From: an uncultured Planctomycetaceae bacterium | GTDB taxonomy: Bacteria > Planctomycetota > Planctomycetia > Planctomycetales > Planctomycetaceae | Length of the DNA stretch: 64,000 bases | Assembly (NCBI GenBank): GCA_963815195.1 | Contig: CAWFGE010000008.1 | Location: 160,001-224,000, forward strand | Reading direction: 5' to 3' | Shown: one piece after another, positions 1-64,000 of the stretch | How positions within the stretch are numbered: position 1 is the stretch's first letter | Layout of the letters: the number at the start of each line of letters is the position of its first letter | Made by a program: the position numbers and the translations under genes | Notes under the pieces: generated by a model | The model's input: only the letters and a program-made list of their open reading frames with translations | Told to the model about the DNA's origin: nothing | Database searches by the model: none

Positions 1-1095
1 GAGGACGACCAGGTTCGGCTCGGCGAGAATCTTCGCGGAGCCGTTGGTCTCCAAAGCCCTGAGGAGGAGGTTGAAGCTGTCTTCATCGAACGTGCCGGTC
101 AACAGCACGTTGCCGCCCGCTCCGAGGATCGAATTGAAGGCGAAGTCGCCGACGTTGATGTTGAAGTCGGCTCCCAAGGTCCGCACGGCGGAGCGTTTGA
201 GTTCGGCGATCCGCACCTTGAGCAGCACCTGTTTCTCGCCGGGGACTTCGAGCATGTTGATCATGTTGCTCGCGGGCAGTTCGGAGGCTTCGGGGAAGGC
301 GTCGGCGACCGCTCCGTCGGCGACCGTCTGTCCGCCGCCGCCGAGGGCCGAGTTCTGGCCGCCGGAGTTCGCCCGCAGGATGGATAGAATCTGCGTGGCT
401 TCTTCTTCGTCGCGGGCCTGGCCGCGGATGATGACTTTGTTCGCGATCGGGATCAACTGCACCCGGCTGTTGGGGAAAAACTCGTTGATCATGTCCTGCA
501 GTTCGCTGTATTCCAAGCGGCGCATGGCATCGACGGCGTCGTCCTTGGTGACGGTGACGAGCACGGTGAGCAGCTGCGGGTTGGCTTCCGTGCCGGTCCA
601 GACCGTGACGGTCGTGCTGCCGGTCTCGCGGCCGATGAGTTCGATCTCGCGGGTGCCGAAGGGCACGATCTCGACGAGCGTGGGGTCGGCGATCGCGGTG
701 CGGAACACGGGCTGCTTCATCCTCAGGATCTTGGCCCGGCGTTTGGTGACTTCGATTTCGACCTCGGTGGTCAGGACCTCTTCGACGAGGTTGTTGACCT
801 TAGCCTTTAACGCGGCCGAAGCTGTCGGATGGGGCTGAGCGGTGAACACGGTGTCCGCCGGAAACGCAGGCACCTGCGCGGACCGGGGCGTCTGTCCCGC
901 ATCGTACGCTGCAGGAAACTGCGGTTGCCCGACGGGCGGCAGTTGCGCGGACCGCGGCATTTGCGTGACAGGCGGCGTCACCCGCGGCGGCGTCTGCTGC
1001 GCCGATGGGGGCGTCTGCCCGGAAGCCACCGATCCCAGACCGGCCATCGCCAATCCCAACACCGATTTCGCAAAAAGATTCCGAATCGCAGGCAC
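1..1095 (-). CDS. cpaC: Flp/Tad pilus assembly secretin (CpaC/RcpA-like), 3' end outside window
   Basis: Not in the ORF track because no stop falls in the window. Manual translation from GTG at 1095 gives signal-peptide-like MPAIRNLFAKSVLGLAMAGLGSVASGQ, a Pro-rich linker, VFRTAIADPTLVEIV..LIGRETGSTTVTVW, then INMLEVPGEKQVLLKVRIAEL and ALETNGSAKILAEPNLVVL, typical of secretins. Confidence 0.85.
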   Translation of the reverse strand, partial: MPAIRNLFAKSVLGLAMAGLGSVASGQTPPSAQQTPPRVTPPVTQMPRSAQLPPVGQPQFPAAYDAGQTPRSAQVPAFPADTVFTAQPHPTASAALKAKVNNLVEEVLTTEVEIEVTKRRAKILRMKQPVFRTAIADPTLVEIVPFGTREIELIGRETGSTTVTVWTGTEANPQLLTVLVTVTKDDAVDAMRRLEYSELQDMINEFFPNSRVQLIPIANKVIIRGQARDEEEATQILSILRANSGGQNSALGGGGQTVADGAVADAFPEASELPASNMINMLEVPGEKQVLLKVRIAELKRSAVRTLGADFNINVGDFAFNSILGAGGNVLLTGTFDEDSFNLLLRALETNGSAKILAEPNLVVL

Positions 1096-1412
1096 GACGA
1101 CGGCTCCCCAAAGAAAAAATCCCACCCCCGCCACCCGAAGCCTCAACCACCCGAGACCTCCTCCTGGCGAGGGAGACTGTTAGAACTTCTGTTCCTTGTT
1201 TATCGGAAAAAATCCCACAAATCCGCAAAGAATAATTCCAATTCCAACGATTCTGCCGGTCCCCGCATAGCGAATCAGGACGAACCGGCAATTGGGGGGG
1301 AGGTTGATTGGAGTCCACAAGTTCCTTCGGCGCGAAGTCAGGCTTGCTTGCGATCAGGGCAAGATCGGTCGATGATAGAGCGTTAGGCCTTTTATTCCGG
1401 GAGGACGACGTG

Positions 1413-2435
1413 ATGAAAATGCGGGCGGGACTGATGGCCCACTGCTTGGCGTTTGGCGTGATTTCGGCGATTCATGCCGGCCCGCCGGAACTCACGAATT
1501 GGCTCGACTCGCCCCAGAATTGGCGACGGGACACGAAGGGGCCGATCGTCTCGCTCGGGAACGCGGGCGAGTTTGACGATACGCACATCTTCGCCCCGCT
1601 GGTGGCGGAGGAAAACGGCCGCTTCCGCTTGTGGTATTGCGGTTCGACCGCTTCGGTGGCGGAGCGGGTTTTTCAGTTGGGGCTCGCGGAAAGCCGGGAT
1701 GGGAACACATTCCAGAAGGCCCGAAATAATCCCGTTTACGCGTTCGGCGACGGGAAACATTCGATTTTGACGCCCACGCTGTTGCGGAATCCCGACGGGT
1801 CGGTGCTCCGGGAGAAGGGCAAGCTGCGGATGTGGTTCAGCTCGACCTGGTTTGCCGGGGGGAAGGGACTGCACACGCTGCATCAAGCGGTGAGCGACGA
1901 CGGCGTCACATGGTCCCAACCCTCGGCCGCGCAGATGACGGGCGTGTATGCCCCGACGATTTTGAAAGACGGCGGCGAGTACCGGATGTGGTACGTGGAT
2001 GTCTCCAAGAACCCCTGGGTCATCCGGCACGCCAAAAGCCCGGACGGCGAGCATTGGCAAAAGGCCCCGGAACCTTGCCTGGTCGTCGATCAAAAATGGG
2101 AGCAGCAGCGGCTGTTTTATCCGGCGGTGCTGAAAGCCGGGGGCGTGTATCAGATGTGGTATGGCAGCTATTGGTCGGCCCGCCGAAATACAACCGCACT
2201 GGGGTTCGCGGCGAGCTTGGACGGGTTGAAATGGCACAAGCACCCGCAGAATCCCGTGCTGCGGCCCGATCCAAACCGGCCCTGGGAATCGAATTACGTC
2301 ACCAGCCAATCGGTGCTCCGGCTGCCCGACGGCTCGTACCGCATCTGGTACGCCAGCCGGAAAAAGCCGCCGTTCGTGAATAAGTATTTCGCGATCAACA
2401 CGGCGGTCTGGAAACCGGGCCCCATGGAAAAGTGA
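1413..2435 (+). CDS. Secreted five-bladed beta-propeller glycoside hydrolase-like protein (GH32/43/130-like)
   Basis: Repeated blades (P.v.....yrMWY...lg.A.S.DG..W.K...NPV) and an N-terminal signal-like segment; GAGG lies before ATG 1413. Confidence 0.75.
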   Translation: MKMRAGLMAHCLAFGVISAIHAGPPELTNWLDSPQNWRRDTKGPIVSLGNAGEFDDTHIFAPLVAEENGRFRLWYCGSTASVAERVFQLGLAESRDGNTFQKARNNPVYAFGDGKHSILTPTLLRNPDGSVLREKGKLRMWFSSTWFAGGKGLHTLHQAVSDDGVTWSQPSAAQMTGVYAPTILKDGGEYRMWYVDVSKNPWVIRHAKSPDGEHWQKAPEPCLVVDQKWEQQRLFYPAVLKAGGVYQMWYGSYWSARRNTTALGFAASLDGLKWHKHPQNPVLRPDPNRPWESNYVTSQSVLRLPDGSYRIWYASRKKPPFVNKYFAINTAVWKPGPMEK

Positions 2436-2801
2436 CGCCGGGCGGAATGACCCGGCCTCCCCGTGAGCGGAATCCCTTTGCATCCGGGGCGAATCCCGTT
2501 AGGATACATATTGAGGATTTTTGCGGTCCGGCGGGTTTTGCCCGCCGATCGGAATTTCTCATCTTTCACATCTCAGGCAAAATCAGTAGATAACCGGCAT
2601 GGAGCCGGGTTTTGGTTTCTGACAGATCGATGACCACCCGTTCTTGGGGTGTTTTCAGCGGGAGTCGATGTCCCCCGTTTGGTGGGGGTTTGAGTTTTTT
2701 CACCGTTTGATTCTGATTGCATTTCGACGCGGAAAGTCGCGGAGGCGGTCTCCGTACCGCCGGATTTTTCGCGCTGATTGAAACCGAAAAGGAGATTTTG
2801 C

Positions 2802-4797
2802 ATGGCCGTTGGTACCGTCGACCGCACCACTGACACTCCCGTGGAAGAACCCGCGGAGCCGAAATTCGAGTACCCGGGAGTCCCCACCACGTGCGACGGA
2901 GCGGAAGCCGTCGTCTGGGTCGAAACGCGGATCTCGCAAGGGTCCGGGGCTTACCCAATCACCAGTTCGACCACGATGGGCGGCGGGTTCAACAATGCCG
3001 TGATGAACGGCATCCCCAACCTGTGGGGCGATCAATTGGTGTTCGTCGAGCCGGAGAGCGAGCACTCGGCGGCCACGTTCTGCGAAGGCTACGCCGCCGC
3101 CGGGGGCCGGGTGACGAACTTCACGTCGGGCCAGGGTCTGGTCCTGATGAAAGAAGTCCTCTACACGATTTCCGGCAAACGGCTGCCGATGGTGTTCAAC
3201 ATCGGCGCGGGCGCTGACGAGCCAGGGCCTCAACGTGCATGCCGGGCACGACGATGTGATGAGCGTCGCCGACTGCGGCTGGGGGATTTTGTTCGGCCGC
3301 AACGCCCAGGAAGCCGGCGATTTGTGCCTGATCTCCCGCCGGGCCGCGGAAGCGTGCTCGACGCCGTTTATGAACGTGCAGGACGGCTTTCTCACGACGC
3401 ATACGGTCGAGTCGGTGAAGCTGCTCGAGCCGGAGTTCATGCGGGAGTTCGTCGGTCATCCCGAGGAAAAACTCTATAACCTGATGGACCCGGCCAACCC
3501 GATCATGTCCGGCGTCGTGCAGAACCAAGACTCCTACATGAAGGGCAAAATCGCCCAAAGGCATTATTACGACATGGTCGAGCCCGCGCTGCGGGAAGCC
3601 TTCGAGCTGTTCTACAAAAAGACGGGCCGGCGGTACGATTTCGTCTGCCCGTACCGCTGCGAAGACGCGGAATACGTCATCGTGGGCATGGGCAGCTACA
3701 TGGAAACCGCCCAGACCACGATCGACTATCTGCGGGAGGAGTTGGGCATCAAGGCGGGCTGCTTGAACGTGACCTGCTTCCGCCCGTTCCCGGCGAAGGC
3801 GATTATCGAAGCCCTCAAAGATTGCCTCGCGGTGACGGTCATCGAACGCATGGACGATCCGCTTTCGACGACGGGCAATCACCTCACGCGGGAAATCAAA
3901 GCCGCGTTCTGCGATGCGATCAACGGGCAGAACGGCCAAGAGCCGATCGACCGGATTCCCAAGCTGTACCACGGAGCGGCGGGCCTCGGCAGCCGGGACG
4001 TGCGGGCCGGCGATTTGATCGCCATCGTCCGCAACATGCAAAACGACGGGCCGCACTTCTTCACGGTGGGCATCGATCATCCGACCGCCCTCACCCGCGA
4101 TGAAGACCCGGATCTCCGCCCGACCGGCGCGTTCTCGATGCGCGGCCATTCGGTGGGCGGGTTCGGCTCGGTGACCACGAATAAAGTGATCGCCACCATC
4201 GGCGGGCAGGTGTTCGGCAAGGATGTGCAGGCCTATCCCAAATATGGCTCCGAGAAGAAAGGCCTGCCGACGACCTATTATCTGACCGTGGCCGACTCGC
4301 ACATCTATTCGCACTCGGAACTGGAGCACGTCGATCTGATCGTGCTCAACGATACCACGGCCCTCTTCAGCGGCAACCCGATTAAGGGCATGGTGGACGG
4401 CGGGGCGATCTTTATGCAGAGCCGGTACGACAGCCCGCAGGATGTCTGGGACCGCATTCCGCCGCACCACAAAAAGACGATCCGCGAAAGGAACCTGCGG
4501 GTGTATTTCGCCGACATGGTGAAGATCGCCCGCGAGGTGGCTTCGGTAGCGGACCTGGAAATGCGGATGCAGGGCATCGTGCTGTTGGGGGCGTTTTTGA
4601 AGCTGACCCCCTACGCCAAGGAAGCCCAGATGTCCGCAGAGGACGTGTACGCCGGGGTGGAGTCGGCCCTCCGGAAATACTTCGGCAAAAGAGGCGAACA
4701 GGTCGTCAAGGACAACCTCACCTGCGTCAAACGCGGCTTCGGCGAAATGCAGGAGATCTCCAGGGAGATCATGAACGCCACGGGCGGGCAGGTTTAG
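2802..4797 (+). CDS. Pyruvate:ferredoxin oxidoreductase, alpha+gamma part (apparent frameshift near 3210)
   Basis: YPITSST, ESEHSAA, TNFTSGQGLVLM, QDGFLTTH, GHSVGGFGSVTTNK and YGSEKKG motifs. ORFs 2778-3479 and 3235-4797 join at ARAL..HAGHDD if 2 nt are restored. Confidence 0.9.
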
Positions 4798-4910
4798 ATC
4801 GTTTGGCGATTGCCAAGCCTGTGAAACAATCATCTCCACCCCAAGCCGACCGCTTGCGGTCGCGTTCCGACGACAAGTCGTCGGCTTGGGAATTTCGTTA
4901 GACACCGGAG

Positions 4911-5396
4911 GTGACACCAACACGGGCCTTCATTGCCCAGAATGGTAGAAAAGTGGCAGATTCTTCAACTTCGGATGAGGAACATGTCATTCTCGAAGTG
5001 GCCGTCACGCCCGTTACGAAGAACACCCCCTGTTCCACAATCAGGCTAACCGAAGGAAATAATGAGTTTGGATGGAGGCACATTCAGCGGAAACACATTT
5101 GTGAAACGCGAGATCCCGACGAGGATCCGGAAGCCAATTGCTTCACCCTCTCCAAAGCAGAAGTGTTGGCGTTGCTCGAGAAACTCCTCGGATCCCCGGC
5201 GGTTGGGAACGCATTAAACCGCGGGCAAAGCAGCATTCGAAATCTGAAATCCGGACAACAGACTTACCGAGTCGATATTGATCTTGAGACATGTGCCGTG
5301 GCGACGTTTTTTCCAATCGGACCGCTAAAGAAGGGAGCATGCAAAGGGAAAGATTGTTCGACAGATTCTGATGCCAATTCTGCATCTAACAGGTGA
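4911..5396 (+). CDS. Putative polymorphic-toxin nuclease C-terminal domain (orphan)
   Basis: GNNEFGWRHIQRKH and terminal VATFFP resemble EndoU/BECR-type toxin tips. There is no signal peptide, and its stop overlaps the next start (GTGA). Confidence 0.45.
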   Translation: MTPTRAFIAQNGRKVADSSTSDEEHVILEVAVTPVTKNTPCSTIRLTEGNNEFGWRHIQRKHICETRDPDEDPEANCFTLSKAEVLALLEKLLGSPAVGNALNRGQSSIRNLKSGQQTYRVDIDLETCAVATFFPIGPLKKGACKGKDCSTDSDANSASNR

Positions 5397-6121
5397 TTTC
5401 TATGGAAACAGTCACATCCTATTCCTGTGACGCTTTTGATTCGATTCATCGCATTTTGAGCGAGAACGCTCGAAATGCCGAGCTACAAAAGCGGATCGCG
5501 GTGATGGATGATCTTTGGTCCGGAGTGCTGGAGAGCCATGCGGCGAAGGTTGCCTCGGCATTTCAGCGGGCCAATGCCTATAAAGAATTCCAAAAGGCGC
5601 TCGGCGACCCAAAGTCGCTGGAATGCATAGAAACACAAGTCGTGTTTCTGCCGTATTTGTTCGTGGTCTGGCAAGAAATCAAGCGCGACGCAAATTCGTT
5701 TTATCAATCGACGTTTCGTAATTCACACGTCGATACGGATGCAAAAAAATCGGCTCTCGAATTCCATGATTCCATGTGCGGATTACAGGTTCGTGACATC
5801 ATCGAGACCGCGGCGGGCCAGTGGGCGGTCGGCGAATCGCTGGTGGTTGATGTCAGCCTTCTCTACTGCATCTGGACGGCGTCGGAATTGGGCGTCTATT
5901 TCAACGATGCCGTTTATGCCAACGTCTTAGCCTGCTGTAATCCGGCCTTGCCTTTCATGGTTGTCTTCCTGGCATGTTTGTGCCTTCAAGATTCTCACGT
6001 CCATCAAGGAGCGGACGAATCCGCCAAGGGAGAATTTCCGTGGGGGGGGTATTTCACCTCAATGGAATTCCTGGAAAACTGGTCCACAATGCAATCGACG
6101 ATGAAAGGCGTGGGACCGTAA
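5393..6121 (+). CDS. Hypothetical protein, candidate immunity protein
   Basis: 242-aa ORF coupled to the upstream toxin-like ORF, in an AT-richer block. Confidence 0.5.
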   Translation: MISMETVTSYSCDAFDSIHRILSENARNAELQKRIAVMDDLWSGVLESHAAKVASAFQRANAYKEFQKALGDPKSLECIETQVVFLPYLFVVWQEIKRDANSFYQSTFRNSHVDTDAKKSALEFHDSMCGLQVRDIIETAAGQWAVGESLVVDVSLLYCIWTASELGVYFNDAVYANVLACCNPALPFMVVFLACLCLQDSHVHQGADESAKGEFPWGGYFTSMEFLENWSTMQSTMKGVGP

Positions 6122-6143
6122 CTGCCTCCGTTGGAGAACACCC

Positions 6144-7025
6144 ATGACACCAATGTTGATCTTATCCCTAGTTCTCGCGGCGGAGCCTCAAAGTGCGCTC
6201 GATATTGAGCAAAAGGCGATGGCCGAGCGGGAAAAGATCGAACGGGGAGAAGTCACCTACGATGTCACGTACAGACAGTTTGAGCGTTCCGGGGAACTCC
6301 GTAGCTCCCAGACATCACGCTATGAAGTAACCTTCGACGACAGCAACGTCCGCACGATCAAAAACCATAGCGAATGGCATGTCTTCACCGACAAATATGC
6401 GTTGTGGCGTCTCGCCCGTTCAGATTTACCTGCCTACCAGAGAGATCTGACGACCCCGCAGGGCCGCCGGTCGGCGACTCAATCTTATCGGCAGAATCTG
6501 CGGGTGCTCGGAATCGCGACCACTGATCCGCCGGGTCTATATATCTATAAGCTGACGGACGTGTTGACCCAGCCCAAACGCGAGAACACAAAACTAACGA
6601 CGCTGAATGTGAATAATCAAAAACTCTTCAAAATCGAATATGACCGGACGGATTTCCCCACGAAAGTGACCTATGTCATTGATCCCGAAAAAGATTACAG
6701 CGTGATCGAAGGGTCCCATGCGACCCCCGATCATGTAAACCGCATCGAGAACACGCTGAAACACTACGATGACAAATTCTGGTATCCCGAAACCGTCCGC
6801 TATACCCGGTCGTTTGGCGGCAAAATGACTTCGGAATCATTGGTGACCGTGAAAAAGGCGGAATTTAACAAGCCGATCGACAAGGATGTCTTTTCGTTCA
6901 AAGGGATTTCTCTTCCGGCGGGAACACGAGTGGAAGAAACGCCTCGCGCCGACCGAACTCGCTATTGGGATGGTGAGAAACTCGTGCCAAAAAGTGAACT
7001 CGATCCCGACATAGAAGACAAATGA
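6144..7025 (+). CDS. Hypothetical exported beta-rich protein
   Basis: GGAGA RBS, hydrophobic N-terminus (MTPMLILSLVLAA), and a WYP...V...EFN.PI...F ending. Confidence 0.7.
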   Translation: MTPMLILSLVLAAEPQSALDIEQKAMAEREKIERGEVTYDVTYRQFERSGELRSSQTSRYEVTFDDSNVRTIKNHSEWHVFTDKYALWRLARSDLPAYQRDLTTPQGRRSATQSYRQNLRVLGIATTDPPGLYIYKLTDVLTQPKRENTKLTTLNVNNQKLFKIEYDRTDFPTKVTYVIDPEKDYSVIEGSHATPDHVNRIENTLKHYDDKFWYPETVRYTRSFGGKMTSESLVTVKKAEFNKPIDKDVFSFKGISLPAGTRVEETPRADRTRYWDGEKLVPKSELDPDIEDK

Positions 7026-7125
7026 AGAAAAAACATACGAAGCCTTTGTGACTTTGTGTGACCGTTTAACCCCATTTTGAAGCAATCCACATCCAAATCC
7101 GCTTCCCGGATGAAAGGCACTTAAG

Positions 7126-8770
7126 ATGTCAACCGTCGAAAAACCTGCTTCGATGAATGTCGCCAACGAACGCGATCCGCATAACAACAACTCCTATGGC
7201 ACCTTGGTGGACAGCGACTATGTGCCGCGTGGAACTGCCCATTCTCGATGTGGACGACTTCAACAACCGCATCATCTGCGGGTACGAGCAAGGCTACGGC
7301 GAAAAGCTGCTGCCGGCGGATCTGACCACGGCCCGCTCGCTCATTCCCGCCGGCACCGCGACGCTGCGGGACTTCAGCTATGTCGCCCCGGAGATTCCCG
7401 AATACATCACCGAGAACTGCACCGGCTGCATGGACTGCGTCACGGAGTGCCCGGACACCGCGATTCTGGGCAAGGTGCTTTCCGAATCGCAGCTCGAGGA
7501 GAAGCTCAACGAACTTCCCGCAGAAGATCGCGAGATGTTCCGCGCCCAATGGTCCAAGACCAAAAAGTATTACGACGGCCCCAAGAAGAAGGGCAAAGAG
7601 GGCGGGATGTTCAACATCATGATCGACCCCTCGAAATGCAAAGGCTGCGCGGAATGCGTGACCGTCTGCGATGACCTCGCCCTTAAGATGATTCCCAAAT
7701 CCGAAGAGACGATGGAGAGCATCCGCAAAAGCCATCGCTACTTCAAACAGATCGGCCCGTCCAACGAGGACTACATCAACGACAACCTCTTGATCGACAT
7801 GATGCTCAAAGAGCAGACCCATATTTACGTCGGCGGGGCCGGTTCGTGCGCGGGCTGCGGCGAAGGCACGGCTCTGCGGATGATGTGCTCGGCGACGGGA
7901 GCCAAGTACGGCGACCAGTGGGCCATCGTCGCCGCCACCGGCTGCAACACCGTTTATACTTCGACCTATCCCTACAATCCGTACCTCGTGCCTTGGACCA
8001 ATTCGCTCTTTGAAAACGCGCCGGCCGATGCGATGGGCGTGCGGGCCCGCTGGGATCAAAAGGGCTGGAAGGACAAGCCCATCTGGTGCATCGGCGGCGA
8101 CGGGGCGATGTTCGACATCGGCTTTCAGTCGCTGTCGCGGATGCTCGCCTCGGGCATGCACATCAAAATCTTCGTGCTCGATACGCAGGTGTATTCCAAC
8201 ACCGGCGGCCAGGCTTCGACCAGCACCTTCACCGGCCAGAACACCAAAATGAGCGTGCACGGCAAAGTCATCGACGGCAAACAGGAACGCCGCAAGGAAA
8301 TCGCCCAGATCGCGATGATGCACCCGCACACCTTCGTGGCCCAGACGACCTGCGCCCACGTCAACCACTTCTACAAGTCGGTGTTGGGGGCGCTCGAATT
8401 TGACGGGCCGGCTCTCATCAGCTGCTACACGACCTGCCAGCCCGAGCACGGCGTGGGCGACAACATGGCCACCGACCAGGCCCGGCTCGCCGTCGATTCG
8501 CGGGCGTTTCCACTGTTGATTTTCGATCCCAGCAAAGGCACCCGGCTCAAAGAGCGGCTCACGCTCCAAGGCAATCCCGCCGTCAAAGACGAGTGGTGGA
8601 AGAACCCCAAAACCGGCGAGGTCGTGGACTTCATCACCTTCGCCCGCAGCGAAGGCCGATTCGGAAAGCACTTCGACAAAGATGGCAACCCATCCCGCAC
8701 GCTGCTCGCCGCCAAACAAGACCGCCTGGAAAACTGGCAACTGCTCCAGGAACTCGCGGGCTTGATTTGA
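7126..8770 (+). CDS. Pyruvate:ferredoxin oxidoreductase, ferredoxin (delta) + TPP-binding (beta) part (apparent frameshift near 7230)
   Basis: CTGCMDCVTECP and CKGCAECVTVC 4Fe-4S motifs, SCAGCGE, ATGC, GGDGAMFDIG and YSNTGGQAS. Confidence 0.92.
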
Positions 8771-8795
8771 GGAAGATCGCACGCGATTTTCATCT

Positions 8796-9921
8796 ATGAT
8801 TCAAAGCACCATCACGCTGCTCACGCCTCGCGGTCGCGGGGCGGTGGCGACGCTGCGGTTTGAAGGGCCGGTCGAGAATTTGGCGGGGTTCTTCACCGCC
8901 GCGAACGGCCGGCCGCTCGGCGAACACGACTTGAACCGCGTGGTCTTCGGGCATTGGGGGCGGGAGGTTCCCGAAGACGTCGTGATCTGCCGGACTGCGG
9001 AGGATGTCGCCGAGATCCACTGCCACGGCGGTGATGCCGCGGCGGGGCGGATTTTAAGGGATGTGGAATCCCTCGGCGGCCGGCGGGAAACGTGGCCGGC
9101 GATGCTCGAGCGGACCGAAGGCAAGTTCCACCGCGAATGGACCGAGGCCGTTTCGCAAGCGACGACGAAGCGCACTGCGGGGATTTTGCTCCGGCAGCGC
9201 GAGTTGTTTCCGCAAGCCATCCGCGAATTGCAAAGCCTGATCGCCGCGGCCCGCACGGATTGGGAAGCGATCCGGTCGCGAATCGAGAGTTTGCTCAAAT
9301 GGGCGGAGTTCGGTCTGCATCTGACGAAGCCTTGGGAGGTGGTGCTCGGCGGGCCGCCGAACGTGGGGAAGTCGAGCCTGATCAATGCCCTCGTGGGTTA
9401 TGCCCGTTCGATTGTGTATGACCAGCCGGGCACGACGCGGGACGTGGTCACCGCGGAGTCGGCGTTCGAGGGTTGGCCGGTCCGCCTCGCCGACACCGCG
9501 GGCCTTCGCGAACAGGCCGAGCCCTTGGAAGCCGAGGGCATCTTGCGGGCGAAAAGAAGACTCGCCGCGGCGGATTGTCAAATCCTGCTCATCGACGTGA
9601 GCCGGCCGCGCCACCCTAATCGATCGGCAGCTTCGCGAGGAGTTTCCGAAGGCGATCCTCATCGCCCACAAATGCGATCTGCCGAACCGCCGCGCCCACG
9701 ATCTCCCGCCGGAAGCGATTGCCGTCTCGTCCCTCACCGGCGAAGGCGTGGACCGGCTCGTTCAAAAGCTGATCCACCGCCTCATCCCGCAGGTTCCCCC
9801 CGCCGAAGAAGCCGGGCCCTTCACGAATCGGCAAGTCGATCTGCTTGAAAACGCCTATGAACCGGCGCAGAGCGAAGATGCCGAGGCTTTGCAGCGACTG
9901 CTCGGGGAATTATTGTCATAA
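8796..9921 (+). CDS. mnmE: tRNA modification GTPase MnmE/TrmE-like (apparent frameshift near 9615)
   Basis: TPRGRGAVA, EIHCHGG, GPPNVGKSSL, PGTTRD and DTAG. The G4 motif (HKCD) and VSSLTGEG continue in another frame to TAA at 9921. Confidence 0.85.
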
Positions 9922-9922
9922 A

Positions 9923-10070
9923 GGCGAGCGGGGGGCGTAAGCCCCCTGGTTTGCCACGATGGCGAGTTGACGATCTTTCCGTTATTCATCGATTCCCGCG
10001 GATGTCGATTCGCGAAAACAACTTGTTGAAGCGATTCACGTAACCAGGGGGCTGACGCCCCCCGCTCGCC
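9923..10070. repeat. REP-like inverted pair (family A)
   Basis: GGCGAGCGGGGGGCGTAAGCCCCCTGGTT (9923-9951) faces AACCAGGGGGCTGACGCCCCCCGCTCGCC (10042-10070). Related copies lie at 10838-10971, 14156-14338 and about 31946-32002. Confidence 0.8.
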
Positions 10071-10090
10071 TTGAGGAGATGGGATTGATC

Positions 10091-10864
10091 ATGCGCGTGT
10101 TAATCACCGGAGCCGGCGGGACTGTGGGCCGGCAGCTTGTGCGGGCTTTGGAGCAGGAGCACGAGCTGCGGTTGGGCGATGTGCAGCCGCTCGATGATCC
10201 GCGGTTTGTGTCCTGCGACGTGACTGACCCGCAGCAAGTGCATCGGGCGATGGAAGGCATCGACGCCGTGGTGCATCTGGCGATCGCTACCGGCTTTGAA
10301 GGCGATTACGAGGGTGACGCCTTCAACCAGCGGCGGTTCGATGTCAACGTCAAAGGCACCTGGAACGTGTTGAACGCCGCGGCCCGGGCGGGCGTGAAGC
10401 GGGTCGTGCACACGTCGAGCATCATGGTCGTCTGGGGCTATCCGCCGGGCGAAGGGGTCGCGTCCGATGCTCCGCCCAAACCGGAAGGCACGTATGCGAC
10501 GACGAAACTCCTCGCGGAAATTCTCTGCGAACAGGCGGCCCTGCAAGAGGGGCTCTCCATCGTCTGCCTGCGGATCGCCAAGCCCGTGGATACGGACGAT
10601 CCCGCCCTCAAAACCCGCCGACTGCGCCCGCAGTGGATCCCGTTCTCGGAACTCGTCCGCGGCTATGCCCTCGCGCTCACTGCTGCCAACATCGGCTTTG
10701 AGATCATCACCCTCGTCGGCGACAGCTCCCGCCGGCGGTGGGATCTTTCTAAAGCAGAGCGCGTCTTGGGTTATCGACCGGAACTCCGCTGGGATGATTT
10801 GGGCTTCACGCTAGGCGATGAGCGCGAACCATTTCCAGGCGAGCGTGGGACGTCAGCCCCATGA
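10091..10864 (+). CDS. NAD-dependent epimerase/dehydratase (uronate dehydrogenase-like SDR)
   Basis: VLITGAGGTVG Rossmann motif, HTSS and YATTK. Confidence 0.85.
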   Translation: MRVLITGAGGTVGRQLVRALEQEHELRLGDVQPLDDPRFVSCDVTDPQQVHRAMEGIDAVVHLAIATGFEGDYEGDAFNQRRFDVNVKGTWNVLNAAARAGVKRVVHTSSIMVVWGYPPGEGVASDAPPKPEGTYATTKLLAEILCEQAALQEGLSIVCLRIAKPVDTDDPALKTRRLRPQWIPFSELVRGYALALTAANIGFEIITLVGDSSRRRWDLSKAERVLGYRPELRWDDLGFTLGDEREPFPGERGTSAP

Positions 10865-10999
10865 TTCCGATGAGTGCTCCAAAACGTGATATTTTCCAGG
10901 ACACATCAGAGAAAACGCCGGCTGTCACAAGCGCTCGCGAGTCATCAGCCAGCTTACGCTGGCCGCTCGCCTTTTGACTCTTCACCGGAAAATAAGCAA

Positions 11000-12512
11000 A
11001 TGACAACTGACGCCCCGCCGCTGTTTTCGCTGGATTCGATCGAAAAATCGTTCGGAAGCGTGATGGCTTTGAAGCCTTTGACGCTGGATGTCCGCGCGGG
11101 GGAGATTTTGGGATTGATCGGCGAGAACGGGGCCGGGAAATCCACGCTGATCAAGCTCATCAGCGGCGTCTATCGGCCGGATGCGGGGACGTTTCGCTTT
11201 GCGGGCCGGCCGATCGAGTTTTCTTCGCCGAGCGATTCGCTGGCGGCGGGGATTGCGACGATTCATCAAGAGCTGGAATACTTCGGCAAGCTCTCGGTTG
11301 CGGAAAACATGCTGATGGGCGAAGAGTGGCCGCGCAAAGCCTGGGGCGGCGTGGATTGGAAAACGCTTTCGCAAACAGCCGCCCGGAGGCTGGCGAATTT
11401 TGAATTGGAGCTTTCCCCGGAAACTTTGTTCGACAATCTGACCGCCGCGGAGAAGCAGGAAGTCGCGATCGCGGCGGCTCTTTCACGGGACGCGAGGCTG
11501 TTGATCCTCGATGAGCCGACGGCCAGCCTCACCGAGCCGGAGGTCCGGCGGCTGTTCGCCCATCTTCGGCGGCTGAAGAACCAAGGCGTGGCGATGATTT
11601 ATGTCTCGCACCGCATGGACGAAATCGCCGCGCTCACCGACCGCGTGGCCGTGCTCCGCGACGGCGAACTCGTGGCGACGCATCAAACGGCGAACGTCAG
11701 CGTGGGCGAGTTGATCCACGACATGATCGGCCGGCCGCTCGAACAGGTTTATCCGCGCACGCGAAAAGCCGCGGCGGGCCAGCCGGTGTTAAAGCTCGCA
11801 CATCTTTCGCGGGCCGGTTTGTTCGAGGACGTCTCGCTCGAAGTGCGGGCCGGGGAGATCGTGGGGCTGGGCGGTCTGGTCGGGGCCGGCCGATCGGAAT
11901 TGGCCCGCGCGATCTATGGGCTTTATCCCGCCGACGCCGGCGAGATGCGATTGCTCGGCCAGCCGTGGAAGCCCAAGTCCGCCCACGCATCGCTCAAGCG
12001 CGGCCTCGTGTATTTGCCGGAGGAACGCAAACGGCAAGGGCTGGTCCTGGAGCATAGCCTCGGGGACACGGTGAGCATCGGGTTTTCGGATCGGCTCAGC
12101 CGGTTCGGTTTATTGCCCAAGAGAAAAGAGCGGGCCGCCGTCGCAGAAATTCTGAAGCAATACGACGTCCGCGCGGCCGGTCCCGAGCAGGCGGTGGGCA
12201 CATTGAGCGGCGGCAATCAGCAGAAGGCTGTTGTTGGGCCGATTGCTGGGCCGCGATCCCCAGGTGATCATTCTCGATGAACCCACCCGCGGGGTCGATG
12301 TGGGAGCGAAAGCCCAAATTCACGCGGCGATCGACCGGCTTGCCGCCGCTGGCAAGGGTGTGCTGTTCATCTCCAGCGACCTGCCGGAACTGATCGGCAT
12401 GAGCGACCGCATCCTCGTGATGAACCGCGGCCAACTCGCCGAGGAACTGACGGGCGGCGCCATGACCGAACACAACGTGCTGCTCGCGGCCTCGGGGTTG
12501 TACTCGGGATGA
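11000..12512 (+). CDS. Sugar ABC transporter ATP-binding protein, RbsA-like (apparent frameshift near 12230)
   Basis: GENGAGKST, ILDEPTASL, YVSHRMDE, LSGGNQQK, LDEPTRGVDVGAK and ISSDLPEL. Confidence 0.9.
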
Positions 12513-12525
12513 AACCGAATTTCTT

Positions 12526-14133
12526 TCAGCGGGCCGTTTGCAGTTCGCCGGAGGATTCGGACACGTCCGGTTTTTTCTTGCGCTTTTTCTTTTTGCGGGC
12601 GGGATTTTGTTGGTCGCCGGCGGGGTCTTGTTCGTCCTCTTCGGGTTCAAAATCCAAGGCGATCCGCCAACCAAGCCGGCCCAACAGCCGGGCGCAGAAA
12701 AAGCACCAGCCGGCGAGGAGCGGGGCGACGGTGATCGCGCTCAGAAACGGGTGCTTTCCGAATTCCCCATACAGCGGCACGAGCCACACCGCCGTCAGGC
12801 ACGCGGTCAGTCCGTAAAACACGGCCCAGATCCCGGTGTGCGATTTGAGGCTGCGGACGATCGGCCACGTGAACGGGATAAACGGCGTGCCCGCTTCCAG
12901 AGACGACAACAACACCACCGGATACAACAAAAACCCGAAGATCATCGAAGGCAGCCACGCCGACCCGAAGAAAATGCCGAACGCATGCCCGGCCAGGGCG
13001 CTTAAGACTTCTGTGACGATCAACAGGAAGCAGAGATAAACCAGGTCGCCGGCTTGCTCCCGCACGTCCGGTTCGGGCCAGCCGTCGATCTTGTTGTTCC
13101 CTGCCGAGGTTTCCAGGAGGATCGGCAAGCTGCACGAGGCCGCATAGGACAGACCCCAGATCGAGATGAAAATCGCCACGAGTCCCACGAAAGGCAGCGG
13201 AAGAAAGAGATCGCTCTGATACAGGTAGAAACAGAACGCCCAGACAATTCCCATCACGGAAAACCCCACGGTCGCATAGATCCAGCGGATCAAAACGGCG
13301 GGCCGGAACAGAAAACTCAAAAACACGTCCGAAAAGAACAACCACTTGGGCGGCGGCTCGTGTTCGACTTGCCGAATCTCCGCGAGCGCATCGTCGACGT
13401 TTTTTTCAGGCCTTCCCATCCGGGTCGGTTTGTCCGCAGGCACCGGCAGGGCGTCAACATTCGCCAGCTTCCGCCGTTTCCGCTTCTTTTTTTGGGGAGC
13501 GTCCTCCGCCGTCTCGGCAGCGTCTTGCAAATAGGCGTCCCAGGCGATTTTGTCCTTTTCCTCGCGCTGGGGTTCGGGCGGTTTCGGCTGCGGAGATTCC
13601 TTAAGGGGTTTGGATTCTTGTTGGGGCGGAGTTGTCATCGCCGGGATGGGGACATCTTCGAGACATTCCGGGCAGAGCACGGTCTGGGTCGTTTCGGACC
13701 GGGCCGACTCGAAATTCGCCCCGCACGCGGGACACGTCACGCGGGCCTCGGAAGCCGGCGGGGAAAGATCGCCCGCGTCCTCTTCCCGATCGTCCGGCGA
13801 ACTTTGAGCGGACCTGGCCGGTGTGGATTCGCCGGAAGATTTTCGGGAGCGTTTGGGGGAAAGCGGCGTCGCCGCCGGGGCCGGGGCGGGCGGTTCCAGT
13901 TCGCTGGGCGTCCGCTCCCAACCTGCGGGCAAGGCGAGGCGATAGGTGCCCGCGTCGTCGGTTTCGGCCCGTCGGCGTTCCAACTCGTCTTCCAGTTCGG
14001 CGGCAGCCGGCACTCGCACGGGCTCCGCGCACTCCGGGCAGCGAGCGAAATAGGGCGTCGCGCGCACGGCCGGCCGAAACCGGGCCTCGCACCGCGGACA
14101 AGTCACCTCAAAAGGTCCCAAGGCGTCAGTCAC
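12526..14133 (-). CDS. Zinc-ribbon domain membrane protein
   Basis: Two CxxC..CxxC pairs, a disordered linker, about six hydrophobic segments and a basic tail. Confidence 0.75.
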   Translation of the reverse strand: MTDALGPFEVTCPRCEARFRPAVRATPYFARCPECAEPVRVPAAAELEDELERRRAETDDAGTYRLALPAGWERTPSELEPPAPAPAATPLSPKRSRKSSGESTPARSAQSSPDDREEDAGDLSPPASEARVTCPACGANFESARSETTQTVLCPECLEDVPIPAMTTPPQQESKPLKESPQPKPPEPQREEKDKIAWDAYLQDAAETAEDAPQKKKRKRRKLANVDALPVPADKPTRMGRPEKNVDDALAEIRQVEHEPPPKWLFFSDVFLSFLFRPAVLIRWIYATVGFSVMGIVWAFCFYLYQSDLFLPLPFVGLVAIFISIWGLSYAASCSLPILLETSAGNNKIDGWPEPDVREQAGDLVYLCFLLIVTEVLSALAGHAFGIFFGSAWLPSMIFGFLLYPVVLLSSLEAGTPFIPFTWPIVRSLKSHTGIWAVFYGLTACLTAVWLVPLYGEFGKHPFLSAITVAPLLAGWCFFCARLLGRLGWRIALDFEPEEDEQDPAGDQQNPARKKKKRKKKPDVSESSGELQTAR

Positions 14134-14155
14134 GTTCTTTTCTCACAACAACCAA

Positions 14156-14338
14156 GGCGAGCGGGGGCGTGAGGCCCCTGGTTTTGTGGATCCTCCAAAA
14201 TCGCTCCCTTCGCAAAACCATTTCACTGAAATGAAACCTACCTTAAGGATACGCGAATGACCGGTTGGCTGACAGGCCCGGTCTGGTGGCGGGGAACAAT
14301 CATGGGGCTGACGCCCGGGCTGACGCCCCACGCTCGCC
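14156..14338. repeat. REP-like inverted pair (family A)
   Basis: GGCGAGCGGGGGCGTGAGGCCCC...GGGCTGACGCCCCACGCTCGCC. Confidence 0.7.
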
Positions 14339-14346
14339 GGAACAAA

Positions 14347-15480
14347 TCACTGCGTGATGCCTTCTGTGATGGCCATGAAGGCGTCTTCCAGGCTTTCGGT
14401 TTTGCCTTGGAACTCCAGGACCTCGAATTCCTCGAGCAGCATGTTTTTAAGAAGCAGGGACTGCTCGGCGGCCGTGCCTTCGAAATCGAAGGTCAGGATC
14501 TGATCGGCCCGTTTGACCTCCGAGACGTGCGATTGTTCCCAAAGCCAGCGCTCGAGTTCGGAGCCGCGCTGGATCACCCGGCAGAGGAGCGTCGTGGAGA
14601 TCCGTTCGCCGCGGGTTTTCCGGCGTTGGGCGCTGCGGATTTCGTCCATCGTGCCGTGGATCAGGATTCGGCCCGCCTCGATGATCGCGGCGGAGTTGCA
14701 GATTTCGCCCAGCTCGGTGAGGATGTGCGAACTGATGAGCACGGTCTTGTTGAGGTCTCTCGCCAAGAGATGAATCAGTTCTCGCAATTCCACGCGGGCG
14801 CGGGGATCGAGGCCGGCGGCGGGTTCATCGAGGACCAGGACCTCTGGATCGTGGATCAACGTCCGGCCCAGGCCCAGCCGCTGGGACATGCCTTTGGAGA
14901 GCGTGTCGATCGGTTTTTCGGCGAGTTTTCGCAGTTCGGTGAAGACGAGGACTCGCTCCAGGGAATCCCGCAGCCTTTGCCCGCGGAGGCCGTAAGCCCG
15001 CCCGAAGAAGTCGAGGTATTCGACGACGTTGACGTTGTGATATCTGCCGAAGCTGTCGGGCATGAAGCCCAGGATCCCGCGAACTTTGTCGGGGTCGTCC
15101 ACAACCGAATAGCCGCACACGAAGGCATCGCCCGCGGTGGGGGTGTCGAGCGTGGCGAGGATCCGCATCGTCGTGGTTTTGCCCGCCCCGTTGGGGCCGA
15201 TGAAACCCATCACCTGCCCGGGGTACGCCGAGAACGTGACATCGTCCACCGCTCTGAGCCGGCCGAAAAAGCGGTTGAGATGGCGGATTTCGAGCGCCGG
15301 CTCGCCCCGGTTCGCCGAGCCGTTCTCGCCGGACGGTGAGGTCCTCGGCGGGGGCACCGCGACGACGACGATGTCCGCGTCCTCAACGATTTCCTCGCCG
15401 GCCGCATTCGCGCTGCCAGCATTGGGATGCGGGGGAACCGGCTCCCGGGTTGCGCGGGGGTTGGGAATCGGGGAGATCAT
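14347..15480 (-). CDS. ABC-2 type transporter ATP-binding protein
   Basis: GPNGAGKTT, LSKGMSQR, LVLDEPAAGLDP and ISSHIL. Confidence 0.9.
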   Translation of the reverse strand: MISPIPNPRATREPVPPHPNAGSANAAGEEIVEDADIVVVAVPPPRTSPSGENGSANRGEPALEIRHLNRFFGRLRAVDDVTFSAYPGQVMGFIGPNGAGKTTTMRILATLDTPTAGDAFVCGYSVVDDPDKVRGILGFMPDSFGRYHNVNVVEYLDFFGRAYGLRGQRLRDSLERVLVFTELRKLAEKPIDTLSKGMSQRLGLGRTLIHDPEVLVLDEPAAGLDPRARVELRELIHLLARDLNKTVLISSHILTELGEICNSAAIIEAGRILIHGTMDEIRSAQRRKTRGERISTTLLCRVIQRGSELERWLWEQSHVSEVKRADQILTFDFEGTAAEQSLLLKNMLLEEFEVLEFQGKTESLEDAFMAITEGITQ

Positions 15481-15535
15481 TCATAGGGAAGAGGATCGTC
15501 TTGGAGAGGCGGAAGGATCAGAAAAGCTTACAGGT

Positions 15536-17800
15536 TCACTTGCCGCTGCCTCGAATCGCGACGGCGGCGGTTTGGGCCCGGCCTTTGACGAACACATGCC
15601 CGCTTTGGGCCAGGGCGTCCAACTGGGGCAGGCTGCGGGCTGTGCCGATGTCCTTCAGCACATCGCAGATGACTTGCTGCGTTTGCCAATCCTTGGCGGC
15701 GGCCAGCGCCTTGAGGAGTTCCGGCTCGGCCGCGGAGCCAAAGGACTTCAGCCCCTCGACGGCTTCCCGGCGGACGCTAAAGTTGTTCAACTGCGCGATT
15801 ATCGGAACGATGGCCTTCGGATCTTTCAGTTTTCCAAGCGCCACCAGCACCCGCTTTTTCAAAAAAATGTCCTTGTTGACCGGGTCGTCCAACTGGCTCA
15901 ATAAGAACGTCACAGTGTCGGCATCGCCCCACACGGCTAACGCATCCGCGGCGGCTTGTTTGTCGAAATGGCCGCCGTTTGTGATCAGATTTTCCAACAG
16001 CCGGGCCGCTTCTTTTTGACGGTTGGGATCGGGCTGCATCTTGGCCAATTGTTGGGCAGCGGCTTTGGCCTTAAAGCCCTTGCCTTCCCGCAAATCCGCC
16101 AACAGCGAATCGAGCGTCCGGGCGTCCGGCGGAGCTTCGAGCTGGGGCGGGACCGGCGGGTTTTGCCCGGGCGCCACGGGAATCGGTGCCGCGGGATTTG
16201 GCCGAGGAAACGGTCGCGGTCGCGGCCGGAAAACAACCGGCGGGTTCGCGTTGGGATTCGGGAGCGGCGAGACGGGAACGGTCGGGTTGGGCGCGGGCGT
16301 TTGGGTGGCGGAACGGCCCAGGCAGGCGAGAAACGGAAGCGGAGCGAAGGCCGTGCTCCCGGCGACCATTCCGCCGAGATTCCCGAGTCCACGTTGAGTC
16401 ACCGCGACCGTGCGGCCGAATTGGCGGAAATCGGACGAACCCGGATTGCCCCCGGGACCCGGCATTCTGTTGGCGGCTTCAAACGCTTTCCCATATTGCG
16501 AGGCCTCGCCGGCGGATTCGAATCTCAAAAAGGTGACATGCTTGACGCCGTCGCCGTCCAACTGCAAACCCGTGCCCGCCGTTTTCGCGTGCATGCCTAT
16601 GGGCATATCGGGCCCGGAGGAACTGGGGCCGGTGATTTCCTCTCCCGGGCGGGACACGCGGGCGGTGACCACGTGATATTCGGGCTGCATGAATTCCATG
16701 TCGGTCCAATCGGGAGCCTCGCCTGCGGTGTCGATTGCTGCTTGGACTTCGGCTTGGGTTCCCACGACCAGCGTGCGGGCGTCGGGCAGATAAAGACCCC
16801 ACCGCCCCTGCGAACCGTTGTCGGGAGAAAACAGGTGGAACGTCTCGCCGTTGTGGGTCGCGGATTCGGTGTTCTCGCCGATCAGCTTTGTGCGGTCCCA
16901 ATCCTTGTTGGCGCGGGCGACCATCACGAACGGCGTGTTCCGCGGAACGTTGAGCAGCACGCTCATGCCGTTGAACTCCGCCGGTTCGTCCCGGTAGATG
17001 CCGATGACGACGCTTTCCAGATCGCCCAAATCCATCCCCGTGCGGTCGCGGAACTGGTCGACGACGCCGCGGAGCTGGGGACCGCCGGCCAGTTGCGTTT
17101 GAAAGAACGGCGAGCGGGAAAGATCCCCCACGCGAAAAACGCCCACGGCCTGGCAATCCGCCGGCAGATAAGCCAGCCGGCCTTGCGCCGCGGCGGACGC
17201 GGATGAAGAACCTTGAATCAGGAAAATCGCCCCGATGATGACGGCGAGCGTCAGGAGCAGCCCGCCGACGATCGCCCCCCACATCCTCGCAGAGCTTGAC
17301 GACGACCTGGCACGCTTGGAGGAAGAACGCGGGGGCTCGCGGCGGGAAGGTCTCCGCGAACTCTCGCGCGGAGTGCGGTCTCGCGGAGACGGGGCCGCGC
17401 GACTGTGCGGCTCATCGTCGGCTTCTTCGTGGTACGGTTCGACCTCGAAAATGTCCCGGTCGTCCGCCGATCGATCTCGGCGCGGCCGGGAGGACTTCCG
17501 CTCGGGAGCCGGCTCAGGCGCTGGCAGTTCCTCCATGTCGTCGAAGTTGTCGAGGTCCGCGAGATCGGCGTCGGGTTTCCGCGGAATCGCCCTAGGGGCC
17601 GGTTCCGCTTCGATCCATTCGGGCTCCAATTCCTCGATGATTTCCGGTTCCGGGTGGACGGTGAACCGGTGCCCGCATTCCGGGCAAGGCATGCGGCGGC
17701 CGATCAAATCGCGGTTTCGCAGCTTGAACGACGCATTGCACTCGGGACACAACACGGAAAGCGGTTTAGACGAAGACGGAGGTTTGGGGCGGTCGGACAT
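15536..17800 (-). CDS. Zinc-ribbon / single-TM / HEAT-repeat protein
   Basis: CPEC..CPEC N-terminus, charged linker, TM helix, Pro-rich linker and C-terminal HEAT-like repeats. Confidence 0.75.
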   Translation of the reverse strand: MSDRPKPPSSSKPLSVLCPECNASFKLRNRDLIGRRMPCPECGHRFTVHPEPEIIEELEPEWIEAEPAPRAIPRKPDADLADLDNFDDMEELPAPEPAPERKSSRPRRDRSADDRDIFEVEPYHEEADDEPHSRAAPSPRDRTPRESSRRPSRREPPRSSSKRARSSSSSARMWGAIVGGLLLTLAVIIGAIFLIQGSSSASAAAQGRLAYLPADCQAVGVFRVGDLSRSPFFQTQLAGGPQLRGVVDQFRDRTGMDLGDLESVVIGIYRDEPAEFNGMSVLLNVPRNTPFVMVARANKDWDRTKLIGENTESATHNGETFHLFSPDNGSQGRWGLYLPDARTLVVGTQAEVQAAIDTAGEAPDWTDMEFMQPEYHVVTARVSRPGEEITGPSSSGPDMPIGMHAKTAGTGLQLDGDGVKHVTFLRFESAGEASQYGKAFEAANRMPGPGGNPGSSDFRQFGRTVAVTQRGLGNLGGMVAGSTAFAPLPFLACLGRSATQTPAPNPTVPVSPLPNPNANPPVVFRPRPRPFPRPNPAAPIPVAPGQNPPVPPQLEAPPDARTLDSLLADLREGKGFKAKAAAQQLAKMQPDPNRQKEAARLLENLITNGGHFDKQAAADALAVWGDADTVTFLLSQLDDPVNKDIFLKKRVLVALGKLKDPKAIVPIIAQLNNFSVRREAVEGLKSFGSAAEPELLKALAAAKDWQTQQVICDVLKDIGTARSLPQLDALAQSGHVFVKGRAQTAAVAIRGSGK

Positions 17801-17871
17801 GGATTTAGAGTTTCCCGTTTTCGATCATTCTCCACAGTCGTGAGTCCCGCGAAGCCCGCGTTCGTCTTAGC

Positions 17872-19982
17872 TCAGAAATTCCCGATCGGGTGGCCGTCGT
17901 TATATTGAAACAGATCCAGCAGCGTCTGGGGGTTGATGTTCTTGGCAAGGTAACGCACCGAACCGTCACACAAGAGCGCATTGAACCCGCCGCTCGTCTC
18001 GCCCAGGTTTTGGGTCGGGTTGGCGGGGTTATAGCGGTAATCGTCGGGCTTGGTCCAAACCACGGCCGCGGCGTCGTCGGCTTCCACGACCAATATCGTA
18101 TTGCTCATCCCATCGACAAGCTCGGCGAATTTCTTGCCGCCGCCGTTTTCCATCACGCCTCCCGGTCCGTCGATTCCCAGGTAGACCGTTCTCCCCGGCG
18201 GGGCGTTCGAGTTGGGGCTCTTGTAGATGGCGGGCATCTGGTTGACCAACCTCAGGTTGTGCGCGCTGTTCCAGGGCTCGTTTTTGTGGAATTGCTGATA
18301 CAGGGCCTGCTGCCCGAGGAACGGCAGGATATGCACGCGCCAACTGAGTTGGCTCGAAAGCTCGGTTTGATTTTTGGGGACGGGAAGCGCATGGTACGTG
18401 TCGTAAAAGTTATGCATCGCCACGCCGACTTGCCTGAGGTTGTTCTTGCTGGCCGCCCGCCGGGCGGCTTCGCGGGCCTCGGTGAACGGATTTCCCAGAC
18501 CGCCTGGGCCGACGGGGTTTGGCCGATTGCCTTGGCCGAACAGGCTCGGCCGATTGCCCCGGCCGAACGGAAAGGACGGGATATTAAAGCCCCGGCCAAA
18601 GTTTTTCAGCATGCTGTTTTGATTGTTGTTCGCGAGTTGCTCCATTTTGTCGATGACCGAGGAGGGAACCTCGGCCGAGAGCGTGACGTGCTCCCCGCTT
18701 TGGCTGGCGGAGATGCTGTTAAACACCGACTCGGCGAGCGCAATGCCTTCTTGCATTTCCGGCGGGGCCTCATTCATCTTGGCACGATTGTCGTTGATGT
18801 ATTTCCTCCCTTCCGCCAGCGCCTGTTGGATGCCGCCGGAGATTTTTGCGGCGGAATCGGAACTCCCGCATTTCCCGACCACTTTGAACTCGATGCCGCT
18901 GCTCAAATTGAGCACCCAGGCCCCGCCTTTGAGATCTTTGGCTCCCTCCATCATGTCGGCGACATATTCTTTTCCAGGCAGCATGGGGGGCGGTTTGATT
19001 TCTCGGGTCAGTTTCGCCGGATCGTCGGGCAGATAGCCCGCCACGATCTGTCCGGAGGGCAGGAACGAAAATTTCTCGGCGACATTGGACGTTGCGCCGC
19101 GGTCCAAGGCCTGTTTCACAGAATCCGTCGGCCCCACCAGGAGGGTCTTCTCGTCCGGCAGATAAAATGCAAGCCGGCCGCCGTCGTAAAATGTTTTGTC
19201 GTTGTGCGTCGCTTCCGAAAGATTCTCGCCGGTTTTGAGGCCGTCGACGTTCCAGGGCGTCTTTTTGCGAACGACCATCAGGTGCGGGCCCCGGTCCATT
19301 TTGTCGGGGTCCTCGTAACCCGCGAGAAAACTTTCGACGGAATCGATGGATTCCCCTTGATTGAACCCGCCCTGCTCCATTTTCTTTTGGAGTTCGTCCA
19401 GGCCCGTTTTGAGTTGCGCCGCGTTCTGGTTGTTCAAGATTCGCTGGACGACGTTGGAATTCCAAACCTCATCGACATCGACCGAGACCACGACTTGGGT
19501 ATTCGGCGACAGCCACGCCATGTCTTTGGTATTGAGTCCGCCGCCGCCCACCAGGTTGTAGACCAGAACTCCCAGGCCCACCACGAGCAGCAGCCCCAAC
19601 ACGCCGCCACCCGCGAGGAGGGCGATCTTGGCGCCGTTTCCCGAACCGGACTTCCTGCGGGGTTTCTTTCCGCCGCGCGATCCGCGGGCCGCTCCCCGCC
19701 GAGATCGGGGCGGCTCATTCCGCCGAGACCGGGGCGGCTCGGAGGGGCGGCGGGCGGCGGGCCGCCGGGGCTCTTCAAAATCATCGTAGCCGTCATCGAA
19801 ATCGTCGAAATCGTCCTGCGCCGCCGGCTTCGGTTTGCGCACGGGGCAGCGGAGCGGGGCGGCTTGATCGTGAAGGGATTCTGGCAGTTCGGGCAGCGAA
19901 CCTTTTTCCCGATGGCCGCCGGGTTTTGGATCTTCAAGCGCGCATCGCAACTCGGACACTGGGCGGAAAAGGGACCAGGCAT
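17872..19982 (-). CDS. Zinc-ribbon / TM / DUF1559-domain protein (apparent frameshift near 19850)
   Basis: N-terminus MPGPFSAQCPSC..CPNC (ORF 19434-19982) continues into ORF 17872-20451, which has AREAARRAASKNNLRQVGVAMHNF, SWRVHILPF, DGMSNT and NALLCDGSV (DUF1559 signatures). Confidence 0.8.
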
Positions 19983-20162
19983 AATTGCACAGACTCCACG
20001 GGAATATGTGGGGAAGGGTTGGAAGAGGCTCCGCCCCGAAACCGAAAAAATGCGAACTCAAAAAGACATCCCAGATCCTAACACCCCCCTTCCGCCCGAA
20101 CAAGAATCGATACGGGAATTCCGGAGGGAACGAGTGTTTTGAAATTCGTTTCAAACCGCCCT

Positions 20163-20507
20163 CTACGCCGATTGCTCGGCGATTGGCTGCGGGGTGGCGG
20201 GTTTGGGCGAAGCCGGGGTCGCGGGACGCCGCTTGAGGATTCTTCGCAGCTTGGACAAGGTGCCGTCGCGGTTCCAGCGGCGATAGTAGCTGTAAACCGT
20301 GCCCCACGCCGGGAATTCCACCGGCAGCATTCGCCAGGGACAACGCACCTGGTCGCGGTAATGGATCGCGCTGACCACCTCCCGCAAGTCCGTCGCCCGA
20401 TGCCGGCCCAAGGGACTTTCCTCGGGCAATAGCGGAGCAACCTGCTCCCACTGCTCGTCGGTGAGGTCGCTGGGATAGGCCGTTCGCGGCAAAGCTGCAT
20501 CACTCAT
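20163..20507 (-). CDS. Stand-alone IS5-family transposase N-terminal domain (DUF4096-like), no catalytic DDE domain
   Basis: YPSDLTDEQW..LLP, REVVSAIHY, CPWRMLPVEFPAWGTVYSYYRRW..DG, followed by a short Pro-rich tail and a stop. Confidence 0.75.
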   Translation of the reverse strand: MSDAALPRTAYPSDLTDEQWEQVAPLLPEESPLGRHRATDLREVVSAIHYRDQVRCPWRMLPVEFPAWGTVYSYYRRWNRDGTLSKLRRILKRRPATPASPKPATPQPIAEQSA

Positions 20508-20577
20508 CGTCGGAGACCTCTCGGGGGCTTTGAGTTGGGAATCCAAATGCCAGCGTCCGTCGAGCCGGCCCGATCGA

Positions 20578-20892
20578 TTATGCGGAGGTCTTTTCGTCGG
20601 CATTCGTTTCACTGCCTCGCCGACCCGCCGGAAAATACAGCGTCCAATCGGCGAGCCAATCTGCTCCCGCCAAATGCCGGCGCTCCGAAGACGGCCGGCG
20701 ATTCGCCGGCTTTTGGGTTTGAGGTACGGGACGGGGGGTGTTCTCCTCGTCGACTTCGGGCGCGGGCGGCGAAGAGTCGTCCAACACCTCCAAAACCGCC
20801 GTGGGAGCCTGGACCGAAAGACCGCCCCCCATGAGGGATTCCTGAAAATCCCACGTCCGGTCTTCCTGAAACGAAAGGGGTGCGAGGTTCAT
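20578..20892 (-). CDS. Hypothetical protein
   Basis: Low-complexity ORF upstream of the DUF4096-like gene; start uncertain. Confidence 0.3.
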   Translation of the reverse strand: MNLAPLSFQEDRTWDFQESLMGGGLSVQAPTAVLEVLDDSSPPAPEVDEENTPRPVPQTQKPANRRPSSERRHLAGADWLADWTLYFPAGRRGSETNADEKTSA

Positions 20893-21266
20893 CGCTTCAT
20901 TCCTTGGATCAATTGATGGAAAACGCGGCGGACCGGAACCGCTCGTTCCACAAATCCGCCTCACCAATCAATGATACGATACAAAAGAACAGTTATCAAT
21001 TGGTGTTTTGGGATTTTTCCGGATTTTCTGAGGAACGCTTTGTCGTGGTGAATATACGAAACGAACGTGGTTGCGGTTCACTGAGATTTTCCAGTCTGGA
21101 AAGATTTTTATGAGTGGAACGGCGCGAGCCGGCGGTTTTGGGAACGTGCACAACAGCCAAAAAAGCGCAAGCGAGGGAATGACTCATTCCCTCGCTTGCG
21201 CTGCGGGCGAATGAAAAATCACCCAAAATGTGCCACGACGCAAACTTCCGCGTCCCGGCAGACCCC

Positions 21267-21295
21267 TTGACAGCCGATTTCCAAAAAAGTAGGGT
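21267..21295 (+). promoter_or_regulatory. Putative sigma70-type promoter
   Basis: TTGACA-17 nt-TAGGGT upstream of the gene at 21468. Confidence 0.5.
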
Positions 21296-21370
21296 CAGGA
21301 GAGATGAATTGGATTCCAAATCCCGCGATGGGAGTGCCCGGTTGGCGGGTCAATTCAAACCGGCAACGAC

Positions 21371-21405
21371 AGCCTCACGGGTTTCTGGCCCGCGGAGGTT
21401 TTTTT
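21371..21405 (+). terminator. Intrinsic terminator-like hairpin in a 5' leader
   Basis: GCCTCACGGG-TTTCTGG-CCCGCGGAGG followed by T7, between the promoter and the gene. Confidence 0.5.
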
Positions 21406-21467
21406 ATGCACCATGAGCCAGACCATCTGCAGATCAAACTCCCTGATTCTTTTCTCGTAAGGAGCGT

Positions 21468-22037
21468 GTGATGAGCCAGTTCCATACCTCGCTGAAGCGG
21501 CTCTTGTCCGGGGCCACGCTGAGCGGTTTTCTGTCGGCCGAGGGAAGCCCAGAGCCCCGGCCCGTCACTCTCGACATCAAACGCCTGGACAAATCCCGGG
21601 GCCCTCACGATTGGCAGCTTCACGTGGCGATCCAGGCGGTGGAGAACACCGTCGAGTGCGACCTCGCCGTGGACGTGCAGTGGGCGGGTTCGACGCCCGT
21701 GATCAGCCTTCATGAAGCGTCCATCCCCGGCGTGGGCACGGTCAATGCAAAGATTCTGATCAACAACTGCCTCTTCGCCGGGACCTGGGTGCACGAGGGA
21801 ATCCGCGGGGAAGTCTGGGGCGAGGTGTGGCCGCTGGCGGAAGCCGTCTCCCGCAAAGAACGCTTTGTGATCGAACGCAGCAGCGAGTTCCTGCGGGAGT
21901 GGTGGACGGGAAGCGAATGGTCCGAGGCCGCCGAGACAGCGCATTGGTACAAGCATGAACCCGATGGCCCGCGCATCACCGGCGACGAAGGCGCCCACGC
22001 CGTCTGCTATCCCAGCGGCGAAGTGGAACCGGGATAA
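21468..22037 (+). CDS. Hypothetical protein
   Basis: AAGGAG RBS and a 189-aa ORF with host-like codon usage. Confidence 0.7.
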   Translation: MMSQFHTSLKRLLSGATLSGFLSAEGSPEPRPVTLDIKRLDKSRGPHDWQLHVAIQAVENTVECDLAVDVQWAGSTPVISLHEASIPGVGTVNAKILINNCLFAGTWVHEGIRGEVWGEVWPLAEAVSRKERFVIERSSEFLREWWTGSEWSEAAETAHWYKHEPDGPRITGDEGAHAVCYPSGEVEPG

Positions 22038-22072
22038 GGGAAGCGGCGCACGTTCAGCGCATTTTGTGGTAC

Positions 22073-22395
22073 AAATCCGAAACGCGAAATCCGAAATCCG
22101 AAAGAAATCCCAATGACCAAAATCCTAATGACCAAACGCCCGGCACTCGGGTCTGTTTTATCGTCTTCGCCACTTTTGCTGAAATGAATATTCCCCCACA
22201 AGATGTTGTGGTGCGTCCAGCGTGGCCTGCTCATGGCTTTGCAGAGCATGTCCTGGGATTTGAGAGCATCCCGCATGCTCACGCAAAGCCGTGAGCATGC
22301 CACCCAGACGAAGCACGAAATGCACCAAGGGTTTGGAGATTGGGGTTTCGATCATTCGAAATTGTTTCGGATTTCGAGATTAGGATTTCGAATTT
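22073..22395. repeat. Heptamer-based inverted repeat region (AAATCCG/CGGATTT type)
   Basis: AAATCCGAAACGCGAAATCCGAAATCCGAAAGAAATCCCAATGACC faces GTTTCGGATTTCGAGATTAGGATTTCGAATTT between convergent genes. Confidence 0.7.
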
Positions 22396-22402
22396 CCCCT
22401 CG

Positions 22403-23461
22403 TTACGGATAAACCTTCGTGCGGCGGCGCTCGGCGAGAAGGCTGAGAGCCAAATCCAGATTGTGGCGGGCTTCGGGATAGTGCCCGACGAGTTTGAGAG
22501 CCCGGCCGAAGGCGTCGATGGCGTCTTTCCACCGCTCCATTTCGAGATAGGCGTTGCCCAGGTTGTTCCAAGCCTCGGCGTAGCCGTCGTCCAGGTTCAA
22601 TGTCTTGAGAAACGCATCCCGCGCCTCGGCGAGCCGGCCCTGCGCATAAAGCGTGTTCCCCAAGTTGAAATACAGAATCGGATTGCCCGGTGCGATGGCG
22701 ATCGCGGTTTGATAGAGTTCCGCGGCCTCTGTGAGTCGGCCGTTCATTTCCGCCAAGAGCGCTTTCTCGAAAATCCGTCCGAGGTCGGCCGGGGCGGGGG
22801 GAATCTCGAAGGTGGCGTTCGTCTCCGGCGATTCGGAAAAATCGAAATACCGCTGCCCGTTGCCGTCCAGAAGCTGGCCGCGGTGCCGAATCAACAGCCG
22901 CCCGTGCTGCTCGATCCAATTCACTTCGGACACCGACTCCCCCGGCAGCCGATGTTGGTGCTTTCCCAATTCCCTGCGAATTTGGGCGATTGTGAAATCG
23001 GTTTCCGTCAGCCGCCACAAGCGTTTGGCCGTGGACAGGGCGGCGAAATTGAAAAACTCCAGCCGATGGATGACCTCAACCGGTTTGAGCAGCCCCCAGC
23101 GAACCCATTGGCGGAGCCGGGCGCTCGGCACTTGGAGCGTTCTCGCCAAATCCAAAAGCGTTAACCGGGACACGAGCGGTCCCCCGGCATCCAGATGCCC
23201 GGCGAGGCGATAGAACTCGCGTTCGGAAATTATCTGGAGGGCCGCCGTCTTCCGCAGTTCCCAGGCTTTGAGAAGGGCGCTCGAAGAGTCGGCACAGCCC
23301 TCGTCCCCAACGATGACATAGTCCGTTTGCCGATTGGGAACAGCGGCGCTCGGGCAGCCGAGTTCCCCGGCGAACTGGCGGAACTCCTTTTGCGACATCG
23401 CCGCAAACCGCCCGATGGGGCAGATCGTTTTTCCGGAAAGCGTGATCTCGGTATCCATCAT
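22403..23461 (-). CDS. BRCT + MerR-type HTH + TPR protein
   Basis: BRCT-like LSGKTICPIGRF..QTDYVIVG..IISEREF, HTH LTLLDLARTLQVPSARLRQWVRWGLLKP, and TPRs (YFNLGN, AWNNLGN, ARHNL). Confidence 0.8.
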   Translation of the reverse strand: MMDTEITLSGKTICPIGRFAAMSQKEFRQFAGELGCPSAAVPNRQTDYVIVGDEGCADSSSALLKAWELRKTAALQIISEREFYRLAGHLDAGGPLVSRLTLLDLARTLQVPSARLRQWVRWGLLKPVEVIHRLEFFNFAALSTAKRLWRLTETDFTIAQIRRELGKHQHRLPGESVSEVNWIEQHGRLLIRHRGQLLDGNGQRYFDFSESPETNATFEIPPAPADLGRIFEKALLAEMNGRLTEAAELYQTAIAIAPGNPILYFNLGNTLYAQGRLAEARDAFLKTLNLDDGYAEAWNNLGNAYLEMERWKDAIDAFGRALKLVGHYPEARHNLDLALSLLAERRRTKVYP

Positions 23462-23483
23462 CTCGAGTCAGCACGGGGATCCA

Positions 23484-25202
23484 TCAACCGGATTTCTTTT
23501 TGGTTTTCTTGGCCGCCTTGTCTTCCGCGTCTTGTGCGGACTTGGCCATTTTGCCCGCGGCTTTCTTTTTTGTGGCCTCGGCTTCGGTCGCGGCCTTTTT
23601 GGTTTTCGTTTTGGCGGGCTTCTTCTTGGCCGCGGGTTTTTTCGCGGCGGCTTTTTTCTTGGCGGGAGCCTTCGCGGCTTCCGCGGGTGTCACAGCAACC
23701 GGAGCGGGTTCCGCCGCAACGGTCGCCGGTTGGACCTTTGGCTCGTGGAGGTTCCAGCCCCGCTTTATATTCGCTTCCACGAGTTCATTCCACAAGTGCT
23801 CGATCTGCTCCAGCGAATCGGAAACCCGAATGTCGCGGGCCAGCGGGCTTTTGCGGTTGGGGCTGAAGTCGGTGTAATGCAGCACATAACCCGGGTAGTC
23901 TTCGTTCTCGTCCTTGTTGGTCTTCCACATCACGAACTTCCGCACCATGACTTCGCCCTTGGCTTCCTTGGTGTAAACCTCGCGCTGGAGCAGTTCGCTC
24001 TGGGGCAGAGTCAACTGCTTGGCGTCCCGGTCGGCGAGCGGCACATCGACGATCGCCGTGACCTGCTCGATGCGAATGTCCTGGCGGGTCGGCGTCTTGT
24101 CTTCCCGCCGGCGGATGAACTGCGGAGAGATCACCGACACCAAAGGCATCCGGCGGACGATGTGGTATTTGTCCGAACTATCGCGGTTCCAATCCAAGAC
24201 CATGCGGTGAATCGCCCCGCCCCGCGTGGTCTCCGCCACGAGATCCAGGCAACTGATTTCGATGACCCATTCCGGGCGGACCATCTGATAGGCGACGTGG
24301 TCGGAATTGATTTCCGCGTATTCGCTTTCGACGGTGATGTCTTTGAGGTCGCTCAAAAACTCCCGCCGTTGCTCTTCGGAAAACCCGCCGCCGACCCGCG
24401 TGAGAATCTGCAACGTCTCATCGCCCCGCCGAACCGCCAACAGCAAATCGTGGAGCATCCCCTCGCGGTCATCGACGGACTCGGTAAAGCCCACGACCAC
24501 CGCATCCAACGTATGCCGGGGTTTGATCTTGAACATGCCCGCCGTTTCGCTGCGGACGACCAGGCCTTCGCCGCCCTCCTCTTCGACCCACTGCTCGAAG
24601 AGTTTTTGGATGTCCTCGAGACCCACCGCTTCGCGGGCTTCCACCGGATGAATTTTCTCTCCGGCCGAAAACAATTCGCCGATGCGCTGCCACGTCGCGG
24701 CAAAGTCTTCGTCGGCCGGCTTGTCGTCCAGCGAGATCAGATCGAACACCGCGAACTGGAGCTGCGAAAGCTCGGCTTGGGACGCGGGGTTCCGGGCGAT
24801 CGAATTGACATCATGCACCCGCGGCCGGCGGTCGTTGCGGGCGACATATAGTTCGCCTGCGATCAGGGCTTCTTTGATCTTCGCTTTCGCGAACAGCTTC
24901 TCCGCCTCGGCGAGCCAAGGCAAGCCCGCGCGGACCGTGCCGCCGGGGTTGATGCAAAACGCCTGTCCCGCCCGGTACACGAGCACCGTGAACTCGCCGT
25001 CGATCTTCCGGCTCACGTGGTACTCGGCGGGCATGATTTTTTTGGTGATGTCCTGTTTTCCTAAGGGGGACATCCGCGCGCTCAGCCGCCGGCGGTAGTC
25101 CTGCACCCTCGGCAACAGGGACACATCGGCAATGGCCATCGACGTGCCCACGCCGTAAGAGCCGAGCTTGATTTCGAGGCGCGAGGGATCGAGAAGCGTC
25201 AT
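23484..25202 (-). CDS. ATP-dependent DNA ligase with C-terminal WGR-like domain and Lys/Ala-rich tail
   Basis: Motif I SRKIDG, III IAGEL, IIIa FAVFDL, IV EGLVVR, V FKIKP, OB fold (LDAVVVGF, VGGGF, RPEWVIE) and VI PQFIRRREDK. ATG 25202 overlaps the upstream stop (ATGA). Confidence 0.9.
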   Translation of the reverse strand: MTLLDPSRLEIKLGSYGVGTSMAIADVSLLPRVQDYRRRLSARMSPLGKQDITKKIMPAEYHVSRKIDGEFTVLVYRAGQAFCINPGGTVRAGLPWLAEAEKLFAKAKIKEALIAGELYVARNDRRPRVHDVNSIARNPASQAELSQLQFAVFDLISLDDKPADEDFAATWQRIGELFSAGEKIHPVEAREAVGLEDIQKLFEQWVEEEGGEGLVVRSETAGMFKIKPRHTLDAVVVGFTESVDDREGMLHDLLLAVRRGDETLQILTRVGGGFSEEQRREFLSDLKDITVESEYAEINSDHVAYQMVRPEWVIEISCLDLVAETTRGGAIHRMVLDWNRDSSDKYHIVRRMPLVSVISPQFIRRREDKTPTRQDIRIEQVTAIVDVPLADRDAKQLTLPQSELLQREVYTKEAKGEVMVRKFVMWKTNKDENEDYPGYVLHYTDFSPNRKSPLARDIRVSDSLEQIEHLWNELVEANIKRGWNLHEPKVQPATVAAEPAPVAVTPAEAAKAPAKKKAAAKKPAAKKKPAKTKTKKAATEAEATKKKAAGKMAKSAQDAEDKAAKKTKKKSG

Positions 25203-25910
25203 GACTGGGGCTCCGTCGGGGCTTTGAGTTCCAGGTTGGAGAGGTGCAAGATCAAGCAATAGTCTTCGCCGGCGGTCCGGCCTTCCAAGAAGCCGCGGTA
25301 AGGCGAGCCGCCGCGCTGGAGGATCAGGGGCTGATTGGACTTCGGCCCCGCCCCCACGAGCATCACGCTCTGTTTCTCTTCGAGCTCCTTGGCCATCCCG
25401 TAGAGAAAGTCATAGGTGAGGCCGTTGATGTGCACGAGCTGCAGCTTGTTGACGATCACAAACCGCCGGATGGCGTCGGCTTTCTTGATGAGCACCCCGG
25501 ACCATTTCAAAGGCGACTCGCCGGCCATGTTGGGGACGGCGACCTGCTTCGGCTGGCGGGACCGTTCGGAGCCGTCGGGGTTGCGGACGATCTCCCAGCG
25601 TTCGACGCGGTGCACGATCTTTCCGTCGGGATCGATAAACACGCGGGACGTGTCCTTCAAGAACCGCCCGGTGTTTTCCAGGTCCACTTCGGGATCGGTG
25701 TCGATCAACAATTGGGAGAGGATCGCGAGGTCCTCGTGCGCTTTCATCGAGCGCATCGATGTCGCGGTTCCGCGGGGATTTGAGAACGCGGACGGTCGAG
25801 GCTTGCCGGCCTTCGTCGTCCACCCAGCGGACCTGCTGCCTGACATTGACGCTGGCCGCCACGACCACGGCATCGCGGCCTTTGCTGTTGCTGATATTGA
25901 TTTCGCCCAC
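25199..25910 (-). CDS. Divergent Ku-like protein B (apparent 1-nt insertion near 25750)
   Basis: GTG 25910 (MGEINISNSKGRD..) joins MKAHEDL..LHLSNLELK. The pattern of hydrophobic and secondary-structure elements parallels the bacterial Ku core by eye. Confidence 0.55.
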
Positions 25911-25952
25911 GGCGGTTTTCCCCTGTTGGGAGCATTCGAGAAAAGTTCGATC

Positions 25953-26003
25953 ATTAGCCGCAGGGCGGTGCCACCCTGCGGGCGGTGCCACCCTGCGGCT
26001 AAT
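25953..26003. repeat. REP-like palindrome (family B)
   Basis: ATTAGCCGCAGGG...CCCTGCGGCTAAT; related copies at 27711-27784 and around 28214/28712. Confidence 0.75.
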
Positions 26004-26007
26004 GAAA

Positions 26008-26625
26008 TTAAATCATGCCGAAGTCCATCAGGTCTTCGCTTTCCTCCGTGGTTTCTTCTTCCTCTTCGTTGAGTCCCTGCGATTCGCCCAAGCCGACGTA
26101 TTGCAGCCGGGCTTCGCTGCCGATCGCCAGAAACACATGGCCGTCCTGGCCCATCAACAGGAACGCGGCGTCGGCTTCCAAACCGCCGCGGTAGCTGAAG
26201 TCGAAGGCGAAGATCGTCCCTTTCTTCAGCTCCGCCAGGAGCGGGTCCGCGGGATCGACGGCTTCCATCATGTAGACCGACCGCAGGTTGTGATTGAGGT
26301 ACGTCTCCGCATCGACCGAGCCGGCCAGTTCGATCGGTGCATCGAACGACGAGGGCACTGGCTGGATTTCGTGGCCTTCCAGGTCGATGGGCTTGAGGGA
26401 TTTCTTTTCGCACCAAAGCCCGGTCGCCGAGCGGTAACCGAACCCGGTGCCGCCGCGGCCGATGAGCGTGCAGCCGTCGTCCGCGAGGGTGGCGAGTTCG
26501 CAAGCCCGGCCCTCTTCGTCGCGGACCTCCGTTTCCTTAAAACCGTAAAGCTTCTCGCGATCCACCTTTTGCATCTCAAACGCAAACGTGGCCTCGCCGA
26601 ATTGGAAAGTCAGTTGCCTGGGCAT
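26008..26625 (-). CDS. Divergent Ku-like protein A with acidic C-terminal tail
   Basis: LTFQFGEATFAFEM, GFGYRSATGLW, PIELAGSVDAETY..VYMME and LLAELKKG..FSYRGG..AAFLL match, in order, the Ku core segments I recall from mycobacterial Ku. Confidence 0.6.
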   Translation of the reverse strand: MPRQLTFQFGEATFAFEMQKVDREKLYGFKETEVRDEEGRACELATLADDGCTLIGRGGTGFGYRSATGLWCEKKSLKPIDLEGHEIQPVPSSFDAPIELAGSVDAETYLNHNLRSVYMMEAVDPADPLLAELKKGTIFAFDFSYRGGLEADAAFLLMGQDGHVFLAIGSEARLQYVGLGESQGLNEEEEETTEESEDLMDFGMI

Positions 26626-27127
26626 TGCGTGGTCCCGCAGGATTGGAGAAGAGCCGAAAGGGATGTGCCACCCAAATATGCGCGGGAATTTTCGACCGGG
26701 ACCGGAGTCTTCGCCGACCTCGTGAAAAATTCCCGGAACCGCGCCGCCAAACTCCGCACAGCCCGCAAAAAGGGACTTGGTCCCGCGAATCCAAATTCAA
26801 GCAGGACCCGGGGTTATCGTCGGCTGGGAAAGTTTGCCGGCGGATGCGGGGAAATCTCAAAAAAATACTCTGGGATTTCCTGATTCCGCCGGTGGAGCGC
26901 GGGGGATTTCAACAATTTATGCACAACGCGCCCACCCCGGAAAATCGACGTGAAATTCCTGAACCGTCGCGTGAGCCAATACTTAGGACGCGAACCGTGC
27001 TGTGTTTGAAAAAATCGCGCTCGGCGATCCATCCCGGGCGGTAAACTCAAGGTGGGACGGAACTGCGCATCGAAGCGGGTTTGCAAAGGAGGCGTTTTCA
27101 GCGGCGTGTGATTGATCGGCGGGAAGC

Positions 27128-27715
27128 ATGTCTCCGGATGGCGTGGCGATTTTTTTGCGAGACCACCAGGGCGAAGAGCAGCCGGTGGAGTTCACCTGGG
27201 GCACCGACGCCGCCAGCATCGAGCGGGTTTGGGACGCGGCCGTGAAAAAACTGTCGGCAAAAGACGCCGACGAACTCCGCCGCGAAGGGTATTACGCCCG
27301 GCTCGTGTCGTTGACGGCGCTGGCCTCGGAAGACATCGGCCAGCCGGACTTCATCGAGACCTGCCTCCGCCAGGTCGAGGTTCTCGTGGACCGGGGCGAC
27401 TGCACGAGCCACGCGGGCAACGAAACGGTGACGCAATCCTTCCTGGAAGCCATCCTGGCCAGCGACCGGATCCTCGTGCCGCTGCCGGCGCATGCACCGG
27501 CGTTGCCGGAGTTCGCGGCGGATTATCTGGATTGCCTCGACGCGGGCGATGTCGAGTTGCCGTTGTATTTCGTGCTGCAAGAACGCACGCCGACCCATGC
27601 GATTTATGCGGTCCAGGAATGGGAACCGCCCCGGCCGCGGTTGGGAAAGATGGCTCCCTCGCGGCAAGGTTTGGAACGCGCCCGGCATGCCCAAAGCTCG
27701 GTTGAATATCATTAG
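27128..27715 (+). CDS. Hypothetical acidic protein
   Basis: 195-aa ORF with host-like codon usage, divergent from the Ku-like operon. Confidence 0.65.
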   Translation: MSPDGVAIFLRDHQGEEQPVEFTWGTDAASIERVWDAAVKKLSAKDADELRREGYYARLVSLTALASEDIGQPDFIETCLRQVEVLVDRGDCTSHAGNETVTQSFLEAILASDRILVPLPAHAPALPEFAADYLDCLDAGDVELPLYFVLQERTPTHAIYAVQEWEPPRPRLGKMAPSRQGLERARHAQSSVEYH

Positions 27716-27859
27716 CCGCAGGGCGTTCGCCCCGGTGGCCAGATTCGCGAAGCCAGGAGCCGGGGCGAGCGCCCTGCGGCTGATGATTTCCAATTCAACC
27801 CAAGGCGCGAACCGCTACGACGGGCGCGGGACATTCTTTCCGGGCGTGTTGGGCGACTT

Positions 27860-28231
27860 ATGCCGCGATTCGTGATTTTAACGCACGATCATCCCCATTT
27901 GCATTGGGACTTGATGTGGGAAGAGCCACGCCGGGAAAAGCTGCGCAGCTTTCGATTGGAGCAGCCCCCGGCGGAGGGCATTCTCATCCGGGCCGAGGCC
28001 TTGTCCGATCATCGCGTGGCCTATTTGGATTACGAAGGTCCCGTGAGCCGGAACCGGGGCGAAGTCAAACGCTGGGACTGGGGAGACGTGGAGTCGCTCG
28101 CCGACACGAGCGAAGAAATCTCACTGCGGCTCTTGGGCCGGCGGATTGCGGGGACCGCGGTGTTGACCCAGAACCGCGAGACGGGCTGGACCTTGCGCTA
28201 CATTCCGGATTCATTAGCCGCCGGGCGCTAG
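27860..28231 (+). CDS. Stand-alone LigD 3'-phosphoesterase (PE/LigD_N) domain protein
   Basis: RFVILTH..LHWDLM, LRSFRL, DHRVAYLDYEGPV..RGEVKRWDWG match the LigD PE signature (H, HxD, DH..Y..EG, WD.G). Confidence 0.85.
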   Translation: MPRFVILTHDHPHLHWDLMWEEPRREKLRSFRLEQPPAEGILIRAEALSDHRVAYLDYEGPVSRNRGEVKRWDWGDVESLADTSEEISLRLLGRRIAGTAVLTQNRETGWTLRYIPDSLAAGR

Positions 28232-28232
28232 C

Positions 28233-28649
28233 CTGGGCTGTTAAAAAATTGGTATTGAAGTCTAAAAACGCGGGTTCTGGCTTGCGCCACCTGTGTTCTC
28301 GGCTTTTTTTGGAAAGCATGAGGGCCGAAGGCCCGGCTCTCTGTCAGCCCCGGGCAAGCGCAGCGCCGCCCTGGGTTACGGATGATCAATGAAGCGCGAG
28401 CCCCAAGGGGGCGGCCCGATGTGGCAACTCTCGCCACGGAACAAGGCAATTGCGGATTTCCGATTTCGGGCCGCCCCGTTGGGGCTTCGGCATTTTGTTC
28501 GTTCCCGTTCCCAGGGCTTCGCCCCTGGGAACTGACATAGGGCCGGACCTTCGGTCCTTTTTCTCAAATTTGAAACAGTTGAATTTACGAACGGTCAAAA
28601 AGCTGCGCAAAGACAAATCGTCGTCAAGTCCAAATTTTTAACAGCCCAG
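28233..28649. mobile_element. MITE-like non-coding element
   Basis: 20-bp terminal inverted repeats with one mismatch (CTGGGCTGTTAAAAAATTGG / CCAAATTTTTAACAGCCCAG), internal palindromes and no credible ORF. Confidence 0.7.
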
Positions 28650-28711
28650 CGAAAGCCCCGGTTTTGTTTTTTTCGCGGCGCACCAACCGGATGCCAGCGC
28701 GTTCCGGCTGA

Positions 28712-29449
28712 TCAATCCGCCGCTTGCGGGGTTAGGGTTTGCGCGGTCTTGGGGTAATTGGGCGTATTCGCAAATTGCGGCTTGCGATCTTTCTGGTGCC
28801 CGCGGATTTGCAGTTGGCCTTCTTCGAGCGTCAGCGAATCGACGACGGGCGTCTTGGATTTCTGGCGGTTCAAATTGATGACGACCACATCGTTGCCGTG
28901 GGAGTGGTTCCAACTCACGTCCCAGCCCGCGGCGACCATTTCTTTCGTGAGCTCGTGGAGCATGTCCTCCAGCGGGATCGGCACGATGCCCGCGCGGATG
29001 GATTGGATCTCGATCGCCAACTGGTTCTCCTGGGCGATCCAAGGTTTCAGGTGCAGGCTGACGATGCCGTTCCATCCGTTCCGCTGCAAGCGAAACCCCA
29101 CCTGCAATCGGCCGTCGTGAATCGCGACCCGCGGATCGCTCACTCCTTCGGGGAGCAGGTTTTTGTATTTGTCCTGCTGCAGTTCCTCCACGAGCCAACT
29201 GTTGACTTCCTTTTGCTGGAACGTGGCCGACCATTCGTCGGAATGCTTGAGGTTGTTGACGAAGTTCGTCGTTTGCTGGACCATCTTCTTGGCGGCCTGC
29301 TGCCGTTCCTTCTGATCGCGGGGAACGCTTTCGGAGGCTTGCGCATAGAAATCCGGCACGCGGAGCAAAGCCCAAAGCAAGGTGCCCGCCGCCCCCACCA
29401 CAATCAAAAACGCCGCCACGCCAAGCAGGATCCACTTTTTACGCTGCAT
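28712..29449 (-). CDS. Hypothetical N-terminally membrane-anchored protein
   Basis: Basic residues then a TM helix (WILLGVAAFLIVVGAAG..VPDFY), EVNSWL and RAGIVPIP. Confidence 0.75.
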   Translation of the reverse strand: MQRKKWILLGVAAFLIVVGAAGTLLWALLRVPDFYAQASESVPRDQKERQQAAKKMVQQTTNFVNNLKHSDEWSATFQQKEVNSWLVEELQQDKYKNLLPEGVSDPRVAIHDGRLQVGFRLQRNGWNGIVSLHLKPWIAQENQLAIEIQSIRAGIVPIPLEDMLHELTKEMVAAGWDVSWNHSHGNDVVVINLNRQKSKTPVVDSLTLEEGQLQIRGHQKDRKPQFANTPNYPKTAQTLTPQAAD

Positions 29450-29746
29450 GTCATCGTCCCTCATGGGAAGAAAAGTTCTCAGGGCATGTGAGAGTTGGGG
29501 TGGATCACTCTTCCGGCAAATCAAATGCCGGGAACGCCCTGAACGCTCCAGTGAATCCTATGCCCGAAAAAAAAATGGGTCAATATGAGCTTTTCGCTGA
29601 CGACAAACGCTCATTAAGGGTTTTCACCAGCAATCCCGTGCTGGGAAATCCCAAATCCGAATCTCGCTGCATATCGGGCGTGCGTTTCATGAACGGGGTT
29701 TGTTTGCGCATGCTCATTGGGCGGGCGGATGTGATAAAATCGCGGT

Positions 29747-30469
29747 ATGAGCCCGATCGAACAACAGATCGCCGCCAATCTGGCGGACGTGGAGGAGCGG
29801 ATGGCGGCGGCGTGCGCGCGGGCCGGCCGCGAAAGGGATTCGGTCCAGCTCATCGCCGTCACAAAATACGCCGCTTGGGAATGGGTGGAAGCGCTTGTGG
29901 AGTTGGGCGTTCGGCGATTGGGGGAAAGCCGGCCGCAACAACTGATCGAACGCTCGGAGCGGTTGCCAGCCGATGCCGGCGTGGAATGGCATTTGATCGG
30001 CCATCTCCAGCGGAACAAAGTCCGGCCGATGCTCCCGCGCGTGGCGAGCATTCACTCGGTGGACGCGTTCAAGCTTCTGGATCGAATCGAGTTGATCGCG
30101 GGGGAGTTGAACTTCTCTCCGCGGTTGTTGTTGGAGGTGAATCTTTCAGGAGAAGCCTCGAAGGACGGGTTCTCGGCCAAGGAACTCCAAACCCGCGGGG
30201 AGGACTTGCTCAAATACTCCCAGGCCCGGATCACCGGCTTGATGACGATGGCCCCGCATACGGAGGACGAATCGGCCGTGCGCGCGGCGTTTCGGAACCT
30301 CCGCCGCCTGCGGGACGAATTGCAAAGGCAATCCGAAAGCCGGCTCCCACTGCCCGAGTTGTCAATGGGCATGAGCGGAGACTTTGAGATCGCGATTGAG
30401 GAAGGGGCGACGCACATTCGCATCGGCAGCCAGCTTTTCGAAGGCTTGGAATCCACCACGCCACCATAA
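29747..30469 (+). CDS. yggS: Pyridoxal phosphate homeostasis protein (YggS family)
   Basis: LIAVTK, WHLIGHLQRNK, GLMTM and LSMGMSGDFEIAIEEGATHIRIGS. Confidence 0.95.
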   Translation: MSPIEQQIAANLADVEERMAAACARAGRERDSVQLIAVTKYAAWEWVEALVELGVRRLGESRPQQLIERSERLPADAGVEWHLIGHLQRNKVRPMLPRVASIHSVDAFKLLDRIELIAGELNFSPRLLLEVNLSGEASKDGFSAKELQTRGEDLLKYSQARITGLMTMAPHTEDESAVRAAFRNLRRLRDELQRQSESRLPLPELSMGMSGDFEIAIEEGATHIRIGSQLFEGLESTTPP

Positions 30470-30479
30470 GGATCAGCCC

Positions 30480-30791
30480 ATGGACATCCCGGAATTGGAA
30501 GAGACCGCGGACGGCGTGCTCCTCCCGGTGCAGGCTCAGCCGCGGTCCCGGAAGAACGCCATCGCCGGCTGGCACGCGGGGCGGTTGAAGGTCTCGATCA
30601 CGCAGGTTCCGGAAAAAGGCAAAGCCAACCTGGCCCTCGCCAAACTGCTCGCCAAATCGCTGGGCATCAAACGCAGCCAAATCCGGCTGGTCTCCGGGGA
30701 GACCTCGCCGCAAAAAGTCTTCTCGATCACCGAGCATACCGCGGCCGAGGTGCTGTCGCGAATCTCCGCTGCGCTCGAGGAATCCGCGTAG
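30480..30791 (+). CDS. yggU: DUF167/YggU family protein
   Basis: VQAQPRSRKN, PEKGKAN and LVSGETSPQK; lies directly after yggS. Confidence 0.9.
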   Translation: MDIPELEETADGVLLPVQAQPRSRKNAIAGWHAGRLKVSITQVPEKGKANLALAKLLAKSLGIKRSQIRLVSGETSPQKVFSITEHTAAEVLSRISAALEESA

Positions 30792-30895
30792 GCAACTGCC
30801 TCGGCCTCCGTTTTTTTTGTCTTGTTCTGGATCGACCGGTTTTAACTGTTATCCTAGATTTGAATGTCGAACAAGATAACAACAGGGAGACGAAA

Positions 30896-31246
30896 ATGTT
30901 GGCAGCATCGGAAAACAGAAACCACGGTGCGGAGAAAGGATTCGATGTGGCGTTTCTGAAGTGCTCAGTCGAGCCCAGCGTCTTCCCCCATGAATTGGGA
31001 GTCTTTATCCAGGGGGTCAACCGTGATTATGAATCTCTCATCGATGCGGAACTGATTGAAGTCGATGGACAAACACACAAAGGGCGGGTAGAAATCGCAA
31101 TTATCCAGAGAAGCAAGGAGCAACATGCTCTTTTGGTGGAGCTTCCTCGCCAAGTTGTGATGGGTGGCCGTCGGATTTGGGTTCCGGAATCAGAAGTCGA
31201 ATATGAGCATTCTTTCACAAATAGTGATCAAAAAACTTCTGAGTGA
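30896..31246 (+). CDS. Small hypothetical beta-rich protein
   Basis: GGGAGA RBS; AT-richer sequence; overlaps the start of dcd. Confidence 0.65.
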   Translation: MLAASENRNHGAEKGFDVAFLKCSVEPSVFPHELGVFIQGVNRDYESLIDAELIEVDGQTHKGRVEIAIIQRSKEQHALLVELPRQVVMGGRRIWVPESEVEYEHSFTNSDQKTSE

Positions 31247-31877
31247 CGGTTCTCTTGAAATCAAACCGCCGCCTAAGGATGAGGACTTTGACAGTGATGC
31301 CGTTGAAGTTCATTTAGGGGGAAAAATCTATGAGTGGGCTCGTCAGCCGGGCGGGTCCACTCTTACTATTTCGCTCTGGAAAAAAGCATCGCAGAGTAGC
31401 GGGGATGATTTCAGTTACAACGAGTTCGCGAAGCAGCACCTCAAGGAAGTTCCGCCGGACAATGCGGGAATCGTCACTCTTCGCCCACACACGTTTTATC
31501 TTGCGGATCTGAAGCAATTCACCAAGCTGCCGCACGATGTGGCGATGCATGTGCAAGGGAAAAGCAGCCTTGCGCGGTTGGGTGTCGTCATTCATCTGAC
31601 CGCTCCCCACGCCCATGCGGGTTGGCAGGGTTGGCTCACCCTGGAGATTTACAATTTGGGCCCATTCAACATCGAGTTGAAATCAGGAATGGCGATAGGT
31701 CAGCTCACGTTCTGGCGAGTTGAAGAGCCTGATGAGACATTGGTCCGCAAGAGTCAATTCTCAAACCAGGCCAATGCCGCGGGCGAGAAGATCGATCCAT
31801 CGGAAAGCCATCATTTCACGAAGCCCCGCAGAATCGCGGGGCTTTGTTTTTGCGCTGCGCTCGAGGAATCCGCGTAG
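31203..31877 (+). CDS. dcd: dCTP deaminase (trimeric dUTPase-like superfamily)
   Basis: MSILS..I, GKSSLARLG, HLTAP..HAGWQG..TLEIYNLG and GMAIGQL. Confidence 0.85.
   Translation: MSILSQIVIKKLLSDGSLEIKPPPKDEDFDSDAVEVHLGGKIYEWARQPGGSTLTISLWKKASQSSGDDFSYNEFAKQHLKEVPPDNAGIVTLRPHTFYLADLKQFTKLPHDVAMHVQGKSSLARLGVVIHLTAPHAHAGWQGWLTLEIYNLGPFNIELKSGMAIGQLTFWRVEEPDETLVRKSQFSNQANAAGEKIDPSESHHFTKPRRIAGLCFCAALEESA
31821..31851 (+). terminator. Intrinsic terminator-like hairpin inside the called 3' end of dcd
   Basis: AAGCCCCGC-AGAATC-GCGGGGCTT followed by TGTTTTT. Confidence 0.6.
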
Positions 31878-32256
31878 GCAACTGCCTCAACTTCCCCAGA
31901 CACTCCAATCCACCCCAAGCTCCACGGAACCGGGAGACTGACACCTCCCGCTCGCCTGGAGCAAGCTCCGCGGAACCGGAAGGGCTGACGTCTCCCGCTC
32001 GCTTGGCCTCGGAATACTTGCAATGAAAAATCATCCTGCGCGAAAAAAATTGTGAAATCCTGTGAAGGTTGGACGATTGGAGGGACGATAACGAGAGCTA
32101 AGCGCTTTTTGCGCGAGGGTGCGGAGATTGAACGGTTTCGTTCAAGTCCGCTCCCGGGCCGAACCGAACGCCCATGATTGTAAGAATTGCAACCGACTGG
32201 ATTTCGACACCTTGCGATCTGAGACAGGAACTTCCCCCAAGGAGGGTGGTCGTATC

Positions 32257-34611
32257 ATGCCCACGGCAGAGCCGGCATACACCGGGCCCCGACCGAAAGC
32301 GGCCCCATCGAGATGCCTCGTCCCCAGGCAAAGCCCGCTGTCGTTGGTGGCCGTGTATTTTCTGTTGGCCAGCCTGTGCGGTTGTTCGATCTTCTCTTCC
32401 GCCGCGTGGAATACGGGGAAATTCTTCGCGAAATCCGCCTCCGCCGCCAAAGACACGCTCACCTCGAAGACGCTGCATTACCTGGGGGATTCGGAGCTCA
32501 AATACTACCAAGACGTGGCGTCGCAGATCGATTACACGCAAGTTGACCAGGAGGCGAACCACCAGGCGATCGCCAGCGAGCCGCCCCGCCGGATTCGCCA
32601 TCCCCGCGAAGACGACATCCTGGACATCACGCTGTCGGAGGCCATCCAGCGGGCCCTGACCAACTGCGAAGTTATCCGCAGCCGGGGGCAGTTTCTGTCT
32701 CCGTCCAACGTGCTTTACAACAGCCCCCAGCAGGTCAACTCGGTTTACGATCCGGCCATTCAAGGGAGCGGAATCACGTTCGGGAACCGGGGCGTGGATG
32801 CCGCTCTTGCCGACTTCGATCCCAATCTGACCTTCAACAGCACCTGGGGCCGCAACGAGCAGATTCAAAACAACCGCTTCACCGGCCAGGGTTTGCCTGC
32901 GGGGGCCACGCTCATCGCGGAGACGGCCAACGTGCAGGCCCAGCTCCAAAAACAGTTTGCCACCGGCGGGACGTTTTCGGTCGGGCACACCGTCAACTAT
33001 CAGCTCAACAACGTGCCCGCCTTCCAGCGGCTGTTCGGCTCGGTCTATACCGGGAACGTGCAAGCCCAGTTCACGCAGCCGCTTTTGGCGGGCAACGGCG
33101 TGGAGTTCAACCGGATCGCCGGCCCGATCAACAACAACCCGCAGCGGGTCTCGGGCGTGAGCCAAGGCGTCGTGATCGCGCGGATCAACAACGACATTTC
33201 CATCGCCGACTTTGAAGCCTCCGTGCGGAATCTGCTCAAGGACGTGGAGGACTTGTATTGGGAGTTGTCGCTCGCGTACCGGGCTTATGATGCGGAAATC
33301 GTCGCCCGCAACAGCAACCTGGAAGTCTGGCGGAAAGCCAAGGTCCGGTTTGAGGAAGGCCAGCGGACGACCTCGGACGAAGCCCAGGCCCGCGAAGCGT
33401 TCTTTGAAAGCCGTAGCCGCGCCGAGGAAGCCTTGACGAGAATCTACACGACCGAGGGTGAACTCCGCCGGCTTTTGGGCATGCCCGTGAACGATGGCTA
33501 CATCCTGCGGCCCGTGGATGAGCCGACCACCGCGGAGTTTCTGCCCGACTGGCACATCTCGCTCGCGGAAGCGCTCACGAACCGCGTGGAAATCCGCCGG
33601 CAGAAATGGCTCGTCAAAAGTCTGGAACTGCAGATGAAAGCCGCGAAGACCCTGGTCCGACCGCGATTGGACTTCATCTCGGCCTATCAAATCAACATGC
33701 TGGGCGACAAGCTGTGGTCCCCGACCGACAACGACCAGTTTAACACGCCCGAGGGTCTCAACAGCGCCTACGGGACGTTGACGCAGGGCAATCAGACCGG
33801 GTGGAATCTGGGCTTTCAATTCTCGATGCCGCTCGGTTTGCGGACCGCCCATTCCCAGGTGCGAAACCTGGAATTGCAATTGGCCAAAGCCCGCGCGGTG
33901 CTGGGCGTCCAGGAGCTCGAAGTCAGCCACGAGCTGGGGCGGGCCTTCCAGGAAGTGGACCGGGCCTATCAAACGGCCCAAACGAACTTCAACCGCCGGC
34001 GGGCCGCGGAGCTTCGCGTGCAGGTCGAGCAGAACAAAGTGAACGTGGGCATTCAGGATCCCGAAAAAGGCAACACCGTGGACCTGTTGCTGCGGGCCCA
34101 AGTCAGCCTGGCCCAGGCGCAGGTCGCCTACTACAGCAGCCTGGTCGCCTACAACCAGGCGATTGTCGCGCTGCATTACCGCAAAGGGTCGCTGTTGGAG
34201 TTTGACAACATCACCCTGGCGGAAAGCAACTGGGATCCGCAGGCATACATTCTCGCGCTCCGGCGGGCGTGGTCGCGGAGCCATGCCCTCGACGCCGGGC
34301 ATCTGCTCCGGACCGAGCCAGCCGAGTTCTCCACTCCGCAGCCGCTCAAGCTGCTGATGCCGGCCGGGGCCGCGCCTGCGATGAATCCGCCCGGCACGCC
34401 GGCGATTCAAATGGGTCCGGACATGCCCCTGCCGCCCACGCCCGAACCCAGCCCCGCGCCCACGCCGGACTCTCAAGCACCGCCGGCCCCCGTGCCTTCG
34501 CCGCAAAATCCGGGCGACAATAACACGATGACCTGGCGAACGGCCGGCCCGGAAACCCGCGCTGCGGAGTCGCCGCAATTCACCCGCCGCGCGGAACTGC
34601 CGCTCCGTTAG
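32257..34611 (+). CDS. TolC-family outer membrane channel lipoprotein
   Basis: Lipobox-like LCGC, ITLSEAIQRALTN, QFTQPLL, VEDLYWEL, NRVEI, RPRLD and LLRAQ repeats; AAGGAGGG RBS. Confidence 0.85.
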   Translation: MPTAEPAYTGPRPKAAPSRCLVPRQSPLSLVAVYFLLASLCGCSIFSSAAWNTGKFFAKSASAAKDTLTSKTLHYLGDSELKYYQDVASQIDYTQVDQEANHQAIASEPPRRIRHPREDDILDITLSEAIQRALTNCEVIRSRGQFLSPSNVLYNSPQQVNSVYDPAIQGSGITFGNRGVDAALADFDPNLTFNSTWGRNEQIQNNRFTGQGLPAGATLIAETANVQAQLQKQFATGGTFSVGHTVNYQLNNVPAFQRLFGSVYTGNVQAQFTQPLLAGNGVEFNRIAGPINNNPQRVSGVSQGVVIARINNDISIADFEASVRNLLKDVEDLYWELSLAYRAYDAEIVARNSNLEVWRKAKVRFEEGQRTTSDEAQAREAFFESRSRAEEALTRIYTTEGELRRLLGMPVNDGYILRPVDEPTTAEFLPDWHISLAEALTNRVEIRRQKWLVKSLELQMKAAKTLVRPRLDFISAYQINMLGDKLWSPTDNDQFNTPEGLNSAYGTLTQGNQTGWNLGFQFSMPLGLRTAHSQVRNLELQLAKARAVLGVQELEVSHELGRAFQEVDRAYQTAQTNFNRRRAAELRVQVEQNKVNVGIQDPEKGNTVDLLLRAQVSLAQAQVAYYSSLVAYNQAIVALHYRKGSLLEFDNITLAESNWDPQAYILALRRAWSRSHALDAGHLLRTEPAEFSTPQPLKLLMPAGAAPAMNPPGTPAIQMGPDMPLPPTPEPSPAPTPDSQAPPAPVPSPQNPGDNNTMTWRTAGPETRAAESPQFTRRAELPLR

Positions 34612-35288
34612 AATTTCAAACGGCAACGCGCAGCTTGTGCGGAGTCGTTCCAAAAAGCGCCAGAGCCGCGCACGAAGTAAGCGGCCTTGCGATCTGTAGA
34701 CTAGAAACACCGCTTACTTCGTGCGCGGCTCTTGGGGAACCAATTCCTTTTCCGAGACTCTTGGAACTACTGAGGTTGAGTTAAAAGAAGATCACTTCCC
34801 GACCATGTCCCACACGCCGTCCCAATCGTCCGAGGGCGGAGTTTGCATCATCTGGCGGGAGCGGCCGGGTGGCTGGGGCGCAAAGGAATGTTCCAAGGAA
34901 AAAGAAGATTTGAGGCCTGGGGCCGTGTAAGATTTTCTCGCCCGGCCACAGCCCCAGCATTCGCAGTTCTAGCCTTGTTCCAAGGGGGGATTTGCGCCCC
35001 AGCCACCCAAACCGCGCGGAACTGCCGCTCCGTTAGAATTCAAACGGCAACGCGCAGCTTGCGGGGAGTCGTTCCAAAAAGCGCCAGAGCCGCGCACGAA
35101 GTAAGCGGTCTTGCGATCTGTAGACTAGAAACACCGCTTACTTCGTGCGCGGATTCTCGGGGAACCAATTCCTTTTCCGAGACTCTTGGAACTACTGAGG
35201 TTGAGTTAAAAGAAGATCACTTCCCGACCATGTCCCACACGCCGTCCCAATCGTCCGAGGGCGGAGTTTGCATCATCTGGCGGGAGCG
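34587..35288. repeat. 277-bp imperfect direct duplication flanking a 148-bp TIR-bounded element
   Basis: 34587-34863 is repeated at 35012-35288 with a few substitutions and indels. The spacer ends in GGGTGGCTGGGGCGCAAA / TTTGCGCCCCAGCCACCC (34867-35008). Confidence 0.9.
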
Positions 35289-38198
35289 ATCCAAAAGGAT
35301 CCACGAGGGGTTGTCCCGTCCCAGCGAATGGGCTTCCTGAAAATACTCGCAAGCGACCGCCCACTCGGCCTTTCGGTAGGCTTCCAATCCTGCGTGATAC
35401 AGCGGCAGCGATCGCAGGAGCTGCGGACTGACGTCCTCATCCGGACCGGCGATCAGCTCGAACAGGCGGATCGGCCGCTGTTTGCCGATGACCCGCACGC
35501 TGTCTAACTCGCGGGTGACGAACTCGCCGCCGATTTTCCGCTGGGTGTGCTCGCTCATGAGGATCGTCACGCCGTAGTGTTTGCTGACGCCTTCGAGCCG
35601 GGACGCCAGGTTCACGCCGTCGCCGATGCAGGTGTATTCGAGCCGGCGTTCGGACCCGATGTTCCCGCTGATGACTTCGCCGCTGTTGATGCCGATGCCG
35701 ATGCCCACGGGATCCCGGCCGGCTTTTCGCTGAATGGCGTTAAATTCCGCAAGGGCCCGCCGCATGCGGAGCGCGGCCCGGCACGCGCGGATCGAATCGT
35801 CCTCCTGCGGAAACGGGACGCCGAACACCGCCATCAGCGCGTCGCCGATGTACTTGTCCAAGAGGCCGTTTTCGGCAAACACGGCATCGACCATCACGGA
35901 GAAATACGCATTGAGCATCTCGACGATGTGCTGGGCGTCCATCGCTTCGGTCATCGCCGTGTAGCCGCGAATGTCCGAAAACAACACGGCCACCTCCTGG
36001 CGGATGCCCCCCAAACGGTCGCCGCCTTCGTCGAGCACTTTCTGCGCCAGCACCGGCGACATATACCGGCCGAGCGTGGTCATCACCCGCTTCTGATGCG
36101 TGATGTCTTCCATCACCACGACGACCCCGTCCTGCTTGCCGGCAAAATCGCGGAGCGGCACGATGTTGTAGTTGAAGGAAATCGTGCGGTCGCCGACTTG
36201 CAGGTCGTCGTCGGCGACGTAGATGGCCTTCGGCTCGTGATACACCCGCGCGATGTTCTCGATCAGCGTCTGATTGCAGCCCTCGAACCAGTCCGAATAG
36301 CACGTCCCCGACATCGCCTCCGCAGTCAGGCCGAGAAGTGGCTCCACGGGCCGATTCGAGCGGACCAGTTTGCCCTCGGTATCGAGCGTCAGCACCAACT
36401 GGTTGATGCTCTGCAAAATGCACTCGAGATAATTCCGCACTTCGAGCGTTTCCTGAAATAGCATCGAGTTCTCGACGGCGATCGCGGCTTGGGCGGAAAA
36501 CGCCGACAGCAGTTCCTCGTCTTCCCGCGTGAACGGCCCGCCGCGCTTGTTGATGATCTGCGTCACGCCGATGGTTTTGCCGTCTTTGTTCCGCAGCGGC
36601 ATGCACAACACGTTTTTCGTGCGGTAGCCCGTGCGCTGATCGACCTCGGGATTGAACCGCGGGTCTTCGTAGACGTCGTCAATATTGAGCACTTCGCCCG
36701 TGCGGGCCACATAACCGGCGAGGCCTTGATCCATCCGCACGCGGATCGTGTCGGTTCCCTCGGCCACCGTGGACAAGAGCACGCCCTCGTCGTGCCGGGC
36801 CAGAAACACCGAGCAGCGGTCGGCCCCCAAAAGCTTCCGGGCCCGCACCATGATCTTTTCCAAAAGCCGCTTGGTGTCGAGTTCCGAAGACAGCGCCGCC
36901 GCCACGTCCAAGAGCGCCTCGAGACGCAGCCGGGCCCGCTCGCGGCGTTCTTTCTCGCGGTTGGCTTCCTCCTGCATTCGCCATCTTTCCGTGCCCACCG
37001 CCGCGAACACCGCCAGCGCCGCCAGAATCTCCAAATGCCGTTCCGAAAACGCGACCCACTGATGCACCGTATCGACGTAGATAAACCCTTGGATCTGGCC
37101 GTCGTAATACAAGGGGGCGCACAAGGCCGAGCGGATGCTCTGCTCGTCGATGCTCCGCACGTGGCGGAAGCGGGAATCGTCGACCGTGTCCGAAACCAGA
37201 ATCGCGCGCTTGCTTCGCACCGCTTCGTTGACGATCGTGCGGCTGATGTTCATCGGCCGGTCCGCTTCGTCCACTTCATTGCGGACGATGCGCGGCGCGA
37301 TGCCCTGGCCCGGCTCCACCACCCAAATCGAACCCCGCTCCGCCGGCACGTGATCGAACACCAACTTCAACACGGCTTCGAGCATCCGGTCCAACGAGTC
37401 GGCCTTGAGCAGCGCGTTTCCCATCTGGCTGATCAGACCGATCACAAGCGAGCCGTCCGCCGCGTTGCACACGGACGACTCCTCGGCGGAATCCGACTGC
37501 ACCGCCCGCAAAATCGGAGGCGAAGGGATCGAACCGGGTTCGGCCGGCTGAGGCCGCTGGACCGGCTGATTGGCGAGCCGCTCGTATTCCTCGACGTCGA
37601 TCGAGGCGAACACATTCGGAGACCGGGCATGCTCGTCCTCATCCTCATCGAACACCACGGTGGGAACCGGGCGACGGGCGGGACGAGGGAACGGCGACGC
37701 GTCCCAATCGCTGTCGTCGTAAGGCGGCTTGTCGGAAACGAACTCGCTGTTGGAGGCCGATTCGGAATCGTACCACAACGATTCGCTCACCGGCTCGTGG
37801 TCGTCCGAGGCGGGGGGCGGCGGTTGATGGAAAATCAAAACCAACGGAACCAAACCCGGCGGACCGAGCGTAATCCGGTCGCCATCCTTGAGCGGCTGCC
37901 GCGTGATGATTTTCTGGTTGACGTAGGTCCCGTTTGTGCTGTCGAGATCCCGAATCTGCCAGGATCGCCCGTCGAACTCGGTCTCAAAATGAATCCGCGA
38001 GACGCCCTTGAGCGAGAGGACCACATCGCAACTGCTCGCCCGGCCGAAGACCATTTTGGACTTGTGTAGATCTTCGCGAATGTCTTGTCCGGCGCGGAAA
38101 TAGCTAATCCACGCGGTGGCCTCCCCATTGAAATTCAAAAGCGCGCCTCCTCGTTCGAGAGGGCCGTCCCCCCCCACCCCGGCAAACCGCCAAGACAC
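35217..38198 (-). CDS. Class III adenylate cyclase with FHA, two GAF and PAS domains (start uncertain)
   Basis: FHA (FGR..VSRIH..DLDSTNGTYVN), GAF (DPRFNPEVDQRTGYRTK), cyclase (FSDIRGYT, KYIGDALM, IGDGVNLASRLE) and terminal WDGVW. Confidence 0.92.
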   Translation of the reverse strand: MSWRFAGVGGDGPLERGGALLNFNGEATAWISYFRAGQDIREDLHKSKMVFGRASSCDVVLSLKGVSRIHFETEFDGRSWQIRDLDSTNGTYVNQKIITRQPLKDGDRITLGPPGLVPLVLIFHQPPPPASDDHEPVSESLWYDSESASNSEFVSDKPPYDDSDWDASPFPRPARRPVPTVVFDEDEDEHARSPNVFASIDVEEYERLANQPVQRPQPAEPGSIPSPPILRAVQSDSAEESSVCNAADGSLVIGLISQMGNALLKADSLDRMLEAVLKLVFDHVPAERGSIWVVEPGQGIAPRIVRNEVDEADRPMNISRTIVNEAVRSKRAILVSDTVDDSRFRHVRSIDEQSIRSALCAPLYYDGQIQGFIYVDTVHQWVAFSERHLEILAALAVFAAVGTERWRMQEEANREKERRERARLRLEALLDVAAALSSELDTKRLLEKIMVRARKLLGADRCSVFLARHDEGVLLSTVAEGTDTIRVRMDQGLAGYVARTGEVLNIDDVYEDPRFNPEVDQRTGYRTKNVLCMPLRNKDGKTIGVTQIINKRGGPFTREDEELLSAFSAQAAIAVENSMLFQETLEVRNYLECILQSINQLVLTLDTEGKLVRSNRPVEPLLGLTAEAMSGTCYSDWFEGCNQTLIENIARVYHEPKAIYVADDDLQVGDRTISFNYNIVPLRDFAGKQDGVVVVMEDITHQKRVMTTLGRYMSPVLAQKVLDEGGDRLGGIRQEVAVLFSDIRGYTAMTEAMDAQHIVEMLNAYFSVMVDAVFAENGLLDKYIGDALMAVFGVPFPQEDDSIRACRAALRMRRALAEFNAIQRKAGRDPVGIGIGINSGEVISGNIGSERRLEYTCIGDGVNLASRLEGVSKHYGVTILMSEHTQRKIGGEFVTRELDSVRVIGKQRPIRLFELIAGPDEDVSPQLLRSLPLYHAGLEAYRKAEWAVACEYFQEAHSLGRDNPSWILLDRSRQMMQTPPSDDWDGVWDMVGK

Positions 38199-38406
38199 CG
38201 CCCGCTCAAACGGGTTGCCGCGGCCAGATCAAAAATCCGCGGAAGCGAGGTGTCGTCGACAAGCATGGGAACCCACGAAAATGGCCCTTGAATTGTTCCG
38301 CTCAAATCGAATCACAAAAATTCTCTGGACAATTCTAACAGGATTCCCCGATTTCCGTCCAATCCAACTTCCCGCCAAAGTCGATCCAGCGATCCAGCGG
38401 AAGTCT

Positions 38407-39951
<1,545 letters not shown>

Positions 39952-40037
39952 AAAAACCTCGCTTTCGTAGATCATTGTTGGTCAAAGGGTTCAAGAGGAC
40001 AAGGTCTGTACACTAAATACCGCCAAACGGAATCGGG

Positions 40038-40271
40038 CTAGGTCCTGTCGTTCGTTGGCGGGCAGTCATCGGCAATCCACTGACGCACTTCGTCGAGACG
40101 CCAGCGGGTATTGCCACCGATTCGGATGGGTTGAATGAGTTGGCCCGCGCTACAAAGTCGCCACAAGGTGCGGACCGAAATCTGCATCATCCGGGCAAAG
40201 TCTGCCGCCGTAATGAGAATCGGCTTCACGGCCTCCCCACTGTCAGGGTTTGGGTTGCGTTCGGATTTCAT
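40038..40271 (-). CDS. AlpA-family HTH excisionase/regulator
   Basis: LITAADFARMMQISVRTLWRL..PIRIGGNTRWRLDEVRQWI. Confidence 0.85.
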   Translation of the reverse strand: MKSERNPNPDSGEAVKPILITAADFARMMQISVRTLWRLCSAGQLIQPIRIGGNTRWRLDEVRQWIADDCPPTNDRT

Positions 40272-40483
40272 TTATTTGGTCCCGTCTGGTTGGATGTCTT
40301 TTTGATAGAGAGCGAACCGTATCAATTGGAGAATCTCTGATTAAACGAATCGTAGTTACCACGGCTCATCTGGATGTTCACGTCCAGGAATTGTGCTCGT
40401 TTCACTCAAGAGTGGAGTGCGGAATCACGGTCTTCGGAGCGCGAGAGACTTGTGGAAGTTTCCCGATTTTGGAAGCGGTTCAG

Positions 40484-40717
40484 TCACGACTTTTCCTTGT
40501 GGCTTTGCTCGTAGATCCAGGAATGTGCTTCATCGAGAACCAGACGCACGAGCGGGATGTCGTCGCGTGAGAAACGGGTTGACTCTTTCCAGACGTCGCC
40601 ATTTCGGAACAGGCGGATGATGGAGACGCTGTGACGGAGGCCGGAACGGGTCCGCTTACGCCAGATGCGGACCTTGATCAGGCCCTTGCGGATTTCATGA
40701 ATCGGACGAGTTGCCAT
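40484..40717 (-). CDS. Small PC4-like putative ssDNA-binding protein (paralog 1)
   Basis: PIHEIRKGLIKVRIW..HSVSIIRLFRNGDVWKESTRFSRDDIP; clearly paralogous to 41940-42197. Confidence 0.65.
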   Translation of the reverse strand: MATRPIHEIRKGLIKVRIWRKRTRSGLRHSVSIIRLFRNGDVWKESTRFSRDDIPLVRLVLDEAHSWIYEQSHKEKS

Positions 40718-40762
40718 TTGGTTGGCCTTTCCTCTGGGTGTTTGTTGCCCTTAATGGTTCTG

Positions 40763-41104
40763 CTATGTCTCTTCTTCCAGGCCCAAGTGTTGAAGAATGT
40801 CATCCAATTCGGAGGCCAACCGCTGGAGGGAAGATCGTTCGGTTTGGGTCAGGCAGCCATCATCAGCGAGCACGGCGGCCAGGACCTGGGTCAACTTGAC
40901 GAATTGGATTAAGTCGGCTGGGTGAAAGAGTTGCGAGACGTGGCCGCTTTCGGCCAGTTGGCGGAATACATTGAAACGGTAGCGCCAGCCGGTGTGTTCG
41001 TCTCCCGTCTTCCAGATGGCAGACGTCAAAGGACCCGCCCCGACCATCATCATGGGTTTAGGAGAATCCGGTTTGTCTTTTTTCGATTCGATTGGTCCTG
41101 CCAT
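40763..41104 (-). CDS. Small PC4-like protein (divergent paralog 2)
   Basis: P...VGAGPLTSAIWK..YRFNVFR..SQLFHPADL followed by a helix. Confidence 0.55.
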   Translation of the reverse strand: MAGPIESKKDKPDSPKPMMMVGAGPLTSAIWKTGDEHTGWRYRFNVFRQLAESGHVSQLFHPADLIQFVKLTQVLAAVLADDGCLTQTERSSLQRLASELDDILQHLGLEEET

Positions 41105-41197
41105 TACGACCTCGTGAAACGCGATGGATTGGGAATGTTGTGAGAAAAATGAACATGGAGAACTGTCACTCTCTCCATGTCCGGTTTTGAAACGATG

Positions 41198-41425
41198 CTA
41201 CTCTGGCCCGTCTTCCAGCCACCCGTCATTGATTGCCAAAGTCAGGTAGTTGTCGACGATGTCGATAGATTCCCGGAATGAACCTTGGCGGGGCAGACCT
41301 CTCTCCGCGGAGTACTCGTCGAGTCCTTTCGCGAAGGCATAGTTTCTGACAGCCAATAAAGCGATCCAGAATTCACTGGGTGGGTAGGGTAGCAGCGTTT
41401 CGTTTTTTTCATCTTGCTTGTCCAT
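41198..41425 (-). CDS. Small hypothetical protein
   Basis: GGAGAAG RBS; 75 aa; co-oriented with the island genes. Confidence 0.5.
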   Translation of the reverse strand: MDKQDEKNETLLPYPPSEFWIALLAVRNYAFAKGLDEYSAERGLPRQGSFRESIDIVDNYLTLAINDGWLEDGPE

Positions 41426-41599
41426 TTCTTCTCCAAATGTTCCGCGGTTCGTGGCAGAGGAATGCGATGCGCGGTTCATCGTGCCCCTCCCGGACTGCGA
41501 ACAGTCCGGGGGAAGCACTTGTCGAGATGAGCCGACTGGCGAACCAGCCGGCGAAAACCAGTTGTAAAACCTGCTGAAAAACCGGTGTGCAATGTCGAA

Positions 41600-41878
41600 T
41601 TACTCGGCTGAGTCGATTATCGTCAGCGACCGGTCGGGCATGGTGATGATCAAAAACTCCGTGCCATTGCGTGAGACAAACTTTGACTGCAACTGAGGGG
41701 CACTTGACTCGGCCTCTTGTTGCGGTTTGGTTTGTACTTGCGCCTCGTAAATCTCGTCACTTAGAACGTGATCCGTGAGGGGGTATAGCATTTCGTTCAA
41801 GTTCAGCTTTGCCCGTGCTCGTTTCGTGACTACGATTCTTCGCCTGTGAACGAGAATTGCAGACTTCTTAGTTGTCAT
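41600..41878 (-). CDS. Small plasmid/ICE-associated hypothetical protein
   Basis: AGGAGG RBS; C-terminal FLIITMPDRSLTII resembles the IITEADRS.TT motif of a common plasmid-related family. Confidence 0.55.
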   Translation of the reverse strand: MTTKKSAILVHRRRIVVTKRARAKLNLNEMLYPLTDHVLSDEIYEAQVQTKPQQEAESSAPQLQSKFVSRNGTEFLIITMPDRSLTIIDSAE

Positions 41879-41939
41879 GGCCTTGTCCTCCTGACAAATC
41901 GCCGGTCGGATTTCCTCCGACCGGCGCATGAATCATTCG

Positions 41940-42197
41940 TTACTCAACGGCCTCGTCCGGGCTGGCTGGCACATCTTGCCCCCAGATCCAGGTGTAGGCT
42001 ATGTCCACCACCTTGGCCACGATCGGCAAGTCATCGCGACGAAACGTCGCAGTATCTTGCCAGCGATCCCCTTCTTTGTAGAGACGCGTGATCGTGACGT
42101 TGAACCAGACATCCCGACTCTCGGTTTGATTGGCCCAAATCGCGGCTCGGATTCGTCCCAAGCGGATCTCGTGTACCGGTTTTTGTTTCTGTGCCAT
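41940..42197 (-). CDS. Small PC4-like putative ssDNA-binding protein (paralog 3)
   Basis: AAGGAG RBS; PVHEIRLGRIRAAIW..FNVTITRLYKEGDRWQDTATFRRDDLP. Confidence 0.7.
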   Translation of the reverse strand: MAQKQKPVHEIRLGRIRAAIWANQTESRDVWFNVTITRLYKEGDRWQDTATFRRDDLPIVAKVVDIAYTWIWGQDVPASPDEAVE

Positions 42198-42344
42198 AAG
42201 CACTCCTTTTGTGTTGTGCGTTTGACAGGCTTTCCTGGCTCTGCCCGACGCGGTTATTGTTTGCCGCCGTGATTCCCACGGCGGCCTCGAAGGTGGGCTG
42301 TCCGGAGACAGCCCGAAAACCAAACTTCAACCTGTGAGCAACCT

Positions 42345-42713
42345 CTATCTCCGCCTGCCTCGGGACTTCCTTTGCAAGCGGGAGATCTCTTCCTTAACCT
42401 GCTCCACCACAGCGACCACATTGTCGATGTCCGCGGCGGGGATGAACTCGGAGCAATAAAACTGTTTGCCTCCGGCCTTCCACCGCCCCACGCGAATCGC
42501 ATATTCCCCTTTCCGCCAACCACCGGCGGGAAAGATAATGCCGACCACGTTGTCTTCGAAACACCGCTTGATCTCTTGCGGGAGCGGTCCTTCGTGAAGC
42601 GGAAATCCACATTCGCGGCAGTAGCGTTCATCAATCCGCAAGGGGAAGATGAGCCTCCACGGCCACTTCAGTCGCCATCGTTTGCGTTGGTTTCGTGAGC
42701 GATACATGCTCAT
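42345..42713 (-). CDS. Hypothetical protein with CxxC and a PC4-like C-terminal half
   Basis: GGAGG RBS; YCRECG; YAIRVGRWKAGGKQFYCSEFIPAADI followed by a helix. Confidence 0.55.
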   Translation of the reverse strand: MSMYRSRNQRKRWRLKWPWRLIFPLRIDERYCRECGFPLHEGPLPQEIKRCFEDNVVGIIFPAGGWRKGEYAIRVGRWKAGGKQFYCSEFIPAADIDNVVAVVEQVKEEISRLQRKSRGRRR

Positions 42714-42757
42714 ACTGGTTACCTCCAGCGATTCGGCAGGCTGCGTTCCTTTGAACG

Positions 42758-43576
42758 TCAAGCCCACCTACGGTTACTCAGGTTCTTTGCCCGTTGTTTT
42801 TCCTTGCTCCGGGGCCGGGAGCGATCAAACCCATGCTGAGGGAGTCGAGAATTCCCTTCCTTTCCGTGGCTCGAATGAATCAGAGGGAGCAACTCCGGTT
42901 GAGCCACGACGTGAACCGGAATGTGCTTCACTTCAGGAAGGGAAATCAAGGCGTTCGCGATGCGGCGGGCTTTCGCCGGCAGCACGGTCAAGAGCGTGAT
43001 CTCAAACCGCCGAGCCTGGATCAGTGGCCGGAAGCCCGGCTGCCGCTGATGCAGGGCGATGTCTTCGCGCACCGACGCGATGATGCGGTCCCAACGGCCG
43101 CGATGACCGGCATCCACGCGGGCGAGGCCGATGCAACCGGGACCGGCGGGGTCGAGGTAATAGGTGCTACGCATCCCCGGACGGTGGAGGCCCGCGAATC
43201 GTCCGCTGAGATCGTCCGCCGTCAGCCGATACTTCGGTTGGGCCGACAAACAGCAGAAGAGGAGCAGGGCATATGCCCGAATTTTCGCACCTTCGGAAAG
43301 AGGTCCGGAACGAGTCCCATCCAGCCCGCAATGCTGGGCACCATTTTCGGTCAGGAACCAATAACGAGCCCCGTGATGCAGAGCCGCCGATGACAACATC
43401 CCGATGCCGCGGCATTGATCGAGCAGTCGACGGAGTCGGCGGGGACCAATGCCCGCGAACTCAGGCAACCGCGAGATCGCCGCAAACACCGAGAGGCGAT
43501 AGCGGGCAACATGCGCCAACAACGTCTCGATGGCGTGTTGGTTGTCCGTTTCGTTCGTGATCTTCAATGGAGACAT
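42758..43576 (-). CDS. Winged-helix protein, Replic_Relax-like (degenerate)
   Basis: GAGG RBS; wHTH-like N-terminus ending YWFLTENGA; directly follows the Replic_Relax-like ORF. Confidence 0.5.
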   Translation of the reverse strand: MSPLKITNETDNQHAIETLLAHVARYRLSVFAAISRLPEFAGIGPRRLRRLLDQCRGIGMLSSAALHHGARYWFLTENGAQHCGLDGTRSGPLSEGAKIRAYALLLFCCLSAQPKYRLTADDLSGRFAGLHRPGMRSTYYLDPAGPGCIGLARVDAGHRGRWDRIIASVREDIALHQRQPGFRPLIQARRFEITLLTVLPAKARRIANALISLPEVKHIPVHVVAQPELLPLIHSSHGKEGNSRLPQHGFDRSRPRSKEKQRAKNLSNRRWA

Positions 43577-43580
43577 GGCC

Positions 43581-44126
43581 TCACCACAGTTCGTAAGGAA
43601 GCGAGTCCGCTTCGCAGTGCTCGTGAAAACTCTGGATCTGAGCGGCGCTATATCGCCCCGCCGATTCGATGACTCGCAGTACCTTTCCGTCGCCATTGCA
43701 TAGGAAGGCATCCGGGTCCTTGATGCGATAGCCCGCTTTTGGCAGGCCATGCTCACCCACCCATGAGGCGGCAAGTCGCGGTTGCTGGACACGGTAGGCG
43801 GCGTAGACCGAGGCCAGCCGCAGATCGTGGTTGCGGTGTTCTCGCGGTGGGATGCCCCGGGCCGTACTGCCCAGCAGATTGGCGGTAAGCGGCGCTGCCA
43901 CACAGACCAGCACCGGCACCGCCGCTTTGGTCCAACGCGCTCGACACTGGGCGGCGAGGCGTTCGTTGTCAGGTTCATCACCACCCGGCTGCCAGTCAAA
44001 TAATGATCTGGTCACTGGCAACAGAGGATGCGCGTTGATGCGATGCATCTCCACGAGTTTCGCCGCTGCCAATCGTTCCAGCCGACGCCGAGCCTGCCGT
44101 TGGTTGTGCCCGCCCGGCCACCACAA
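43581..44126 (-). pseudogene. Replication-relaxation (Replic_Relax)-like PD-(D/E)xK protein, 5'-truncated
   Basis: NHDLRLASVY, WVGE, KDPDAFL and VIESAGRY. The N-terminus abuts the oppositely oriented recombinase fragment. Confidence 0.55.
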
Positions 44127-44666
44127 CTGAACGCCATCGACTGTTCAACGATCGGAGGCTTACGTGATCGTGCGCTGATCGGCTTGATGGTCTACAGCTT
44201 TGCCCGTGTCTCGGCGGCCATCGGCATGAACGTGGAGGACTACTATCCTCAAGGTCGTCGGATGTGGTTTCGCCTCCACGAGAAAGGCGGAAAACGCCAT
44301 GATGTTCCCGCCCATCACAACGCAATAGCGTACGTCGACGCTTATATGGAGGCCGCTGACATCACAAATGAAAAGAAGTCGCCGCTGTTTCGCACGATCT
44401 CGCGCTATCGTCGGCTCGCGCCGCGACGGATGCACCGAGCCGACGTGTTGAGGATGATCAAGCGGCGCGCTCGCAACACGGGGCTGCCGGAACACATCTG
44501 CTGCCATACGTTTCGAGCGACCGGAATCACAGCCTACTTGCTTTGCGGGGGACTGCTGGAACATGCTCAAAAAATCGCAGCGCACACCTCCGTCCGCACC
44601 ACGAAACTTTACGACCGAACCAGCGACGCCGTCAGCCTCGATGAGATCGAACGAATCGTCATCTGA
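44127..44666 (+). pseudogene. Tyrosine recombinase catalytic-domain fragment, 5'-truncated
   Basis: GLRDRALI..FARV, LHEKGGK, CHTFRATGIT and AAHTSVRTTKLYDR; no N-terminal domain or start. Confidence 0.85.
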
Positions 44667-44718
44667 CGGGCTCATCGTGCTCTGGCCTCCATCAACCCCA
44701 CCGCGAAGCGGTTTAGTT

Positions 44719-45002
44719 GTGTGCCCAGCATGTTTGATAGCTTGGGGGTGAAAGTCCCCTATCCAACCTGATGGAGGTGAAGGATTAGTGAATCGCAAGG
44801 GCGTCATTGCGAGGTGGCGTCTGAAGGCAGCGTGGATCAAAGCCGCGACCTGACGAACAGAAATCGGATACGAGGCATCCTGGGCCGGACGAGCGGGCAA
44901 CTGATCGCGAAGTCCATTTCCATCAAGGGTCCAGGCTGTAGATCCGGCAGGTGTGCGGGGAAAGCAATCAAACTTACCTGGGGAGGTCTGCGTTGTGTCC
45001 CC
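44719..45002 (+). ncRNA. Group II intron (class C-like) 5' fragment, mainly domain I
   Basis: Starts GTGTGCCCAGCATG, with GGGGTGAAAGTCCCCT, TCTGAAGGCAGC and CTTACCTGGGGAGGTCTG, just after a hairpin. No RT ORF or domain V is visible. Confidence 0.75.
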
Positions 45003-45043
45003 GACCACCGCATGATTTCAATGGCTAAAGCACATTCGAAAAA

Positions 45044-46588
45044 CTACCGTTCCACCGCCGAGCCCCCTTTTAAGCCACGTGCCACCACCGCTCGCTCCAC
45101 CCAATCGATCAGGAGTTGTAGAAGTACGGCAAGCAACGCCGCAGGTATCGCTCCCGCCAAGATCAGCTTGACATCGTTGAGCCGAATGCCGCGCAAGATT
45201 GGTTGCCCAAGCCCGCCGGCTCCGATGATCGCTCCCAAGGTCGCAAACCCGACGTTCTGTACCGCTGCCGTGCGAATACCAGCCAACATGACTGGAAGCG
45301 CCATCGGCAGTTCGATTTCGGCCAACTTCGCTGCTGGGCTCAGTCCCAATACGGTCGCCGACTCGATCGTGCCGCGGGGGATTCCTTCCAATCCGGTGAA
45401 CGTGTTCCTTACGATCGGGAACAGACAGTAGGCAAGCAGGGCGACAACGGCCGTTACCGATCCTTCGCCAACGCTGGGATAACCAAGGGCCCCCACTATC
45501 GGCATTAATAAAACCAACAACGCCAGCGAGGGGATTGTCTGCAATAGCCCGACGACCGCTAGCACAGCACGGCCAGTTCGTCGAAAGCGCTGGCAAAAGA
45601 TGCCCAATGCCATGCCGACCACGATGGCGGGCAACAACGAGCGCCGCACCAGGTCGAGATGCTCAGCCACATGCTGTAAGATGACGCGACTCCACGAGTC
45701 TTCCTTCGGCTCCGTATTCACTCCTAGCTGTGTGCGAAGAAATTCGACCGCCGCTTGCGACTCGGACCGCTCGCCTGACTCGACGGCGTCATTTAGTTCG
45801 CGCATCTTGGGCTCGGAGATTCTCCGTCCGAGCCGTTGGATGCCTGCAAGCATTTTGGGCTGACGCTCAGCCGTGTCTAACCGATATAGCCACACGGCGT
45901 CGTAGCGAGGAAAGAACTTCAGATCATCTTCCAACAGCACCAAGTCGTTGCGATGGACCATTGCGTCGGTCGAGTAAACGTCGGTCACGTCGATTTCGCC
46001 TGCCAAGAGTTGAGGATAGGCGACATCGTGATCAATTCCCACGACATTTCGCTGTGGCAAGTCGTAGCGTCGAGCGAGCGAACGCCACCCATCGCCGCGG
46101 TCGAGAAATTCGTGCGTCAATGCCAAACGCAACTCGTGCAAGCGCTGGAGATCAGAGATTTTTCTGATTCCCAAGTCCTCGGCGCGTTTCCTCGTGAGCG
46201 CGAGCGCGTAGCTGTTGCTAAAGCCCAATGGTTCGGAAATCCCGATTCCGCGAGCGTAGAGTTCTCGTCTCATGGCCTCGTCATCGGGCACCGCTTCCGC
46301 GGCCAAAATCTCGTGCACAATCGTGCCGGTGTATTCTGGGTAAGCGTCAATCTCGCCGGCCTGTAGCGCTTGGAACACGATCCGCGTCCCGCCAAATTCG
46401 CGATAGTGCGCGGCGCTCAGACCTGCATCGACGGCCAGCGATCGAAGCACTTCTCCCAAAATCACTGACTCCGTGAATTTTTTCGATCCGATGCGTATCG
46501 TCGCCTGTCGGTGCGGCAATGGTGAGAGCCCGGCAGCCAAAAGCGCCACGCACAGGGCTCCCCACTTTAGAATGGCGGTGTTTTTCAT
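45044..46588 (-). CDS. Quaternary-amine ABC transporter fused substrate-binding/permease protein (glycine betaine/ergothioneine-type)
   Basis: IGSKKFTESVILGE, YPEYTGT, QTIPSLAL and IGAGGLG. Confidence 0.9.
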   Translation of the reverse strand: MKNTAILKWGALCVALLAAGLSPLPHRQATIRIGSKKFTESVILGEVLRSLAVDAGLSAAHYREFGGTRIVFQALQAGEIDAYPEYTGTIVHEILAAEAVPDDEAMRRELYARGIGISEPLGFSNSYALALTRKRAEDLGIRKISDLQRLHELRLALTHEFLDRGDGWRSLARRYDLPQRNVVGIDHDVAYPQLLAGEIDVTDVYSTDAMVHRNDLVLLEDDLKFFPRYDAVWLYRLDTAERQPKMLAGIQRLGRRISEPKMRELNDAVESGERSESQAAVEFLRTQLGVNTEPKEDSWSRVILQHVAEHLDLVRRSLLPAIVVGMALGIFCQRFRRTGRAVLAVVGLLQTIPSLALLVLLMPIVGALGYPSVGEGSVTAVVALLAYCLFPIVRNTFTGLEGIPRGTIESATVLGLSPAAKLAEIELPMALPVMLAGIRTAAVQNVGFATLGAIIGAGGLGQPILRGIRLNDVKLILAGAIPAALLAVLLQLLIDWVERAVVARGLKGGSAVER

Positions 46589-47313
46589 TTGGTGACCATT
46601 TGCGAGTTGACAAAATCGCGCACGAAGTCATTGGTGGGATTGTTCACGATGCTCGCAAACGACCCCTGCTGAACAATTCGCCCGCTTTCAAGCACGCATA
46701 CCCGATCAGCGAACCAGCTTGCTTCCACCAGATCGTGGGTGACAAGCAACACCGTGGCACACGCGCGCTCAAACGCGACTTTCAGGTCACGTTGCAGGCC
46801 GGCACGAATCATTGGATCGAGTGCTCCCAGCGGCTCATCAAGCAGCAGCAAGTGCGGACTGAGAAAAAGCGCGCGCATCAGGCTGACCCGCTGCCGCTGC
46901 CCACCCGATAGCTCTATGGGGTAACGATTGAGGGCGTCCGGCGGGAATCGTGTCATCTCGACCAGCTCGGCCAATCGCCGGTCCCGTCGTCCGCGGGACC
47001 ATCTCTGATGGCGAGCCATAAGAGTCACATTTGCTGCGGCCGTCAAATGCGGAAACAAGCCGCCCTCTTGAATCACATAACCGAGTCGACGTCGTACGTC
47101 GGAAAGGGTGCGCTCATTCAGCACCAGGTCGTCTATGACAATTTGCCCTTCAGTGGCCTTCACCAGACCCGCGACCATTCGGAGAATCGTCGTCTTCCCG
47201 CAACCGCTCGGACCGAGCAACACGAGCACTTCGCCGGACTCTACCGTCAAATCGAAAGGCGGCACAACGGCTTTGTTTCCGTACGCCTTTGAAACTCCTG
47301 AGAATTGAAGCAT
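46585..47313 (-). CDS. Osmoprotectant-type ABC transporter ATP-binding protein
   Basis: GPSGCGKTT, GYVIQEGGLFPH, LSGGQRQR and LLDEPLGALDP. Confidence 0.92.
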   Translation of the reverse strand: MLQFSGVSKAYGNKAVVPPFDLTVESGEVLVLLGPSGCGKTTILRMVAGLVKATEGQIVIDDLVLNERTLSDVRRRLGYVIQEGGLFPHLTAAANVTLMARHQRWSRGRRDRRLAELVEMTRFPPDALNRYPIELSGGQRQRVSLMRALFLSPHLLLLDEPLGALDPMIRAGLQRDLKVAFERACATVLLVTHDLVEASWFADRVCVLESGRIVQQGSFASIVNNPTNDFVRDFVNSQMVTK

Positions 47314-47559
47314 GCTCGCACCTCTCGGACTTCATCATTATTTCGAGCCAGCGACGGCGTCCTTTGAGTCAGCGCGGGCAAGAGTGTTTCACAGACTTCA
47401 CAAGAACAATACGCCACTCCGGCAGCGACGACATGATCCTTTGGTATTGGTTTGCCGCCACCAATACTTAAGTTCAATAGCCTTCTTTCTTCGCCTTTTC
47501 TATCCTTCACCAACGCCCACCATAGGCTCTCTTATGCCATCGCAGGCTTGAAGGTACCA

Positions 47560-48822
47560 ATGTCTCGTCTCAACACGCAATTCCAAACCGTGCGGTCGAT
47601 GACTTCTTCTCTTGCCGCCAGTCTTTCCGCTGAGGACCAAATGGTCCAATCATGCCCAGACGCCAGCCCGGTCAAATGGCACCAGGCTCATACCACATGG
47701 TTCTTTGAGACCTTCGTGTTACGCGACTTTCTGACAGGCTACAAACCCTTTTGCGAACAGTTCCGTTGGCTCTTCAATAGCTATTACAACGCGGTCGGGG
47801 ATGAGATTCCGGAAAAGAAGCTGCGCGCTTCTTTCGCCCGCCCTTCACTTGATACGGTCGTCGCGTTCCGGGTGTACGTTGACCAGGAGATGGAGAAACT
47901 CCTCGCGCGCCCCGTTGATGACGAGCCGTCACGGCGGATCATTTTGGGCTTGAACCACGAGCAGCAGCACCAGGAACTCGCACTCACTGACATTAAGCAC
48001 GCGCTTTTCTCGAATCCCCTTCATCCTTCGTATGCTGCTGGCCCCCTCTCGGAAGTGTGTGATATTGCAGTCCCCAAATTCGAATGGCACACCTTCAGCG
48101 AAGGATTGATTGAGATCGGTCATCCGCTTTACGCGGATAATCCTCTGGAGTTTTGCTTTGATAACGAAGCTCCTCGACACAAGGTTTACTTGGAATCGTT
48201 TCAGATCGCAAACCGCGAGGTCACGTGCGGTGAGTACCTGGAATTCATGTCGGATGGCGCGTACTCACGTCCTGAATTCTGGCTTTCTGCAGGTTGGGAA
48301 ACTGTGAAGAACGCGAGTTGGCAAGCTCCCCTTTATTGGCAACATGATGCCGACGATGAGACTGGCTGGCGAGTCTTCACGCTGAGGGGCTGGACCGGAC
48401 TATCTGCGCTACTCGATGTGCCGGTATGCCACATCAGCTTTTTCGAGGCCGATGCCTTTGCACGCTGGCGGGGTCGCCGACTTCCGACGGAAGCCGAATG
48501 GGAATGCGTCGCGAGCCAATCGCCCCTACACGGGAATTTTCTCGACACAGGAAGACTGCATCCCGCAAAGGCCCTCGGTGCGGGCGTTCAGCAACTATTC
48601 GGGGACTGTTGGGAATGGACGGCCAGCGCTTACACCGGCTATCCGGGATACAAGCCCCTTCCAGGAGCGCTGGGCGAATATAACGGCAAGTTTATGTCCG
48701 GCCAGATGGTTCTGCGCGGAGGGTCCTGCGTCACACCGGCGAATCATGTGCGGGCGACTTATCGCAACTTCTTTCAACCGGCGACTCGGTGGCAGTTCAC
48801 TGGCTTACGTTTGGCATTTTAG
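47560..48822 (+). CDS. egtB: Ergothioneine biosynthesis sulfoxide synthase EgtB
   Basis: SPVKWHQAHTTWFFE, NHEQQHQEL, FDNE, RLPTEAEWE, GEYNGKFM and RATYRNFF. Confidence 0.9.
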   Translation: MSRLNTQFQTVRSMTSSLAASLSAEDQMVQSCPDASPVKWHQAHTTWFFETFVLRDFLTGYKPFCEQFRWLFNSYYNAVGDEIPEKKLRASFARPSLDTVVAFRVYVDQEMEKLLARPVDDEPSRRIILGLNHEQQHQELALTDIKHALFSNPLHPSYAAGPLSEVCDIAVPKFEWHTFSEGLIEIGHPLYADNPLEFCFDNEAPRHKVYLESFQIANREVTCGEYLEFMSDGAYSRPEFWLSAGWETVKNASWQAPLYWQHDADDETGWRVFTLRGWTGLSALLDVPVCHISFFEADAFARWRGRRLPTEAEWECVASQSPLHGNFLDTGRLHPAKALGAGVQQLFGDCWEWTASAYTGYPGYKPLPGALGEYNGKFMSGQMVLRGGSCVTPANHVRATYRNFFQPATRWQFTGLRLAF

Positions 48823-48837
48823 AAAGGTGTCACTTAC

Positions 48838-49836
48838 ATGATTGCGAGCACTATCGCATTCGACTTGGAGCGCCCCTCTTCGTTGAATACGCGCGAAATG
48901 TTGATCTGGGAAGTTCAGCGCGGCTTGCTCGGGCGTCCCCGCTCTCTTGCGCCGTGGATGTTCTACGACGCGCACGGCTCCCGCATCTTCGAACGCATCA
49001 CGCAGCTCCCAGAGTACTACCCCACGCGCACAGAACGTAACATCCTGTTGTGCTTTTGCGATGCCATCATCGCCGCCGCTTGTCCTGACAAATCAAAAGC
49101 TGTGCGCCTTGTGGAGCTGGGAGCGGGCACCGCCTCGAAGACCAGCATCCTGCTCGATGCCGCCGCGAGATTGCAGAGTGATGTGCTGTACGCACCGGTG
49201 GATGTATCTTCCGACGCTCTTGACGTAGCTCGCGAGACGATCGCAACCTTGTTGCCTGAGGTATACATATCGCCAATTGTAGCGAACTATGTGACGCATC
49301 CGCCGCGGCTCGAATCCTTCGACGGAGTAACGCTGGGATTATACATCGGCTCGAGTATCGGCAACTTCGCACCCAGAGAGGCGAGAACGATTCTGCGGAA
49401 TCTTAGAAGTCAACTGCAGGTCGGTGATGCACTATTGTTAGGAGTAGACATGGTGAAAAACGAGCCGACTCTGGTGGCTGCCTATGATGACGGAGACGGG
49501 GTCACGGCAGAATTCAACCTCAACATGCTGCATCGCCTCAATCGAGAGCTTGGTGCTGATTTTGATCCCGCGAGGTTCCGCCATCGCGTTCTCTGGAATC
49601 TCGTGCAGTCACGCATTGAGATGCACCTTGAAAGCACTCGTGACCAGAATGTACGCATCGCTGCCGCAGGCCTGGATGTTCATTTCGCAAAAGGCGAACG
49701 CATTCATACCGAGTACAGCTACAAGTTCACGGATGAGACCATTCGCATTCTTCTTAGAGACGCGGGCTTTGAGGGCGAATGCACATGGACAGATGAGCGT
49801 GAATGGTATTCCGTTACGCTCGCTCGCGTCCGGTAA
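48838..49836 (+). CDS. egtD: L-histidine N-alpha-methyltransferase EgtD
   Basis: FYD..GSRIFE, PEYYPTRTE, VELGAG, GSSIGN, AYDD..GVT..FNLN, RIEMHL and TEYSYKF. Confidence 0.93.
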   Translation: MIASTIAFDLERPSSLNTREMLIWEVQRGLLGRPRSLAPWMFYDAHGSRIFERITQLPEYYPTRTERNILLCFCDAIIAAACPDKSKAVRLVELGAGTASKTSILLDAAARLQSDVLYAPVDVSSDALDVARETIATLLPEVYISPIVANYVTHPPRLESFDGVTLGLYIGSSIGNFAPREARTILRNLRSQLQVGDALLLGVDMVKNEPTLVAAYDDGDGVTAEFNLNMLHRLNRELGADFDPARFRHRVLWNLVQSRIEMHLESTRDQNVRIAAAGLDVHFAKGERIHTEYSYKFTDETIRILLRDAGFEGECTWTDEREWYSVTLARVR

Positions 49837-49976
49837 CCCTCTACCACCGCCGCCATATCGTTGTATCGACAAAACCTCGTACTTGTCGCTCTGGCACCGT
49901 AAGGTAGCCAGCATAACGACATCCCCATCGAATGCATCACGGGCTGCATCGTCGTTTCTTTCGTAGAAGGCACCCT

Positions 49977-51366
49977 ATGGCACCGCAACGCTTTGACGCG
50001 ATTGTTATAGGCTCCGGCCAAGCGGGAAAGCCAATGGCCCTCGACTTGGGCGGCGCTGGTCGCCGGACGGCCGTCATCGAGCGGGAGCATGTCGGCGGCA
50101 CCTGTGTCAACGTAGGCTGCACACCGACGAAAACCATGGTCGCCAGCGCGCGCATAGCTTATTTGACCCGGCGCGCCGCCGACTACGGCATTCGCTGCGG
50201 AACTGTCGGCGTTGACATGGCTCAAGTCCGCGAGCGCAAGCAGGCAATCGTGGACGACTTTCGCGCTGGGGTGCAGCGTCGCTTGGAGGATGCTGAGAAC
50301 GTCGAGCTCATTTTCGGCGAAGGGCGTTTCACCGGTCCCAACGTCGTGGAGGTACGGCTCACCGTCGGCGGCACGCGGACATTGACTGCCGACGCTATTT
50401 TCATCAATACCGGCGCTCGGCCGGCACGACCCCGCATCGCCGGACTCGATTCCGTGAGAGCTCTCGACTCCACTTCGATCATGGAATTACAAGAGCTGCC
50501 AGAACATTTGCTGGTTCTCGGCGGCGGCTACATTGGTCTGGAATTCGGCCAGATGTTTCGTCGCTTCGGTAGCGCCGTCACCATCGTGCAGCGCGGTAAG
50601 CAACTCTTGGGTCGAGAGGATCCGGACGTTGCTACGGAAGTTTGCAAGCTGCTTCAGATGGATGGGATCGAGATCTTGCTCGAAACCGAAGTGGTCGGCG
50701 TACATGCCGGCGCTTCCGGCGTCGGGTTAAGGCTACGTGGCCCTATTGGGGGCGCGACCCTCGTCGGGTCCCACCTCTTAATCGCCGCGGGGCGAGTGCC
50801 GAATAGCGAGCAACTCGCGCTCGACCACCGCCGGTGTGAACGTTGACGTCCGTGGCTTCATCCAGGTAGACGACCGGCTGGAGACCAACGTCCCCGGTAT
50901 CTACGCTTTGGGGGACGTCAAAGGCGGCCCGGCATTCACGCACATCGCGTATGACGACTATCGCATCGTTCGCAACAATCTGCTTCGTGGCGGGCAGTCG
51001 TCGACGAGAGATCGACTGGTCCCGTACATAGTGTACATCGACCCACAACTCGGTCGGATCGGCCTGACGGAACATGAGGCACGGGCACAGGGCCGCGCGA
51101 TTCGAGTCGCCAAGATCCCGATGACCTGGGTGGCCCGGGCAGTGGAAACGGCCGAATCACGCGGCTTCATCAAGGCCGTTGTCGATGGCGAGAGCCGGCA
51201 GATCCTTGGGGCCGCCGTTTTAGCCGTCGAAGGCGGAGAGATCATGTCGATGCTTCAGATAGCCATGATGGGGAAGATCCCCTACACCGCACTCGAAGAC
51301 GGCATTTTCGCGCACCCGGCCCTTGCGGAGGGATTGAACACGTTGTTCATGAACATGGAAAAATAA
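49977..51366 (+). CDS. Pyridine nucleotide-disulfide oxidoreductase (RclA/MerA-related; apparent frameshift near 50830)
   Basis: [33 protein letters not shown] and HPALAEG; no C-terminal Cys-Cys pair. Confidence 0.88.
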
Positions 51367-51547
51367 GCTTAGCCTTCTAACACTGCCATCGACCAAGGAG
51401 CCTGTGGCGCGACGGTGGACGGAAGGAGGCTATGGAAGGAGCGGAGGCTCAATTTCGATGGCAACGCGCAAGGCGATCTGCAGGCCCGAACGAGGAGACC
51501 TAAGTTCGTGATCCCACAACAACAATGAATCTTCAAAGGAGAACACA

Positions 51548-52099
51548 ATGAGTACCTTAGGCAAATCGAAGCGGAAGCAGGAGTTGAAGGACCTTCAACG
51601 GATGCCGTTGAGCACACCGACCGACCTGCCGCCCGAGGCGACGCGCGACGTCACCGGCGCCATGAATGGCCTTCTCGCGGATGTCTTCACGCTCTACCTG
51701 AAGACGAAGAACTTCCACTGGCACCTGAGCGGGCCACATTTTCGCGAATATCACTTGATGTTCGACGAACAGGGCGACCAAATCTTCGCGATGACGGATC
51801 CGATCGCCGAGCGAGTCCGCAAAATCGGCGGCTCTACCATCAAGTCGATCGGCCACATCGCGCGCCTGCAGCGAGTCCTCGACAATGACGCCGATTACGT
51901 CGATCCGGAGGACATGCTCGCTGAACTTTGCGAGGACAACAAGACTCTGACGGCGCGGCTGCGTGAAGCACACAACGTCTGCAATGAGCACCGCGATTTT
52001 GCCACCACCAGCCTGATCGAAAACTGGATCGACGAGACGGAGCGGCGGACCTGGTTTCTATTCGAGGCGAGTCGGCGTGAGATGACGACCGGGCATTGA
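51548..52099 (+). CDS. dps: DNA starvation/stationary phase protection protein
   Basis: KTKNFHWHLSGPHFREYHLMFDEQ and DPIAERV. Confidence 0.93.
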   Translation: MSTLGKSKRKQELKDLQRMPLSTPTDLPPEATRDVTGAMNGLLADVFTLYLKTKNFHWHLSGPHFREYHLMFDEQGDQIFAMTDPIAERVRKIGGSTIKSIGHIARLQRVLDNDADYVDPEDMLAELCEDNKTLTARLREAHNVCNEHRDFATTSLIENWIDETERRTWFLFEASRREMTTGH

Positions 52100-52162
52100 A
52101 AATCGCAAGCGATTCGACACATACATTCCCAACCTTACAACACGAAATCAAGGAGTATTACA

Positions 52163-52837
52163 ATGAAGATCCTCATGGTTCTGACCTCCCACGACAAGCT
52201 TGGCGATACGGGCCGCCAGACCGGCTTCTGGCTTGAGGAATTCGCCGCCCCCTATTTCACGTTTCTCGACGCCGGAGCCACCGTGACCGTCGCTTCACCC
52301 AAAGGGGGACAACCGCCCCTTGACCCAGTCAGCGACACGCCCGAGGGCCAGACTGACCTGACGCGGCGTTTCAAGCAAGATCTCGCAGCCCAGGCGGTGC
52401 TGGCAAACACTGCGCGGCTCTCCGGCGTCAAGGCCGCGGATTACGACGCGGTCTTCTATCCCGGTGGCCACGGACCAATGTGGGACCTGGCCGAGGACGC
52501 GCGTTCCATCGCCCTCATCGAGGACTTCTACAACTCCGGCAAACCCGTCGCCGCGGTTTGCCACGCGCCCGGCGTGCTCCATCGTGTCCAGTTCCAGGGC
52601 CAGCCGCTCGTGAAGGGCAAGCGGGTGACGGGCTTCACCAACGGCGAGGAGGAAGCGATCCAACTCACCAAGATCGTGCCGTTCCTTGTTGAGGACGAGT
52701 CGAAGCGCCTCGGTGGGCTCTATGAAAAGGTAGCCAACTGGGTCCCCTTCGTCGTCACCGACGGGAAGCTTGTCACCGGGCAGAATCCAGCCTCGTCCAA
52801 GCTAGGGGCCGAGGCGCTGTTAAAGCTTATGGTCTGA
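52163..52837 (+). CDS. DJ-1/PfpI family (Hsp31-like) protein
   Basis: TGFWLEE, YPGGHGPMWDL, AVCHAP and TGQNPAS. Confidence 0.92.
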   Translation: MKILMVLTSHDKLGDTGRQTGFWLEEFAAPYFTFLDAGATVTVASPKGGQPPLDPVSDTPEGQTDLTRRFKQDLAAQAVLANTARLSGVKAADYDAVFYPGGHGPMWDLAEDARSIALIEDFYNSGKPVAAVCHAPGVLHRVQFQGQPLVKGKRVTGFTNGEEEAIQLTKIVPFLVEDESKRLGGLYEKVANWVPFVVTDGKLVTGQNPASSKLGAEALLKLMV

Positions 52838-52998
52838 GCGAAACCGGCCGTCCGCGATTTCGACGTGGCCTGTTTGTCCGACTCGAACGCGGTAGGAGAG
52901 TCGTTCAGACGGACATGTGAAAAACTGCAGTACTGCTGGAATGGCCGGCCACTCCGATATTCCCAACACTCCCAACGATTCGATGGAAAGAGCGAACG

Positions 52999-54093
52999 AT
53001 GTCACAGCATCTTAAAACGCCACCGCGAGTGGAGCGACGCAGCAGGATCGGAATGCTGACACGATGGGCATTGATCGGCGTCGCCCTCGCAGTTGCGGGA
53101 ACCCTGGCCTACTGCGGCGGGTGGTTCAGCCACGCCCCCCTAACACCCGCCATGTTCATCGACCGGTTCGAGCAGGTTGACGGCGTCCATTCCGGGTTCC
53201 GGCGGAATCACGCGAAAGGGGTTGGGGTATCTGGCTTCTTTGAGAGCAACGGTAACGGAGTCCGCCTCTCCAAAGCCGCCGTGTTCGAACCGGGACGCGT
53301 GCCGGTACTTGGACGCTTCTCCCTCGATGGCGGGCAACCGTACCAGCCCGACCGGCCGAACACCCGGCGCGGTCTTGGGCTTCAACTCTCGCTACCCAAC
53401 GGCGAACAGTGGCGAACCGCGCTGATCAGTTTTCCACTGTTTCCGGTCAGCACACCGGAGATCTTCTACAAGCGCCTGCTCGCTTTCAAGCAAGACCCAG
53501 CGACCGCAAAGCCCGATCCCGCCCAGGTGCGAGCATTTGAAGAGCGTCATCCTGAAACGATCGAGGTGCTCAAGAAGATCGCCGCCGAGCCGCGTTCGTC
53601 GGGATTCGGCAACACTACCTTCAATGGTCTGAACACATTCCTTTTTGCGAACGCTGCGGGCAAGACGACTCCCGTACGCTGGGTTCTGAAACCGATGCAG
53701 CCGTTCGAGGCGGCCGGCGCCGCGCCACCGGAGAAGAACTACTTGTTCGATGATCTCATCACGCGCATCCATCGGCGACCGCTCCGCTGGCGTCTGATCG
53801 TCATTGTTGGAATCCCCTTTGATCCGACCAACGACCCCAGCGTCGGCTGGCCGGTGGACCGCGAACAAGTGGACGTCGGCACGCTGACGCTCGATCGAGT
53901 CGAGGCGGAGGAAACCAGCGCCGCCACGGCTATCATCTTCGACCCGCTGATATTGCCAGCCGGGATGGCGCCATCGGACGATCCGATTCTCCGCGTTCGT
54001 TCGTCGGTGTATTCAGAATCGTTCACCAGGCGCAATGGCGAGACGAAACAGCAGAGTGCGATCACGCCCCCAGAAGTAGAGAAGGGAAAATAG
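52999..54093 (+). CDS. Catalase-related peroxidase (SrpA-like), exported
   Basis: GFRRNHAKG, VLGRFS, FDPL and SDDPIL..RS..YS.SF..R; N-terminal hydrophobic segment. Confidence 0.85.
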   Translation: MSQHLKTPPRVERRSRIGMLTRWALIGVALAVAGTLAYCGGWFSHAPLTPAMFIDRFEQVDGVHSGFRRNHAKGVGVSGFFESNGNGVRLSKAAVFEPGRVPVLGRFSLDGGQPYQPDRPNTRRGLGLQLSLPNGEQWRTALISFPLFPVSTPEIFYKRLLAFKQDPATAKPDPAQVRAFEERHPETIEVLKKIAAEPRSSGFGNTTFNGLNTFLFANAAGKTTPVRWVLKPMQPFEAAGAAPPEKNYLFDDLITRIHRRPLRWRLIVIVGIPFDPTNDPSVGWPVDREQVDVGTLTLDRVEAEETSAATAIIFDPLILPAGMAPSDDPILRVRSSVYSESFTRRNGETKQQSAITPPEVEKGK

Positions 54094-54217
54094 CCCTGGA
54101 AATCCAATGAAGCCCGTTCGCGGTCGCCTCGCGGAATGGTTTGTAGTGAAGCGGACCACGACTGAAAAATCACCATCTCAACGTGACTGAACCTAAAAAC
54201 CACAGGAGGACCTGCGC

Positions 54218-55060
54218 ATGACCAACGGGACACCCAAACGGATTCTTCTCGCACGTCGATCTCCCGAGTACTGGCGCGTGACGTTCGATCACCCGCCGCT
54301 CAACATTTTCGGGCCGGAATCGATTCCTCAACTCAACGAGATCGTCACGGCGCTCGAGACCGACGAGCAAGTCAAAGTTGTCGTCTTCGACAGCGCCGTC
54401 GAGGGATTCTTCTTGACGCACTACGACTTTCTCGCACGGCCCGAGGAAACCACGCGACTTCCCCCAGGTCCCACAGGATTACAACAGCTTCCGGACATGC
54501 TCGTGCGGCTGAGTCGCGCACCGGTCGTTTCGATCGCGAGTATCCGCGGACGGGCGACGGGCGTCGGCAGCGAACTCGCGCTCGCCAGCGACATGCGCTT
54601 CGCCGGCCGGGAGAAAGCGATTCTGTCGCAATGGGAAGTGGGCGCTGGGCTCGTACCGGGTGGCGGTCCGATGGCCCGGCTTCCCCGCTTGATCGGGCGG
54701 GGGCGTGCCCTGGAAGTACTTCTCGGGGCGGACGACATCGGCGGCGACCTGGCGGAGCGGTATGGGTACGTCAATCGCTCGTTCCCGGACGCCGAACTCG
54801 ACGGGTTCGTTGACGCTCTCGCCACGAGGATTGCGTCGTTCGATAAGCAGGCGATCGCGGAGACGAAGCGCTTGGTCAACCTGAACAGTCTGCCCCCCGA
54901 TGCGGAGATCGCGCCGGAGTGGGACGCGTTCCTCGCCGCGCTGGGACGCCCCGCCGCCGAGGCGAGAATTCGGATGCTGTTCGACCGCGGCTTCCACAAA
55001 CCGGGAGACGTCGAAACCCGGTTGGGGTATCACGTCGGCCGGCTCGGGGTCGCCGACTAA
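54218..55060 (+). CDS. Enoyl-CoA hydratase/isomerase family protein
   Basis: DHPPLN, GRATGVGSELALASDMRF, EVGAGLVPGGG and AERYGYVN. Confidence 0.9.
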   Translation: MTNGTPKRILLARRSPEYWRVTFDHPPLNIFGPESIPQLNEIVTALETDEQVKVVVFDSAVEGFFLTHYDFLARPEETTRLPPGPTGLQQLPDMLVRLSRAPVVSIASIRGRATGVGSELALASDMRFAGREKAILSQWEVGAGLVPGGGPMARLPRLIGRGRALEVLLGADDIGGDLAERYGYVNRSFPDAELDGFVDALATRIASFDKQAIAETKRLVNLNSLPPDAEIAPEWDAFLAALGRPAAEARIRMLFDRGFHKPGDVETRLGYHVGRLGVAD

Positions 55061-55105
55061 GTTGGATGCGTTCGCATTGAACGCCAACATCCAAAGGAGA
55101 ACGCC

Positions 55106-55399
55106 ATGGCGAAACGTTGTGAACACTTACAGGATTTGACGGTGGCCGGCTTCCCACCGCCGCGAACGCCGGGGGCCTGTGAGGAGTGCCTGAAAGAGGG
55201 TACGGGCTGGGTCGAACTCCGGGAGTGCCAGACGTGCGGCCATGTCGGCTGCTGCGACTCCTCGCCCGGCAAGCACGCGACAAAGCACTTCTATGAGACG
55301 GGCCATCCCGTGATGAGATCCGTAATGCCCGGAGCGACGTGGACGTGGTGCTACGTCCACCAGGCGGAAGGACGCCTCGGGCAGGACTCGGGTTCCTGA
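55106..55399 (+). CDS. UBP-type zinc finger protein
   Basis: CEEC..LRECQTCGHVGCCDSSPGKHATKH..WCY. Confidence 0.9.
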   Translation: MAKRCEHLQDLTVAGFPPPRTPGACEECLKEGTGWVELRECQTCGHVGCCDSSPGKHATKHFYETGHPVMRSVMPGATWTWCYVHQAEGRLGQDSGS

Positions 55400-55974
55400 G
55401 TGGCTCGCGAGGCGTGGCGGCTTCATTTTCTCCACGCTTCAACGATGCGTCGGCCGACGAAGTACTGAAGATTGAGGGAGCGTAAATGGCGAGGTTGTTG
55501 TCAGTCAACGTAGGGCATCCCCGCGAGATCGCGTGGCACGGGAAGACCGTCTACACGTCCATGTGGAAGGCGTCAGTGCAGGGACGCCGCTTGGTTGGGC
55601 GGCTCTACGTCGATGGCGACGCACAAGGCGATCTGCACGGTCACGGCGGAGAACATCGCGCCGTTTTTGTTTACCAAATGGATTCTTACCATTACTGGGA
55701 GCGGGAGCTGAAGCGGTACGACTTTACATTCGGGCAATTTGGGGAAAACTTCACGGTGGAAGGCCTGGCGGACAACGAGGTCTCAATCGGAGACCGCTTC
55801 CGGATTGGCGGAGCGATGTTTGAAGTCACGCAGCCGCGTGTAACCTGCTACCGCGTCGGCATCAGAATGGATGAGCCCAGGATGGCTGCTTTGCTTGTCG
55901 CACATCACCGCCCGGGATTCTATCTCCGTGTCCTGGAGGAAGGGGAGGTGGGAGCTGGCGACGAAATAGTCCGA

Positions 55975-57523
55975 GGAACAGTCAGGACATAGGTGGCGCT
56001 TTTAGGTCAGGACATGGGTGGCGCTGGACTTCAGTTTCGGTTGGAACTCAACACGATGATGAGAACTCTTAAAGACCTTCCGGTTAAAGCGCCGAAGACT
56101 GCCTTACCCACGAGGAGGATAGGTCTCTGCTGGGAAGCAACCCGAGCGCCGGCGTGGGGTCCGAAGCAGGAGGGGAGCGCGCCACAGGGTTCGCTTCCCT
56201 TCTTGTCTTCCCCAACCTGCTTTGGACCCCAGGCGAAAAATCCTGGGGGTTTGGGGGCAAAGCCCCCAACAGTCTTACGACTTGACGGCTGTAAACTTCT
56301 GGGTTTCCAGGTCCACTTCGCCCAACCGCAGCCGGCAAAACCACAAGCCGTAACGCTTCGCCGCTTCGTACTTCAAGCCCACGTCCCAGCCGGCCAAGGC
56401 TTCCGAAACGGGGATGCGGATGTTGTGAACCTTGATCGCCCCGCTGGGGCCCACATGGCGGCGCAAATACTCCGCCGGGTACTCCAACACCAACTCGTCC
56501 GCCTCGAAGCGGCGCGGCGAGGGAACGTACAAATCGGCGGGAACCTGCATCCCCAGAGCCTCGTGCGGACGCTCGGTGTTGTAGGTGGCGCGCCATACGT
56601 CCAAGGCCGCCTGTTGGGAGGGGAGCGTGGCCTCGGCGTCGCATTCCAACTCCCAAGCAATGTCCCGATGCATTCGCTCGTGCGCCATTCTGATCCGGCC
56701 GCGCGGGCGGAATCCGATCCAGGTCCACGCCCAATGCCAGCCACCAGGCCGACAGACGGCTCAGACCCAATGGAGCCCGCGTGCAAGCAAACGGCGAGCC
56801 GTTGTCGCTGCGAATGACTTCCGGCAAGCCCTGCTGGAGGAACAATCGCTCGAACGCGCTCTGAACGGTCTGAGTGCGGCTGTTCTCCAAAGCCTGCGCG
56901 CAAAGAATGAAGCGGCTGTAAGCGTCGCGCACCGTCAAGGGCTCGAAGCGCATCCGATCCCCGGTGCGCCACCAGCCTTTGAAATCGACCGTCCAGACGT
57001 GATTGGGCCGCTCGGCTTCGAGACGGTTTTGAATCCGGCCCGACTCCACCGAAGCGCGACGCCGGCGGCGCTTGACCAAGCCCGCTTTGTCGAGCACCCG
57101 CTTGAACGTGCTTTCCGATGGCAGATCGACCTCGGGATGATTCCGACCAAACACGGCGCGGATCTTCCGTGGTCCCCAAGCCGGATGCGCCAGCTTCAAC
57201 TTGACCATCCGGCAAAGGGTTTCCTCGCCGACCTGATTCGGACTTTGAGCGGGTCGACGCGATTGATCGCCCAACCCCTCCAAGCCTTGTTCCAAAAAAC
57301 GTTCTTTCCATTTGTAACCCGTCTTGCGGCTGATCCCATACTCCTGGCACAGATCGGCAAATGGGACCTTCGACTCAAACACACGCAGCACAAACTCTGT
57401 CCGCAGATTCAAAACATCGACCTCTTTCCAGGGCATAATCTGGTCTCCTTTCGACCAGATTTTCCCTTAAAGTGTCACCTATGTCCTGAACCAGAACTGT
57501 TACCCATGTCCTGAACCTGTACC
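55975..57523 (-). mobile_element. IS481-family insertion sequence
   Basis: Imperfect TIRs with internal repeated CAGGACAT(A/G)GGT boxes and a 4-bp CCGA duplication (55971-55974, 57524-57527). Confidence 0.88.
56275..57436 (-). CDS. IS481-family DDE transposase (apparent frameshift near 56685)
   Basis: MPWKE..GISRKTGYKW, WGPRKI, WTVDFKG, RSDNGSPF, QNG/HERMH and YNTERPHEAL. Confidence 0.88.
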
Positions 57524-57766
57524 CCGAATCGCCCAGGGACCTGAACTCCTGACGGTCGCGGATGTTGACGCCCTGCTCTATCTGCCCGGAGCAACCAAAG
57601 AAGAACTTGAGCGGGTTTTGCATATCCCGGCATTGAGCGCGGGTTGGAAGTCTTCATTTGAGGCTCTTGTCCGGCAGATGACGCAGCCGGGTTCGCACAC
57701 TGGGAACGCCGGGCTAACGTCATACGAACAAACGATCACAGCCGCTGCTGGATTCCGGCATCTGAA

Positions 57767-59544
57767 CCCGGATTATTCACCAAAAAAGCTGAAGAAAGAA
57801 GGAACCATCGCGTGACCCCCTGCGTTTAAGTGTTATATGCAATCCCAACACCAAACGGAGGAATCACGCGATGGGTGAAGCTCAGACTAACGTTTTCGAG
57901 CCCGATTTCAATCGTTCCATCAAGGTCAAGGCCGTCGATGGGCGGCTCACGTCACACGCCGGTGCCGTTCTCCTGCGGGACTTCGATCATCGGCTCGGAC
58001 TCACCGAATCCCTTGCCGATCGACTGATCGATCCTCGCCGGCAAGACCGCGTCCGCTATCAAGGCGTCGAACTGCTGCGGGAAAGAATCTACGCCATGGC
58101 CCTGGGAGAGTCCGATCAGGATGATCTCGACCGGCTCGCCCATGATCCCGCCATGAAGATGGCCGCCTGGGACCGGCCCGGCGAAGAAGTGCTCAACCAA
58201 CGCCTGGCCAGCCAGCCCACCCAATCCCGGCTCATCGATTGGCTGGCCGACTGCAAGACGAATCTCGAGGCCGTGCGGAGCGCCTTGTTCGACTGGATCC
58301 ATCGGCACATCAAAAGCACCGGCGACAGCGACCGCCGCGTCCGCTACGCCACCATCGACATTGACAGTTTCCCAATGCAGGTTTATGGCCAGCAGCCGGG
58401 GGCCCGCTACAACGGTTACTACAAGGAGACCGTCTATCATCCGCTGGTCGCTAGTTTCTCGGTCGGCGGCGACTACGATAGCGCGCGGGAAGGCCAGCGG
58501 CTGGGCAACGGCTTCATTCATGCCATCCTGCGGCAAGGCAGCGTGCATACGGCCAATGGCATCCGGCGGTTTATTCGCAACGTGGTCGGCAAGGCCCGGC
58601 AACTGGCGTGGAGCTTCGACCTCCGGATCGATGCGGGTTTCATCGCCGGCCCGGTGTTGGATGAGTTGACCGACGAAAACATCCGTTTTTGCGGGAGAAT
58701 CAAGAAGAACAACGTGCTGGAAGAGATGGCCGCGCCCTATCTGACACGTCCCGTAGGCCGGCCGCCCAAAGGGGGATATGAGGACGTGATCGAACTCGGA
58801 AAGTACCAAGCCGAGGGCTGGCGTCATCCGCAGCGGGTGATTCTGGTCATCGTCGACAAGCCGGAGGCGAAGACGGGCCAACTGGCTCTGTTTCCGCGTT
58901 ACTTCTTCCTGATCACAAACTGGACCGAGGAGCAACGCTCGGCGGATGAGGTGTTGTCGCACTACCGCAAGCGCGGCACGTTCGAGGACCGGCTGGGCGA
59001 ATTCAACGCGGTGATTGGCTGCCGTCTTTCGTCATCGGTGTTTGCGGAGAACGAAGTGACGTTGCTGTTGGGCCTGCTGGCGTTCAACCTGGCGTCGATG
59101 CTGCGGATCGAGTTCGAGGACGAGTTGGGCGGTTGCTGGGACTTGCATCGTTTCCAGCAGTCGGTGCTGCGGACAGGAGCGCGGGTCGTGAAGCACTCCC
59201 GCCGCCTCGTGATTTACATTGAGGAAAGCGTCCGCGCGTTTTGGGCAGCGATGTCTTCCCGCATCCGATCGCTGCGCCTGGCCAACCTCTGGCCACGTCC
59301 GCGTGGAGCTCGCCCGCGGCCCTACACACCTCTCCCACGTCACGCCCATGAGCAACTGGTTCTTCGGGACTGAGCAGTTCGCCATCGTGGCATCCGCCTT
59401 TCTGTTTCTTTCCTTCACTCACCCAACGATCGCCAGGCCCCAGGGGGAAAGGGGGCGGTCCGCCCATCCTCCGCTCCCCAACCACCCGGTGCACTTTCCG
59501 CCACGGAAATACTCACCACGCACGGACCTGATGAATAATCCGGG
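57767..59544 (+). mobile_element. IS1380-family insertion sequence, copy 1
   Basis: TIR CCCGGATTATTCA / TGAATAATCCGGG; 1778 bp; flanks (CTGAA, TTCAC) do not form a target duplication. Confidence 0.9.
57871..59373 (+). CDS. IS1380-family transposase
   Basis: LTSHAGAVLL, LASQPTQSR, IDIDS, YHPL, RIDAGF and YRKRGTFE. Confidence 0.92.
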   Translation: MGEAQTNVFEPDFNRSIKVKAVDGRLTSHAGAVLLRDFDHRLGLTESLADRLIDPRRQDRVRYQGVELLRERIYAMALGESDQDDLDRLAHDPAMKMAAWDRPGEEVLNQRLASQPTQSRLIDWLADCKTNLEAVRSALFDWIHRHIKSTGDSDRRVRYATIDIDSFPMQVYGQQPGARYNGYYKETVYHPLVASFSVGGDYDSAREGQRLGNGFIHAILRQGSVHTANGIRRFIRNVVGKARQLAWSFDLRIDAGFIAGPVLDELTDENIRFCGRIKKNNVLEEMAAPYLTRPVGRPPKGGYEDVIELGKYQAEGWRHPQRVILVIVDKPEAKTGQLALFPRYFFLITNWTEEQRSADEVLSHYRKRGTFEDRLGEFNAVIGCRLSSSVFAENEVTLLLGLLAFNLASMLRIEFEDELGGCWDLHRFQQSVLRTGARVVKHSRRLVIYIEESVRAFWAAMSSRIRSLRLANLWPRPRGARPRPYTPLPRHAHEQLVLRD

Positions 59545-59884
59545 TTCACGAATTCTGATATTCCGCCCCTTGGACGAAGCCGCGATGATCGGCATTGCTA
59601 GGCTACAAATCGAAAAGATGAAGATGACTTGGAAACGAAAACGCGAGAAGAATCTGATTGTACCGGATACACTCATCCAAGGGATCGGTCAACGTGGCCA
59701 TCAACTCAACGAAGACGTCAACGGCCAAGAAGGCGGCCGCATCATCCGCAAACACCTAGTAGACATTATCGAAACTTCAATTCAACAAGCGGCGACCGCT
59801 AATCCAATGGAATATACAAAGGCGACCGATATTGTCATTTCTCAGCAAACTTTAAGTGAACCCGTCTCCGTAGCATTTCGCTGA
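59545..59884 (+). pseudogene. C-terminal fragment of a Clp/ClpB-like AAA+ ATPase (D2-small domain)
   Basis: RILIFRPLD and GGRIIRK; begins exactly at the IS end. Confidence 0.6.
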
Positions 59885-60835
59885 CTCGTTGACGAAGTCA
59901 CTGCTGCAATCAACAATACGGCAAAACCACGGTTAGCATACCACAATCTCTACAGCGTTAATTCGGCAACGAATGCGATCATTAATCGGACGGGCACAAG
60001 TGCCACCTTCCAACAGCTAACGGGTCGTACAAATCGCACCGGATGTGAACTGAATTGCGGTTCCTATGAACTGTTTTACATCCGGGTCTTGCTCTTTTTC
60101 ATAAAGAGCCTGAAGTTTTTTTTGATGACGTGGCCGAACCGCAGACATCATCGCAAACGCAACCAAAGCACGTCGTTTCGCGTCGGATGACTTTTCTAAA
60201 TCCTTAATGAGTCGGCCGACTTCGGCGGAATTCACCGGACCGATTACATATAAGAACAGTGCAGCTGCTTGGTATGTTGACTCATCTCGAATGCGTTGGT
60301 CCATCAGAATCTTAGTGGCTGCCAAAGCAATTTTGTCACCTCTGTCCAAAAATCCGTACAAATCGTTTTGCAGATTCAGTGTTACAGGCATTGGATTAAG
60401 ATCCGCCAAAATCGCTTTTTCGGCACTAAACAACTCCTTCAAAAGCCTATCAATACGATCGGGCTGCAAACGGCAGAGAGTGATCGTGATATAATATGCG
60501 TCCAGGCTTTCGGCTTTAATCGCAAGCTGCCTCGCCTCTTCGAGAAGTTTCAGGACGCCATCTTTTTCACGACGACCAACATATTGCAATGTTGTTATGA
60601 GGCTGCCAGTATCATCAAGAAAGGATGTTGACCTCCATAAACGCGGATCCCGGCGTCGACGTTCCAGGCCAGCACTCACTTCCGCCACCAAGGTCGGAAT
60701 CATCAGCTTTTGAAACCATGCTGCCGGACGCATCAACGGAAGAACGATTGAGAGCAAGGTAACTGACTCACTGTTTTTCTTCAGCGCATTCGTAATTGCC
60801 ATTTCATGCTTCTTCGACCCGCCGCCACAATTCAG

Positions 60836-62613
60836 CCCGGATTATTCATCAGGTTCGTGCGTGGTGAGTATTTCCGTGGCGGAAAGTGCACCGGGTGGTT
60901 GGGGAGCGGAGGATGGGCGGACCGCCCCCTTTCCCCCTGGGGCCTGGCGATCGTTGGGTGAGTGAAGGAAAGAAACAGAAAGGCGGATGCCACGATGGCG
61001 AACTGCTCAGTCCCGAAGAACCAGTTGCTCATGGGCGTGACGTGGGAGAGGTGTGTAGGGCCGCGGGCGAGCTCCGCGCGGACGTGGCCAGAGGTTGGCC
61101 AGACGCAGCGATCGGATGCGGGAAGACATCGCGGCCCAAAACGCGCTCACGCTTTCCTCAATGTAAATCACGAGGCGGCGGGAGTGCTTCACGACCCGCG
61201 CTCCTGTCCGCAGCACCGACTGCTGGAAACGATGCAAGTCCCAGCAACCGCCCAACTCGTCCTCGAACTCGATCCGCAGCATCGACGCCAGGTTGAACGC
61301 CAGCAGGCCCAACAGCAACGTCACTTCGTTCTCCGCAAACACCGATGACGAAAGACGGCAGCCAATCACCGCGTTGAATTCGCCCAGCCGGTCCTCGAAC
61401 GTGCCGCGCTTGCGGTAGTGCGACAACACCTCATCCGCCGAGCGTTGCTCCTCGGTCCAGTTTGTGATCAGGAAGAAGTAACGCGGAAACAGAGCCAGTT
61501 GGCCCGTCTTCGCCTCCGGCTTGTCGACGATGACCAGAATCACCCGCTGCGGATGACGCCAGCCCTCGGCTTGGTACTTTCCGAGTTCGATCACGTCCTC
61601 ATATCCCCCTTTGGGCGGCCGGCCTACGGGACGTGTCAGATAGGGCGCGGCCATCTCTTCCAGCACGTTGTTCTTCTTGATTCTCCCGCAAAAACGGATG
61701 TTTTCGTCGGTCAACTCATCCAACACCGGGCCGGCGATGAAACCCGCATCGATCCGGAGGTCGAAGCTCCACGCCAGTTGCCGGGCCTTGCCGACCACGT
61801 TGCGAATAAACCGCCGGATGCCATTGGCCGTATGCACGCTGCCTTGCCGCAGGATGGCATGAATGAAGCCGTTGCCCAGCCGCTGGCCTTCCCGCGCGCT
61901 ATCGTAGTCGCCGCCGACCGAGAAACTAGCGACCAGCGGATGATAGACGGTCTCCTTGTAGTAACCGTTGTAGCGGGCCCCCGGCTGCTGGCCATAAACC
62001 TGCATCGGGAAACTGTCGATGTCGATGGTGGCGTAGCGGACGCGGCGGTCGCTGTCGCCGGTGCTTTTGATGTGCCGATGGATCCAGTCGAACAAGGCGC
62101 TCCGCACGGCCTCGAGATTCGTCTTGCAGTCGGCCAGCCAATCGATGAGCCGGGATTGAGTGGGTTGGCTGGCCAGGCGTTGGTTGAGCACTTCTTCGCC
62201 GGGCCGGTCCCACGCGGCCATCTTCATAGCGGGATCATGGGCGAGCCGGTCGAGATCATCCTGATCGGACTCTCCCAGGGCCATGGCGTAGATTCTTTCC
62301 CGCAGCAGTTCGACGCCTTGATAGCGGACGCGGTCTTGCCGGCGAGGATCGATCAGTCGATCGGCAAGGGATTCGGTGAGTCCGAGCCGATGATCGAAGT
62401 CCCGCAGCAGAACGGCACCGGCGTGTGACGTGAGCCGCCCATCGACGGCCTTGACCTTGATGGAACGATTGAAATCGGGCTCGAAAATGTTAGGCTGAGC
62501 TTCACCCATCGCGTGTTTCCTCCGTAGGGTTTCGGGATTGGATATAACACTTAAACGCACAGGGTCACGCGATGGTTCCTTCTTTTTTCAGCTTTTTTGG
62601 TGAATAATCCGGG
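60836..62613 (-). mobile_element. IS1380-family insertion sequence, copy 2 (inverted)
   Basis: Same TIRs and length as copy 1, with a 5-bp TTCAG duplication (60831-60835, 62614-62618). Confidence 0.93.
61007..62509 (-). CDS. IS1380-family transposase
   Basis: Near-identical to 57871-59373 (QPNIF vs QTNVF; VSAF vs VRAF). Confidence 0.92.
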   Translation of the reverse strand: MGEAQPNIFEPDFNRSIKVKAVDGRLTSHAGAVLLRDFDHRLGLTESLADRLIDPRRQDRVRYQGVELLRERIYAMALGESDQDDLDRLAHDPAMKMAAWDRPGEEVLNQRLASQPTQSRLIDWLADCKTNLEAVRSALFDWIHRHIKSTGDSDRRVRYATIDIDSFPMQVYGQQPGARYNGYYKETVYHPLVASFSVGGDYDSAREGQRLGNGFIHAILRQGSVHTANGIRRFIRNVVGKARQLAWSFDLRIDAGFIAGPVLDELTDENIRFCGRIKKNNVLEEMAAPYLTRPVGRPPKGGYEDVIELGKYQAEGWRHPQRVILVIVDKPEAKTGQLALFPRYFFLITNWTEEQRSADEVLSHYRKRGTFEDRLGEFNAVIGCRLSSSVFAENEVTLLLGLLAFNLASMLRIEFEDELGGCWDLHRFQQSVLRTGARVVKHSRRLVIYIEESVSAFWAAMSSRIRSLRLANLWPRPRGARPRPYTPLPRHAHEQLVLRD

Positions 62614-63135
62614 TTCAGAATCACGGCGGCTACAGCGGCCTGATTTTCTGGAAGAGTGGCGGTAAACTCATCAACGAGAATCGGACGCAGATCCTTTGGC
62701 ATCTCTTTAATGTTGGAAATGGCCGCCAGGACCACTGCGTAGCGACACGACTTTTCCCGCAGGTGGGGAAGCTCCCTAAGCAAGTGCGGCAGGGCACGTG
62801 GGCCGACTGCTACAATGGCGTCCACAAAAGCCGACATTGGGATGTGGACATCGGGCATGTTCCGCTCGCCCAGAATTTTGTTGATGAGTACGACACTTTG
62901 TCGTTCGTTTAGCTTCGAATGTGCAAGGTGCTGAGCGGCGAACTGAGTACAGAAAAGGTCTTTACGATCGGACATCGAATCAAGCAGATGGTTGATATAC
63001 TCGTCTGATTCCTGCTGCGGTTCCTCTGCCACGGCAGTCATCAATGGAACGAAACAGAGCATCGCGAGATACAACGGTCGCCACATTCGGATGATTGATT
63101 TCTGTTGTTGCATCGGTTGTCTCCCAAGTTGGTCG

Positions 63136-63432
63136 CTAATGCTGCGGACAAAACGCCGGTCGGCGTCCTGTTTTCTTCCCGGGGCGGTTAATGTAATCGA
63201 ACGTCAAGTTGCTGCGTTGGCAGTTGCGGGGGTTGCCGTCCCTGAAGTAGACATGCTGGCCGGGTTGAGGGTTCATCACGGCCCGATGCAGCCGCGTGGT
63301 CCGGTAGCGCTTCTTTCCAGTGCGAACCTTCTCGATCACGTAGCCCTGCTCGAACCGCCACGACCTCTCCGCCAGGTGAGCGTCTTCCCTGCTCACCAAA
63401 GCCTCGGTTCCGTCCGGGAGTGGCAGCCTCAT
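63136..63432 (-). CDS. Phage-type HNH endonuclease-like protein, probably degenerate
   Basis: ALVSRED..W..GY..LHRAVM..VYFRDGNPRNCQRSNL. Confidence 0.65.
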   Translation of the reverse strand: MRLPLPDGTEALVSREDAHLAERSWRFEQGYVIEKVRTGKKRYRTTRLHRAVMNPQPGQHVYFRDGNPRNCQRSNLTFDYINRPGKKTGRRPAFCPQH

Positions 63433-63770
63433 GGTCTGATGAAGGCACCGAAGCCAAATTGTGGATTGGCACAATGTGCCAATCCGGGTGACTATTCCTG
63501 AGAAACCCTGACTACAGATGAACTCAAATGACAAATCGGAAATCTAGGGACATCAAGGAGTTGTGACCGGAAGTGTTGATTTAGCAATCACTTACGCCAA
63601 GTCCTAATGAGAATCCCTCTCTCTCCGCTTTTGTTCACTTGTGCCGCATGTCGCAAGTGGCTATTTTCATTGGGGTTATGGATTTATCTTTGATCAAGTC
63701 CACCCGGATTTTTTGTCCGTTTTGGCCCAAAGTCCGATAAGTCGTCCGATAACGTCTCGGGCGATGCCGT

Positions 63771-64000
63771 TCATTCGCCCTGGGCATCGGTAAGGCACCA
63801 TGCGAGCCGGCCCAAGAGGCGGGGATAGACGAGCAGGCCGATCGCCATAAACGGCCCCGTCACGGCGGCGGCGTAGAACGGCTGCACTTGGTAGCCCAGA
63901 ATGAAACTACCGGGCCAGACGAGCGCGAGCCCCGCGGACGCCGCATAAAATCGGCCCCAAGCCCAGGCCCCCGAGCCCAGGCTTTTGATGATGAACGGCG
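63771..64000 (-). CDS. 3' end of a membrane protein paralogous to 12526-14133 (partial)
   Basis: Manual translation PFIIKSL..WGRFYA..YPRLLGRLAWC matches PIVRSL..WAVFYG..ARLLGRLGWR. Confidence 0.75.
   Translation of the reverse strand, partial: PFIIKSLGSGAWAWGRFYAASAGLALVWPGSFILGYQVQPFYAAAVTGPFMAIGLLVYPRLLGRLAWCLTDAQGE

Follow-up and report, generated by a model that had tools for sequence, protein, structure and literature searches.

A predicted Ku-fold protein pair and an ATP-dependent DNA ligase as a candidate cryptic heterodimeric end-joining module in bacteria

Introduction

In canonical non-homologous end joining (NHEJ) of bacteria a Ku homodimer (PF02735; PDB 9VNQ, 9I91, 8V53), composed of a core barrel, a bridge and a pillar, acts together with LigD. 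A sling is formed by residues 167-227 in M. tuberculosis Ku, and the pore of Ku is basic (PMC12784962). For Sinorhizobium meliloti an operon with two distinct ku genes, ku3-ku4, has been described together with LigD4 (PMC6379672; here and below, the accessible sections of that paper). The Ku3-Ku4 heterodimer is a proposal resting on genetics, and both proteins can be recognised as orthologues of Ku and work with LigD proteins; in these sections a bacterial Ku heterodimer already has its precedent, and some canonical Kus are marked by lysine-rich tails (PMC6379672). In eukaryotic Ku70/Ku80 (PDB 1JEY) and the paralogues INTS13/INTS14, two diverged Ku cores form the heterodimer.

Known Ku proteins are the starting point of two surveys of Ku and NHEJ in prokaryotes, the first of which uses BLAST (10.1101/2023.09.30.560322; PMC11936186; according to the accessible parts of both). 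As these searches begin with known Ku, they would score carriers of the locus described here as NHEJ-negative.

Here, we describe a family of three linked genes, encoding two proteins, A and B, and an ATP-dependent DNA ligase. With a probability of roughly 0.6 we propose, mainly from predicted structures, that they form a cryptic heterodimeric Ku-ligase end-joining module. Like canonical Ku, A and B are predicted to have the core barrel, bridge and pillar, and an ATP-dependent ligase in the operon and a K/A/P-rich tail are shared with Ku-LigD as well. However, A and B have no Ku profile match and, in place of a single subunit, are a pair without sequence relationship. Unlike Ku3 and Ku4, as far as the accessible sections describe these, they are invisible to Ku profiles, mutually diverged beyond sequence recognition and tied to a dedicated ligase. 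In the literature searched (main texts, largely open-access, with queries other than the Ku name alone) the A-B-ligase family was not found.

Results and Discussion

The A-B-ligase locus

The locus is part of a 64-kb stretch of DNA (the window) from an uncultured Planctomycetaceae bacterium (G000). Its features are listed in Table 1. The original prediction had placed a non-canonical NHEJ locus here, with two unannotated Ku-like genes, the ligase, a BRCT-MerR-TPR gene and a stand-alone LigD phosphoesterase. Gene A was recovered as described, the ligase is indeed coupled to gene B, its ATG overlapping the TGA of B as ATGA, and the BRCT-MerR-TPR gene starts in the same direction 22 bp past the ligase stop. 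The phosphoesterase was likewise found, on the opposite strand. The peptide stretches quoted for A and B are present in the translations, neither protein has a Pfam or NCBIfam match at E ≤ 1, and the strong difference between the two is borne out by 16% identity in a profile alignment. A promoter and terminator scan of the locus gave no signal exceeding that of shuffled sequences.

Table 1. Features of the A-B-ligase locus and its surroundings (positions within the window).
Feature	Position	Strand	Remarks
Gene A (candidate subunit A)	26008-26625	-	205 aa; 609 homologues
Gene B (candidate subunit B)	25199-25910	-	~236 aa; 2577 homologues; frame interrupted at 25748
ATP-dependent DNA ligase gene	23484-25202	-	572 aa; adenylation and OB domains; Pfam DNA_ligase_A_C
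Ligase C-terminal domain	23745-24011	-	~90 aa, conserved; several conserved basic residues
Ligase basic tail	23487-23738	-	84 aa, Lys/Ala/Pro-rich; net +18; 70% K/A/P
BRCT-MerR HTH-TPR gene	22403-23461	-	Pfam BRCT, MerR_1 and TPR matches
Stand-alone LigD 3'-phosphoesterase (LigD_N)	27860-28231	+	~1.2 kb from A start
Unrelated ORF between A and phosphoesterase	27128-27715	+	195 aa

Linkage and spread of the trio

The predicted linkage of A, B and ligase is kept across genomes, where the three genes stand in order in 13/13 loci from 11 genomes, and across metagenome loci. Among the latter, where the contig leaves room, A lies upstream of B in 65/68 and the ligase downstream in 51/57; six B loci with room have no ligase and three no A. 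The pairwise identities of A, B and ligase correlate across 47 loci (Spearman 0.82-0.84). The B family forms 603 clusters at 50% identity, and family members are labelled Planctomycetota, Myxococcota and Alistipes. A scan of genome contigs with a single protein yielded just one locus, so that few of the organisms can be named.

The other two genes fared differently. The phosphoesterase lies beside the trio in 0/80 metagenome loci and occupies the same syntenic place in 3/3 trio-less genomes of the same genus. It is a genus-resident neighbour and not a conserved part of the module, and was rejected as a core component; PF13298 is found in 4/12 carrier genomes and near the trio only in the window. 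The BRCT-MerR-TPR gene, although present and co-directional here, is linked to the trio in only 4/94 other loci (L056, L057, L060 and L140) and is an accessory gene of only some family members.

The spread of the trio is patchy, with 11/401 genomes of the phylum and 0/3 of the same genus carrying it, synteny with relatives ends at 27859, and one genome harbours three copies. These observations would also fit a module that serves mobile elements and, like the Ku of phages, protects and circularises their ends on entry or after excision. Loci L022-L026 point the same way: their ligase frame is much longer, with an AAA ATPase fusion in L026, and their flanks are presumably mobile. However, the trio has no match among 72,556 plasmids, 50,697 phages and the IMG/VR contigs, A and B match no PHROG, the GC content of the window is unremarkable, and, apart from the L022-L026 clade, the trio has no recurrent mobile neighbour. 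We therefore regard a role in mobile elements as improbable.

Canonical Ku is absent from 12/12 carrier genomes, including the source genome, where a PF02735 search gave no match. A mutual exclusion with canonical Ku is seen in the phylum sample (0/11 carriers), and is not significant by itself, since Ku occurs in just 56/401 genomes and the hand-estimated chance of 0/11 is about 0.2. In this sample the family adds 11-12 genomes to the 56 with canonical Ku, and five genomes of the phylum have tandem canonical ku pairs (G214, G276, G079, G054, G172).

Among 8000 longer candidates, which is weak evidence, no A-B fusion was present, and the same search found no longer fused A. In G333, A is contained in a 2181-aa open frame that is no fusion: the frame arises antisense to a MoxR/VWA cluster and continues into A.

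Predicted fold of A and B

As anticipated, standard profiles miss both proteins. The families listed for 80 A and 104 B sequences do not include PF02735, profile searches of PDB sequences with A and B opened no route to Ku, and the ESM Atlas gave no usable match linking them to it. The residue-level motif parallels with Ku found no confirmation in profile comparison (hhalign against 10 canonical Kus, probability 0.1-1.2%). Therefore, the Ku homology of A and B rests on structure.

When the AlphaFold model of A was submitted to Foldseek, 7/7 matches at E ≤ 0.001 were bacterial Ku (best 3.4e-5). The model has a VIA Z of 11.2 to B. subtilis Ku and 11.1 to M. tuberculosis Ku, where it aligns to residues 2-174 over 161 residues with an rmsd of 7.0. 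The Ku core is predicted for residues 1 to ~175, with barrel, bridge (~21-100) and pillar helix, and is followed by a disordered acidic tail with a near-invariant DF motif at its end (178-205, pLDDT <50, no helix in the model). For B the fold was taken from the intact homologue P0132, for which all 38 matches listed are Ku entries (best 4.7e-6); its Z to M. tuberculosis Ku is 11.6, with 111 residues aligned at an rmsd of 2.8. The model shows a Ku core with a longer bridge (~21-133), weakly modelled at 39-47 and 70-102 (pLDDT <50), and the chain ends directly after the barrel. The best Foldseek rows for B are large eukaryotic Ku chains, which is no proof of descent.

Both proteins are thus predicted to carry the Ku-core fold. 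The C-terminal helix-turn-helix sling of canonical Ku is absent from both models, the Ku alignments stopping near Ku residue 174-188, and A has its acidic DF-ended tail instead. Compared with Ku70/Ku80, A and B, of 205 and 236 aa only, have no vWA, C-terminal arm, SAP or DNA-PK-binding domain; the fold match starts at residue 1-2 of both.

The same distorted barrel occurs in SPOC domains (PHF3, FPA, SPOCD1, RBM15), which match at Z 7-11. For A they remain at Z ≤9.4 over ~100 residues, with the best unrelated fold at 4.3, whereas for B they tie with Ku (PHF3 Z 11.0 vs 11.6). The core of A is moreover strongly acidic, with a median net charge of -12 vs +0.5 for canonical Ku cores, whose pore is basic, and the tail adds -11. 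A and B may accordingly have kept the barrel and lost DNA binding, serving, in the manner of SPOC domains, as a scaffold protein for the ligase or as its regulator. However, SPOC domains align over ~100-110 residues only and are compact without a bridge, whereas in both models an insertion of 80-110 residues after the second strand, before the rest of the barrel, forms the Ku bridge and provides most of the predicted dimer interface. In addition, the basic bridge residues of A are kept at 89-100% despite the acidic background. A scaffold without DNA binding is for these reasons very improbable. The conserved basic bridge residues are K20, R23, K25, K30 and K74 in A and R41, K44, R81 and R88 in B.

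The predicted A:B complex

The heterodimer suggested by the original prediction was modelled with confidence. The A:B complex scored 0.76, 0.75 and 0.76, the best control 0.00, and the score mark applied is reached by 116/157 solved and 2/215 mismatched pairs. At least 86% of the contacts agree between runs, and partner pLDDT is at least 76. Modelling comprised the A:B pair alone, as protein only, with a non-cognate B that is 82% identical over the part compared. A 19-87 contacts B 21-46 and 83-120, and A 106-119 contacts B 142-160. A and B are accordingly predicted to form a heterodimer in which, as in Ku rings, the bridge arms interlock and the pillar helices are in contact, though the high score may stem from a resemblance to Ku dimers of solved structure.

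Such an echo of a shared fold is what would be expected if A and B each formed a Ku homodimer of its own, with distinct tasks. The complex test can be passed by cousins of a true partner, A:B was the only pair modelled, and B has no detected A in 3/68 loci. Against this, A and B share only 16% identity and yet make 314-325 contacts, including an asymmetric one of A 174-178 with B 210-221; distant cousins passed the test in 0/84 cases; the single chains are less confident (pLDDT 75 for A and 72 for B) than in the complex (78-79 and 77-78), with the programs differing; and the two genes are almost always adjacent. Two separate homodimers appear quite improbable on this evidence.

The ligase and its neighbours

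The trio ligase differs from LigD in being a family of its own (66.6 bits to TIGR02779, below the cut-off of 227.75), in its extra C-terminal domain and in having neither a POL nor a PE domain. Its nucleotidyltransferase motifs, K66-x-D68-G69, G116-E117, F153-D154, E212-G213, K225-x-K227 and R364/R366/D368/K369, are each kept by 95% or more of the 52 sequences. The C-terminal domain looks WGR-like by eye only and matched neither PF05406 nor solved WGR domains. A K/A/P-rich tail like that of the ligase is found on B in other members of the family; B tails of at least 45 aa occur in 28/176 homologues, and 19 of these 28 are at least 50% K/A/P.

A LigD polymerase (TIGR02778) was found in none of the 12 carrier genomes, which are 74-96% complete. 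Conflict- or repair-type genes lie beside the trio in some loci, namely an AEP-TOTE + HAD_SAK_2 fusion in four and SWIM/MoxR/VWA clusters in three to four, and the ligase has a weak RNA_ligase match below the cut-off (E 1.7e-5). All this could indicate that the ring assists the ligase, as a clamp or cofactor, when nicks are sealed or when DNA or RNA damaged by nucleases in biological conflict is repaired, and has no part in end joining. However, the ligase possesses an OB domain of the DNA-ligase type, and among solved structures its nearest relatives are DNA ligase I enzymes; PADLOC gave no match for A, B or ligase, and a closed Ku-type ring can load onto DNA only at ends. We consider a function in nick sealing or conflict repair unlikely.

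A candidate end-joining module

In the end-joining module favoured here, the A:B ring would, by analogy with Ku biology, thread onto a double-strand end via the conserved basic bridge residues, and would protect and align the DNA ends. Since the sling and tail through which Ku recruits LigD are missing from both subunits, the acidic tail of A with its terminal DF motif is proposed to dock on the ligase, plausibly on its basic C-terminal domain; more speculatively as well, the K/A/P-rich tail, on B or on the ligase, might add non-specific DNA grip. The ligase, its motifs intact, would then seal compatible ends. As a LigD polymerase was found in none of the carrier genomes tested, the cleaning of dirty ends would fall to accessory enzymes at hand, such as the stand-alone phosphoesterase here or the AEP-HAD fusion in the four other loci. 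The module would thus be a patchy accessory unit substituting for canonical Ku-LigD.

Should the trio prove able to join ends, bacterial NHEJ would extend beyond its known range, and a minimal, tractable heterodimeric Ku would be at hand to examine why the eukaryotic protein is heterodimeric. Bacterial genome editing could also profit from a joining kit of three genes without a polymerase. As the carrier genus Alistipes is culturable, the family is directly testable.

A further-reaching reading, which we consider a long shot, is that A:B represents an ancient obligate heterodimeric Ku lineage separate from PF02735 and the closest prokaryotic counterpart of Ku70/Ku80. It would have a eukaryote-like split, with one subunit facing DNA and the other docking the ligase, and provide polymerase-free joining for many bacteria at present scored NHEJ-negative, including gut Alistipes. 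Since there is no sequence signal, no tree can place A and B beside Ku70/Ku80.

The interrupted frame of gene B

Gene B had been described as open from 25199 to 25910. In the sequence as assembled, translation from the GTG at 25910 runs into a stop; the first ~54 codons of B are in one frame, and the ~182 that follow are in another. At 25748 exactly one base is missing from a short-read contig of run X1 (280 bp with 0 mismatches, at a depth of 4.1), and both halves of B are in a single frame in 8/8 closest homologues. For these reasons the frameshift is most likely an assembly error of one extra base at 25748, a call made on a single low-depth contig possibly from the source sample. The same two observations disfavour a programmed frameshift or a pseudogene. 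Broken frames were also noted elsewhere in the family, in B of locus L016 and in the ligase of L021.

Locus organization and the reading frame of B

The window belongs to a genome (G000) of 8.87 Mb and 94.6% completeness, and close homologues of proteins A and B carry the label Planctomycetota. As originally predicted, A, B, an ATP-dependent ligase coupled to B and a BRCT-MerR-TPR gene form a co-directional run on the minus strand (see table). The B sequence lies where a gene had been proposed, but not as one open frame. Its first ~54 and last ~182 codons are in different frames; in all eight closest homologues (C-terminal identity 80-85%; one of them, P0127, has a different and longer C-terminus) both halves share one frame. 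In addition, base 25748 is absent from a 280-bp contig of run X1 with otherwise no mismatch to the window. This is a single contig; its depth is 4.1, and it could stem from the very sample that gave the window. Therefore, the break is read as a probable assembly error.

The 195-aa ORF is single copy in G000 and no homologue was found in related loci. Short repeated GC-rich elements occur in the A-B spacer and downstream of this ORF, and since contigs of two runs connect both places, a dispersed REP-like repeat is suggested.

Features of the trio locus and related features elsewhere
Feature	Location	Strand	Remark
Gene A	window 26008-26625	-	205 aa
Gene B	window 25199-25910	-	two frames in window
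ATP-dependent ligase		-	572 aa; 3' of B, ATGA overlap
BRCT-MerR-TPR gene	window 22403-23461	-	22 bp past ligase
195-aa ORF	window 27128-27715	+	no family
LigD_N phosphoesterase	window 27860-28231	+	opposite strand to trio; past 195-aa ORF
GC-rich repeats	window 25950-26000, 27640-27790
IS5-type transposase fragment (presumed by likeness)	window 20163-20612	-	small ORF, 1.8 kb downstream of operon
AEP-TOTE + HAD_SAK_2 fusion	L057:10820-11908		near trio
AEP-TOTE + HAD_SAK_2 fusion	L140:2824-3924		near trio
AEP-TOTE + HAD_SAK_2 fusion	L049:2419-3657		near trio
AEP-TOTE + HAD_SAK_2 fusion	L016:10358-11256		near trio
AEP-TOTE/HAD homologues	G000:C18:16320-17031, C13:710939-711446		fragmentary, unlinked to trio
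BRCT-MerR paralogue	G000:C15:585773-586384		distant (26%)
Second ATP-dependent ligase	G000:C22:371814-373148		true WGR domain (PF05406, E 2e-17)
Tandem canonical ku pairs	G214:C223, G276:C2, G079:C461, G054:C252, G172:C68, G399:C94

A and B are predicted to adopt a Ku fold

No family was found for A or B in Pfam, NCBIfam, PHROG or PADLOC. PF02735 does not appear in the family listings of 80 A homologues, nor in those shown for 104 B homologues (the 25 commonest of 46), and profiles of both gave no significant match to PDB sequences. With hhalign only 0.1-1.2% was reached against ten canonical Kus of the same phylum, those caught by a sequence pattern among 20 fetched regions, and 1.8% between A and B. 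Standard profiles do miss both proteins, and the proposed strong divergence between them is borne out.

AlphaFold2 modelled A, from 80 sequences and with a mean pLDDT of 75.4, as two N-terminal strands, a loosely ordered insertion of 80 residues, a helix-strand-helix unit and three strands. In Foldseek all seven matches at E<=0.001 were Ku of B. subtilis or M. tuberculosis (best 3.4e-5, TM 0.44), and all 38 matches shown were Ku-containing entries. In an independent all-against-one structural alignment (VIA), the Kus of these two species scored Z 11.2 and 11.1 with 161 residues aligned at rmsd 7.0. Next, at Z 7-9.8, came eukaryotic Ku, INTS13/14 and SPOC domains; the first unrelated fold came only at Z 4.3. 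For B the intact homologue P0132 was modelled from 92 sequences, with a pLDDT of 72.1 that falls below 50 in part of the bridge. Foldseek returned 54 matches at E<=0.001 (best 4.7e-6), with Ku entries in all 38 shown. In VIA this model matched M. tuberculosis Ku at Z 11.6 over 111 residues (rmsd 2.8), on a par with eukaryotic Ku at 11.2 and with B. subtilis Ku and the PHF3 SPOC domain, each at 11.0. The feature dividing Ku from SPOC is the bridge, which both predicted folds have, and Ku is the best structural match for both models. Both proteins end where the sling of M. tuberculosis Ku starts (residues 167-227; PMC12784962).

A and B are predicted to pair

ESMFold2 runs with A of the window and P0132, a non-cognate copy of B, as a heterodimer without DNA scored 0.76, 0.75 and 0.76, compared to 0.00 for the best control. 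Of 157 solved pairs 116 attain this mark, compared to 2 of 215 mismatched ones; these figures are approximate since custom alignments were used. At least 86% of the contacts agreed between runs, with a partner pLDDT of at least 76. In the model A and B meet bridge to bridge (A 19-87 with B 21-46 and 83-120), at the pillar regions (A 106-119 with B 142-160) and at a third contact (A 174-178 with B 210-221). Mycobacterial Ku has the same bridge-and-pillar pattern, but its sling is missing in A:B. The model argues for the suggested Ku70/Ku80-like heterodimer; similarity to Ku dimers of known structure may have contributed to the score. Two homodimers, one of A and one of B, are very unlikely.

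A bacterial Ku heterodimer has a precedent in Ku3-Ku4 of S. meliloti, proposed on genetic grounds (PMC6379672), and tandem canonical ku pairs in the same phylum resemble that arrangement. What is new here is a profile-invisible, sling-less pair, mutually unrecognisable in sequence and tied to its own ligase family.

The ligase of the trio

At least 95% of 52 sequences share the residues K66-x-D68-G69-E70, G116-E117, F153-D154, E212-G213, K225-x-K227 and R364/R366/D368/K369, and the ligase is therefore very likely active. It scored 66.6 bits with the LigD ligase model (cut-off 227.75); among solved structures, DNA ligase I enzymes are closest to it. The catalytic part is followed by a conserved ~90-aa C-terminal domain, WGR-like by eye, although four tests gave no confirmation of a WGR identity, and by an 84-aa tail with a net charge of +18. 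The B homologue P0308 (381 aa) is fused directly to this C-terminal domain and lacks the catalytic ones, a hint that the domain belongs with the ring.

Linkage and distribution of the trio

A, B and the ligase occur in this order in 13/13 loci from 11 other genomes, all found through A (B is broken in L016 and the ligase in L021). Searching metagenomes with B gave 80 loci. Where the contig leaves 350 bp or more, A lies upstream (65 of 68), and where it leaves 450 bp or more, the ligase lies downstream (51 of 57); most of the exceptions looked at proved to be A-B pairs lacking the ligase. The linkage is thus kept outside the window. Across 47 complete loci, identities between pairs of loci go in parallel for the three genes (correlation 0.82-0.84), showing inheritance as a unit, which is not proof of physical contact.

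In the phylum sample A was found in 11/401 and B in 12/401 genomes, with 1/60 among near relatives and 0/3 in the same genus. At the 50% level the B family comprises 603 representatives, with Alistipes and Myxococcota proteins among the 30 looked up. Canonical Ku is present in 56/401 genomes and 0/12 trio carriers, an absence that is suggestive only; LigD polymerase was found in 0/12 carriers and the phosphoesterase in 4/12. Searches of plasmids, phages and IMG/VR contigs gave no match to B. In the clade L022-L026 the trio flanks look like what we take to be recombinase-type mobile DNA. A kit protecting element ends is a rather improbable reading of the trio.

Proposed function

The Ku-like two-subunit trio is a genuine observation, and we found no description of the A-B-ligase family in the literature searched. 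In the most likely reading (probability about 0.62), A:B would encircle double-strand ends as a ring and recruit its own ligase, and end cleaning would be the job of variable accessory enzymes. Fold and pairing come from models, complemented by ligase motifs and linkage; end binding would be expected from Ku biology and the conserved bridge Lys/Arg (K20, R23, K25, K30 and K74 of A at 89-100%; R41, K44, R81 and R88 of B at 71-88%). Counting against end joining, the A core has a net charge of -12 compared to near zero in canonical Ku cores, and a sling and a polymerase are lacking. Of the other readings, a clamp for nick or conflict repair is unlikely, and a DNA-blind scaffold is the least probable. 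In the end-joining reading, the acidic tail of A with its DF motif, which 75 of 80 sequences have at an identical place at the end, might dock the ligase. The K/A/P tail might add DNA grip; in the window the ligase carries it, whereas in 19 of 176 B homologues it is part of B. The trio would work like bacterial Ku-LigD NHEJ, but by the defining tests it is not a PF02735 or LigD member.

Accessory genes and locus variants

The phosphoesterase had been counted to the locus. It is near the trio in the window, but next to it in 0/80 metagenome loci, and in 3/3 same-genus genomes without trio it adjoins the same downstream gene, synteny stopping at 27859. Likewise, the BRCT-MerR-TPR gene is co-directional in the window, but follows the trio in only 4/94 other loci (L056, L057, L060 and L140, the first two possibly from one organism); many of the 94 are too short to show it. 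Two further genomes (G401, G422) carry a BRCT-MerR paralogue away from the trio. The AEP-TOTE/HAD fusion, near the trio in four loci, joins a primase-polymerase-like domain to a phosphatase and might contribute fill-in as well as the removal of 3' phosphates.

In L022-L026 (G162, G289, G400) the ligase frame has about 1050-1100 aa, which in L026 is a C-terminal AAA ATPase fusion, and G162 has three trio copies. In L016, L017 and L019 the trio adjoins a SWIM / HEAT or DUF5691 / MoxR / VWA cluster, the MoxR and VWA names being our assumption. L019 has a second ATP-dependent ligase after the first, 57% identical to the second ligase of G000, and at the far end of the cluster an ORF that we presume to be reverse-transcriptase-like.
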